Shown one piece after another: positions 1 through 64,000 of a stretch of DNA of 64,000 nucleotides. This DNA is from Octopus vulgaris (Eukaryota). The number at the start of each line of letters is the position of its first letter. Positions within the stretch are counted from its first letter, which is position 1. Under the pieces are notes generated by a model that was given only the letters and a program-made list of their open reading frames with translations, had not been told where the DNA came from and made no database searches. The stretch is taken from assembly GCA_951406725.2 (NCBI GenBank), contig OX597842.1:28954001-29018000 (forward strand). The letters run 5' to 3'. The position numbers and the translations under genes were made by a program.

Positions 1-1
1 T

Positions 2-1799
2 ATTGGTGGTGGTGGTAGTAGTAGTAGTAGTAGTTCTAGTATTCATAGCAGCGAGAGGAATGTGTTTAAAGGAGACGCAAAACCTATGCCATCCGCATTT
101 GCAAGAAAATCAATTGCTAAGGTCTTTGGTGGTGTGCCATTGTCAGAATCGAAAAGATCTTCAACCTCAGTTTCAGCCAGCAGTGACCCCAACACTGGTA
201 GTGTGGGGCTTTTTGGAAAATCCCATGAAAGCCATTCAAGCTTCTCCAAGACCAAAGCCAGCAGCAGTAGCACCATTAGTAAATATTCGACTGAGGTATC
301 TGCAGCCCCCTCACTAAGGAAAACGGGACTGTTTGGTAAACCGGAAAGAACTGGAAGCAGGGCTGAAGAGAAAACCCTGTCTGTAAGTGCAGCGGCCAAC
401 ACAACTGCCAGGACTTCCTTATCTCCTTCAACTTCAAAGCTAAGGAATGATGGTCCGTCCCATAGGTCCTCTTCTTACTCGTATATGGATGAGGATGAGT
501 GTGATGACAGGGTACTGAGCGTTGCCCAGCGGGCTGTCTCCTCATCCAGAATGGAAATGGACAAAATGTCAAAGGTACCAGTTGCTTCCAGGTTTTACTC
601 AAAGACTATGGATTCCACAGGAAGACTAGCAGGGTCCAGAAAGAGGTTTTCCATCACAGACGATGGGAGACATAGGAAAGTCCCCAAATCGAGGAGTGAA
701 TACGACTTAATGAGATCATCAAATCGTTCAAAGATGTCGAGGAGTGCCATGCGGCAACGCCAATTCTCTGAGGAGCTGGAGAGCCACCCAGTGCTGGTCT
801 GCAAGAATATCCCACCTAAATTTAACCAGGTGCCTTTTCTCCGCAACCACTTCAGCAAGTTCGGGGCTGTGCAGCGTGTCACTAGGAATCTTGCCAAGCA
901 TGGGGCAAACATTCACTTCAAGGACCACAAATCAGCAGCCCATGCAAAAATGAAGGGTTTGAAATTGGCCCCTGGCATACACATTCAGATCTTCTGGCAA
1001 TCAAATCCCCATAAACAATCCTTGACATTAGATGTAGACCTTGACACTATACCCCCTGATGAAAGTGAAAGACAGGGCCACATGCCCCTACCTTCGTCAC
1101 GGAGGAGCATCAGCCCTCCTCCACCTCCGCCCACCTCTGGTAGGCGTGACCGCCAGCAACAGCCATCTTGGATGTCAGATGAGGTTGAAGAGGAGCTGCG
1201 CTTGATGGCTGGCACGAGTGACATAAGCGGGGACTTTGTGCAGACCTTAGTGCGACGCAAGGAAGCCGAAGCTCCTTTTGTCCCTATGACTAAGAGAGCT
1301 ACTACTACCAGCACCACTGGTAAAATTGTTTCTACATCATCTCCATTGCCTCTGTCTCGGAAGTCCGACAGTCCGTCAAGGCGACACCAATCTTCCCATG
1401 ACTATCACCAAGAAAAACAGCAAGAACACCGGCGGAAAGTGCAGAAGCAACCATCGCCCACTCTGTCAGGGGTCTCCAGTCAGGCCCTGACTCCGGCCTC
1501 AGTTCTAGGGTCTACGACAACAACACACAGGAAGAGAAAACTCCACCCTCAGCCACCTTCGTCGTCCTCTCCATCCATGACCTCTCAGTCAGCTTTTGCT
1601 GATACAAAGAAAAGCATTGTTGGCCCAGCAGTTCCGTCCACTGTTAGATCCTACAGTTCTGTTGTCGCAGGCCACAGGACAACAGCAACAACAACCACAA
1701 CAACAACAGCAACAGCAATGGCGACTTCACTTTTCAGGAAATCTGAACATAGTTCCATGATTTTTGGCGGTTTCCAAGGTGACACAGATGTACAGAAAG
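2..1799 (+). CDS. MCM3AP: GANP exon 1 in window (Ser-rich/FG-like region, RRM-like domain, low-complexity linker); open at window edge
   Basis: Frame is open from position 2 (IGGGGSSSS...ERNVFKG). RRM-like segment [29 protein letters not shown]...[15 protein letters not shown]. Phase-1 donor AAAG/GTCAGG at 1799/1800; an alternative phase-1 donor exists at 1778/1779. Confidence 0.85.
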
Positions 1800-4291
1800 G
1801 TCAGGATCATCATCATCATCATCATTATTACTCTTTTACTAGTTTCAGTCATTTGACTGCGGCCATAAGAAACTTTTTACTTAAAATATTGCAGCTAAAA
1901 TTAAAATTTGAATTTTAAAACTTATTTTATTAAAGCTTACAAATAACACTATACTTATTTAAGTAGAATTTTGGCTAATTTACTACCTTAAATACAGAAA
2001 AAAGTGACTAATTAGACAAACTTGCAAATTAGCTGAACAGTTTTGTACAATAAATTTAAAAGATGAGAACTGTAAAGAGGGATAAATTAGAAGAACTGGC
2101 ATTCTTTGCTGCAATATTTTAAGTAAGAAGTTTCTTAATCTTTACTACAGGTAATAGCTTGTCCTATACTTTTCCAGGTGTAATAACTTGTACTTTTCCA
2201 GGTTTATAATCTTGAGAATATAACTTTTCATACACACATTTTTCCATGTAATTATAATAGAAGACTAACACTAACTTTACCTTTCATTGTTGTGAGGTGG
2301 ATAAAATAAAGTAGCAGTGATATACTGGGGTAGATTTAATATTCCTGGAATAGATCCAAGATGTCAATGGAATTATAATAGAAGACTAACACTAACTTTA
2401 CCTTTCATTGTTGTGGGGTGGATAAAATAAAGTAGCAGTGATATACTGGGGTAGATTTAATATTCCTGGAATAGATCCTAGATGTCAATGGAATTATAAT
2501 AGAAGACTAACACTAACTTTACCTTTCATTGTTGTGGAGTGGATAAAATAAAGTAGCAGTGATATACTGGGGTAGATTTAATATTCCTATAAAACATCCA
2601 AGATGTCAATGGAATTATAATAGAAGACTAACACTAACTTTACCTTTCATTGTTGTGGAGTGGATAAAATAAAGTAGCAGTGATATACTGGGGTAGATTT
2701 AATATTCCTATAAAACATCCAAGATGTCAATGGAATTATAATAGAAGACTAACACTAACTTTACCTTTCATTGTTGTGGAGTGGATAAAATAAAGTAGCA
2801 GTGATATACTGGGGTAGATTTAATATTCCTATAAAACATCCGAGATGTCAATGGAATTATAATAGAAGACTAACACTAACTTTACCTTTCATTGTTGTGG
2901 GGTGGATAAAATAAAGTAGCAGTGATATACTGGGGTAGATTTAATATTCCTATAAAACATCCAAGATGTCAATGGAATTATAATAGAAGACTAACACTAA
3001 CTTTACCTTTCATTGTTGTGGAGTGGATAAAATAAAGTAGCAGTGATATACTGGGGTAGATTTAATATTCCTATAAAACATCCGAGATGTCAATGGAATT
3101 ATAATAGAAGACTAACACTAACTTTACCTTTCATTGTTGTGGGGTGGATAAAATAAAGTAGCAGTGATATACTGGGGTAGATTTAATATTCCTATAAAAC
3201 ATCCAAGATGTCAATGGAATTATAATAGAAGACTAACACTAACTTTACCTTTCATTGTTGTGGAGTGGATAAAATAAAGTAGCAGTGATATACTGGGGTA
3301 GATTTAATATTCCTATAAAACATCCAAGATGTCAATGGAATTATAATAGAAGACTAACACTAACTTTACCTTTCATTGTTGTGGAGTGGATAAAATAAAG
3401 TAGCAGTGATATACTGGGGTAGATTTAATATTCCTATAAAACATCCAAGATGTCAATGGAATTATAATAGAAGACTAACACTAACTTTACCTTTCATTGT
3501 TGTGGAGTGGATAAAATAAAGTAGCAGTGATATACTGGGGTAGATCTAATATTCCTATAAAACATCCAAGATGTCAATGGAATTATAATAGAAGACTAAC
3601 ACTAACTTTACCTTTCATTGTTGTGGGGTTGATAAAATAAAGTAGCAGTGATATACTGGGGTAGATTTAATATTCCTATAAAACATCCAAGATGTCAATG
3701 GAATTATAATAGAAGACTAACACTAACTTTACCTTTCATTGTTGTGGAGTGGATAAAATAAAGTAGCAGTGATATACTGGGGTAGATTTAATATTCCTAT
3801 AAAACATCCAAGATGTCAATGGAATTATAATAGAAGACTAACACTAACTTTACCTTTCATTGTTGTGGGGTTGATAAAATAAAGTAGCAGTGATATACTG
3901 GGGTAGATTTAACATTCTTATCGAACATTGTAAATGTCAGTGAAATTAATTATACAAGGCTAACACTAACTTCCTATTTTTCCTTTATCTTTCCAGCTAA
4001 TGTAACCATTTCAGCATCACGGGTTCAGCTACTCGACCAACGAGACCGATCAATCAGAAATGGTAAGGTGCATCCCTGCAAAACCCCAATTTTAATGATA
4101 ACACTTAAGTTATAAGTGACGTTTAGTCATTATATTCAGCCTTTCTCCAAAAAGCCAAATAAAATAATCCATTTCCCAATAGAAAACAATAAATAGCATT
4201 ACATTACTGTAACAAAACTAAATAGAGAATATACTATAACAATATAAGCTAAGAGAAAGCTGAAGGTAGCTTAATAACCGCTACACACCTT

Positions 4292-4351
<60 letters not shown>

Positions 4352-7300
4352 TAACTCTTATTACTGTCCACTTTCAGCAGGTCTAAAGAAGAAGTCCAAT
4401 CTGGCCACCGCCAAGGCACTCATTGGATCCTGTCCAGATATGTGTCCCGAAAAAGAACGTTATGACCGTGAAGCGAAGCGGCGTCTGCACATGTTTGAGA
4501 TGATACCGGCCACCAAAATGATGGCCTACCCTCAAGTTGATCATGCCCGAGCTGTGAAGGAATACAGTAGGTCTTCAGCCGATCAGGTGAGCAGATAATG
4601 GGGTGGATCTGTGTGTGTTTATATGTGACTCTACATATCTACTGCTGTCTGTGTGTACATGCATATGTATTTGTGTATGTGTGTATTTGTGTATGTGTGT
4701 GTGTATTTGTGTATGTGTGTATTTGTGTATGTGTGTATTTGTGTATGTGTGTATTTGTGTATGTGTGTATTTGTGTATGTGTGTATTTGTGTATGTGTGT
4801 ATTTGTGTATTTGTGTATGTGTGTATTTGTGTATGTGTGTATTTGTGTATGTGTGTATTTGTGTATGTGTGTATTTGTGTATGTGTGTATTTGTGTATGT
4901 GTGTATTTGTGTATGTGTGTATTTGTGTATGTGTACTTAAAAGGCAATACCATCCATTGTAAATAATTTCTCATCCCAAAAATATAGAAGAAATTCTGAG
5001 CAATATTTTCAATAAGTATTTCTTTTTCTTCACTTTCTTTTTCATATGAATTGACCCTCATCTGCATGTGTCTAGATCATGATGTACCTATGTGCATAGA
5101 TATGTGGCTGTGTGTATATACAATGATTGATTGGGGGTTTTGTTTATTGATGAGTTGATTTCTTGATTTCGCCAGAGTATCAATATCTATGAAGTTGATA
5201 ATTAAAAAAAAAGATTAATTCAGTTCAATCAAAAATCATGGGTAAGCAATGCACAACACTAGTTTGTGAAAAAAATTGTGTGTAGGGAACACATCACCTC
5301 TCTGATGCCTTTTTTTGTTTCATCGTTATTAATGTAGTGAGCTGGCAGAATCGTTAGGATGCTGGGCAAAATACTTGACTACATTTCATCCATCCTTACA
5401 TTCTGAGTTCAAATTCCACTGAGGTCAACTTTTCCTTTCATCCTTTTGGGGATCGATAAAATAAATACCTGTGAAACACTAGAGTCAATTTAATTAACTA
5501 GTCTCCTCCCTAAAAATTCCAAGCCTTCTGCCTATAGTAGAAAGAATTATTATTATTATTATTATTACTGTTATTAAGGCTGCGAGCTGGGAGAATCGTG
5601 AGGAAGCTGGGCAAAATGTTTAGCCGCATCTTCTCCATCTTTCCATTCTGAGTTCAAATTCAACTGAGGTAATCAATTAGTCTCCTCTCCCCAAATTTCA
5701 GGCCTTGTGCCTATAGTAGAAAGGATTATTGTTATTGTTGTTATTCTTTTATCGTTCACAGGAAGAACCACTCATCCATGAGCTGAGACCAGGCCCAGTA
5801 CTTGTGCGGACGATGAATTACCTGCTCTCTGAGATTGCTAACAGAGGCCAGGATGGACTGTGGGCAGAATGGTTTGATTTCCTATGGGACCGCAGCAGAG
5901 GAATCAGAAAAGTCAGTCAATATTCGTTATTTTATATATTACAAAATATAGAGTTATATCTTGAGTGACAGGGAGTGATGCTGTAGTTTTCTCAGCCTCT
6001 CCCTCTGTAGCTCATCCACTTGGCAGTTTCAATATTTTTAGTGCAGTGGCATTGGACTGCTTCAAGCTCCCCTGTTAGTTTGGCACTATGTGGGGACCAT
6101 AACTGGGAGCAGTAGTCCAGGCGGCTGAGAACAAAGGTTCTCCACAGGGTCAACATAGTTTCTTGCTCTCTTGTCTTGAAGGACCTCAGTATCAATCCTG
6201 CACTTGGCTGCCATCTTGCTAATGTGCATATAAAATGATGCATCGTCATTGCACATACTGATCCCCAATCTTTCCCTGCCTCTGACTCTGGGATTGTATT
6301 GCTTTCACATCCTGTATATATAGATTGTACTGTATTCATGAGTTGATAGTGCAGTACTTGAAATTTTCCAGCAGTAAACTGTATGTTGTCTATTTTGGCT
6401 CATTTGTATATTGAATTTAGGTCCCACTGTAAGCTTGTGACATCATCTTAGTTTTTTTATTGCCTGTGATATTTTGTATCATCAGCATAGCTAGTGACAG
6501 TGGCTGTCCGAGTGACTGTGGGCATATCTAAGAGGGCTATTATGAACAGTAATAGCCCCAGAACAGTTCCCTGTGTGATACCACTTAGGATTTGAGTTTC
6601 CTCAGAAAGGGAACCATTGGCTGCAACTCCCTGATTTCTGTGTTTAAGGAAGTCATGCAGCCACTTTCCCAGTTTAGCAGCAATGCCAAGGTCACGTAGC
6701 TTACGGCTTGCCATGCCATCATCTACGTTTATCAAATGCTTTTGCAAAGTCAAGGCATCAGAATGGTCAAGCAGCTGTTTCAAAACCTAGTATGTATGTA
6801 TGTACATATATATATATATATATGTGTGTGTGTGGAGATATATATACATGTATGTATATATGTACACACATATATATTTATATATACACACACACATATA
6901 AATACATCTATACGTACAGACATGCGTGTGTGTATACATTCCCACGTATATTATTAATATACCGGCTGCTGCTAATGGAAATTTAAAGAGTAGAATATAA
7001 TACAAGGAGACAGAAGAACTACTTCCTGGAAAGTTCCGAAGAAGGAGACCTTGGAAAGTTCTGAGGAGGGGAGGAATTACTTCCAGGAAAGTTCCGGGTA
7101 AAAGATTACCTGGAAAAGTCCGAGGGAGGGGATAGAATGGCTGCTGTGTATGACTGGCTTTGAACTGGTTGGTCACCCTCCCTATGTTAGTGATTTGGTT
7201 CCTTCTGGTTATCATGTTTCCCAACATAGAACAAAAACACTCAGCTGAGCACCAGTATCACTATGATGAGAACATCTTATCTGTTGTTGAGGACCAATCC

Positions 7301-10300
7301 AAGCCCTGCAACTACTTATGGAAGTGTGTGGACAGTAAAAGGGACGATGTTAGAAAATGAACTTCATTTGGTCACATTCCATTGAGAGTGTCTTCTTACT
7401 CAGACTGTGAACATTTCAGCCGACCCTCATAATAATAAAAATTATTATTATATCTGAATTTGTTTTAATGTTAACATTGGAAAAATCCACATTTTTCATT
7501 AAAAAATTAGGACCTGGGTTTGCACCCCCTTAGCAAATTTTGTTGCTGGGCCACTGCTTCAGACCCTCGGTTTAAATTTTCACTTTTCATTCTGTGTTTT
7601 CCTTACTTCTGTCTTTAATACATTTTATCCCCTCTTTTTATCCTTCTCCTCAGTTCTTTTGGATAGAGTTCCCTTTTAACATTACTACTTATCATATCTT
7701 AAAGCCACAGTATAGGCAAAAAGGCCTTAAATATTGACAACATTTTTTATCTTGTCCTAATTCTGTCCTATTATCAAAAGGCCCCTTATGTATATATAAA
7801 ATAACACCTGTGCTATGTTTATGTTTCCGATACTGTCCGTTTTCCCCCTGTATATGTGTGTGTGTATATATATGTATGTGTGCGTTTGTGTATATATGTG
7901 TGTGTGTGGACATATATATGTATGTGGGTGTACGCGTATATATATGTGTGTTTATGTATATGTGTGTGTGTGTGTTTGTTTTGATATCAAGATTGGAAAA
8001 ATCCACCTTGTTCCTAAAAAGTTTTTGACCTGGGTTTGCACCCCCTAAGCAAATCCTGTTCCCGGGCCACTGATTGCATATAGTAAGCTCAAAGTGTTTG
8101 AATCTGAAGGAGAATACGGATGATGTGCCAAAATTTCATAATTCAGGTTTTGCAACTTGTGGACCAAAGCTTGATGAGTAAACACAAGCATTTACATAGA
8201 AACTCATTAAAAAATCTATTTATAGGAGTGGCTGTGTGGTAAGTAGCTTGCTTACCGACCACATAGTTCAGGGTTCAGTCCCACTACATGGCACCTTGGG
8301 CAAGTGTCTTCTACTAAAGTCTTGTGAGTGGATTTGGTAGACGGAAACTGAAAGAAGCCCGTCGTATATATGTATATATATGTATGTGTGTGTATGTGTT
8401 TGTGTGTCTGTGTTTGTCCTCCCAACATCACTTGACAACCGATGCTGGTGTGTTTACGTCCTCGTAACTTAGTGGTTCGGCGAAAGAGACTGATAGAGTA
8501 AGTACTAGGCTTACAAAGAATAAGGCCTGGGGTCGATTTGCTCGACTAAAGGTGGTGCTCCAGCATGGCCGCAGTCAAATGACTGAAATGAATAAGAGTA
8601 TAGATGACTCGTGAGAAACCCATTTAAAATATGATATTTCATGTGAGACAACCTGATATAATGGAAGACACTGGCCCAAGGTGCTACACAGGACCATGTG
8701 GTTGGCTAGCAAGCTTCTTACCACACAGCCATATCTGCACCCACATGGATATAACCAGGATTCTATCAGTTTCTGTCTACCAAATCCATTCACAAGGCTT
8801 TGGTCAACCTGTGCCTAAGGTTGGTCAACCTGTGCCTAAGGTACCATGCAGTGGGACAGTTTATTGTTTGTAATAAAACCTTCCTGTTCAGTGCCCCAGC
8901 ATGGCCACAGTCCAATGACTGAAACAAGTAACAAAATAAAAAGGTAATTCATTTTTTGCTTCATCCTTTGTCACTGTTCATTTTGTTTCATCCTTTGTTA
9001 TCTCTTATCAGGACATAACGCAACAGATGATGTGCAACAGAGATGCTGTGGCCCTCATCGAGAAGTGTGTCCGTTTCCATGTGTTCGCATCGGAGCGACT
9101 GTGTGAAGAGGACATCTCTGTGTTTTCTCCAAAGATTAACGATGAAAACCTCACCAAATGCCTGCAGAGCCTCAAATACCTCTATGCTGACCTTGACAAG
9201 AAGAAAAAGATACGCTTCGACACAGAGGCAGAGTTCCGTTCCTACATGGTCCTGATGAACCTCAATCAGGGCGATATCCTCAGGTAAGTTGGGTTTAAAC
9301 GAGTTAAAGGGGAATGAACTGAAGAGACAATAATACTGATGAGGTATGATAAGGATGAAACATGTCCATTGTTATCACTGAATTTTATCTTTTATTTGTT
9401 GAATCCTGTTGTTCTTGTGGTTATTGTTGTTATGTAGTGGGCAGAAAAATGCTTCAAAGTGTTGTATAATGAACCTGTATACCCCCCTCCCTCCTGACAG
9501 AAAGTGGTTGGCACCAGCCATTTTCAATTGACCAGTGGCTGGTTGTCAAGAAGGGATCGAGAGTTGATAGTTGTAGTGAATGTCTTGTGGAGCTGTCAGC
9601 GATAGTAAAACAGAAGTTAGTGAATTGCTACTCTGGTATGAAGAGATATTGATTGGTATTCAATGAGAAGTGAATGTTGTGGCCCCTGGCGTAAAACATG
9701 CAACTACAGCAGAATGGCAGAGACACATGAGAGCCATGGGTGGAACCGACTTTACAAAGATACACTGAAATGCTTTCAGATCAATGCTGACAGGTGGGAA
9801 AGAGAGGCAGAGGATTTCCGTGGCTGGCAGAGCTGCACTAACAGAGGTTCCACCTCCTACAAACAGAATCGGATGGAAAACACACAAAGAACAATGTGAG
9901 TTTTGAAAGCTGAGAGCCAACTGCTTGTCTTCGTTCCTAGCAGACCACAAGTGCTTCACCTGCTGCGACCGTACGTTCCAAGCACACATCAGCCTGGTCA
10001 TCCACTGCAAGCCAGGCTTCGACCCTTCTCCCATCTCACCTCTTTGCTCATCATTGACAACAATAGATGGACATTGTTGTTATTATTATTAGGGGTTATA
10101 ATCGTGGTTTAGCCCTAGGTTGGTTCTGATCCACACAGACCTATGATCAAAGACGTTCCAACTGTGACCATCCCATCTTTGAGTCAGACATAGTGTATCT
10201 AGGACTACATTATCTAATGTTTAGTATAGTAGTTGGTATTAGTGGCTATAGTTGTGTTGCTTAGCCCCAGGTCAGTCCTGATCCAGACAGACCCATGATC

Positions 10301-10543
10301 AAAGACGTTCCAGCTGTGACTATCCCATCTTTTAATCAGACATAGTGTATCTAGGACTACATTATCTAATGTATAGTATGGTAGTTAGTACCAGTGGCTA
10401 TAATTGTTATTGTTGATTAGCCCTAGGTCAGTCCTGATCAAAGACGTTCCAGCTGTGACCATCCCATCTTTTAATCAGGCATAGTGTATCTAGGATTATA
10501 TTATCCAGCATAGCTGCAGTCAAATGACTGAAACAAGTAAATG

Positions 10544-10579
<36 letters not shown>

Positions 10580-11792
10580 AATATATATATGTGTGTGTGT
10601 GTGAAATGATGGAGTCAGCTCTAAGCAATATAAAACCCCAAAAAAAGGAAGAATTCAATTGTCACCAATCAGTCCCGGACAGCACGTACATTGCTAGAAA
10701 TAAGAAGTAAACCCCTTCTTAGCTACAAAGAAGCACATCTATGGATTGAGAGGGGAGCTAACCGCCTTACAGTAAGGGAGATCATCCCACGAGAATTCTA
10801 GTTTTGCTTGAAATTAAAGCTTTTCACGGGACGCATCCCATATGTCAGCAGATAGTATTTCCAATGTGAATCAGGGGACGATTCAGCAAAATCATAAGGG
10901 CCAAATTATAAAACAACGGGGCTGGCTAAAAGCAAATGTGTATGCATCATCATCATCATCATCATCATCGTTTAACGTCCGTTTTCCATGCTGGCATGGG
11001 TTGGACGGTTTTGACTGAGAGCTGGCAACCAGATGGCTGCACCAGGCTCCAGTCTTGATCTGGCAGAGTTTCTACAGCTGGATGCCCTTCCTAACGCCAA
11101 CCACTCCGAGAGTGTAGTGGGTGCTTTTCACGTGCCACCTGCACGGGGGCCAGTCAGGCAGTACTGGCAATGACCTCGCTCGAATCTTTTTACATGTGCC
11201 ACCGACACAGGTGCCAGTAAGGCGACGTTGGTAACGATCACGCTCGAATGGTGCCCTTTTACGTGCCACGGGTACGGAAGCCAGTTGGCTGCTCTGGCAA
11301 TGATCAGGCTCGGATGGTGTTCTTGGCACCCTACTTGCACAGGCATAAATGCTAGTAAGGCGATGCTGGTAACGATCATACTCGAATAGCTGCTCTGTCA
11401 ATGATCACACTCGTATGGTGCTCTTTGCACCCCGCTAGCACGGATGCCAGTCATTGAAATGATTTTGATTTTGATTTCACTTGCCTCAACAGGTCTTCGC
11501 AAGCAAAGTTTAGTGACCAAAGAAGGAAAAGGTACGCATAAGCGGGTTGGCTATGCTCCTGGCATAGGCCACGGGTTATGGTTTCATCTGGCTTGCCGGG
11601 TCTTCTCGAGCGCAGCATATTTCCAAAGGTCTCGGTCGCTAGTCATTTCCTTGGTGAGGCCTAATGTTCGAAGGTCGTGATTCACCACTTCATCCCAGGT
11701 CTTATAATGCCAGCATGGAAGGCAGACACTAAATGATGATGATATATATATGGATGGATATATGGATAGATAGATGTGTATATCAAATTCAA

Positions 11793-11824
<32 letters not shown>

Positions 11825-14800
11825 GTTTGTATGTATATATAGTGAGAGTTTAGAGAAAATCAAAATCAAAATCGATCAACATCAATGGAAATTGTAGCTG
11901 TGATACCAGTGTTGGTGGCACGTAAAAGAACCATCCGAACATGGCTGTTGCCTGCGCCGCCCTGACTGGCCTCCGTGCCGGTGGCACGTAAAAAGCACCC
12001 ACTACACTCACGGAGTGGTTGGCATTAGGAAGGTCATCCAGCTGTAGAAACACTGCCAGATCAGACTGGAGCCTGGTGCAGCCTCCTGGCTTCCCAGACC
12101 CCAGTTGAACCGTCCAAGCTGTGCCAGCATGGAAAGTGGACAATGATGATGATGAAAAGCTGGAGATGGGTGAAGGAAAAATAAGCAGATGTTTTAGTTT
12201 AATGCTTGGGAAAAAAGGAAAAGTCTTTGATGTTTTAAGCCTATACCTTTCAACAGAAAGGAATAAGGGGAAGAAAACCATAAAACGGGGAGAGAAAGGA
12301 ATCTGTAGGGATTAACGGCTGAACATAATGATGTTTCATCATCACCAGCATCATCATCCTCCTCCTCATCATCATCCTCCTCCTCATCATCATCATCATT
12401 TAATGTCCATCTTCCATGCATGGGTCGGGTGGTTGACAGGTGGCAGCCAAGTAGAGAATCTACCCTAGTTTATTGTTTGTTATGGCAGGGATTTTATGGC
12501 TGGATGCCCTTCTTAACCCCAACCACTCTGCAGAGCAAAGTCAATGCTTTTTACAGGGCACTAGCACATGTGAAGTTAGTTTTGGTAAGATTTTTACAGC
12601 TGGATGCCCTTCCAAGTGGCAGCCACTTCACAGTGCAGACTGGATGCTTTTAATGTGGCACCTACACTGGCAAGGTCAGCACGTAACTCACAAGACAAGG
12701 AATTATGAGAAGGGCAGGGCATTTGAGGAGGGGACCTTGTGTCTGGGGAAGAAAGGTTAGAGTGTGACAGAGAGAGACAGAAGAAGGGGTCTTGCCACAA
12801 CGGAGGGGGCATTAGAGGAGGTAACTCGGGATCAAATGAGTGTAACGGAGAAATAAAGAGACAGAAATAGGCATCTTGCTATAGACGAGGTATATTTTGA
12901 TACACACACACACACACACACACATTTATATGTATGCCTTTATACATCTACTCATTTCTGTTTCTTTCTGCCTTTTCCAGAGAAGTCCAAACTCTTCGAC
13001 CAGAAGTAAGGACTTCCCCAGAAATCCACTTTGCTCTTCAGGTATACTCGGCCCTCAACAGTAACAATTACATCAAGTTTTTCAAACTGGCACGTACGGC
13101 CACTTTCCTTAGTTCCTGCATCATCCATCGCTATTTTATGCAGGTTCGCAGTAAAGCATTGAGGATTCTCCGCAAGGCTCTCACCTTTGGAGCGAAACCT
13201 GTCCCCGTGAGTAAACAACAACAACAACAACAATTGTTGCCTTTGTTTCTTTATTTTTTGTGCTTGGTTGACCATTCAGCACCACCGCTATTACTACCAC
13301 CACCACCATCACCACTACAACTTCAACTAGTACCACCACCACACCACCATCACCACTACAACTTCAACTAGTACCACCACACCACCACCATCACCACTAC
13401 AACTTCAACTAGTACCACCACCACACCACCTCCTTCACCACTACAACTTCAACTAGTACCACCACCACACCACCTCCTTCACCACCATCACCACTACAAC
13501 TTCAACTAGTACCACCACACCACCACCATCACCACTACAACTTCAACTAGTACCACCACCACACCACCTCCTTCACCACTACAACTTCAACTAGTACCAC
13601 CACCACACCACCTCCTTCACCACCATCACCACTACAACTTCAACTAGTACCACCACCACACCACCTCCTTCACCACCATCACCACTACAACTTCAACTAG
13701 TACCACCACACCACCACCATCACCACTACAACTTCAACTAGTACCACCACCACACCACCTCCTTCACCACCATCACCACTACAACTTCAACTAGTACCAC
13801 CACCACACCACCTCCTTCACCACCATCACCACTACAACTTCAACTAGTACCACCACCACACCACCACCTTCACCACCATCACCACTACAACTTCAACTAG
13901 TACCACCACCACACCACCTCCTTCACCACCATCACCACTACAACTTCAACTAGTACCACCACCTTCACTACTATCACCACTACTGCTACTATTATCACCA
14001 CTGCAACCACCACCACGCCACCTTCTCCACTACTATTACTACCATCACTCTACAATACCAATGTTTCTTCCTCACCAGTCCAACTCAGTAATTATACCAT
14101 TAGCACTAACCCCCCCCCACTCACCCATGCACTGCTTCTTCCCATCTTCACCATTTTAATGGTGGGATTCACTCTTTCTTCGGTCTTCTGTGAAAAATGA
14201 TTCCATCATTTCGTTAGTATTAAACCTTCACAAACGATTTTACTTCTTCTGTTTGTGTGTGTGTGTGTGTGTGTGCCTTGTGTAAAATGTTGATATGATT
14301 GCAGAGCGATGTGGGATAAAGTGTGTTGCTCAAGGATACAACACACTGCTTTGTCTAGGAATTGAAACCACAACCTTGCTTTCTTGAGTACAATACATTA
14401 AACAGTAATACATGTGCATCCATGTGTGTGTGAGAGAGAGAGAGAGATGTATAAATTGTTGTGGTCATTGCTGGTGCCTTGTAAATGGCCCCCACCCATG
14501 AATGATTGTCGTGGCCATTGCTGGTGTTATGTAAATGGCCTTTGTGGTGGTTGTGGCACATAAAAGCATCCATTATGCTTCAGTAGTGGTTGGTGTTAGG
14601 AAGGGCATCAAGCCATAGAAACCTCACCAAACCAAACTGGAACCTGGTGTCGCTCTCTGGCTCATCCGCTCCAGTCAAACCGTTTAATCCATGCCAGCAC
14701 GGAGCGCGGACATTAAATGATGATGATGAGATGTATATAGTGTGGCTGTGAAGTAAGAAGTTTGCTTTCCGTCCACATGGTTCTGGGTTCATTCCCACTG

Positions 14801-17800
14801 TTTGACACTTTGATTAGTTGCCTTCTACTGTAGCCCAAAACCAACGAAAGCTTTGCTAGTGGATTTGTAGACAGAAAATCAAAGAAGCCCATCATGTCTG
14901 TATATATATCCAAAATATTTGTGCCAAAAAGTGTTCAGGTTAAATTATGTTCATTTTTCAACTGCTAAAGGCTGATTCACTTTAGTTTCCATGGAGAAAA
15001 TGTTCTCTTGCGGTAAAAAAGTGTAAAAACATCATATCTGTCCTGTGTCACCATCTGTCAGGATGTCAGACATCGATGTTTGTAGCTCGTTAGCTGTTAT
15101 CAGTGGGACACACCTAAGAGAAGCAACTCTGGAGGGACCTTATAAAGTTTTAGCTTTATCTAAAATACAATCAACAACTTTGACTGATTCGCACCAGTAG
15201 ACCACCTGGTCATGGAAATTACCATTGATAACAGGTAAGGAGTGAGAAACATCAATGTCTGTTTAGATGGCAACAATTGACAGGTATTGTGTTTTTACAC
15301 CTTTTTACCATAAGAGAAAATTCTCTCCAAGAACTGCAGTGAATTTGCCTTTTAGTAGTTAGTTTCATTTTTGCTTAATTTAGATGACAATTGCCTTTTA
15401 GCAGTTGAAATATGTCTTACACCTATACATACTAGGTTTAAAAAAAGTACCGATGTCAAGTCATTTGACTAAAGTTCTTCAAGGTGGTGCCCCAGCATGG
15501 CCACAGACTAATGACTGAAACAAGTAAAAGAAAAAAATATACATAGGCACAGGAGTGGCTGTGTGTTAAGTAACTTACTTACCAACCACATGGTTCTGGG
15601 TTCAGTCCCACTGTGTGGCACCTTGGGCAAGTGTCTTCTACTATAGCCTTATGCGGACCAATGCCTTGTGAGTGGATTTGGTAGATGAAACTGAAAGAAG
15701 GCCATTTTATATGTGTTTGTTTGTCCCTCCAACATCGTTTGACAACCGATGTTGGTGTGTTTACGTCCCCCATAACTTAGCAGTTTGGCAAAAGGACTGA
15801 AACAAGTAAAAGAAAATGATATATATATGTATACAGGGTAGGGTGAATAAATTGTTGTCTAAATTATGCAAAACTGAAACTAACGCTGACTTCTCATATT
15901 AACAGATATATTTACCAAAATGACATAAAAATATCTTGAAATACTAAAGAGTAAACTTATTCAATAAAATTCCCATTCGTTTCAACCACAGCTTCCAGAT
16001 ATCTTCAGAATCTCCTGCAACTCTTCTGGATGGTCTCCTTGTTTAAGGTGGTCAATACTGCTATAACCCTTCATCTTTGGTGTTACCAGGAGTTTTGTTG
16101 GTCTCTCACTCAACTGTGTCCCACACATAATAATCAATGGAGTTGCAGTCTGGAGAGTTAGGTGGCCAGATTTTAGGGGTGATGTGGTCGCAGAAATTGT
16201 CTGACAGCCGTGACTGGGTTCTCCTGCTTGTGTGGCAATGGTGCAGAGTCTTGTTGCCAGATATAGGGTCTTTAAGCAGCCACCCTCTTGACTTGGGGCA
16301 GCACTATCTCCTCCAAGCACTTTATGTAGGCCTCTGTGTTGAGTCTGAGGCCATGTGGGAAGATGAATGGAGGCATAACGCTTCCATCACTAGTGATCAC
16401 TCCAGACACCATGATGTTGACTGGATGTTTGATTTGTTATCACTCTCCGTACATGTCCTCAGACTGACGCCCAAACATTCTGAAATGTTTGTATTGGAGC
16501 TTCTGGCTTGAATGCCAAGCAGTACAACATGTCATTTCCAAATATCTGCTGGAGTGAATTTTACATTATTTACATTTGACGGATATTTGTCCTCATCTTG
16601 TGTGTTGTTAACAGAATGTTTCGGCTGATATTCCCTCCAGTCTTCGTCAGGTGTCTTGGGGGAAATTTTGAACCTGGGTTCTCATTCGTAAGATATTTTT
16701 CAATGTTATTATTATTATAGTTATTATTCAGGTCACTGCTTGGAATTGAACTTGGAATCTTAGGGTTAGTAGCCTGCACTCTTAACCTCTATGCCATATG
16801 CCCGAGTAAATTGTGTCATGGTGCTGTTTTTCTCACAGACAGTGCCCAACTGACCCTACTATGCTGTGTAGTCAACAAAATCAAAAATAAACTTATGTGC
16901 ATGCACAAAATTAAAAATATAAAATGGCGAGAATTTCCTATTGCTCCCTGTACACACACACACACACACACACACAGAGCTATGGATAGTTAGGGTTGAC
17001 TTTACACTCATAAATGACAGATGAGGTTTTTGCAATTTTTAGGTCACTCTCTCCATCAGATCATCATTGCAAAAACAGGTGCAATACAGGTGTACCATTT
17101 GTCAGGTGTTGAAGTGATTGCAGAACAACATCAAATGAGGTGGTTTGCTAAAGAACACCATGCTCCATCTGGTGGCCTGCGAATTGCAGCACACTTATCA
17201 CTTGGCCCCTCCCCTTCAGTGCACCCTTACAACCACCAACACTACCCTGTTCTCTCTCTTTCTCTCTTACAGTACCCACTCAGTGAACTGGTACGTACCC
17301 TATGTTTTGAGTCGACCAGTGAGGCTGGAAGCTTTTGCAGGCATTACGGTTTCACAGTCGAAGGTTCGGAAGTCCTCCTTGACCGTTCGTCATTTATTGA
17401 GCCTGAGGTTGCTCCATGTCTGGTCCGAGCAGTGAACTTCATAGAATCCAAATGTACCCAACCAATTGGTGAGGTAAGTATGAATGGGCTTTGCTTCAGG
17501 GCAGGTTTAAGGTGGGGCTTGGGTTTAGGGTGGGGTTTGAGTTTTAGGGTGGGGCTTGAGTTTAGGGTGGAGCTTGGATTTAGGGTAGGGCTTGAGTTTA
17601 GGGTGGGGCTTGAGTTCAGGATGGGGTTTGGATTTAGGGCGGGGCTTGGGTTCAGGGTGGAGTTTGAGTTTAGGTTAGGGCTTGAGTTTTAGGGTGGGGC
17701 TTGAGTTTTAGGGTGGGGCTTGAGTTCAGGATGGGGTTTGGATTTAGGGCGGGGCTTGGGTTTAGGGTTTGGCTTTGGTTCACTGCATTGCTTTGGTTCA

Positions 17801-18615
17801 GGGCATGGCTTTGGTTCTTGGCAAGGCTTGGATTCAGTTCAGGGATTTGTTTTGAAGTGGGGTTCCAGTTTAGAGCAGGACTTTTGTTCAGGGCAGGGTT
17901 TGACAATAAAGGTGTTTGTGTCATACACAAGAAGAACTGTTGAAATATTTTCTCTGAAGCCGGGTGAAATAAGAGATCCCTTACTTGCAAAAGATGGTAA
18001 TGGTTAGGAACAGGAAGTGCACATGGCTGTAAAAACAATGCCTCAGTAATGTCTTTGTATTCGCCAGTGGTTTTCAAACAGGTCTCTATAATCCTGGGGT
18101 TCATATAAGATTTGTATGTCCAGTAAATTGGTTATATATGCAGTCCATTTGGCTTTATGCTGTGCATGAGAAGAAGACCCATCAAGCCGAGCAAAATCAC
18201 AGTCATGGCAGATACCGGAGCCATGCAAATGGCACCTTTGCTGGTGGCACATAAACGCATCCGTTACACACTTGGAGCGGTTGGCGTTAGGAAGGGAATT
18301 CAGCCGTAGAAATCATGCCAAATCAGACTGGGGTTTTGTGCAACTTTCCAACTTGCCAGCCCTGGTGGTCAAACCATCCAACCCATGCCAGCATGAACAA
18401 TGGATGTTAAATGATGATGATGATGAGGATGATACAGTACACTACATAGGCGTAGGAGTGGCTGTGTGGTAAGTAGCTTGCTTACGAACCACATGGTTCT
18501 GGGTTCAGTCCCACTGCGTGGCACCTTGGGCAACTGTCTTCTGTTATAACCTCGGGCCAACCAAAGCCTTGTGAGTGGATTTGGTAGACGGAAACTGAAA
18601 GAAGCCCGTTGTATG

Positions 18616-18666
<51 letters not shown>

Positions 18667-20331
18667 ATGTTTATGTGTTGTGTTTGTCCTCCCCCCCATT
18701 GCTTTACAACTGATGCTGGTGTGTTTACGTCCCCGTAACTTAGCGGTTCGGCAAAAGAGATAGATAGAATAAGTACTAGGCTTACAAAGAATAAGTCCTG
18801 GGGTCAATTTCCTCGACTAAAGGCGGTGCTCCAGCATGACTGAAATGAGTAAATGAGATATTTCAGCAAATCCTACTATTACTTAATTCTTAAGATATAA
18901 TAGGTATGTGTATATGAAAAATCGAAATCGATCAACATCAATGGAAATTGTGGTTGGGATACCAGTGCTGGTGGCATGTAAGAGAACCATCCGATCGTGG
19001 CCATTGCTAGCCCCGTCTGGCCTCCGTGCTGGTGGCAGGTAAAAAGCACCCACTACACTCACAGAGTGGTTGGCGTTAGGAAGGGCATCCAGCTGTAGAA
19101 CCACTGCCAGATCAGACTGGAGCCTGGTGCAGCCTCTTGGCTTCCCAAACCCCAGTCAAACTGTCCAACCCATGCTAGCATAGAAAACGGATGTTAAACG
19201 ATGGTGATGGTGATGATGATTTAAGCATTTTATCTGATCGAATTCATTCTATGGTTGCAGAACTGTTTCTGGAGGGAAATGCAATCTTTCAGGATGATAA
19301 CGCACCAATTCACACATCTAAAGTTGTTACTGAATGGCACGAGGAACATTCGAGTGAAGTTGAACATCTTATCTGGCCACCACCATCCCCAGATCTCAAT
19401 ATTATTGAACATTTATGGTGCACTAGCAGTATAGCCTGGTGTTTCCTGGGATTAATTAGGATTATTAAGCTAATCAAGCTCTTTGTTTCAATCCAAACTA
19501 AGTTATACCTTGTGTGAAATTTGAGTGAAATCCATTGAAGTTGGTAAACGTTTGGCTGAGAATGGGTTGCAGACAATTTGATCAGGAAATCCTATAAGGA
19601 ATCGGTTTATCGATTTTTCCACTCATTGATTGTTTTTTGTTTTTTGGAGAACTTAAAACATTCAAAGATCCCATGAGTCCTAAGTAACACCAGCATCAAG
19701 TTTGAACAAAATACATCAAAATTAGTAAAAGTTGTGATTGAAAATGGGGTGAAGCCAATTTTAGTGGGAAATCCTATAAGGAATTGATTTATCATTTTTT
19801 CATCCTGATTGAATGGAAAACCCCATAAGGAATCATTTATTGAATTTTCACCCCCAAATAGAACTTAAGCAAACACAACTTTGCTGATTCAAAAAATCTA
19901 TATTTATACTTTAAAGTTGGTTTTCACACCTACCCCAGTTCTGCAGAATCAGGGTCACGACGGAAACACATGGGTTGGGAGGTGATCAGGTTGCATGTGT
20001 CGACCCTTTCGAAAGCTCCCCCATCATCTAACTCCCTTTGGCCCATGGGTTGAACCCTTCTGACAAGGAAAATAGAATGCCCAAAAGGGCTCCCGATTTT
20101 CTGTGTCAGAAGAGGTTATGTTCAGATCACAACTAAGCCGTAACCTAAGCCAACCTGGCGAAAGGGGGCTTGGGAGCTTCTAGAAGGCAACAACTAATCC
20201 CGATCTAGTCCTAACCCCTCTTAGGGGTACTATCAGTCAAGGCTGCATCAAAGATCTGCATTGGAGAAGGTTGCCACAAGAGTTCACCATTATAATAATT
20301 ACACTGTCCAGAGAACGGGTGCATTTGCTAG

Positions 20332-20379
<48 letters not shown>

Positions 20380-23300
20380 CACACACACACATATACATAT
20401 ACAAAATGTGGGGACTGAAACGTTCCTGGCTTAAGGGTATTATGAAATGACTTGTTGGAGGCCCAATTTTCTAAGTCCTTTTACAGAGCTTACAAAAACT
20501 GAAGGACCACTGCAATATGTGTGGGAATCTGAGAAGGGGAATATGTTGAATAGAATCATCTTCCTGTGTTTTCATTTACTCAAAGCCAGGAACTATTCAG
20601 GGTCACCTTGCGTATACATGTGTATGTTTGTGTGTATATAAATCTACATACATTTATAATGTGGATATTTTGAAACATGACCTTGTGTGACCTATCTTTG
20701 TATCTCTCTCTTGACAGGTGATCAACGGAGGTCCTTTAGAGCCTGTCAAACTTCCAAACCCCATAAACAGCTTTGACGAAGATGGCAACCTGAAGCAGGA
20801 AGCTCTGTCTAAAGAAGGTAATATTTGTGGCATTGGGTTTTGTTATCTGGCAACACATGGTGCCATTTGTCTTGGCTCACTGTCACACTTCTTCGTCTCT
20901 TGAGATACACACACACACACACACACTGTTGTGTCTGGGGAGAGTCATTCTCTTTTTGTGCCTTATTATTTAAAACACTCACCGGTAAAATTTCCACTTA
21001 TTTCTTATTTTTATTTTCATAAAATTTTCGTTTTTTTTTCAGTCGCATATCTTTATATATAAAAGAGAAGTTGTGTGTCTGTCTCCTACGATTTAGATTC
21101 CTAACTCCTCCCACATTTTGCTGTGCAGTTTAACCAAAAGCGGGTATCTTATAGTCGTGATTCATATCGAGCCCTTCTGGGTATTAGTGCGCGTCTATGA
21201 TGAGTCTACGATTTAAAAAAAAATTTACCATAATTTTTTCCCATTTTTAATGCATTTTTTCTCGGTTTTATATAAGGGAAGTAACTCTCTAAAAATGCTT
21301 ATATAGTTATTTCCCTTACAAACCCGAGCAACGCCGGGCGATACTGCTAGTTATATATAAATGAAAGCTCATTAAAAACCATCTTGTTTAGCATGCTAGA
21401 AATAGCAGCGATCACATAGATCAACGCTTATAGCGTTCCAAGAAGCCATACCAACAAAATCTCTTCTTCGTTTAAAAAAAAAAAATTATACTAAAGAATT
21501 TTCATTTTATCAAAAATATTCATTTAACAAACTCCGGAAACTGATAATATTATTGAAATTGTGTCTTGTATCAAAGTTATATAGCTTTTATCAGGTTATC
21601 ATTAATGAAAATAGAGGCAAGTGAGAATGAGAGACTGATGTAAATAAAAACGTATAAAGTTGCCTGGAATGAATTAATTGTGTTTATTATTAAACATTAA
21701 AATTTACTCTGCAGTGAATGCAATGAATATTTAAATTTGCAAGAATTTAGAGTTAAAATAATTGAACAAACTTCAGAAATTGACATTATAAACAATTTCT
21801 TAGAACATGAATTTATGAAAATATTTCCAGACGTTTTAAGCTCTTAATATTGCCTTCTTTTGTACTTTTAGTAATTGTTACATACCTAATTAATAATCAG
21901 TTTTCTCCATTATAGTATAGATGTATGTCTGTCTGTCTGTCTAATACACACACACACACACACACACATTTATATAGACATTTATATATATAAATATACC
22001 AAGGAAATGACTAGTGACCGAGACCTTTGGAAATATGCCGTGCATGAGAAGACCCGGCAAGCCAAATGAAACCATAATCTCATGGCCTATGCCAGGGGCG
22101 TAATCGACCCACTTGTGCATAACCTTTTTGCTTCTTTGGTCACTAAACTCTGCTTGCGAAGACCTGTTGAGGCAAGTGAAATCAAATCAATCAAAATCAA
22201 AATCAAATTCGATGACTGGCATCCGTGCTGGCAGGGTGCAAAGAGCACCATACGAGTGTGATCGTTGACAGAGTGGCTAACCGGCTTCCGTGCCAGTGGC
22301 ACTTAAAGGGCACCATACGAGTGTGATCGTTGACAGAGTGGCTAACCGGCTTCCGTGCCAGTGGGACTTAAAGGGCACCATTCGAGTGTGATCGTTACCA
22401 GCATCGCCTTACTGGTACTTGTGCCCATGCTACTAGGGTGCCAAGAGCACCATCCGAGCTTGGTCATTGCCAGAGCAGCCAACTGGCTTCCGTGCCAGTG
22501 GCACATAAAAGGGCATGATCATTACCAAAGTCACCTTACTGGCACCTGTGCTGGTGGCATGTGTAAAAGGATTCGTGTGAGGTCGCTGCCAGTACCACCT
22601 GACTGGCCCCTGTGCCAGTGGGACGTAAAAAGCACCCACTACACTCTCGGAGTGGTTGGCATTAGGAAGGGCATCCAGCTGTAGAAACTTTGCCAAATAA
22701 AGATTGGAGCCTGGTGCAGCCATCTGGTTCGCCAGCCCTCAGTCAAAATCGTCCAACCCATGCTAGCATGGAAAGCGGACGTTAAACGATGATGATGATC
22801 ATTACAATGTATGTGTGTGTATATATAATATATTTACAATGTGTGTATATGTAATATATATATGTGTGTATCTGTCTATGACAGATCCTCACCAACTGAA
22901 TCTGTTCCCTTCACCACAACCATTATCTTGTCATTCTAGTATTGCAAACCTGGAAGGACTCTGTCACCATGGAAGCAGAAACATCCGAGGGTCCAGACAC
23001 ATCTCCACAGCTTCCGTCTGAAACAGCGAAGCCAGCTGCTCCCTGCGACATGCAGCTGGCTGTTGCCTCAGAGGAGACCTTATGGCAGGGATCAGAGCTT
23101 GTGACCTCCAATGCTGAAGTATCATTTGACCCTGCAGTGGCCAGTGTGCAGCAGCAACTGCAAGAACAACACCAACAGAAGACAGCTAAATCAACAGCAA
23201 TATTACTGGTATGTAAAATCGTATTTATGTGTTTATATATGTGTGTGTATATTTGTGTGTGTGTGTGTGTGTTGGCAGAATTGTTAACATGCTGGGCACA

Positions 23301-26300
23301 CAACTGCTCAGCAGCATTTCTTCCATTTTTATGTTCTGGCATCCAGCTGTAGAAACACTGCCAGATCAGACTGGCCTGGTGCAGCCTACTGGCTTCCCAG
23401 ACCCCAGTTGAACCGTCCAACCCATGCTAGCATGGAAAACGGACGTTAAACGATGATGATGATGATGAGTTAAAAATCCATGATGAACACTCTATTTTCC
23501 ATCCTTTCAAGATCGATCAAATAAGTATCACTTGAACAGTAAGGGTTGAATGAAATCGACTTCCCCACCGCACGAAAATTGCTGGCTTTGTGACAAAATT
23601 TGAAACCATTATTATTATTATTACTACCAGGACGAAGGTAGGGAGCTGGTGGAATTATTAGTTTGCCAGGTGAAACACTTAGTGGTATTTTGTTTGCAGC
23701 TACGTTCTGAGTTCAAATTCTGCTGATGTCAGCTTTGCCTCTCATCCTTTTGGGGTCAATAAATTAATTACCAGTGAAACAGTGGGGTTAATGTAATAAA
23801 CTAGTCCCTTCCCCCAAAATTTCAGGCTTTGTGCCTTTAGTAGAAAGGATTACTACGAGCAGGACCTGGGAATATTTCATGGAATTAATGGTAAATTTAT
23901 TGGGTTATTTCTGGAAACTTTATTCCAAAGAATCTGAAAGCGTAACCTAAGTTGGGTCTGTATCAAAAGATAGACCCTCATCTGCTAATCATTGAAAAGT
24001 GAAGGGTTGTCTGATTTATAGAAACTATCAGGACCCATGAATCATCATCATTGTTTAACATCCGTTTTCCATGCTAGCATGGGTTGGATGGTTTGACCGG
24101 GGATCTGGGAAGCCAGAAGGCTGCACCAGGCTCCAGTCTGTTCTAGCAGTGTTTCTATAGCTGGATGCCCATCTTAACGCCAACCACTCCGTAAGTGTAG
24201 TGGGTGCTATTTACATGCCACCAGCACAAGGGCCAGAGGAGGCTGGCAAACGGCCATGATCAGTTGGTGCTTTTACGTGTCACTGACACGGATGCCAGTC
24301 AGGCATAGCTGGCATCAGCCATGTCCAGATGGTGCTTTTTACGTGTCACCAGCACAAGTATCTTAACTATGATTTCCATTTGATTTTTATTTTGATGTTG
24401 GTGTTAACGTACTTGACTCAACAGGTCTCCTCAAGAACAGCGGGTCACTCTGTGAACCAAGGTTGGCACAGCAAGCCATTCTGCGAGCCATGAACTCACT
24501 TCATTTGTCGGGTCTTCACAGTCACAGCATATCTCAGAGGTCTCGGTCTTCATCATTTCCTCTGTGAGGCCCTCCATACCACCGGCACAAGTATCACAAC
24601 TACAATATCCATTCGATTTTTATTTTGATGTTGATGAACTTGACACAATAGGTCTCCTCAAGCACAGCAGGCCTTCCTGCAAGCCATGAACTCACTTCAT
24701 TTGTCGGGTCTTCGAAGTCACAGCATATCTCCAGAGGTCTCGGTCTTTCGTCGTGGCCTCTGTGAGGCCCAACGTTCAAAGGTCATGCTTGACCACCTCA
24801 TCAAGGCTATTCTTATTCTAGTGGTAACTCTCTCTGAGCATCCACCTCCACTACTAACTTGGCCACCCAGGTAGCGGAAGCTATCAACTACTTCTAGTTT
24901 CTTCCCCTGGAGTGTAATGGAATCTGTTTTCTGAGTGTCTGTGCTGTCTATTGCCTCTGTGCATCTGCTGCGCATGAAAGCTATCTTCTCGGTTAATTTT
25001 CCTTTGATGTTGCTGCACCTCTTATGTGTCCATAGCTTACACTGGGTACATCTTATGGAGTTTCTACCTACACTTTTCTACAGATTGAGCAAGGCCACCT
25101 ACCTGAAGGGGTGTGTGGTGAGTTTGCCTTCCTACTTACTAGAACTTTGGTCTTTGCTACATTGACTCTAAGGCCTTTTGATTCTAAACCTAGGTTCCAC
25201 ACACAAAATTTCTTTTCTAGTTCCGGTAGTGATTCTGCTACAAGGACTAGGTTATCAGCATAGAGGGGCTCCCAGGGGCAACTCATCTTGAATTTCTCTG
25301 TTATTGCCTGGAGGACTATGATGAATAGAAGGGGACTGAGGGCTGAGCCTTGGTGGATGCCAACTTCTACCCAGAATTCTTCACTATACTCATTGCCAAT
25401 CCTAACCTTACTAACGGCCTCTTTGTAAAGGGCCTGTACAGCCCTTATTAACCATTCGTCAATCTCCAGTTTCCGCATCGCCCACCAGATAAGGGATCGG
25501 GGCACCCTGTCAAAGGCTTTCTCCAAGTCCACAAAAGCTAAATATAGGGGTTTATCTTTGGCTAGGTATTTTTCCTGCAGTTGTTGAACCAGGAATATGG
25601 CATCAGTGGTGCTTCTACTCAGCACAAAATCGAACTGCATCTGATCTAAGCAGACTCTCTCCCTGATGAGATGGGCTAAGACCTCTTCATGACCGTCATT
25701 ACCTGATCTAGCAGTTTGATACCCCTGTAGTTATTTCTATCTAGAGCATCACCTTTACCCTTGTAGCAGTTGACTATGGTGCTGCTATGCCAGTCGTTGG
25801 GTATGACTCCATTATGAACTACCTGGTTTACAATGTGAGTGACTAGGCCATAGCCCACATAACCAGCTGTTTTAAGCATCTCAGCAGTGATTCCTGATGG
25901 GCCGGGGGCTTTTCCTGGCTTCATACCCTTAATTGCTTTATTTACTAGGGAGCTATCTGTACGGATAGCTGCTCCTTTTACTGGGTCAACATTTGGCAGG
26001 CTTTCCTCCTCCCATTCATTCTCCACATTCAGCAGTCTTTCATAATGGCTTCTCCCAGCCTCTTTCTTTTCAGAATCATTAAAAGCAAGTGCACCATCAT
26101 CCATGCGGACACATTTCTCTCCTGAATATTTCACAGAATTAATGGTAAACCTTTTGGGTTGTTTCTGAAAACTTTATCCACAAAAACCAGAAAGCATGGT
26201 CTGTGTTGTGTCTGTATCAAAAGATAGACCCTCATCTGCTAATCATTGAAAAGTGAAGGAAACTGGAATATGATGATTACTTAATGAACTTTATATACTT

Positions 26301-29300
26301 CATGCACAATTTTTTAGACTTAATAGGCAACACTCTCACTCTTTCCCTCTCACTCTTCACTTTACCCTCTTTTTCTCTCTCCCTTTTCTATTGCTCTTTG
26401 CGTTTACCCTTTAAATAATGTGGAAACGTTACAGAAGAGCTAAGGGGAAAAAATTTACACATGCCACTCCTGGCCACCATCTCTCCCTCGCCCATCCCTC
26501 CATTATGGATGGGCTAAGTAATGGAGAAGCAAGCAGAATTATAAGATTTCAAACCGTTTATTATTATCTAAAATTTGAAAATTCGATGGCATTTTATTTG
26601 TCTGTACTTTTCAAATTCCACTGAGGTCGACTTTGCTTTTCATCCTTTCGGGCTTGATAAAATAAGCACCAGTTGAGGGGTCAATGTAATAGACTTACCC
26701 TGTCTCTTGAAATTGCTGGCCATGTACCAGAATTTGAAACCTATAAATGCGTGTGTATCATCATCATCATCATCATTTAACGTCTGCTTTCCATGCTGGC
26801 ATGAGTAAGATGGTTTGACTGGAACTGGTAAAGCTGAGGGCTGCTGCCCCAGGCTCCAATCTGTTTTGGCTTGCTTTCTACGGCTGCTGGACGCCCTTCC
26901 TAATGTCAACCACCTGACGGAGTGTCATGTGAAAGGTACCCTGTACACTCAGTAAAGTATGTAGTGTTAGCAAAGGTATCTATGTGTAGAGACTCTGCCA
27001 AAGCAAAGTAGTCTGCTGCCTCTTCTGTCCATACCATCCAAGACATGCCAGAATGGCAAATAGACATTAAATGGTTATGATGATGATGGTTAGTTAGTTA
27101 GTTAGTTAATTATTTGGCTCAAAAAGCAAAAAGCAAGGCCATGTAGGGAGACATGGAGTTAAGTACAGGGTGGTGTTCATGTAAAGAGTTCAGGCCACTT
27201 GAGGTCCAGGGAGGCTTTGAACAAAGCGGTCGTCGGCATCTTCACCATCTCGTCTGGCAGCTTGTTCCACGGATCCGCAACCCGGACGGAGAAAGCCCCT
27301 CTCCTTCGATTGAGATGAAATCGTCGCAGATAGAGCTTTTCGGAATGACCCCGCAGCCGACGCTCTGGAGCAGGAGTGAAGAACAGCTCTTTCGAGAGGT
27401 TACACTTTCCGCTTATGATGTTGTGAGCAAGAATGAGATCACCATGGTGTCGGCGTTTTTCTAGAGAATAAAGGTCGAGTATCTTCAGCCTTTCTTCATA
27501 AGACAAATTCTTGAGACCAAGATGGTGATATATACCAATTAAATTTTTTTTTAAAAACTAAAAAGACAACTTTTTATATCATTTCAGATCAAGGAAATTG
27601 CCAAAGATTTGTTTTTGGAGGTCATTGCAACATTTGCAAGAGAAATCTCGCAGGAATTTTACCAAAAATCTGAGCAGCTTGGAGATGTTGCTTCTGATGT
27701 CCAGCGAAGTATTAGTGATGATGTTGTGAACAGAGAGATGCGGTAATTGGCATTTATTATCATCAACATTTAATGTCCATTTTCCATGCTGGCATGGATC
27801 GGACGGTTTGACAGGAAGTGGCTGGGCCAGAGGCAGTGTCAGGTTTCCATAGTCTGATTTGGCAGGGTTTCTATGGTTGGATGCCCTTCCTAGTGCCAGT
27901 CTCTTTACAGAGTGCATTAAATGCTTTTTATGTGATACCATCTCTAGTATTTTTTACGTGGCCCCCAGCACCCACACTATGGTTCTTTAGTTTTAGGATC
28001 TCAATTCTGTTGTGGTGGGCAGGTTAGTTATTTCCCTTACAAACTATTTCCCATAGTTATTTCCCTTACAAACCCGAGCAACGCCAGGCGATACTGCTAG
28101 TATCTAATAGTTATTTTTTTATTTTTCCTTTTGTACTTCTAACCTCTCATCTCTTCTCTACCTTGTTCTTGCAGTGTTATCGCGCAGGAGGTGCACACTG
28201 AGTCTACTGCTAATGGGGCAGCAATGCATGCAGCTGGAGCAGATTTCCAATTTGAAAAACGTCAAGAACAACTAGAAGAAGATGATGAAGAAGAGAGACT
28301 GCGGAGGCTTCTTCAAGCGAAGACAGAGGAGCTGGCAAGTTTGAGTCAGGAAGATGGAGGCGAATTGAGAGAAATAGAAGAAGAGGAAGAATTTGATGAA
28401 GCCAAGTTATTGAAGGATGATGAGGAGGAGGAAGAAGAGGAAGGGCAGCAGGCTGAGGTGGAGGAGGAGGAGAAACAAGAGAGGCAGGAACAGATTGCAG
28501 AGATATTGTCAATGCAGAAGAAGATTGATAGGCCTTTTATGAAGCAGCGGGAGCTGGAAGAGAGGTCCCAGAAGGAGGTGGAAAATGAAAGAAAGAAAGA
28601 GGAGGAGGAGGAGAAATATAAGAAGGCCATGGCTGAACGAATGCATGAACGAGAAAGAGCGATGAGAGCCAGAGCCATTGCAGAACATAAAGCAAAGAAG
28701 CAACAGGAAGAAGAGAAAACAGTGGCTCTGCTGAAAGTGAAACAAGAAGCAGAAGAGAAAGAAATGCGAGAAAGACTCAGAGCTAAGAAAGCTGCTGCAG
28801 AGAAAGAAGCGGAGGAAGAACAGAAGAGAGTGGCTGCAGAAAAGGAGCAGAGGAGAAAGAGTTTGGCAGAAGAGGTTACTGAACAGATGTTAGAGGAACT
28901 TGTATTGACTGAGGTTCATTCTGTGGTGAGCCAACAGATGAGGTGAGTAAACTGTACTTTTTTTTTCTCCACTTTTATTATTACAACTAATACCCCTAAT
29001 TTTCTCCTCATTAAACACCATTTAAAAATACTGGGGTAGATTTAATATAAAACATCCTTGATGTCAATGGAATTATAATAGAAGGCTGCTCTTGACTGAC
29101 CCCTCTCCTAATAATTCCTGGCCTTATACCCAATGTTGAAACTATATTTATTAGTAAAGGTAGAATCATTAGTATGTTTAGTGGTATTTTGTCCGTTGCT
29201 ATGTTCTCAGTTCAGATTTCTGCAAGTCCCAATGTTTTGAATTCAAATTCTGCCTAAGTCAACTTTGTTTTTCATCTTTTCGGGGTTGATGTAATCGCCT

Positions 29301-29984
29301 ATTCCCCTACCCCAAATTTCAGGCCTTGTGGTTCTATTAGAAAGGATTATTATTATGATTTCCTTTCATTATAACTTCATTTCAGCCTCCTTAGTACCGG
29401 GCACCCTCCTGGGGCCAAGAGTAGCAAGGGCACTTTTGTTATGCATGCTAAAATTATCACCACATTTATTCCATTCTAGATGGAGAGTGCTTTCCTTAGT
29501 CTATGGGCTGTACCCATCGAGGTTATCTTTTGTAGTTCATGGAGATTGGAGTTTCCACGGATGTGGTTAATATACTCCTCAGCTCCCTTTTTTATCATTC
29601 CCAACACACCAATGACCACATTTTTCTCATTTCAATTTCCAGATCTTTATAGTGAGAAATCTTTTCATATTCCTTTCTTGAGACATTTTCATCTTGTGAG
29701 ACAGACAAGTTCCTCTCCACTCCTCGATCACAATGTCTGGTTCATTGGAGTCAATTTTTCTGTCAGTTTGTATACTCTCTTTTACTTGTTTCAGTCATTT
29801 GACTGCGGCCATGCTGGAGCACCGCCTTTAGTCGAGCAAATCGAACCCAGGACTTATTCTTTTGTAAGCCCAGTACTTATTCTATTGGTCTCTTTTGCTG
29901 AACCGCTAAGTGACGAGGACGTAAACACACCAGCATCGGTTGTCAAGCAATGCTAGGGGGACAAACACAGACACACAAACATAT

Positions 29985-30021
<37 letters not shown>

Positions 30022-33000
30022 CATATATACGATAGGCTACTTTCAGTTTCCGTCTACCAAATCCACTCACAAGGCATTGGTCGGCCCAAGGCTTTAGCAG
30101 AAGACACTTGCCCAAATGCCACACAGTGGGACTGAACCCGGAACCATGTGGTTGGTTAGCAAGCTACTTACCACACAGCCACTCCTGTGCCTATATTGTA
30201 TGGTTTATTATTATTGTTGTTGTTGTTTTGTTATTAGTTTTTCTGTTATTCTAGTGACATTGAAAAGGAGCTCCATGATCGACTTGTGAAAGAATGTTGC
30301 CAGAGAGCAACAGAAGAAATCATGAATGAAGTGGTCAGTGAACTGTGCATGACGGAGGGCCATGCTTTCTATAGAAACGATATTGAGCTGCGCCTGGAGA
30401 CCCTGCGCAAGGCCGAGTATTGTGTGCGACTCTACAAGATGAATAAAATCCTGGAATGTTGGAAGCAGAGACAATTGCAGCGTCAACATGAGCGCGACAT
30501 GACAATGTTCCCTTCCTGGCCCTCACTGGCTCCGCTTGATAAGCAGCTGAAGACACTCTGTGGGAAGGAACATGAAGGTGTGGTAGTGGACACGCTGGTC
30601 ATGGGAATCAGCCGAATAGCTCACCTCTCCATGGAGACCCCCGTTGCCATTAACCGGCGGGATGACTATCTACCCTTGGCCCTAACTCTTTGTCACATGA
30701 GGCGTCACCTGATACAGCAGAAGGCTTGGTACCCACTTGATCTAGCAGCAACGGTAGGCCCAAGCCTTCTCAGCTCCAGCAGTTATGACACACAGATATG
30801 TTCAGGTAAGATTCTTCTACACTGTCCCTCGTTGGGTGGGGGGTGGAGTCAGTGTTATTGTTTAACTTCGTGTCAGCTCTGGTCAATCCAGATCTTACAA
30901 GGAAAGGCTTTCTACCTGTAACTAACCTGTATTTTCTTCTTTTTTTATTCAGTTTCTAGGGATATTATATTTGGAACTACAATATCTGCTGTGTGCTTTG
31001 TTAAGCTGGCACAGATGAGGTTTGAGGGAGATTTGGCTGCTATTTCTACCAGGTCTAGCTACCATGTAGAGGTCTCCCTCATTGGCTCATGCATACATAT
31101 ATACATAGATAAGGCAATAGGGTGTGATTTGAGGGAAAATTGGCTGGTGTCTCTGCAAGGTCTAGCTATCATGTAGAGGTCTCCTTAATTGGCTCATACA
31201 TATATATTGGGTCATCCCATAAACAATGCGTATTTTTTTATACTTCTTTTATTTTTCAGAATTAAAGTTCTTTTTTTAATCTAAAATATTCTCTCCTTCA
31301 TTTTCTGCAATACACTTCCATCTCTCTGGTAGACTTGCGAGGCCCCTCTTCCAAAATTCACTTGTCAGTAATGAAGAATACTCCTCCTCCGCTGCTAAGT
31401 GATCCCTGGCAAATATGGTGTGCGGGGCATTGTTTCCTATCCAAACTGGGGCCAAGCATTGTCCCGATGGAAGAAAACCTTTCGTCTTGAAGCCAAAAAT
31501 GATCGTTTTTCTTCAAGCGCTGACTGAAGCTGCTTGCAGTAGATCTCCTTTGTTATCATTTGGTTTTGTTTTAAAACTTCAAAGTGGACTAAGCCTTTCA
31601 TATCCCACCAAACAGATAACAGCACCTTATGTGGGTGAAGACCTACTTTAGCCTGGGGAGCCAATGTTTCTCCTTTCCCTACCCACTGTTTTCGACACTT
31701 GACATTTTTATAGAGAACCCATTTCTCGTCACCAGTCACTATTCAGTCCATGTGACAGCAAAGAAGGGCACACATTCACTCTCTGTCAGCAATTAGACTG
31801 GGAAAGTTGGTGAGGAACCCATTCACCCAATTTGCTAACTTTTCTGATGGCACTGTGCTGTTGATGAATGGTTGAACAATCCAAGCTTCTCTGCTAGTTC
31901 CTCAACAGTTACAATGGGATTTTGTTCCACCAGGGTTTGCAGGACATCCTCGTTGAGTTCTGTGGTTCTTCCATGACAAGGCTTGTCTTCTAGCCTGTAG
32001 TTTCCACTTTGGAATTTCTGGAACCACTGTCCACACTGGCTTACGCTGATTGTCTGATCTCCATATACTGCATTAACCCTTTCGTTACCAACCCGGCTGA
32101 AACCACTTCTGGCTCTGTAGTACAAATGTCTTGTTTTTAGAAGTCCTGAATTAAAATCTTCCACCAAACCTTAGTCACAATTTATGTTCCTAACACTAGC
32201 TTAATGACAACTAAGTTATTTCATGAAATTCTTTGTTATATTTAATGTAACTGAAAGAAACACAGAACCCCTCAAAATAAATTCAGTAACGAAAGGGTTA
32301 ATATTCCTCGCACTTTCCATTGCGTTGTTGCCTTTATTGAACTCATAAAGCAAAATATGTTGAATATGCTCCTTTGTCGATTCCATTATAGCTTTGACAA
32401 AAATAACTGTTAAAATTGAACTGCACTCTTCAAAACTTACACTACGAATAAGTATAGGATACAATTACTACCAGCTTTTATAACAAGTTCATGCAGGTAG
32501 TTTATCCCGTCCCCCCCTCCGACTTTTAGTTCATGCAGTTATTTATGGGATGACCCAGTATATACATATCTAAAACAGTAGGATGTGATTTGAAGGAGAA
32601 TTGGCTGCTATTTCTACCAGGTCTAGCTACTGTGTAGAGGTCTCTCATATTGGCTCCTACATCATCATCATCATCATCACCACCATTGTTTTATGTCCTC
32701 TTCCTACACTGGCATGGGTTGGACAGTTTAGCAGGGGCTGGCCAGGCTGGAGCCTGCTCCAGACTTCTGTTTCTGTTTTGGCAAGGTTTTTACAGCTGGC
32801 TGCCCTTCCAAACACCAACCACTTTACAGTGAGGATTGGATGCTTTTTGAGTGGCATTAGTACTGGCAGGGTCACCAAGTAATTTACAAGACAAAGGTCC
32901 TTTGTGAGGGGAGGAGGCTTTGATCTTGTGTCATATGATGAAAGGTTAGAGTGTGACAGAGAAACAGAGAGGCAGAAAAAGGTGTGTTGCTGTAGAGGGA

Positions 33001-36000
33001 GTACATGGTTACCTGGCCAAGGGAGAGATGGACTTCTTTCCGTTTCTACCTATCAGATCCACTCACAAATCCTTGGTTGGCTCTGGGCTATAGTAGAAGA
33101 AGCCTGCTAAAGATGCTATGGCGTGGAACTGAACCTGGAACCTTATGGTTGGGAAGCAAACTTCTTACCACACAGTTACACCTATTTCCTGATATTCATT
33201 TGTTATGTTTGTTGCTTGTTTTCAGGTCAAAACAGTGGCTCCCTCTACTGGAAGCTGTTAATGTCATTACCAGAACTTGATGAGCAACAGACAGACAATG
33301 CAACCATGTACAGTCTGGAGTTGAGTGACTGGCTTAAGGCTAAGTTGAGTAAAGGAGCAAAACCACAGCCTGATGTCGATAATGTAAGTCTGTCTAACCT
33401 GTTTTACATCAGTTTTTCTTGGTTGGCATGGGTTGGACAGGTACTTATTAGAGAGGCAGTATTTTATGACTAGGTGCCCTCTCTGTCACCAACCCTCGCT
33501 TGTTTTATCAACCTGGTCGATGCCCACCCTCTCACCCTGACTGGCTCCCATGCCAGTGGCATATAAAAAGCACCATCAAAATGTGGCCGATGTCAGCCTG
33601 GCCTCTGTGACGGTGGCATGTAAAAAGCACCCTCTACACTCTTGAAGTGGTTGGTGTTAGGAAGGGCATCCAGCTGTAGAAATACAGCCAGATCAGATTG
33701 GAGCCTGGTGTGGGCCCTGGGCTTGCCAGACCTTAGTCAAAGTGTCCAACCCATGCCAGCATGGAAAATGGATGTTGATGATGATAATGATTTGATTGAA
33801 TGCCACTCATCCATTTACAAGTAAGTTTATCTTTATAAATAATATACCCCTGAAATGGCCACAGGAAATTTAGTAAATATGGTTTCCTCTTTTTAACTAT
33901 AAGGCCTTCGATAAGTAATTTTATAAGATTTTCTAAACGATGAACCTTTATTTTATTTTACATTATATATTATATATTTTTATATGCTTCCTATATTTGT
34001 ATTTTTCTATATATTTTTATATACCTATATATATATTACTTTATACTATATTTTTACATTTTACCTTCTAGGTGTTGTAAGGGTTTTTAAAAAAAATATA
34101 TTTTTCTTAATCGCTAAAGTATAAACTTTTAACTGTGATAAACTGTATTCACATATATTCACACATTTTTTTCTCGCACTTTCTTGTACAGATGAATTAT
34201 ATTCCATCTTCCGTGATGTCTAAATGTATTTTCTATGATTAAATGTTCGAGTTATGAAATGTTATGTGGATGACCTTGCATTTGTCTGTTCTATAACTTT
34301 AGTTTGATATATATATACATACATACACACACACATACATCTCACACACATATGGGTTTCCTTACAGTTTCCGTCTGCCATTTCCACACACCACCACCAC
34401 AATCACCATCATCAGTCTGTTCCACCAATGTGAGATTCTGTCTTTTTCTGTTTCAGATGTCTATTCTGAGCCTTTACAAATGTCATCTTGAAGGGTCATC
34501 CATAGGTAGACAGCAAAGGGACACAATGTTACATTTCTGTCTTCGCGAGGTCACTGGGTCATTGACCCCTGACCTCATACAACACATTGAGAGTAAGAGA
34601 CTGTTTTGTGGCACAAGTGGGCTCCTTTTTGTGCTGCCCCTCTTGAGTAAAGATGATGATAAGGAGGTAAGTGAAGAAACACGTACATTTTTTTTATTTG
34701 TTTCACTCATTCGACTGCAGCCATGCTGGAGCACCACCTTGAAGGGTTTTAGCCAAACAGATCGACCTCAGGACATTTTATTTTTAAGCCCTTATTTAAC
34801 TGACCTATCCTACAACTACTGACCAAAGGGGTCACACCTAAATATGCACAGCTACTTACACATTTTTACACACATGAATAGTTTCTAAACAATAACACAA
34901 CCCCAAATCAATAGAATTTTCTCCTAAACACATTTCCCTAACAATCCACCCTGACACCCTAACTACACCTCCCCTCAAACCCACAGACCCAAGGAAGAGA
35001 TTATATAAAGCCAACATTGACTTCAGTGCATCACAGTCCAACAATGGCTTAAGTGATTGAAACTTCGGAGTCACTGTCAATAATAATCTGGTTGAAGAAT
35101 GATAAATATATATATGAGTGGATACCCCGAAAATAACTGGGAACATTCTCTGTGGGACAAACCCATTGTAGTTTAGGCTTCCACCACTAGAAACCACTTG
35201 ATGCAATCCTCAGGCATCAGTTTGCTGACTGGCATCCTCCTCTGCAGTCATACTGCCATCTGGTGCACTTTTGTTTTGCAGTGCTTCTCTCCCGTTTGTT
35301 GAGTTTTTGTGATAGTTAAATGAAAGGGACAGCTTGCTTCCACGAGACTCTGTTTTCTGCTGGGGAAAACGGTGACCAAACAGTTGTCATGCTTCAAACA
35401 GTTTACAAAAATGCTGCCATGAGCAAAACACAAGTTTACAAGTGGTTTCCACCTTTAGGAAGGGTCACTTGTTGCTTGAAGATCAACCTCATTCAAAAAG
35501 ACGGCAATCGACTCAACTGAAAACATGAAAATTCATTAACTGATCTTGGAGAACCGTTACCAAACAATTGACGAACTTATTGATAATGACTTGTGTGTAC
35601 TGGAGCTCCTGAAAAGAGTTGCAGCAAAATTTGTGCTTTTCCTGTTCACAGATCTAAAAACAGTGAAAACTGAATGCATTTTGTGAAGTGAAAGAAGAGC
35701 TAGAAGTCGATCCAAGCCTTTATCTGAAGGTTATCACTGGTGAGGGAAGCTGGTGCTACGGAACTTGTAGATGTGGAAGAAGTGAAGAAGAAGCGACAGG
35801 CGTTAAAAGCCACCACTTCACAAGAGTTCCAGCACTGTTTTGTATAGTGTCTGGACCAATGTATTTTTTCAAATGGAGAATACTTTGAAAGCAATAAAAG
35901 TGTAAACATGAAAAGCTAAGTGAATAAAATAATATTAGAAAATTCCAATTTCTTTTGGGTACCCCCTTGTATACATACATACATATATAAAAAGATCCCT

Positions 36001-39000
36001 ACACGTTTCAATCCGGCCACTAGGTGAACATTGCTTTGGATCATGATGATTCGAATCATGTTAGATGTAAAAGAACCTCACAGTATGTCTGGATTTCATT
36101 AGGGCGAATGTCTTACATATTGGTGGTAAATAACAAGAGAGATAAGGACCACCAGTATGCAAGAAATTTGCCCTGATGAAATTTGGACATACTACTGTGG
36201 GGGTTCTTTTACATCTGACATAGTTCACGTCATGATTATCCAAAGCAATGTTCACTTAGTGGCTGGATTAAAACATGTGTAGGCATCTTTTATGCTTATT
36301 TCTTACGTTGATTCTGTTCCTTTATATTTTATTTGATACAAATAAAATTAAATAAGTATCCACAATATTTCTTCTCCATTTTTTTATATTTACTTAACAC
36401 AATATCGGAAAGTTTATCCCTATACATTGCTGAACTTTCTCTCAATAAACTGGTAATGCCAGTTGATATCCAGATTTAAAAAATCCCTAATGAAGAAATT
36501 AAACCCTCAATTTTGACAGTATATATATATATAACCCCTTCACATTTATTTTCTCTTTCGTTTTTTTTTTTTCATTCTCTCTCCTTTTTTACCTCTTAAT
36601 CCTTTCTGTCAAAGAGCGTATGCTCAAAATGTAAAGGGCTTTTCCATTCTTCCCGAGTGTTAAACTAATACACTTGCTTGTTGTTCCTACACCTGTCTTT
36701 GTCTATTTGTTTTCTGTAAACTTCCAACCACACACACACACACACGCATTCACAAACACACACACATGCATTCACACACACACACACGCATTCACACACA
36801 CACACACGCATTCACACACACACACATGCATTCACACATTTGTCTCTATTTTTCTCTCTCATTCACAGAAGTACTGGCTCGATGCTCAAATCCGATTATC
36901 TACCCTGCTTCAGGCCAAGCCACAGCAACCCAGCCTCCCTGTTGCAGTTCTTGTGCCCCATGATGAAACTGAACCAGGCTCCCCTCCCAGTCTGGAGCAG
37001 CTACTGCTCAAGCTGGACCTGTCATGCTTAATTAATCAGGAGTTAGTCTCCAGCATCGAACTCTTCACTTTACCATTCCGGTGTCAGGAAGAGTCAGGCT
37101 TCGACGTGGAAACTGTTGCTGTGGAAACTATGGTAAGTATCTTCTTCAAGTCTCATCTTTTACTTTGTTTCAGTCATTAGACTGCGGCCATGCTGGAGCA
37201 CCGCCTTTAGTCCAACAAATCAATCCCCAGGACTTATTCTTTGGAAGCCCAGTACTTTTTCTATTGACCTCTTTTGTTGAAATGCTAAGTTACTGGGATG
37301 TAAACATACCAACATTGGCTGTCAAGTGATGGTAGGGGGACAAACACACACACACACACACACGATGGGCTTCTTTCAGTTTCCACCTACCAAATCCATA
37401 CTTAAGGCTTTGGTCAGCCTGAAGTTATAGTAGAAAGCACTTACCCAAGTTGCCACGCAGTGGGACTGAACCTGGAACCATGTGATTGGTTAGCAAGCTA
37501 CTTATCACACAGCCACGCCTTTGCCTATATATATATATATATATATGTCTAGTATCTGTTTACATATCAAACTGTTTACTAACAAATGACTGAGAAGATT
37601 AGTCATCATCATCATCATTGGCCTCCACCATTACCACTGCCCCCACCCCACCCCCACATATACCACCCCCACTGAACTGCTCTCCTACTCCCATGAAATA
37701 AAAAATAAACTCCATCTGTCTTGGGTTGATGAATTTCTTTCCCCCTTAAAAACGCAAAGTGAATGCAAAGAACCATGGCAACAGCAAGTAAGTTGCTATG
37801 GTAACGATGTGTGTGTGGTGGGGGGGACAGCGTTGGTGATCAAGTGTGCCTCTACTTGGTCGGTAGCTGGCATAGCAGTGTCCTTCTACCTGGTGCTGGA
37901 AAGAGCAGCTAAGTCTCCCTCTCGAAGGCTGGAAACATACATGACTGAACTGGGGATAAAATAACCATTATAGACACTCTTTTTACTCTTACTTGTTTCA
38001 GTCATTTGACTGCGGCCATGCTGGAGCACCGCCTTTAGTCGAGCAAATCGACCCCGGGACTTATTCTTTGTAAGCCCAGTACTTATTCTATCGGTCTCTT
38101 TTGCTGAACCGCTAAGTGACGGGGATGTAAACACACCAGCATCGGTTGTCAAGCAATGCTAGGGGGACAAACACAGACACACAAACATAGACACACACAC
38201 ATATATATAAATACATATATACGACAGGCTTCTTTCAGTTTCCGTCTACCAAATCCACTCACAAGGCATTGGTCGGCCCAGGGCTATAGCAGAAGACACT
38301 TGCCCAAGGTGCCACGCAGTGGGACTGAACCCGGAACCATGTGGTTGGTAAGCAAGCTACTTATCACACAGCCACTCCTGCGCCTAATACTAACTACTGT
38401 ACATTAGATAATGTAGTCCTAGATACACCATGCCTACCTCTGTTCCTTTGCAGCTCTCCAACTGTCTCAGGTGGTTGGCCACCCACCTCCCTTCTCAACC
38501 AAATCTGGACAAGAAATACCTGAAGGATTTTCTTGAGGACTTCCTCGCTTCTCAGTTTTATGGTCCTCTGCTGTATAACAGAGGACTGCGCTCTGCCGAG
38601 GGTTACCTGCAGCAGGTAAGGACTCTTCTTCATTTAGGGCCGTGTGTGGGCGTGACTGTGTATGTGTGTGCGTTTGTGGGAGTGATTTTGTGGGTGAAAA
38701 TGTGTGACTGTGATTGTATGTGTCTCTATGTATTTGTGTGAAACTGTCTCAGTGTGTATATATGCATCTAAGTTTGTGACTGTATGTGTGAATGCAGGTG
38801 TTATTCTGTGTGTGTGTGTGTTTGCCTATATCTATGTATGTGGCCTTTCAATTGTGTGTGTGTGTTGGTTAACATGTGTAGTTGTTTATGTGTGTCTATA
38901 TGTTAACGTGTGAACCAATTCACCTCAATATCTCTCTTTCTAGTTTTCTGTGAACGTTTCATCTAAGGCCTCTCTCTCTCTCTCTCTCCTCTCAGCCCCC

Positions 39001-41694
39001 AGATGTCATCATTGACTTCTACAACTCCATCCTTCGACACTTGATTGACTGTGTTACCGACTCTCTGTTGACCAGCTACTCTTGGCCCGTCACGGAGTTT
39101 GTAGATGCCACAGCACAACGGAGTCATGACAACGGTGAGTTTTGATGGCACACAACCTGTGTCATAATGTCTTTTATATATATGTTTGAGGGAGTGTGTG
39201 TGTGTGAATGTATGTACTCTTATTTCAGTCATTTGACTGCAGCCATGCTGGAGCACTGCCTTTAATCGAGCAACTCAACCCCGGGACTTATTCTTTTGTA
39301 AGCCCAGTACTTATTCTATCGGTCTCTTTTGCTGAACTGCTAAGTAACGGGGAGTGTTTATTGAGCGAAAACACCTAAAAGCTCCACGAGGCTCCGGCAG
39401 GGGATGGTGGTGATCCCTGCTGTACTCTTTCACCACAACTTTCTCTCACTCTTACTTCCTGTTTCTGTTGTACCTGTATTTCAAAGGGTCGGCCTTGTCA
39501 CTCTCTGTTTCACGCTGAATATCCCCGTGAACTACGTTAAGGGTACACGTGTCTGGAGTGCTCAGCCACTTACACGTTAATTTCACGAGCAGGCTGTTCC
39601 GTTGATCGGATCAACCGGAACCTCCGGCAGGGGATGGTGGTGATCCCTGCTGTACTCTTTCACCACAACTTTCTCTCACTCTTACTTCCTGTTTCTGTTG
39701 TACCTGTATTTCAAAGGGCCGGCCTTGTCACTCTCTGTTTCACGCTGAATATCCCCGTGAACTACGTTAAGGGTACACGTGTCTGTGGAGTGCTCAGCCA
39801 CTTACACGTTAATTTCACGAGCAGGCTGTTCCGTTGATCGGATCAACCGGAACCCTCGTCGTTGTAACCGACGGAGTGCTTCCAAATACATACCTATTAA
39901 CACTTTATAGTTTACTTACATCTACACATCAATCTAAAACAACAGAGGTCCTAAAGGAAGGCTGGAATTTCAGAGAAGAGAAAAGCAAAATATCTCACGC
40001 TATTTGTCTAAAAGTTCCTGAGTAGAAATTATTATTATTATTACTTCTGCCTTTGAAACTATTTTGAATGCGGAATTTGTTAAGTTTGGCTTCTTTTAGA
40101 TAAGGATAAACTGTTTATTACTGTTACTGAATTTTCTACAGCCACCTTCACATTCCATGACCACCACTGGGATCGATCAGGTACCGGACAAGGGATCTTT
40201 CTCTTTTCTCTTTTCCTTGTTTTCAGTCATTTGACTGCGGCCATGCTGGAGCACCGCCTTTAGTCGAGCAACTCGACCCAGGGACTTATTCTTTTGTAAG
40301 CCCAGTACTTATTCTATCGGTCTGTTTTTGCCGAACTGCTAAGTTACGGGGACATAAACACACCAGCATCGGTTGTCAAGCAATGCTAGGTGGACAAACA
40401 CAGACACACAAACACACAGACACACACACATATATATATATATACATATATACGACGGGCTTCTTTCAGTTTTCCGTCTACCAAATCCACTCACAAGGCA
40501 TTGGTCGGCCCGAGGCTATAGTAGAAGACACTTGCCCAAGATGCCACGCAGTGGGACTGAATCCGGAACCATGTGGTCGGTAAACAAGCTACTTACCACA
40601 CAACCACTCCTGCGCCGATCTGGATTATTTTTCCATTTCTTTTTTACTGAATTGTTGAGAGTGGTCAGATTCATTTTTAGTATTCTCGTTTGCGAGAGAT
40701 GTTGAATTTATTTCAGCTGTTCTCATTTTAAAAATCATCTCTGGTTAATCGTTGGTATTGATGTTGGTGTTGCCTTGGTGGAGGTTTCTGCTCTCTCAGT
40801 GCTCTTAATATTATTACTAAGGCAGCGAGCTGGCAGAATCATCATCATCATCATTATTTAACGTCCGTTTTCCATGCTAGCATGGGTTGGACGGTTCGAC
40901 CGGGGTCTGGTAAGCCATGGAGGCTGCACCAAGCTCCAGTCTGATTTGGCAGTGTTTCTACAGTTGGATGCCCTTCCTAACGCCAACCACTCCGTGAGTG
41001 CAGTGGGTGTTTTTTTATGTGCCAACGGCACAGGAGCCAGAGCAGGCTGGCAAACGGCCACGATCGGTTGGTGCTTTTACGTGTCACCGACACAGACGCC
41101 AGTCAGGCGACACTAGTAACTGCCACGCTCGAACGGTGCTTTTTCGTGTCACCAGCACGGGTGTCTTAGCTACAATTGCCATTCGAATTTTGATGTTGAC
41201 GAACTTGATTCAACAGGTCTCCTCAAGAACAGCAGGTCACTCTACGATCCAAGGTTAGCATAGCAGGCCGTCCTGCGAGCCATGCACTCACTTCATTTGT
41301 CGGGTTAACAGTATTTCACCCTTCGCTCTGATTTGAGTTCAGATTCCACTGAGGTCGACTTTGCCTCAATAAATTAAGTACCAGTTGCGCACTGGGGTCG
41401 TTCTAATTGATTAATCCCCCCCTGCCGCAAAACTTCAGGCTTTATGCCTATAATAGAAAGGATTATTACTATTATTAAGGTGGTGAGTTGGCAGAATTGT
41501 TTGCATGCTGGGCAAAATGTTTGGTGGTATTTCGTCTGTTGCTACATTCTGAGTTCAAATTCTGTCAAGGTTGACTTTGTCTTTCATCCTTTTGGGGTCA
41601 ATAATTGAAGTACCAGTGAAACACTGGGGTCAACGGATATCACTTATTCCCTCCCTCTTAAAATTGCTAAATTTGTGGTCAAATTTGAAACCAC

Positions 41695-41728
<34 letters not shown>

Positions 41729-44700
41729 TCAATATCATGTATGACTATCATTTAAACTTCTGTTTTAATTTTTTTCCTTTCCTTTTCTCCTATTTCTCCC
41801 TCCCCTTCAGATCTGCCCCCTATTCACTGGAACTCTCCAGAACATCTCCTGTTTGTAAGGGACACTTTACGGTCCCTCACACTTCCTCCATTCACCTTCG
41901 GTGATGACACCAGTGAGAAATGGTCCCAGGCTGAGCAAGATGTTTGGAGTTACATCCGTTCTGTGACTTTGGAAAGATCTGGAAAATCTGCAGTGGATCT
42001 TGTGTCAAGGTAAGGGCAACAGACATGTTGATCTTGTTGTTGTTGCTGTTGTTGTGTCACCATTTTGCTTGTTGAAACTTGACCATGCTGATCTGGGTCT
42101 CCTGTGCGCAACCGGATGAAAATCCAGTCTCTAAAACCTCTATCTTAAATGTCTTTAAATACATAGAACAGTTCTAAATCGAAATCGGAATCGAAATTGA
42201 ACCAATCCTATGACTGGCACCCAGCAGATGCCAGGACCCCTGGACTGGTGTTACGTAAAAAGCACTATCCAAATCGTGGCCAATGCCAGTGCCGCCTCGA
42301 CTGGCTCCCGTGCCGGTGGCACGTAAAAAGCACCCACTACACTCACGGAGTGGTTGGCGTTAAGAAGGGCATCCAGCTGTAGAAACACTGCTGGATCAGA
42401 CTGGGCCTGGTGCAGCCTTCTGGCTTCCCAGACCCCAGTTGAACCGTCCAACCCATGCTAGCATGGAAAGCGGACGCTAAACAATGATGATGATGATGGA
42501 AAATTCATTAAACAGTTACCAGGGTAGCAAAATTCACGCAAATAACACAGATGAAGCAACCTATTCAAAGGTAGGAACTCCGGGTAAATGTGTAGTAATT
42601 TGTGTAGTATAAGTAAATAAATGGAGTTGAATGCAGATGTTATTTGAATTCTTTTATATTCGACATATGTTTCGAAGACAACATTGGTTTTATTCCAAAG
42701 GAATAAACGGTGTAAAATGCAATCTTACACTGTTTATGCCTTTGGAATAAAACCAATGTTGTCGTCGAAACAAATGTCGAAAGTAAAAGAATTTTAATAA
42801 CATCTTCGTTCAACTCTCTTTACTCTTTTACTTGTTTCAGTCATTTGACTGCGGCCATGCTGGAGCACCGCCTTTTTTAATCGAGCAACTCGACCCCAGG
42901 ACTTTTTCTTTTGTAAGCCCAGTACTTATTCTATCGGTCTCTTTTGCCAAACCGCTAAGTTACGGGGACATAAACACACAAGCAATGCTAGTGGGACAAA
43001 CACAGACACACAAACATACACACACTCATACATATATATATATACATATATACGACGGTCTTCTTTCAGTTTCCGTCTACCAAATCCACTCACAAGGCTT
43101 TGGTGGGCCCGAGGCTATAGATTGAAGACACTTGCCCAAGGTGCCACACAGTGGGACTGAACCCGGAACTATGTGGTTGGTAAGCAAGCTACTTACCACA
43201 CAGCCACTCCTGCGCCTTCATTATTTTATATATATATATATGTATATATATATAAATGCAAGGATCCAGGTACAAGTTAGTGAGCTTGAAGCAATCTGTA
43301 TAAAAATCAACTTTCAGGAACAATAGGGGTTTATCGGTGCAGAAGTTTATGAATTAATTTTTTCCATATTGAAGAACAAGAAACTGGAAAAGGTTTGGGC
43401 AGAATTGAGGCCAGTTTGAAATATGTTTGCGACATATTTCAACTTCTAAAAGGCAAACACCTTGCAGTTACTATGGAGAATAAATCTCTCTTGTGGTAAA
43501 AATGGTGTGAAAACACTTGTTCATTCAGTGATGCCCTCTATTAGGAATCTCAGACATCAATGTTTTGAGCCATTTTGGTTCTTGTCAATGAAATGTACCT
43601 AAGAGAGATAACTCTGAAAGAACTTAGCTATAGCTTTATGTATAATCTTAGGTGCAGTGATGAGAGCAAATATGTCTGAGATTTCTGAAAGAGGGCGACA
43701 CTGAACAAACCAGTGTTTTCACACCTTTCTACCATAAGAGAAATTTATTCTCCATGGTAACTGCATGTCGCAAACATATTTCAAACTGGCCTAAATTCTG
43801 CTCATACCTAAACACCACTTCATGCTAAGGTTATTTTATAATATACGATTAGAAGTTGGGGTTGCTTGAAATGCGAATCATCATCATCGTTTAACGTCCG
43901 CTTTCCATGCTAGTTTTGACTGAGGGCTGGCAACCAGACGGCTGCACCAGGCTCCAGTCTTGATCTGGCAGAGTTTCTACAGCTGGATGCCCTTCCTAAC
44001 GCCAACCACTCCGAGAGTGTAGTGGGTGCTTTTTACGTGCCACCGGCACGGGGGCCAGTGAAGCGACGTTGGTAACGATAATGCTCAAATGATGCCCTTT
44101 TACGTGCCACGGGTACGGAAGCCAGTTGGCTATTCTGGCAACGATCACGCTCGGATGGTGTTCTTGGCACCCTACTAGCACAGGCATAAGTGCCAGTAAG
44201 GCGACGCTGGTAACGATCATACTCGAATAGCTGCTCTGTCAATGATCACACTCGTATGGTGCTCTTTGCACCCCGCTAGCACGGATGCCAGTCATTGAAA
44301 TGATTTTGATTTTGATTTCACTTGCCTCAGCAGGTCTTCGCAAGCAAAGTTTAGTGACCAAAGAAGGAAAAGGTACGCATAAGCGGGTTGGCTATGCTCC
44401 TGGCATAGGCCACGGGTTATGGTTTCATCTGGCTTGCCGGGTCTTCTCGAGTGCAGCATATTTCCAAAGGTCTCGGTCGCTAGTCATTTCCTTGGTGAAG
44501 CCTAATGTTCGAAGGTCGTGATTCACCACTTCATCCCAGATCTTCCTGGGTCTACCTCTTTCACAGGTTCCCTCAACGGCTAGGGTGTGGCACTTTTTCA
44601 CACAGCTGTCCTCATCCATTCTCACCACATGACCATACCAATGCAGTCGTCTCTCTTGCACACCACATCCAAAATTAGGGAATGGAGTAGAAAAAATCCA

Positions 44701-47700
44701 AGTCACACATGTTTCATAGCTAGTGGGAACTTTGGAAGTAATAATTATCTAAACAAGGGGTAAACCATAACAAGGGGTAAACCTGGGTACTCTCCAGGCC
44801 AAAGATATTTTGATTATATAAAGCTTATTGTTGTCAGGAGATCTCCTGTTGATTTGTTGTGGATTCAATTGAAATGCAATAGATCCATTGACACATACAA
44901 CTCCATGTCTACCCTCAGTCACATTCATGGTCTTTTTCTCTTCCACCAGGGTGCGCCACCATATACACCAAGTGGAGAAGCAGTTTGACGAAGTGTGCCG
45001 TCTCAAGTATGGTGTGTCCAACTGTACACCTACCTATGTCAACATGCCGTGGGTGGACATAATTTTGGATTGTGTCAATCACTGCCTGACCACAGTCTCT
45101 TGTCTTGATCCAAAGTCAACCGATACGGTGAGTGGTGGTCTTGGTTTATCAAGGGGTAGTGATGGGGGAACGCATTCTTTCATTTGTTTCAGTCATTTGA
45201 CTGCGACCATGCTGGAGCACCACCTTGAAGACTTTTAGTGCAGGTGGCACGTAAAAAGCACCCACTACACTCACGGAGTGGTTGGCGTTAGGAAGGGCAT
45301 CCAGCTGTAGAAACATTGCCAGATTAGACTGGAGCCTGGTGCAGCCTTCTGGCTCCCCAGAACCCCGGTCGAACCGTCCAACCCATGCTAGCATGGAGAA
45401 CGGACGTTAAACGATGATGATGATGATGATGAAATCAACACCAGGACTTATTTATTTTTTTAAAGCCTAGTACTTATTCTGTCAGTCTTTTATTGAACTG
45501 CTATGTTACGGGGATGTAAACACACAAACACTGGTTGTCAAGCAGTGAGGCAAGGACAAATACAGACACACATACATAAATATATATACACATATGTATG
45601 TGTGTGTATATATATATATATATATAAACCTCTACTTAGCAATTCAAACAATACTGAACGATATTATCTATACAAAACCATATGGAAAGTAGTTAAATAT
45701 ATTATAAATGTTATTCTAAAAATCATAAAACAAAAATAAACATTATATCGACTACGTGCGTTTCGTGACCATATATTTAAATCGATAATATTAAAAAGTT
45801 AATATTAATTCAATTTAAAAATATATAGCCACTCGTCAAGTCAAAAAATATAAAATAAATGAAGATTTTATAATTAAACAATAAATATATGTATCTTAAC
45901 ATTAAATAATCCAATAAAATTTAACAATATTGATATAAAGTAAAATCATCACTGAGATTTAAATGAAATTTAAATCTTGTATTCAAGGAAAACTTCCTAC
46001 ATGACCCTGAGTGTTAAAGAACATTGAATTGTCAGAGACCAAGCTCTCTTCAGATGCCAAGAATGCTAGACATTAATATTTCATCTACTTTTAATTCGTA
46101 ATTTAACTTCACCTGTGCTATGCTTCAGCACATCAACAAATAAACTTCATTGCATTTTTGTATAAGTCATAAACCAGCAATTCATATCATTTCAATGAAA
46201 AGCCATGGCAATGGGGAAATATTGGTATCTATTGTTCTTTAATTTAATTTAAGTTTTTGGCTCAAAAAGCAAAAAGCAAGGCCATGTAGGGGGACATGGA
46301 GTTATGTACAGGGAGGGTGTTCATACAAAGAGTTCAGGCCATTTCTGGTCAAGAGAGACTTTGAACCAAGCGGTCATTGACATCTTCACTATCTCATCCG
46401 GCAGCTTATTCCACGAATCCGCAACTCGGACGGAGAAAGCCCCTCTCCTTTGATTGAGATGAAATCGTCGTAGATAGAGCTTTCTAGAGTGACCCCCGCA
46501 GCCCACGCTCTGGAGCAGGAGTGCAGAACAGCTCTTTCGAAAGGTTACACTTTCCGCTTATGATGTTGTTCTTGGCATATAAGGTGAATTTTCTTGCCAG
46601 GTCTTTGACTAGTTGGTGTTCTTTAACACTTGGCATCATATAGGGAGTACGCACAACTGATGATGTTTGTATATATTTCTATGAGGTGAATGCTGAAAAG
46701 TTCCTGGCTGTGGATAAAAGAAAATAGAGAGGCAGATCAGTTATAAATTTACATTATTTACATTTGACGAATATTTGTCCTCATCTTGTTTGTTGCTAAC
46801 ACAATGTTTCGGCTGATGTTCTTTCCAGTCTTCATCAGGTTTCCTGGTAGAATTTCGAACCTGGATTCTCATTCCTAAGGTATTTTTCTGGTGTTGTTGT
46901 TATTCAGGTCACTGCCTGGAATCAAACTCGGCATCTTGGGGTTAGTAACCTGCGCTCTTAACCACAACGCCATATACTTGTGGCCATTTATGGAGTGAAT
47001 CCACTCCAATTATGAAGAGAGGATGAAACCCAAAAACTGACCTCAGTCTGTCTACCCTATGTGAAAGGCCTCTCCAAAAAGATACAAAAGATATGCGGCC
47101 CATATGACATCAGGACGGTATTCAAGAGTAATACAACACTTCACAAATATCTCCTTCGAGTAAAACCACCAATAGAAGAGAATATGACCAAAGACTGCAT
47201 GTACTCCATCCCATGCAGCTGTGGGAAGGTGAAACAAAGGTGAGACATGCCCCGTCCCCTCAAAATAAGGGTAGAAGAACATTGCAAAGCTGTGACACAA
47301 GGAGATATTGATAAAGCGGGTAGAGCTGATCTTGTATGGAAAAACCTCCCCCTGGGAGACAGAGAACACCACTGGAAAATACGAAAGCTAAAAGAGGCAG
47401 CACACATGCTAGGACATAATAACCTCCTAAGCAAACCTAGTGTATATGTGATTAGCATATGGGAACCAGTATTACGGAAGAATAAGAAAACTTTAGATTT
47501 ATAAACCCTAAAATTTACTCCATAATTGTCCACAGGCATATGACGTAGTGGTTAAGAACGTGGGCTACAAACCCAAAGATTCTGAGTTTGATTCCAGGCA
47601 GCGACCTGAATAATAATAATAACAATAACATCGGAAAATTACCTTAGGGATGAGAACCCAAGTTTGAAATTCCCCCGGGACACCTGATGAAAGCTGGAGA

Positions 47701-50700
47701 GTACATCAGCTGAAACGTGTTAACAACAAAGAAGATGAGGAGAAATATCCATCAAATGTAAACAATGTACATAATTCCTCATCTCTCAAGTATAGAACTG
47801 AGTTTTAAATTTATTCAACATATTCCCTGCTCAGATTCGCACGCTTATTGCTGTGGTCTCTTGGTTTTTCTAAGTCCTGTAAAAGAACTCGACTAGGCCT
47901 TTCATGAAACCCCTAAAGTGAAGAACTTTCCAGCTCCTGCTTCTCTGTGTGAAACAGAAATGGCAAGAAATTAATGTATAGTATTCGTGCTAGTTTACAC
48001 ATATTTCTAATAAGGTTGAAGAAGCACAGTTCCCTAGTCTGATGCCATAATTGATTGATTGAATAAAGTAGAGAATAGGCTTTCTCCATTTATCTTCCCG
48101 GAGCTAAAATCCTTTTGGTTGCAATGAAAGAAATGTGAGCAACATAATATATATGAATGCATCCACTTTGCTTCAGGTTTTGCTTGGTAGGGCTGGAGTC
48201 ATCTCAGGTTAATGGTCTTAGGGAGGTCATCGTGCATAGAGCTGACCTGGTCCAATGATGCTTCCCATCCCTGGCAAACCTGTACCAGTGCCTCTGCATC
48301 ACCCAAGATTATATCAAACCTCTGGAGATCATCGTTTATCATGTTCAGCCATTTGGTGCAGGGCTTGCCATGGGGCCCCTTCCAGCCTGTAGCTGCTGTG
48401 TCAAATGAGAGTGAGGCCCTGGTAGACTCCCTGGCAAGAAGAAGACAGTGTGTTTATATTTACACATATTTGTATATATATGTGTGTGTGTGTGTGTAAT
48501 TACACATAAAAATGCATGTGTACATATCTGTGTTGTATCTCTGTATTCATATTATCATTGTTGCCGTTCCATTGCTAGGTGAGGGCCACCGAGCTGTGTG
48601 TTCTGTATGAGAAAGAGAAACTCCACTCCTACCAACCTCCACAGTCTTGGAGTGAAGCAGCCATTGTGGAGAAAAATATGAGAGGTAAGTATCTGGTTTG
48701 AGGGGAGGGGTAGACCATAGCTGTTGTTTAACCCCAGGTTAATCCTGATCCAGTCAGATATTTCGTCAAAGATGTTCCAGCTGTGACCATCCCATCTTTT
48801 ATTCAGGCATAGTGTATCTAGGACTACATTATCTAATGTTTAGTATAGTACTTAGTATTAGTGGCTATAGTTGTGTTGCTTAGCCCCAGGTCAGTCCTGA
48901 TCCAGACAGACCTATGATCAAAGACGTTCCACATGTGACCATTCCATCTTTTAATCAGGTATAATGTATCTAGGACTACATTATTTAATGTATATTATGG
49001 TAGTTAGTACCAGTGGCTATAATTGTTATTGTTAATCAAAAACGTTCCAGCTGTGACCATCCCATCTTTGAGTCAGACATAGTGTATCTAGGACTACATT
49101 ATCTAATGTTTAGTATAGTAGTAAGTATTAGTGGCTAGAGTTGTTGTTGTTGTTGTTTGGTCATGGGTGATTGTGATTTGTCAGAATTGTTCTTTCAGCT
49201 CTTTGTGTTCTGATTTCAAATCCTGCAATGGTTGACTGTGTCTTTCACCCTTTCAGGGTCGATAAAATAAAGGACCAGTCAAGAACTGGGATCGATATAA
49301 TCAACTCATCTCCACCTTCCACAAGCAGCCCTTGTAGTAAAATTTGAAAATATTATTATTATTATTAGGTAATGAGCTGGCAACATCGTTAGCATTAACG
49401 AACGAAATGCTTAGCGGTATTTTGTCCATCGCAACATTCTGAGTTCAAATTCTGCTGAGGTTGACTTTGTCTTTCATCCTTTCGAGATCGATGTTAGTTA
49501 GTTAGTTAGTTAATTTTGGCTCAAAAGTAAATAGCAAGGCCATGTAGGGGGACATGGAGTTATGTACAGGGTGGTGTTCATGTAAAGAGTTCTGGCCACT
49601 TGTGGTCAAGGGAGACTTTGAACTGAGCGGTCATCAGCATCTTCACCATCTCATCCGGCAGCTTATTCCATGGATCCGCAACTCGGACGGAGAAAGCCCC
49701 CTCTCCTTCGATTGAGATGAAATCGTCGCAGATAGAGCTTTTCGAAATGACCCCGCAGCCGATGCTCTTGGAGCAGGAGTGAAGAACAGCTCTTTCGAGA
49801 GGTTACACTTTCCGCTTATGATGTTGTGAGCAAGAATGAGATCACCACGGCATCATCGTTCTTCTAGAGAATAAAGGTCGAGCGTCTTCAGCCTTTCTTC
49901 ATAAGACAAATGCTTGAGACCAAGAACCATGCAGGTAGCCAGCTTCTGGACTCTTTCGAGATGCTGTATGTCTTTGAGGAGATAAGGAGAAGAGGCTTGA
50001 ATCCCGTATTCCAATATGGGTCTCACCAGCGTGCAGTGTAATCGACTAGTCCCCTACCACAAAATTTCAGGCCTTGTGTCTTTAGTAGTAAGGATTATTA
50101 TTATTATCATCATCATCGTCATCATCATCATTTTTCTTATTTCTGTCCACAGAGAGCTGCAACCTGGAATCTACATTTTATCGATCCATTGACATCCGCA
50201 ACAAAGAACTACGGGAGACTCTGTCTGCTAGTAAATCTCTACACCAAGATAAGCCCTCAAGCTGGGATTCCACCCATGACGACCACCACCAATTGGCTGA
50301 AACTGTAAAGGCTTCAATTGGTGCCGAACGTACGAAGAGTGATGGGTTTGAGTCTTTCTTAATGCAGTCGGTGGTGGGAGGTGATCTGCAGTATGAGGAC
50401 GACACATGGCAAGAGGAGAGAGACGGGTACTCTGAGTTCTACCCCAGGGGTGTCAGCAGTGCTGGTATTGATGAGGGTAAGGAAGTGGAGGAGTGGAAAA
50501 TTCTGAAGAGGAAGGATACATTTGATTGCAATGTTGAGCTTGGTTGTGGCTCCGTAGAACCACATGCATCAAAGGTGAAGCTGTCCCTTAGCCCTATTTC
50601 TTATCCTGGGGACTTTAGTGTCCCTGAGGTCAGAGACAAGCTGTCCCTTGAAGATAGGCTGTTGATCCTCAGGGACCAGATTGACTACAACAAGAGAACG

Positions 50701-50793
50701 GACACTATTATGGAGTGTTTGCTGCAGTCATTCTTGATTGACGATTCATTGGACCATGACAATGATGAACTCTTCACAGAGGATTGTGGGTAA
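2..50793 (+). CDS. MCM3AP: Germinal-center associated nuclear protein (GANP / MCM3AP, SAC3 family, TREX-2 mRNA export scaffold); 21 exons in window, 5'-truncated
   Basis: Spliced translation shows SAC3/GANP motifs ([105 protein letters not shown]) and C-terminal MCM3AP motifs ([33 protein letters not shown]). All junctions are GT-AG and phase-compatible; exon sum 6819 nt is divisible by 3. Confidence 0.95.
2250..3970. repeat. 121-bp tandem repeat, 14 copies plus degenerate tail
   Basis: Anchor ATTATAATAGAAGACTAAC recurs at 2251, 2372, 2493, 2614 ... 3824 (period 121). Confidence 0.95.
3997..4062 (+). CDS. MCM3AP: GANP exon 2
   Basis: tttccag/ acceptor; (A)[21 protein letters not shown]; G/GTAAGG donor; phase 1-1. 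Not in ORF track. Confidence 0.88.
4381..4586 (+). CDS. MCM3AP: GANP exon 3 (start of SAC3 domain)
   Basis: cagcag/ acceptor; [30 protein letters not shown]...[11 protein letters not shown]; /GTGAG donor. Not in ORF track. Confidence 0.93.
4665..4934. repeat. 16-bp minisatellite (GTGTATTTGTGTATGT)n
   Basis: Direct reading; source of the spurious CVCVY/HTHT ORFs. Confidence 0.9.
5335..5727 (+). mobile_element. Two copies of tRNA-related SINE family B (GAGCTGGCAGAATCGTTAG...GAGTTCAAATTC...)
   Basis: A/B-box-like motifs and (TTA)n tail; same family at about 23635-23850, 41478-41695, 49365-50100 (interrupted), 51112-51316, 62717-62953. Confidence 0.75.
5762..5911 (+). CDS. MCM3AP: GANP exon 4
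   Basis: [21 protein letters not shown]...[11 protein letters not shown]; cacag/ and /GTCAGT; 150 nt. Confidence 0.93.
5992..6783 (-). mobile_element. Degenerate CR1/L2-group LINE reverse transcriptase fragment
   Basis: [16 protein letters not shown]...SYADDTK and [16 protein letters not shown] motifs, frameshifted. Confidence 0.85.
8224..8597 (+). mobile_element. tRNA-derived SINE family A with internal (TA/TG) microsatellite
   Basis: Head GGAGTGGCTGTGTGGTAAG...GGGTTCAGTCCC, 3' end ...CAGCATGGCCGCAGTCAAATGACTGAAA. Other copies at about 15545-15815(+), 18448-18850(+), 29775-30192(-), 37155-37525(-), 37976-38384(-), 40203-40615(-), 42817-43215(-), 58217-58600(+). Confidence 0.85.
9012..9283 (+). 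CDS. MCM3AP: GANP exon 5
   Basis: [23 protein letters not shown]...NLNQGDIL; atcag/ and AG/GTAAGT. Confidence 0.93.
9600..10070 (+). mobile_element. Degenerate 3' end of RTE-group LINE ORF
   Basis: [27 protein letters not shown] resembles the RTE post-RT C-terminus; similar element at 59020-59900. Confidence 0.55.
10105..10505. repeat. Three degenerate tandem units (about 150 bp) of an interspersed repeat
   Basis: GATCAAAGACGTTCCAGCTGTGACCATCCCATCTTT...GTATCTAGGACTACATTATC occurs three times; a similar three-unit array lies at about 48715-49140. Confidence 0.8.
10946..11703 (-). mobile_element. 5'-truncated RTE LINE (ORF C-terminus, long 3' UTR, (GAT)n tail)
   Basis: [37 protein letters not shown]; near-identical to 43878-44540. 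Shorter copies at about 11858-12153(+), 18919-19220(+), 40840-41305(-), 42178-42497(+), 45240-45430(+), 63548-63965(-). Confidence 0.85.
12981..13206 (+). CDS. MCM3AP: GANP exon 6
   Basis: [36 protein letters not shown]...GAKPVP; ttccag/ and /GTGAGT. Confidence 0.93.
13285..13975. repeat. C/A-rich minisatellite, variable units of about 40-55 bp (CACCACTACAACTTCAACTAGTACCACC...)
   Basis: Direct reading, about 14 units just downstream of the exon 6 donor. Confidence 0.92.
14955..15410. mobile_element. MITE-like element with long imperfect terminal inverted repeats
   Basis: CATGGAGAAAATGTTCTCTTGCGGTAAAAAAGTGTAAAAAC mirrored by GTTTTTACACCTTTTTACCATAAGAGAAAATTCTCTCCA; related copy at 43396-43803. 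Confidence 0.7.
15832..16952 (-). mobile_element. Degenerate Tc1/mariner (maT/DD37D-like) transposon remnant, interrupted by a tRNA-headed repeat at about 16560-16810
   Basis: Minus-strand WQQDSAP and [13 protein letters not shown] motifs; TA-CAGGG...CCCTG-TA ends. Confidence 0.7.
17273..17473 (+). CDS. MCM3AP: GANP exon 7 (winged-helix part of the SAC3/PCI fold)
   Basis: [27 protein letters not shown]...QPIGE; ttacag/ and /GTAAGT. Confidence 0.92.
17490..17900 (+). repeat. G-rich degenerate 18-bp minisatellite (GAGTTTAGGGTGGGGCTT)n
   Basis: Direct reading; starts about 20 nt after the exon 7 donor. Confidence 0.85.
19222..19420 (+). mobile_element. Tc1-like (DD34E) transposase fragment
   Basis: [13 protein letters not shown]...[15 protein letters not shown]. 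Confidence 0.85.
20400..20615. mobile_element. Mariner-derived MITE
   Basis: CTGAAACGTTCCTGGCTT ... AAGCCAGGAACTATTCAG inverted ends; a related copy at 46681-47938 is split by the Penelope-like insertion. Confidence 0.6.
20718..20817 (+). CDS. MCM3AP: GANP exon 8
   Basis: [23 protein letters not shown]...; gacag/ and G/GTAAT; phase 0-1. Confidence 0.9.
21050..21350 (+). mobile_element. Non-autonomous Helitron
   Basis: 5' TC, 3' CTAG, subterminal hairpin CCCGAGCAACGCCGGG, inserted between A and T; a second 3' end lies at about 28025-28100. Confidence 0.75.
21998..22799 (+). mobile_element. 5'-truncated RTE LINE 3' end with expanded subrepeats
   Basis: [21 protein letters not shown] end, 3' UTR with repeated CCGTGCCAGTGGCAC hairpins, (GAT)n tail. 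Confidence 0.82.
22940..23208 (+). CDS. MCM3AP: GANP exon 9 (low-complexity linker)
   Basis: ttctag/ phase-1 acceptor, [18 protein letters not shown]...TAILL, /GTATGT. Weak conservation, but the phases link exons 8 and 10. Confidence 0.72.
24042..26121 (-). mobile_element. Degenerate RTE LINE: RT domain, internal deletion, 3' UTR
   Basis: [77 protein letters not shown]; (GAT)n tail at left. Confidence 0.92.
27090..27521 (-). mobile_element. CR1-type LINE 3' fragment with (TAAC)n tail
   Basis: [21 protein letters not shown]...LRGHSEKL...[13 protein letters not shown]; other copies at about 46245-46570 and 49495-50035. Confidence 0.88.
27588..27742 (+). CDS. MCM3AP: GANP exon 10 (CID-like helix)
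   Basis: tttcag/ [24 protein letters not shown]...VVNREM; CG/GTAAT; phase 0-2. Not in + ORF track. Confidence 0.8.
28175..28942 (+). CDS. MCM3AP: GANP exon 11 (E/K/R-rich helical segment)
   Basis: ttgcag/ phase 2, open 768 nt, ends [20 protein letters not shown]; AG/GTGAGT. Confidence 0.85.
30255..30805 (+). CDS. MCM3AP: GANP exon 12 (CID end, start of MCM3AP domain)
   Basis: ttctag/ [15 protein letters not shown]...ILECWKQRQ...MFPSWP...[11 protein letters not shown]; G/GTAAG. Confidence 0.9.
31207..32558 (-). mobile_element. Degenerate mariner transposon with both TIRs and TA target duplication
   Basis: TIRs TGGGTCATCCCATAAA / TTTATGGGATGACCCA; [28 protein letters not shown] motifs. Confidence 0.9.
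32077..32297. mobile_element. piggyBac-type MITE nested in the mariner
   Basis: TTAA-CCCTTTCGTTAC ... GTAACGAAAGGG-TTAA. Confidence 0.85.
33226..33383 (+). CDS. MCM3AP: GANP exon 13
   Basis: [16 protein letters not shown]...DWLKAKL...DVDN; ttcag/ and /GTAAGT. Confidence 0.9.
34457..34666 (+). CDS. MCM3AP: GANP exon 14
   Basis: MSILSLY...[10 protein letters not shown]...DDDKE; tttcag/ and /GTAAGT. Confidence 0.88.
35230..35970 (+). mobile_element. Degenerate mariner transposase remnant
   Basis: [11 protein letters not shown] and [12 protein letters not shown] motifs; TIR-like right end TTTTGGGTACCCCCTTGTA. Confidence 0.7.
35988..36292. repeat. About 300-bp imperfect foldback with degenerate hammerhead motifs in both arms
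   Basis: AAAAGATCCCTACACGTTTCAATCCGGCCACTAGGTGAACATTGCTTTGGAT mirrors ATCCAAAGCAATGTTCACTTAGTGGCTGGATTAAAACATGTGTAGGCATCTTTT. Confidence 0.8.
36869..37132 (+). CDS. MCM3AP: GANP exon 15
   Basis: [30 protein letters not shown]...AVETM; cacag/ and /GTAAGT. Confidence 0.9.
38454..38615 (+). CDS. MCM3AP: GANP exon 16
   Basis: [16 protein letters not shown]...GYLQQ; ttgcag/ and /GTAAGG. Confidence 0.9.
38996..39134 (+). CDS. MCM3AP: GANP exon 17
   Basis: [16 protein letters not shown]...YSWPVTEF...; ctcag/ and G/GTGAGT. Confidence 0.9.
39355..39883. repeat. Interspersed repeat with internal 230-bp near-perfect tandem duplication
   Basis: CTCCGGCAGGGGATGGTGG starts at 39392 and again at 39622. 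Confidence 0.85.
41811..42009 (+). CDS. MCM3AP: GANP exon 18
   Basis: [27 protein letters not shown]...DLVS; cttcag/ and AG/GTAAGG. Confidence 0.9.
42624..42816. repeat. About 190-bp hairpin (inverted repeat, short loop)
   Basis: GACAACATTGGTTTTATTCCAAAGG mirrors CCTTTGGAATAAAACCAATGTTGTC. Confidence 0.88.
43878..44665 (-). mobile_element. 5'-truncated RTE LINE (ORF C-terminus plus 3' UTR)
   Basis: [23 protein letters not shown]...[11 protein letters not shown]... followed by the shared 3' UTR and (GAT)n tail. Confidence 0.9.
44950..45127 (+). CDS. MCM3AP: GANP exon 19
   Basis: [12 protein letters not shown]...[13 protein letters not shown]...STDT; accag/ and /GTGAGT. Confidence 0.88.
45748..45844 (-). 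ncRNA. Type I hammerhead-like motif (U3 variant)
   Basis: Minus strand: UUGAC-UUGACGA-GUGGC(long AU-rich stem II)GUCAC-GAAA-CGCACGU-A-GUCGA. Confidence 0.55.
46745..47800 (+). mobile_element. Penelope-like element remnant: RT-thumb/GIY-YIG fragment between inverted terminal repeats
   Basis: [15 protein letters not shown]...VFKSNTTL...YSIPCSCGK...[10 protein letters not shown]...RKLKEA...IWEPVL (47050-47504); repeat 47513-47800 has an inverted copy at 46745-47000. Confidence 0.82.
48579..48684 (+). CDS. MCM3AP: GANP exon 20
   Basis: gctag/ [35 protein letters not shown]; G/GTAAGT. Confidence 0.82.
50153..50793 (+). CDS. MCM3AP: GANP terminal coding exon 21
   Basis: ccacag/ phase-1 acceptor in frame with ORF 50293-50793; C-terminal [13 protein letters not shown] helix; TAA stop. 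Confidence 0.82.
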
Positions 50794-51076
50794 TTGCTAG
50801 GGATTTTGGGTAATAATTCGGGATTATAAGCAATAACTGGATGCTGGAGGTAATAACCAGGGCTATGAATCAGCTGGAGTTCTAGGTTCAAACCCCACTG
50901 GGGTCGACTTTGCTTTTCATCTTTATGGGGTTGTTAAAATAAAAATGTACCAGTCATGTCTGGGTGTTGATTTCATCATTTGATTGCTGATAGCTGCCCC
51001 AACCTCTTTGTCCCATAAATCTCCAGCCTTGTGCTTTGATTTTATAATTGCTGCTCTTCAGGCAAACTTTTAAACC

Positions 51077-51108
<32 letters not shown>

Positions 51109-51318
51109 ATGAAGGCAGTGAGTTGGCAGAAACATTAGCAGACTGCACGAAATGCTTAGCAGTATTTCGTCTGTCTTCATGTTCTGAGTTCAAATGTCAC
51201 CAGGGTCAACTTTGCCTTTCATCTTTTCGGGGTCAATAAATTAAGTACCAATGAAACACTAGGGTCAATGTAATTGACACATTCCCTCCCCTCAAATTTT
51301 GCTTCTAGTAGAAAGGAG

Positions 51319-51363
<45 letters not shown>

Positions 51364-52170
51364 GAGTGAGCGACCAGAGCATGCCATCAAAGTGACGCTG
51401 GGGTAAAATATACAAAGCCCATTGTACCCATCATGACTACCCGTCTGATAAGGGTACACCAGGCACATGCATCACAACCATATGTGCGCGATATGGTGAT
51501 CTCATATCAAGATAAACAGCACATGACCTTGCAGGTGGGGCCCAGTTAGAATTTTCTTCAGATCGAGTAGCCCATCCTGCTCAAAAGGTCCCTGAATAAG
51601 GATTGTTTAAGGATGTTGAACGAACCACCCATGTTTCCAGAGGTGAACTATTCAAACCCCAAAGAATCCCTCTCGACACATGGCTATGATGCTTCCCCAC
51701 TACTTCTGCTCGTGATCAGAGATGCACATATCGTCAGCCACTAAGGGACATGCTCAACTGGTTACGGTCAAACAACTGACAAGCAAATCTGTGGTATTGA
51801 GCAGAATATTTGCTGTGGCCCATCTTTTATACCAAGACAAAACAATGTACATGATAACACTTCCAATCAGTTTATTATTATTATTATTATTACTATTATT
51901 ATCAAGCTCACAACTTACATTTTCTACAGTGATTGGTCCCAAGAATCCCCTAAAAGATCTCTCTCCCTTTCACCAATCTCCAAATCCATGGTCTTGGGCC
52001 AATGTAAACAAGCCTCATCATCATCATCTTTGTATAGATATAAAATCCAGTTTACTTTTGAAGAAAATGACATTTGAACAGACCTTTTTTTCTATGAAAA
52101 TGAAAAGTTTGATTCATTGTTGGGAAAACAATATTTTTCTAAAAGACACATCGATGTCAGTTAGTCTGAA

Positions 52171-52253
<83 letters not shown>

Positions 52254-52282
52254 ATGTATATACATATGTATGTATATATGTA

Positions 52283-52331
<49 letters not shown>

Positions 52332-52503
52332 GTATGTATGAATAATATATATATTATGTATGTATGTATGAATATATATATATATATGTATGTATGTATG
52401 AATATATATATATATATATGTATGTATGTATGTATGTATATATACAGCCTCGAAAATTGTAAAGAAATTTCAAAAGACTGATTCCACTGCAGATCAACCT
52501 GGA

Positions 52504-52720
52504 CATGGCCAAAAAAGAAGTGTGAAGACCCCTCAGTTATGACCCTTTATATTTTCCAAAATCTCTAATTGGTTGGTCATGGCCAAAAAAGAAGCGTGAA
52601 GACCCCTCAGTTATGACCCTTTATATTTTCCAAAATCTCTAATTGGTTGGTCATGGCCAAAAAAGAAGTGTGAAGACCCCTCAGTTATGACCCTTTATAT
52701 TTTCCAAAATCTCTAATTGG
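52504..52720. repeat. 74-bp tandem repeat, 3 copies
   Basis: CATGGCCAAAAA starts at 52504, 52578, 52652. Confidence 0.9.
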
Positions 52721-53301
52721 TGGGTGGGAGAAAGATATCCCGCAAACAGGAGGCCTAACAGGACTGCATACAACTGATAAATCCTCTCCTAAAAGGGCCC
52801 CGAATGTCAGGTGAGGATTTTAGAAAAGGATTAAGTCTATCACCAAATACTGCAAGATATTTCAAGCTATGTATATGATATGTGGGTTATGTAGTTTACT
52901 CTTGAAATCATTGAGCTGTGGCCATGCTAGGGTTTATGTCCCCGTTACATAACGGTTCGGCAAAAGAGACCGATAGAATAAGTACTGGGCTTACAAAAGA
53001 ATAAGTCCCGGGGTCGAGTTGCTCGATTAAAGGCGGTGCCCCAGCATGGCCGCAGTCAAATGACAAACAAATAAAAGAGTATACACATATATACACACAC
53101 ACACATGCATATATACATACACACACACATATATACATATACAGATGCACACACACATATACATGCACGCACACACACATACATATACAGACACACACAT
53201 ATATACTCACAAACGCACATACACATATACATACACACACATAATACACACACATACACACAGCTAATAATGTAACATAAGTGCAGTGTGTATAAAACTT
53301 G

Positions 53302-53367
<66 letters not shown>

Positions 53368-53374
53368 TACATGC

Positions 53375-54344
53375 ATACATATATACGCCCATGCACACAC
53401 ACATACACACAGACAGACAAACCAAAGCCTTGTGGGTGGATTTTGTAGACAGAAACTGAAAGGAATCAATTGTATATATGTATATGTAAGTGTACGTGTG
53501 TCTTTGTCTCTGTGTTTCCCCCTCGTCACTGCTTCACAACTGCTGTTCGTTTATTTACACCCCCATAACTTACTGGTTTCACAAGAAGAAACTGATAGAA
53601 TAAGTACCAGGCTTATCAAAATAAAAAATCATTTACCAGTGTCTCACATTTTTGTTTGCCCACTCAGTTGTGTCTATCAATCTATCTTTTGTGTCTATCT
53701 GTGTGTAAATATATATATATATATATCTCATTTTCTCTTTTTTACTTGTTTCAGTCATTTTGACTGTGGCCATGCTGGAGCACCGCCTTTAATCGAGCAA
53801 CTTGATCCCGGGACTTATTCTTTTGTAAGCCCAGTACTTCTTTTATCGGACTCTTTTGCGGTTCGGCAAAAGAGACCAAAAGAATAAGTACTGGGCTTAC
53901 AAAGAATAAGTCCCGGAGTCGATATGCTCGATTAAAGGCACTGCTCCAGCATGGCCACAGTCAAAATGACTGAAACAAGTAAAAAAGAGAAAATGAGATA
54001 TATATATATATATATATATATTTACACACAGATAGACACAAAAGATAGATTGATAGACACAACTGAGTGGGCAAACAAAAATGTGAGACACTGGTAAATG
54101 ATTTTTTATTTTGATAAGCCTGGTACTTATTCTATCAGTTTCTTCTTGTGAAACCAGTAAGTTATGGGGGTGTAAATAAACGAACAGCAGTTGTGAAGCA
54201 GTGACGAGGGGGAAACACAGAGACAAAGACACACGTACACTTACATATACATATATACAATTGATTCCTTTCAGTTTCTGTCTACAAAATCCACCCACAA
54301 GGCTTTGGTTTGTCTGTCTGTGTGTATGTGTGTGTGCATGGGCG

Positions 54345-54355
<11 letters not shown>
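53375..54355. repeat. About 1-kb DNA palindrome (6-nt spacer), bounded by (TA)n tracts
   Basis: Centre CTCTTTTGC-GGTTCG-GCAAAAGAG at 53851-53874; matching ORF translations on opposite strands (53056-53529 minus vs 54201-54437 plus). Confidence 0.95.
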
Positions 54356-54440
<85 letters not shown>

Positions 54441-54710
54441 TCAGTAACAATAAAGGGTGAAATTAATTAATTTGGAATAATTATTAATTACACCAAGTAG
54501 ATTTCGGCATGTAAAAGCCTCATTCGAGGAAAATTTAAGTAATACTAAGCAATTAAGGGTTTAGCAACGAATGGGCTGGTGACACAAACTTTCATTCACA
54601 CTTTGAATTTCGTGGTACTGGTAATGCTTTAAGCTCGCTCTGACACTGAGTTGAGATGATGCCTTCTAGTATCTCAAAATTTAATATACAATTATTCATA
54701 ATTGTAGTAT

Positions 54711-54802
54711 CCTACGCTGATGAGAAAAGAAGTTTGGGTAAGGTAGAATTTTCTAATTCTTATGCTTTCCTAAAACTTGATTTCGAAACGTACGTCCGTA
54801 GG
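54711..54802 (+). ncRNA. Type I hammerhead ribozyme motif, intact core
   Basis: CCUACG-CUGAUGA-GAAA(extended stem II)UUUC-GAA-ACGUACGU-C-CGUAGG; predicted cleavage after C54796. Confidence 0.85.
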
Positions 54803-55065
54803 TGACTTAAAATTGTATGATAGATTGCCGTCATTTTATTCTCTCTTACCTGTCTGTGTTTGCCTTTCAAGTGCTGTGTTTTTACTGAGATCCCCCTTTT
54901 AGTAGAAAGAATAGCTATAACTCTTTGACTGCTATTTCTAAATTCGGTGTGTGGTGAGGCAATTCGTTGCTAAACCCTTAATTGCTTAGTATATATATAT
55001 ATATATAGATAGATAGATAGATAGATATGTACATATTACATGTACATTTATATATATACATCTAC

Positions 55066-55116
<51 letters not shown>

Positions 55117-55403
55117 TAATAATATAGGGTGAAATTAATTAATTTGGAGAAATCATCAATTCCACCAAGTAGATTTCGGCATGTAAAAGCCCCGTTCGAG
55201 GAAAGTTTAAGTAATACTAAGTAATTAAGGGTTTAGCAACGATTTGCCTCACCACACACCGAATTTAGAAATAGCAGTCAAAGAGTTGTAGCTATTCTTT
55301 CTACTAAAAGGGAGATCTCAGTAAAACCACAGCACTTGGAAGGCAAACACAGACAGGCAAGAGAGAAAGATATGACGACAATCGATCATACAATATTAAG
55401 TCA

Positions 55404-55494
55404 CCTACGGACGTACGTTTCGAAATTAAGTTTTAGGAAAGCATAAGAATTACATAATTATGTCTTACCCCACTTCTTTTCTCATCAGCGTAGG
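55404..55494 (-). ncRNA. Type I hammerhead ribozyme motif, intact core
   Basis: Minus strand gives the same CCUACG-CUGAUGA-G...UUUC-GAAACGUACGUC-CGUAGG with a diverged stem II. Confidence 0.85.
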
Positions 55495-56143
55495 ACACTA
55501 CAATTATGAATAATTGTATATTAAATTTCGAGGCACTAAAAAAGACATCATCTCAACTCATAGTATCAGAGCGAGCTAAAGCCGTTCCCAGTACCACCAA
55601 ATTCAAAGTGTGAATGAAAGTTTGTTCTATCAGCCCTCCTACCAGCGTGCAGCCAAGACAATATGTTGCGGTCATTTACTGGGATTAAATATGGTTATCA
55701 GTAATAATATAGGGTGAAATTAATTAATTTGGAGAAATCATCAATTCCACCAAGTAGATTTCGGCATGTAAAAGCCCCGTTCGAGGAAAGTTTAAGTAAT
55801 ACTAAGTAATTAAGGGTTTAGCAACGATTTGTATGATCGATTGTCGTCATATCTTTCTCTCTTGCCTGTCTGTGTTTGCCTTCCAAGTGCTGTGGTTTTA
55901 TTGAGATCTCCCTTTTAGTAGAAAGAATAGCTACAACTCTTTGACTGCTATTTCTAAATTCGGTGTGTGGTGAGGCAAATCGTTGCTAAACCCTTAATTA
56001 CTTAGTATATATATATATACATACATATATATATATATATATATACACATGTATATATATACACAGCTATATATATATATACATTTGTGAAGATGTATAC
56101 ATATATATAAACGGACGCTAAATGATGGTGATGACGATGATGA

Positions 56144-56178
<35 letters not shown>

Positions 56179-56185
56179 TAATATA

Positions 56186-56221
<36 letters not shown>

Positions 56222-56371
56222 TGCCTATATATATGTGAGATAACAGTTTCACTTTAATAGTTTCAGTATCAAATTGAAAATATCTGAAATTACATTAGAG
56301 AGATGTTATTGTTTCACTTTTAACACGTAATACTGAAATAGTGGAGGAGATATGATATTGTTCTGGGCTCG

Positions 56372-56910
<539 letters not shown>

Positions 56911-56923
56911 CACATTCTCATCT

Positions 56924-56960
<37 letters not shown>

Positions 56961-57525
56961 TGTATGTATGTATGTATGTATGTATGTATGTATGTATGTA
57001 TGTATGTGTATATGTATGTGTGTTCTCCCAACATCACTTGACAACCGATGCTGGTGTGTTTACGTCCCCGTCATGTAGCGGTTCGGCAAAAGAGATCGAT
57101 AGAATAAGTACTAGAATTTATAAGCCTAGTACTTTAGTCGATTTGCTCGACTAAAGGCAGTGCTCCAGCATGGCGGCAGTCAAATATATACATACATACA
57201 TATACTTAAACATATGTGTGTGTATGTATGTATGTATATTTGTATGTATGTATGTATGTATAGTTATGGTATATTATGTTAAGAACATAGTACAGTACAA
57301 TATAAAGTACGCCCACCCTATATATCGCCTGAGGAAACACATCATGATCTCATAATGCAGGGAAACAGTTGCATAATCAAGTACCTGCACTCCTGGAGAA
57401 CTACATTGCGTGGAAACAATTGTAGTGATTAAAAAATAAACAACCAGCCGTACCCCTTTTTGTTGAGTCAATTATATATGTATATATGTATATGTGTTTG
57501 TGTATGTATGTATGTATGTATATGC

Positions 57526-57574
<49 letters not shown>

Positions 57575-57799
57575 CATATATATATGTATGTATGTATATA
57601 TATATATTGTTACAAATGGGAAAAATTATGCTTAGATAATTTCTCGTCCGCAGAACGCGAATTAGAACACCGCCCTCTGGTTTTGTAAACGAAGGCAGTG
57701 TGATTTTGGCGTACGTGACTTTTTAAGCGAACATGGTTTTAAAAAGTAGTACTGCCACATTATGTAGGTAAATAAACTTTACTCTCTCTCTAAGTTTAT

Positions 57800-57855
<56 letters not shown>

Positions 57856-58399
57856 ATTTTTTAAAATCATTTTTACTCGTTTCAGCCGTGCGACTGTAGT
57901 CATACGTGTGTTCAAATGATGCTAAGTTTATCAATTTCGGAAAGATGAAAGAAAAAGTCAACCTCGTCGGAATTTGGAATCAGAACGTAAAGACGGACAA
58001 AACACCGCTAAGCACTTTGTCCGGCATGCTAACGATTCTGCCAGCTCACCGCTTTTTTGTGTCCATTAACATCAGTGACTTCAAGAAATCCAATTATTGC
58101 GACTCATTCTATTACAAACAACAGCAATAAAAACAACCTCAGTTGCCGAGCTACGGCGAAATAGCAGCCAAATCTCCCTCAAATATAACCAAATGATATA
58201 CAGATCACAAGTGCATAGGCGCAGGCACGGATGTGTGGGAAGACGTTTCCTTCTCAACCATATGGTTCCGGGTTCACTTCATGGGATCTTAGGCGAGTGT
58301 CTTCCACTGTAGCCGCGGACTGACCAAAGCTTTGTGAGTGGATTTGGTAGATGGAAACTGAAAGGAAGCTTGTTGCCTGTATACATATGTGTGTATGTT

Positions 58400-58450
<51 letters not shown>

Positions 58451-59019
58451 GTGTATCTTTCTGTCGGTTCGTCCCCGGCGTTGCTTTCTTTACATCCATG
58501 TAACTTAACGGTTGAATAATTTACCAGGCTGTAAAAAATAAGTCAATTCATTCGACTAGAATTTCTTGAAGGCGGTGCCCCAGCATGGACGCAGTCTATT
58601 GTCAAAATATACAAAAGATACATAAAACACAAGTCATTCAAATGAATAAATATATTAAAGAAATTTTTTTTAAATTACGAAAATTGCTAAATAAATATTT
58701 TCAGCGTTGATATACATATGTGTGTGGCAATAGCTGCGTGTATGTTGGCGCCAGTTGGTTACTGTGTGTGGGTGTATGTGATATTATCTGTGTGCGTGTG
58801 TGTGTGTGATAGTATCTGTGTGCTTGTTCTAATGTGGCTCTGAGAAGTCAGCAGCTACAGTGGGTGGGTGTAGCCGTGCATGCGTGTGTGTTTGCATGTG
58901 TGCGTAGATGGACGGATCAATAGGTAGTCAGAAGGAGTTTGAAGGGTGTGTGAATGTGTGTGTGTGTGTGTGTGTGTGTCTCCCTCTCTTTGTCACTTTG
59001 TCTCTCTGCGATGCAGCCA

Positions 59020-59900
59020 AGACTTTTGGTATTACTGTCAATATCAAGAAAACTGAGCTTCTGTATATTTTGATGGAAAAGCATTAAAAACTGTTTCCCC
59101 TTTCACTCGTCTTCGATCCATCGTGTCCAAGGATGCGAAAAGTGATCAAGAAATCGATTCGAGAATCGGGAAATCACAGGCCATGAAACAACCACAAAGT
59201 ATCATAAAAGATGAAAGTTAATGTAAGACGGTTGTCTTGACAACATTGCCTTATGGTGCTGAATCTTGGACTTTGTACCAAAAGCACATCAACCAGCTTG
59301 ACGCATTTCATATGCGATGCGTGCGTACTACCTCCAACATGAAACCGAGCAACCATATTCCTAACAGTGAGGTACGATCAGAATGCAACATATCAGGTAT
59401 TAAAGTCGTCCTCATCAAAATACAGTTTAGATAGTCAGGTCATCTCTCACGAATTCTGAAGCAACTTCTCTTTGGCCAATTCCTGTCAGGAAGGTCAGTT
59501 GGAAGGCCATTCCTGCGCTTCAAAGACAAACTAAAAGACAATCTGATACGATGCAATGTTCCATTTTCTTCCTGGGAAACCAAAGCACCAGATCGCAAGG
59601 ACCTAGCACTTGTCCTGCTTCTTCTAAGGTTTGAGTAACATCGACTCCAACACCAGGAACAACTTCGTGCAAGTATGAAGGTACGCTGGCAAAATACTGC
59701 TCCTCTCAATAGAAATCTTAGCGTCCTTGTGGTTTTGTGGCACGAAGCAAATCAAGCTTTATTGTCCACTCGAGAAAACATATAGTAAAGGACCCAGAAG
59801 CACAGAAAAAAAGTGAGCACTCAACTTGTTTTATTTGCCAAAAGATTTGCAAGGCACCAGGGGGCATCAAGAGACACCACATTCGGGCCCAGAGAACATG
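59020..59900 (+). mobile_element. Degenerate RTE-group LINE C-terminal fragment
   Basis: NIKKTE, LPYGAESWTLYQKHINQLDAFHMRCVR, GRPFLRFKDKLKDNL and a C2H2-like CFICQKIC...KRHH. Confidence 0.75.
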
Positions 59901-59954
59901 GTTAACGCTTTATTTTACTGAACCTCCATTTGTCGTTCACGACAAGATATCTTG

Positions 59955-60010
59955 TGTGTATGTATTTATATATATATATCTATAGATATATATATGTATG
60001 TATATATGTT

Positions 60011-60096
<86 letters not shown>

Positions 60097-60445
60097 TATA
60101 TATACATACATATATACATAAATACATATATACATACATATATATATATATATATGTATGTATGTATGTATATATATATACATGTACATATATATACATG
60201 TATGTATATATATATACATACATACATACATATATATATATATATATGTATGTATATATGTATGTATGTATGTATGTATACATATATATATATATATCAC
60301 AGACACACGCACACTTACTTGCGCAAACACGCGCACGCATACACATGCACACATACACACGCGCTCGAAGACACCAGTGGCGCGCGCACGCACACGCACG
60401 CACACACACACACACGCACACACACACACGCACGCACACACATAT
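59955..60445. repeat. Compound (TA)n/(TATG)n/(CA)n microsatellite field
   Basis: Direct reading; similar fields at about 52170-52445, 56500-57010, 57475-57605, 61980-62295. Confidence 0.9.
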
Positions 60446-61308
60446 ATTTCCATATCTGTGACTTGTGTTTGTCCCAAGTCAACGCTTCATTTTCGGTTTT
60501 GGCTGTTTACGTCATCGTAACTTAGCAATTCGACAAAAGGAGAACGAGGGAATGAGTAGCAGTCTGAAGAGAGACAAGCCCAGCCGTCGATGAGTGTGAG
60601 TAAACACGTTGATGTGGTGCTCCAGCATGGCGGCTGTCCAAGAATCGAAACTAGTAAACGTCGGACGATAAAATCTATTTTGTAGGTAAATGGTGTCAAG
60701 GGAGAGAACTCTTAAATATAAGCTACACATACTTGAGAGTAGTCTCCCTTAACAGGTCGACGTTAGAAAATGGCTGTCAAGCGGCATTGTTCAAGTGAGC
60801 TAACTCCCGTACAATATATTTGTGAGTAGTCTCCCTTAACACCAAATTTTTATGCCGGCGTTATAGTGCACAGGGTGGGAGACGGAGATAGAGACAGACA
60901 GACAGACAAACAATCGGACAGACACGTAAATCGGTGAATGAAGGATAGACACATATTCTGTGTCATTCCATAAATTATGCGGGGTTTTTTAAAAATTTAT
61001 TTTTCAAAATTAAGATAGGCAGTGTTTTTTTCTGTCTAAAGTTTTCTCCATATATATATATATATATATGTGTGTATATATATATATGTATATATGTGTG
61101 TGTGTATATATATTTATATATATATACATATATTTCATTTCATTCCATCTAATTTCAGCTCATGAGCTGTGGCCATGCTGGGGCACCGCCATTTAAAAAT
61201 TTGTCAACAACCAGTCATTGGAACTGAACCGAGATCCCTTGAAGATGTATATATATATGTATGTATATATATATATATATATATATGCATACATACATAC
61301 ATTCATAT

Positions 61309-61351
<43 letters not shown>

Positions 61352-61402
61352 TATACAAAATTTACTTGGAAGAGGATGCGTGACGTATGTTGTGTGTGTG
61401 TG

Positions 61403-61433
<31 letters not shown>

Positions 61434-61975
61434 GTATTATGTATGAATATAGGGCGGTAGGGAGGTATATACAGTAATGCCTCGATATACAAGTTAATTT
61501 GTTCCCAGAGATCGCTCGTAAAGTGAAAACTCGCGAAACGGTGCAATAATTTCCCATAATGGCAACAAATATTTTATCAATAAAATTTATATTACTCGAA
61601 AATAAATGACAATAAAACAACAGCAGAATGTAAAGAATATTTTATGTAAAGTAAAAAGAATGTTGAGATCATTTATAATAAGAAGTATTATTATTAGAAT
61701 TGTTTTCTGAATCACTGTCACTCGCATTAGACTCACGCACACCATCACTTGAAAATGTGATCACCGATTCACAAGCACTCGTAGACGGACTTGTAGATTT
61801 CTTTTTAAAACACAAGTCTAGAATTGTTTGCTTAGAATTCTCTTTTTCTTTTCACTCTCTATAAATTTCTTGGTAACACACACAAGCATTTGTTACGGTA
61901 GAGGTCTCGAAATTTAAGTGCATTTTCAGCAACACATTTTCCTATATATTTCTTTTCCACTCCCTCTTCTGCTGC

Positions 61976-62040
<65 letters not shown>

Positions 62041-62081
62041 ATGTACGTACGTACGAATGTATGTGTGTATGTATGTATGTA

Positions 62082-62114
<33 letters not shown>

Positions 62115-64000
62115 GTGTGTATGTATGTATGTGTGTGTATATGTATGTATGTATTTGTGTATGTATGTATGCATGTATGTATGTACATATGTATGTATGT
62201 GTGTATATATGTATGTATGTATGTGTGTGTATATGTATGTGTTTGTGTATGTATGTATGTATGTATGTATGTATGTATGTATGTATGTATGTATATTCTT
62301 TTATTCTTTTATTTGTTTCAGTCCTTTAATTGCGGCCATGCTGAAGCATCGCCTTTATTCAAACAAATCGACCCAGGACTTATTCTTTTGCCGAACCGCT
62401 AAGTTATGGAGACATAAACATGCTAACATCGGTGTCAGTTCTCACAGGTTGTACGGTGTACACACATACACATACCACATCCACACACACATATGTGTGT
62501 ATGTGTGTGCGTGGCCCTTCCTAATGTCAACCACTCTACAGTGTACTGGGTGCTTTTTATGTAGCTCCAGCACCAGTGATTTTTACCTGGTACCAACACC
62601 AATGGTTTTTTTATGTGGTACCAAGGTTTTAGGATATTAATTCTGTGGAGGTGGGCAGGTCATCTTGACTACAGCAATGTACCACATATTTCTGTCTTTT
62701 ATTATCTCCTTCCGGAAGGCGGCATGCTGGCAGAATCGTTAGCACGCCGGGCGAAATGCTTAGCGGTATATTCGTCTGCCGTTACATTGTGAGTTCAAAT
62801 TCCACCGAGGTCGACTTTGCCTTTCATCCTTTCGGGGTTGATTAAATAAGTACCAGTTATGCACTGGGGTCGATATAATCGACTTAATCCCTTTGTCTGT
62901 CTTTGTTTGTCCCCTCTATGTTTAACCCCTTGTGGACAATAAAGAAATAAGAAGAGTGAAATGTGTTTCTTTTGACATTCACAACAACAACTAACATATT
63001 TTGCATCTGGTTCTCCCCTGATATATTGGGAACAAATATGCAAATATTTGTAGTGTCTAATTTTACATCCACTACATCGAATGTGTGTCATCTACCAAAT
63101 CCACTCACAAGGCTTTCATGAAACCAAGACTATAGTGAAAGTCACACACCTAAGGTGACATGCAGTGAGATGGAACCCAGAACCATGTGGTTGGGAAGAA
63201 GGCTTCTTATGACACAGACTACCTTCATTATTCTACAGTTTTGTTACAAGTAATCCCTGAAATCAATGTATGTTCATACCAGAGAGAAGCTGTATCATGT
63301 TCATATCTGTGGTAAATAATTCTGTTAAAATAGTCACTTGACTAATGGCTTCAGACAAGAGAGAAGCCATAACATTACAATATCTGTTGTAATTTATTTT
63401 CTGTAAATGGTGTTTTAATTATACATGAATATGTTCATACCAGAGAGAAGCTATGTCACGGTTATATTTGTGGTAAATCATTCTCTCGTAGACCTAACTT
63501 AACTGTATGTCAATGCATTCCTTCAGGAGAGAAGCCATGTCAGTGTGACATCATCATCATCGTCATCGTTTAACATCCGTTATCCATGCTGGCATGGGTT
63601 GGACGGCTCGACTAGGGTCTGGGAAGCCAGGAGGCTGCACCAGGCTCCAGTCCGATCTGGCAGTTTCTACAGCTGGATGCCCTTCCTAATGCCAACCACT
63701 CCATGAGTGTAGTGGGTGCTTTTTACGTGCCACCAACAGAGGAGGCTGGTAATGGCCACGATCGGTTGGTGCTTTTCACTTGACACTGACACAGAATCCA
63801 GTCAAGGCGGTGCTGTCATCAGCCACATTCGGATGGTGCTTTTTATGTGCCACTGGCATGGGTATCACGACTACAATTTCCATTTGATTTTCATTTTGAT
63901 GTTGATGTACTTGACTCAGTAGGTCTTCTCAAGCACAGCATGTTGCCCTACGATCCAAGGTACTTTTGAGTGAGCTGGGGCTGGTTCTGTAAAACTGGTG

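What the first reader, a model, noticed from the sequence alone, without database searches (positions are those of the whole stretch)
54437..56007. 585-nt ORF-less unit in partial-tandem plus inverted arrangement, embedded in (TA)n: retrozyme / pseudo-LTR-like element
Seen: a head block of about 130 nt recurs at 54437, 55111 and 55696 (last two 585 nt apart). The layout is head + inverted body, (TA)n, then head + body + spacer + head + short inverted body. Both blocks start and end in TA runs, and no ORF is present. Inference: more-than-unit-length copies fit reverse transcription of a circular or tandem RNA defined by hammerhead cleavage. The inverted tails fit Penelope-type insertion. This may be an undescribed cephalopod non-autonomous ribozyme retroelement that targets (TA)n.
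Basis: partly seen in the sequence, partly recalled or inferred. Interest (0 to 1): 0.72.

Follow-up and report, generated by a model that had tools for sequence, protein, structure and literature searches.

The report
Hammerhead retrozyme with Penelope-type insertion ends
These are two separate copies of a small, protein-less jumping repeat that carries a predicted self-cutting RNA motif and is scattered through this animal genome; the kind is known, and its two fixed ends suggest that a Penelope-type enzyme likely copies one RNA, possibly a ring, from both strands of the cut DNA.

Summary
The stretch is two independent insertions (9% diverged) of one 583-585-nt ORF-less unit, 118 nt apart in a TA tract. 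The 'head' is the RNA-sense 3' end. A type I hammerhead, missed by Rfam, lies at 55404-55494(-) and 54711-54802(+). A family 20-mer has 1,332 exact hits genome-wide. Of 61 two-armed insertions, 54 have one end near unit position 585 and the other near 482; 58 have TA at both ends. This is the Penelope 'tail' footprint, here about 103 nt. Segments within an insertion share one haplotype, and 55 of 109 arms read through the cleavage site, so the template was circular or uncleaved. Sister families share a structured 3' module. No protein-coding partner sharing the termini was found, and neither cleavage nor circles were shown. This locus lacks two direct ribozymes, so it is probably a dead-end daughter. 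Verdict: a new member of the animal non-LTR retrozymes (non-autonomous Penelope-like elements). This scan already reported the same two-start footprint for 360- and 490-nt families on other DNA of this genome.

The parts
54437..54570 (-). Insertion 1, arm ending at the unit 3' end (unit positions 454-585 plus AC), then (TA)n; young subfamily
   Evidence: 38 of 40 scored places (the window's own copy included) are 100% identical over its last 120 nt
54573..54992 (+). Insertion 1, inverted arm, unit positions 60-482, then (TA)n
54711..54802 (+). Type I hammerhead motif: 6-bp helix I, CUGAUGA core, long stem II, GAAA, 2-bp helix III with palindromic GUAC loop; predicted cut between 54796 and 54797
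   Evidence: motif scan; covariation; activity untested
54993..55110 (.). 118-nt (TA)n/(TAGA)n host tract between the two insertions
55111..55831 (-). Insertion 2, long arm of 721 nt: partial unit 450-585 followed by one full 585-nt unit, ending in (TA)n
55404..55494 (-). Type I hammerhead motif; predicted cut between 55410 and 55409 (after unit position 286)
   Evidence: activity untested
55111..55281 (-). 3' module shared by sister families: predicted 9-bp long-range helix (55263-55255 with 55183-55175) enclosing the 482 end, then an AU-rich terminal hairpin before the 585 end; likely the RT recognition signal
   Evidence: function inferred
55111..55213 (-). About 103-nt 'tail' between the two fixed ends (unit 483-585); present at one end of each insertion only
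55829..56008 (+). Insertion 2, inverted arm, unit positions 303-482, joined to the long arm by a 3-nt overlap, then (TA)n

Best explanation
The stretch is two independent insertions of a 583-585-nt non-coding, hammerhead-bearing repeat (an animal non-LTR retrozyme) that is likely pasted into (TA)n by a Penelope-like RT/GIY-YIG enzyme in trans. Shown: high copy number, TA flanks, two fixed ends about 103 nt apart, variable 5' truncation, arms longer than one unit, one haplotype per insertion. Inferred: (1) copies with two direct ribozymes are transcribed; (2) the RNA is likely cut and circularised (about 55%) or used as an uncleaved multimer (about 35%); (3) the enzyme, probably a dimer, binds the structured 3' module, nicks both strands of (TA)n and starts one cDNA near unit position 585 and the other near 482; (4) the two cDNA ends are joined, often by short overlaps, giving the inverted two-armed form, and an aborted second cDNA would give the one-armed form. 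The window's copies have no two direct ribozymes and would not yield a unit-length RNA.
For: Copy number: 1,332 exact hits of a family 20-mer and 553 of a ribozyme pattern (the latter includes close sister units), reversed controls 0. Ends: of 88 distinct insertions, 61 are two-armed; 54 of 61 have one end at 455-490 and one at 560 or above, none has two alike; 58 of 61 have TA at both ends; 27 of 27 one-armed have TA at the 3' end, against 5.3% for random 30-nt windows. In a sample anchored on the 482 end, 8 of 9 two-armed insertions follow the rule and none is 482/482. This matches the PLE layout in PMC8557442 and the two RT start sites bounding the tail in PMC11167929. One haplotype: 17 family-polymorphic differences in 20,394 overlapping sites within insertions (0.08%) against 2.67% between; 75 of 89 insertions have none. 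Read-through: 55 of 109 arms cross the cut, none ends at 285-289; 21 of 60 two-armed insertions have an arm over 600 nt. The two inner ends fall within 10 nt of each other in 10 of 38 same-lap pairs (2.7 expected, P=0.0002), as if both cDNAs stopped on one molecule. Ribozyme: helix I has two compensatory pairs between sister families A and B, 96% of cells paired; 47 of 60 distinct family-A motifs keep the core. Cut-to-cut monomers fold better than shuffles (circular z -6.6, -5.6, -8.0 on 30 shuffles each; linear z -3.5). Intact RT plus GIY-YIG ORFs exist in the genome.
Against: No autonomous partner shares the termini or the 3' module in 90 PLE-containing stretches, and no module-bearing locus was continuous with a PLE ORF; the driver is unidentified. 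A homogeneous linear multimer explains one haplotype and read-through as well as a circle; the circle-favouring class (inner ends coinciding one lap apart) is only 3 of 22, P=0.07. The longest array (L031, 9.8 units) alternates two variants, so it grew by local duplication after insertion. A sub-lineage with a CCGAUGA core spread to at least 5 loci and forms arrays, so fast cleavage may not be needed; in PMC11167929 uncleaved RNA was the main substrate, and in the 2026 preprint 8 of 9 tested frog dimers did not cleave. The ribozyme covariation rests on two families, hence few events. The isolated motif's minimum-energy fold is not the hammerhead core (z -0.8 and -2.2). Seven of 61 two-armed insertions break the end rule.
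Confidence: 0.86

Rival explanations
1. Same element and enzyme, but the template is an uncleaved linear multimer read from tandem copies; the ribozyme is a weak or vestigial pLTR relic and tandem length is restored by local duplication.
For: Arms read through the cut; L031 shows local dimer expansion; a CCGAUGA-core lineage spread; uncleaved RNA is the main substrate for the anole PLE (PMC11167929).
Against: Helix I and the palindromic loop are kept with compensatory changes across families 71% alike. Successive units almost never differ at family polymorphisms. Mussel, coral and axolotl units do form circles (PMC7229834).
Confidence: 0.35
2. The unit is only the pLTR and 3' end of a full-length Penelope-like family, and the copies are its 5'-truncated products.
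For: The end geometry is the same as for autonomous PLEs (PMC8557442). Only 150 of 6,136 GIY-YIG candidates were scored, and N-terminal-EN Naiad elements were not searched.
Against: Upstream of unit position 1 the copies continue into position 585 of another unit, not into an ORF; the same joint is in contigs of three further organism labels. No termini are shared with 90 PLE stretches.
Confidence: 0.08
3. The inverted arm arises by fold-back of a single cDNA, and the 482 end is a nuclease cut or template jump rather than a second RT start.
For: 13 of 60 two-armed insertions are near-palindromic at the junction.
Against: 47 of 60 are not; the 482 arm can be the longer one or exceed a unit; 9 of 27 one-armed insertions end at 482.
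Confidence: 0.12
4. Local misassembly or a non-mobile satellite.
For: The site lies in long TA tracts next to a 1.1-kb palindrome; no raw reads were available.
Against: The blocks differ by 9% and belong to different subfamilies; the same end rule holds at dozens of loci on many contigs.
Confidence: 0.02

Closest known systems
Animal non-LTR retrozymes (Cervera and de la Pena 2020, PMC7229834, parts 2-4 of 6 read; Li, Clavereau and Pollet 2026, bioRxiv 10.64898/2026.07.22.740005, parts 1-3 of 5 read)
   Same: ORF-less tandem units, one type I hammerhead each, GC under 50% (35%), self-paired predicted monomer, co-existing PLEs, proposed to be non-autonomous PLE derivatives.
   Different: The unit is longer than the 170-400 nt of the 2020 paper but within the 51-972 bp of the preprint. 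Stem II is very long. The parts I read do not describe fixed paired ends, (TA)n targeting or a shared 3' module; the preprint sampled no mollusc. Circles and cleavage are shown there and not here.
EN+ Penelope-like elements (Craig et al. 2021, PMC8557442, 12 passages seen; Frangieh et al. 2024, PMC11167929, parts 1-2 of 4 read)
   Same: Partial tandems, an inverted 5'-truncated copy, a tail at one end, AT-rich or microsatellite targets, and two RT start sites bounding the tail.
   Different: No ORF. The tail is about 103 nt, not 30-40. The two starts are paired one per end in 54 of 61 cases, whereas in vitro the anole enzyme showed no strand difference in start site.
Non-autonomous Chlamys elements such as MRC1 (passage in PMC8557442)
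   Same: Non-autonomous PLE-type elements with pLTRs and multicopy head-to-tail insertions.
   Different: Those generally resemble an autonomous family at the 3' end, and that clade lacks canonical hammerheads; here the hammerhead is present and no partner was found.
L1 twin priming (PMC2837659, search listing only; mechanism recalled)
   Same: Two target-primed cDNAs give an inverted two-armed insertion.
   Different: In L1 the second start is variable and the arms do not overlap (recalled); here it is fixed and the arms overlap in unit phase.

Membership tests
Animal non-LTR retrozyme | Type I hammerhead in each unit | tested here: met
   Rfam scan found none, the motif was found by a pattern scan
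Animal non-LTR retrozyme | Head-to-tail tandem units, at least two consecutive ribozymes | tested here: met
   Met by the family (L031, L032, L169, L320); not met by the window's own copies
Animal non-LTR retrozyme | No protein-coding capacity, low GC | tested here: met
Animal non-LTR retrozyme | Highly self-paired monomer | tested here: met
   Prediction only:
Animal non-LTR retrozyme | Self-cleavage of the RNA | not testable with these tools
   Needs in vitro transcription; cDNA ends give no reproducible sign of cutting
Animal non-LTR retrozyme | Expression as linear and circular monomer RNA | tested here: inconclusive
   Only assembled contigs of runs guessed to be RNA were available; they cannot show ends or circles
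Penelope-like element, autonomous | ORF with RT and GIY-YIG | tested here: not met
Penelope-like element, non-autonomous | Partial tandem plus inverted 5'-truncated copy, tail at one end | tested here: met
Penelope-like element, non-autonomous | AT-rich or microsatellite target | tested here: met
   58 of 61 and 27 of 27 against 5.3% background; target-site duplication cannot be read inside TA runs
Penelope-like element, non-autonomous | Terminal similarity to an autonomous family | tested here: inconclusive
   None in 90 PLE stretches; sampling incomplete, Naiads not searched
Catalogued Dfam or Repbase family | Match to a library entry | not testable with these tools
   Neither library is offered

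The most novel reading that the evidence does not exclude
A Penelope enzyme dimer copies one RNA circle from both nicked strands of (TA)n, one subunit per fixed start. The 170-nt structured module shared by several retrozyme families in this genome is the portable signal that recruits it, with no sequence match to any coding element. This would give genomic evidence for the proposed circle-to-genome step of animal retrozymes and a defined RNA substrate for testing how Penelope elements make their tails and inverted ends.
Probability: 0.3. Interest if true: 0.68.

Novelty: new member of a known kind. Interest (0 to 1): 0.4.

Why it matters
How animal retrozymes re-enter the genome, and how Penelope-like elements make tails and inverted ends, are stated as open in PMC7229834, PMC8557442 and PMC11167929. 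A young, ORF-less, high-copy family with a strict one-start-per-end rule and a short conserved RNA module gives a small substrate for both questions. The class itself is known, and this scan has noted the footprint in other families of this genome, so this locus adds a further family and the shared module, not a new system.

Tried and rejected
Rfam: no hammerhead hit; only low-complexity miRNA-type matches below threshold. cDNA ends piling at the cut: 8 ends at unit 287-302 against 2.9 expected (P=0.009, window chosen after looking) did not replicate (1 against 1.7 in 30 new arms), so rejected. Expression: no RNA holder listed; contigs of runs guessed to be RNA cover the unit but cannot show strand, ends, level or circles. 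Partner hunt, all negative: Pfam GIY-YIG search (150 of 6,136 candidates scored) with 59 stretches scanned by blastn and nhmmer; a second young PLE family, 31 stretches; tblastn on 68 module-bearing loci of sister families and on the family A/B loci held at that time. PLE fragments lay near L023, L103, L107, L108, L124 and L238. I inspected L042/L124 and L061 base by base and judged the others separate from TA flanks, orientation or distance only. A recalled Pfam accession was not in the library. GGT-rich loci L314-L319 with long frames are a duplicated low-complexity region without Pfam match. The alternating array L031 first looked like a mixed template, but none of its 17 variable sites is a family polymorphism. 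RNAalifold gave little covariation support for the module helix (covariation term +0.25), and 11 of 19 rows were selected for having both halves. Alignments A1 and A2 held wrongly placed rows and were not used; A3 was. In one search the overlap filter dropped the inverted arm of L005 (seen, a 482/585 case), so it is counted as one-armed.

Full report
Observation. Self-comparison confirms the layout. I number the unit on the minus strand, window 55695 to 55111 = positions 1-585, because that is the sense of the ribozyme. Block 1 (54437-54992) has an arm 454-585 facing left and an arm 60-482 facing right. Block 2 (55111-56008) has a 721-nt arm (450-585, then 1-585) facing left and an arm 303-482 facing right. 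All four outer ends run into (TA)n, with an AT or TA shared between element and target. The blocks differ by about 9%, while pieces inside block 2 differ by 0-0.6%, so they are two insertions. Block 1 belongs to a young subfamily: 38 of 40 scored places, its own included, are identical over its last 120 nt. There is no ORF.

Ribozyme. Rfam gave no hammerhead. A motif scan of the whole window gave exactly two, at 54711-54802(+) and 55404-55494(-): 6-bp helix I, CUGAUGA, a long stem II, GAAA, a 2-bp helix III with a palindromic tetraloop, and a GUC cleavage triplet. This fits the canonical metazoan type I motif that works as a dimer (passage in PMC4209133). On 19 copies of two sister families, 96% of cells pair and helix I has two compensatory pairs; these are few independent events. 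A 594-nt sister unit has a further compensatory change. Of 60 distinct family-A motifs 47 keep the core; a CCGAUGA variant occurs at five or more loci and in arrays. The window has no two direct ribozymes, so it would not give a unit-length RNA.

Family. The 2.8-Gb genome holds 1,332 exact hits of a family 20-mer and 553 of a ribozyme pattern, with reversed controls at 0. Hits are arms, not insertions. I sampled by full-unit and tail queries. After leaving out the window's own loci and repeat views of one insertion, 88 distinct insertions remained. Sixty-one are two-armed: 54 have one end near 482 and one near 585, none has two alike, seven have one aberrant end, and 58 have TA at both ends. 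Twenty-seven are one-armed, 18 ending near 585 and 9 near 482, all in TA. Random 30-nt windows pass the TA test 5.3% of the time. Because tail queries could hide 482/482 cases, I drew 29 loci with a query ending at 482; 22 were new, and 8 of 9 two-armed ones were 482/585 and none 482/482. Contigs of runs under four further organism labels cover the whole unit.

Template. Inner ends are scattered. Of 109 arms, 55 cross the predicted cut and none stops at 285-289; a small excess just downstream did not replicate. Segments of one insertion carry one haplotype: 0.08% family-polymorphic differences within against 2.67% between, with similar private rates of 1.0% and 1.5% (L031 left out of the totals). 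The two inner ends coincide within 10 nt in 10 of 38 same-lap pairs (P=0.0002) and 3 of 22 different-lap pairs (P=0.07). So both cDNAs likely come from one RNA that spans more than a unit. A circle explains this simply; a uniform linear multimer also does. The 9.8-unit array L031 alternates two variants built from private changes, which shows that arrays can also grow in place. Cut-to-cut monomers are predicted to be well folded.

Shared module. A 591-nt sister family is 71% alike and has the same layout and end rule. More distant families share the last 170 nt or so; one pattern, which does not match the typical family-A module, has 1,316 hits with control 0. The module is predicted to form a 9-bp long-range helix around the 482 end and an AU-rich hairpin before the 585 end. 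Covariation support is weak and partly circular. Its role as the RT signal is an inference from position and conservation.

Partner. The genome has intact RT plus GIY-YIG ORFs: a 781-aa family with a CxxC motif upstream of the nuclease (Neptune or Nematis type by the description in PMC8557442; not placed on a tree) that ends in (TA)n, and an 883-aa family. None of 90 PLE stretches shares the unit's termini. Sampling was partial and Naiads, which the same paper reports in Octopus and on (TA)n, were not searched.

Mechanism and comparison. In the anole PLE, reverse transcription starts at two internal RNA sites that bound the genomic tail, both target strands are cut and extended, and uncleaved RNA is the main substrate (PMC11167929). 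The 482 and 585 ends read as those two starts, used one per strand. Non-LTR retrozymes are described in coral, mussel and axolotl, with PLEs proposed as drivers (PMC7229834), and a 2026 preprint ties them to PLE pLTRs. Five full-text searches listed no paper on a cephalopod retrozyme; the library lacks most subscription papers. I read no supplements; those of PMC7229834 (invertebrate examples) and PMC8557442 (Octopus families) may bear on novelty. Earlier notes of this scan describe the same two-start footprint in 360- and 490-nt families of this genome; I had reached that reading before seeing them, and they are not independent support.

Verdict. A real, recently active, non-autonomous Penelope-type retrozyme family; a new member of a known kind; interest 0.4.

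Noticed in passing
window 53304-54435: A 1.1-kb palindrome (95.6% over 1,128 nt; outer 422-nt arms 99%) built of common repeats, ending in the same TA tract as insertion 1. Could be a fold-back duplication or an assembly artefact.
   Followed up: no
L143, L147 (591 nt); L320 (594 nt); L168 (about 555 nt); L006:127-877: Sister ORF-less tandem families sharing the 3' module, several with the same ribozyme layout.
   Followed up: partly
L065:1745-4087, L066-L068: Young intact 781-aa RT plus GIY-YIG family ending in (TA)n, with a degenerate hammerhead-like motif near its 3' end; a candidate driver without terminal similarity.
   Followed up: partly
L273-L303: A second young PLE family (883-aa frame in L303) with a long CA-rich 3' arm holding a GC-rich hairpin block, arranged in tandem about 6.2 kb apart.
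   Followed up: partly
L157, L165, L174, L175, L181; G000:C1:133662594-133664450: A CCGAUGA-core ribozyme variant that spread and forms four-unit arrays; either a tolerated variant or a sign that cleavage is dispensable.
   Followed up: partly
L028:2085-2186, L118:1621-1712: Two insertions end near unit position 90-100 before TA, perhaps a minor third start site.
   Followed up: no
L071:3417-3497, L092, L093: Other hammerhead families with long stem II, unrelated in sequence to this unit, some as inverted pairs.
   Followed up: no
window 2246-3972, 13296-14016, 52500-52725: Unrelated tandem arrays: 121-nt unit x14, ACC-rich array, 74-nt unit x3.
   Followed up: no
L314, L315, L317-L319: A dispersed duplicated region with a long GGT-rich tract that carries a truncated module copy; no Pfam match.
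   Followed up: partly
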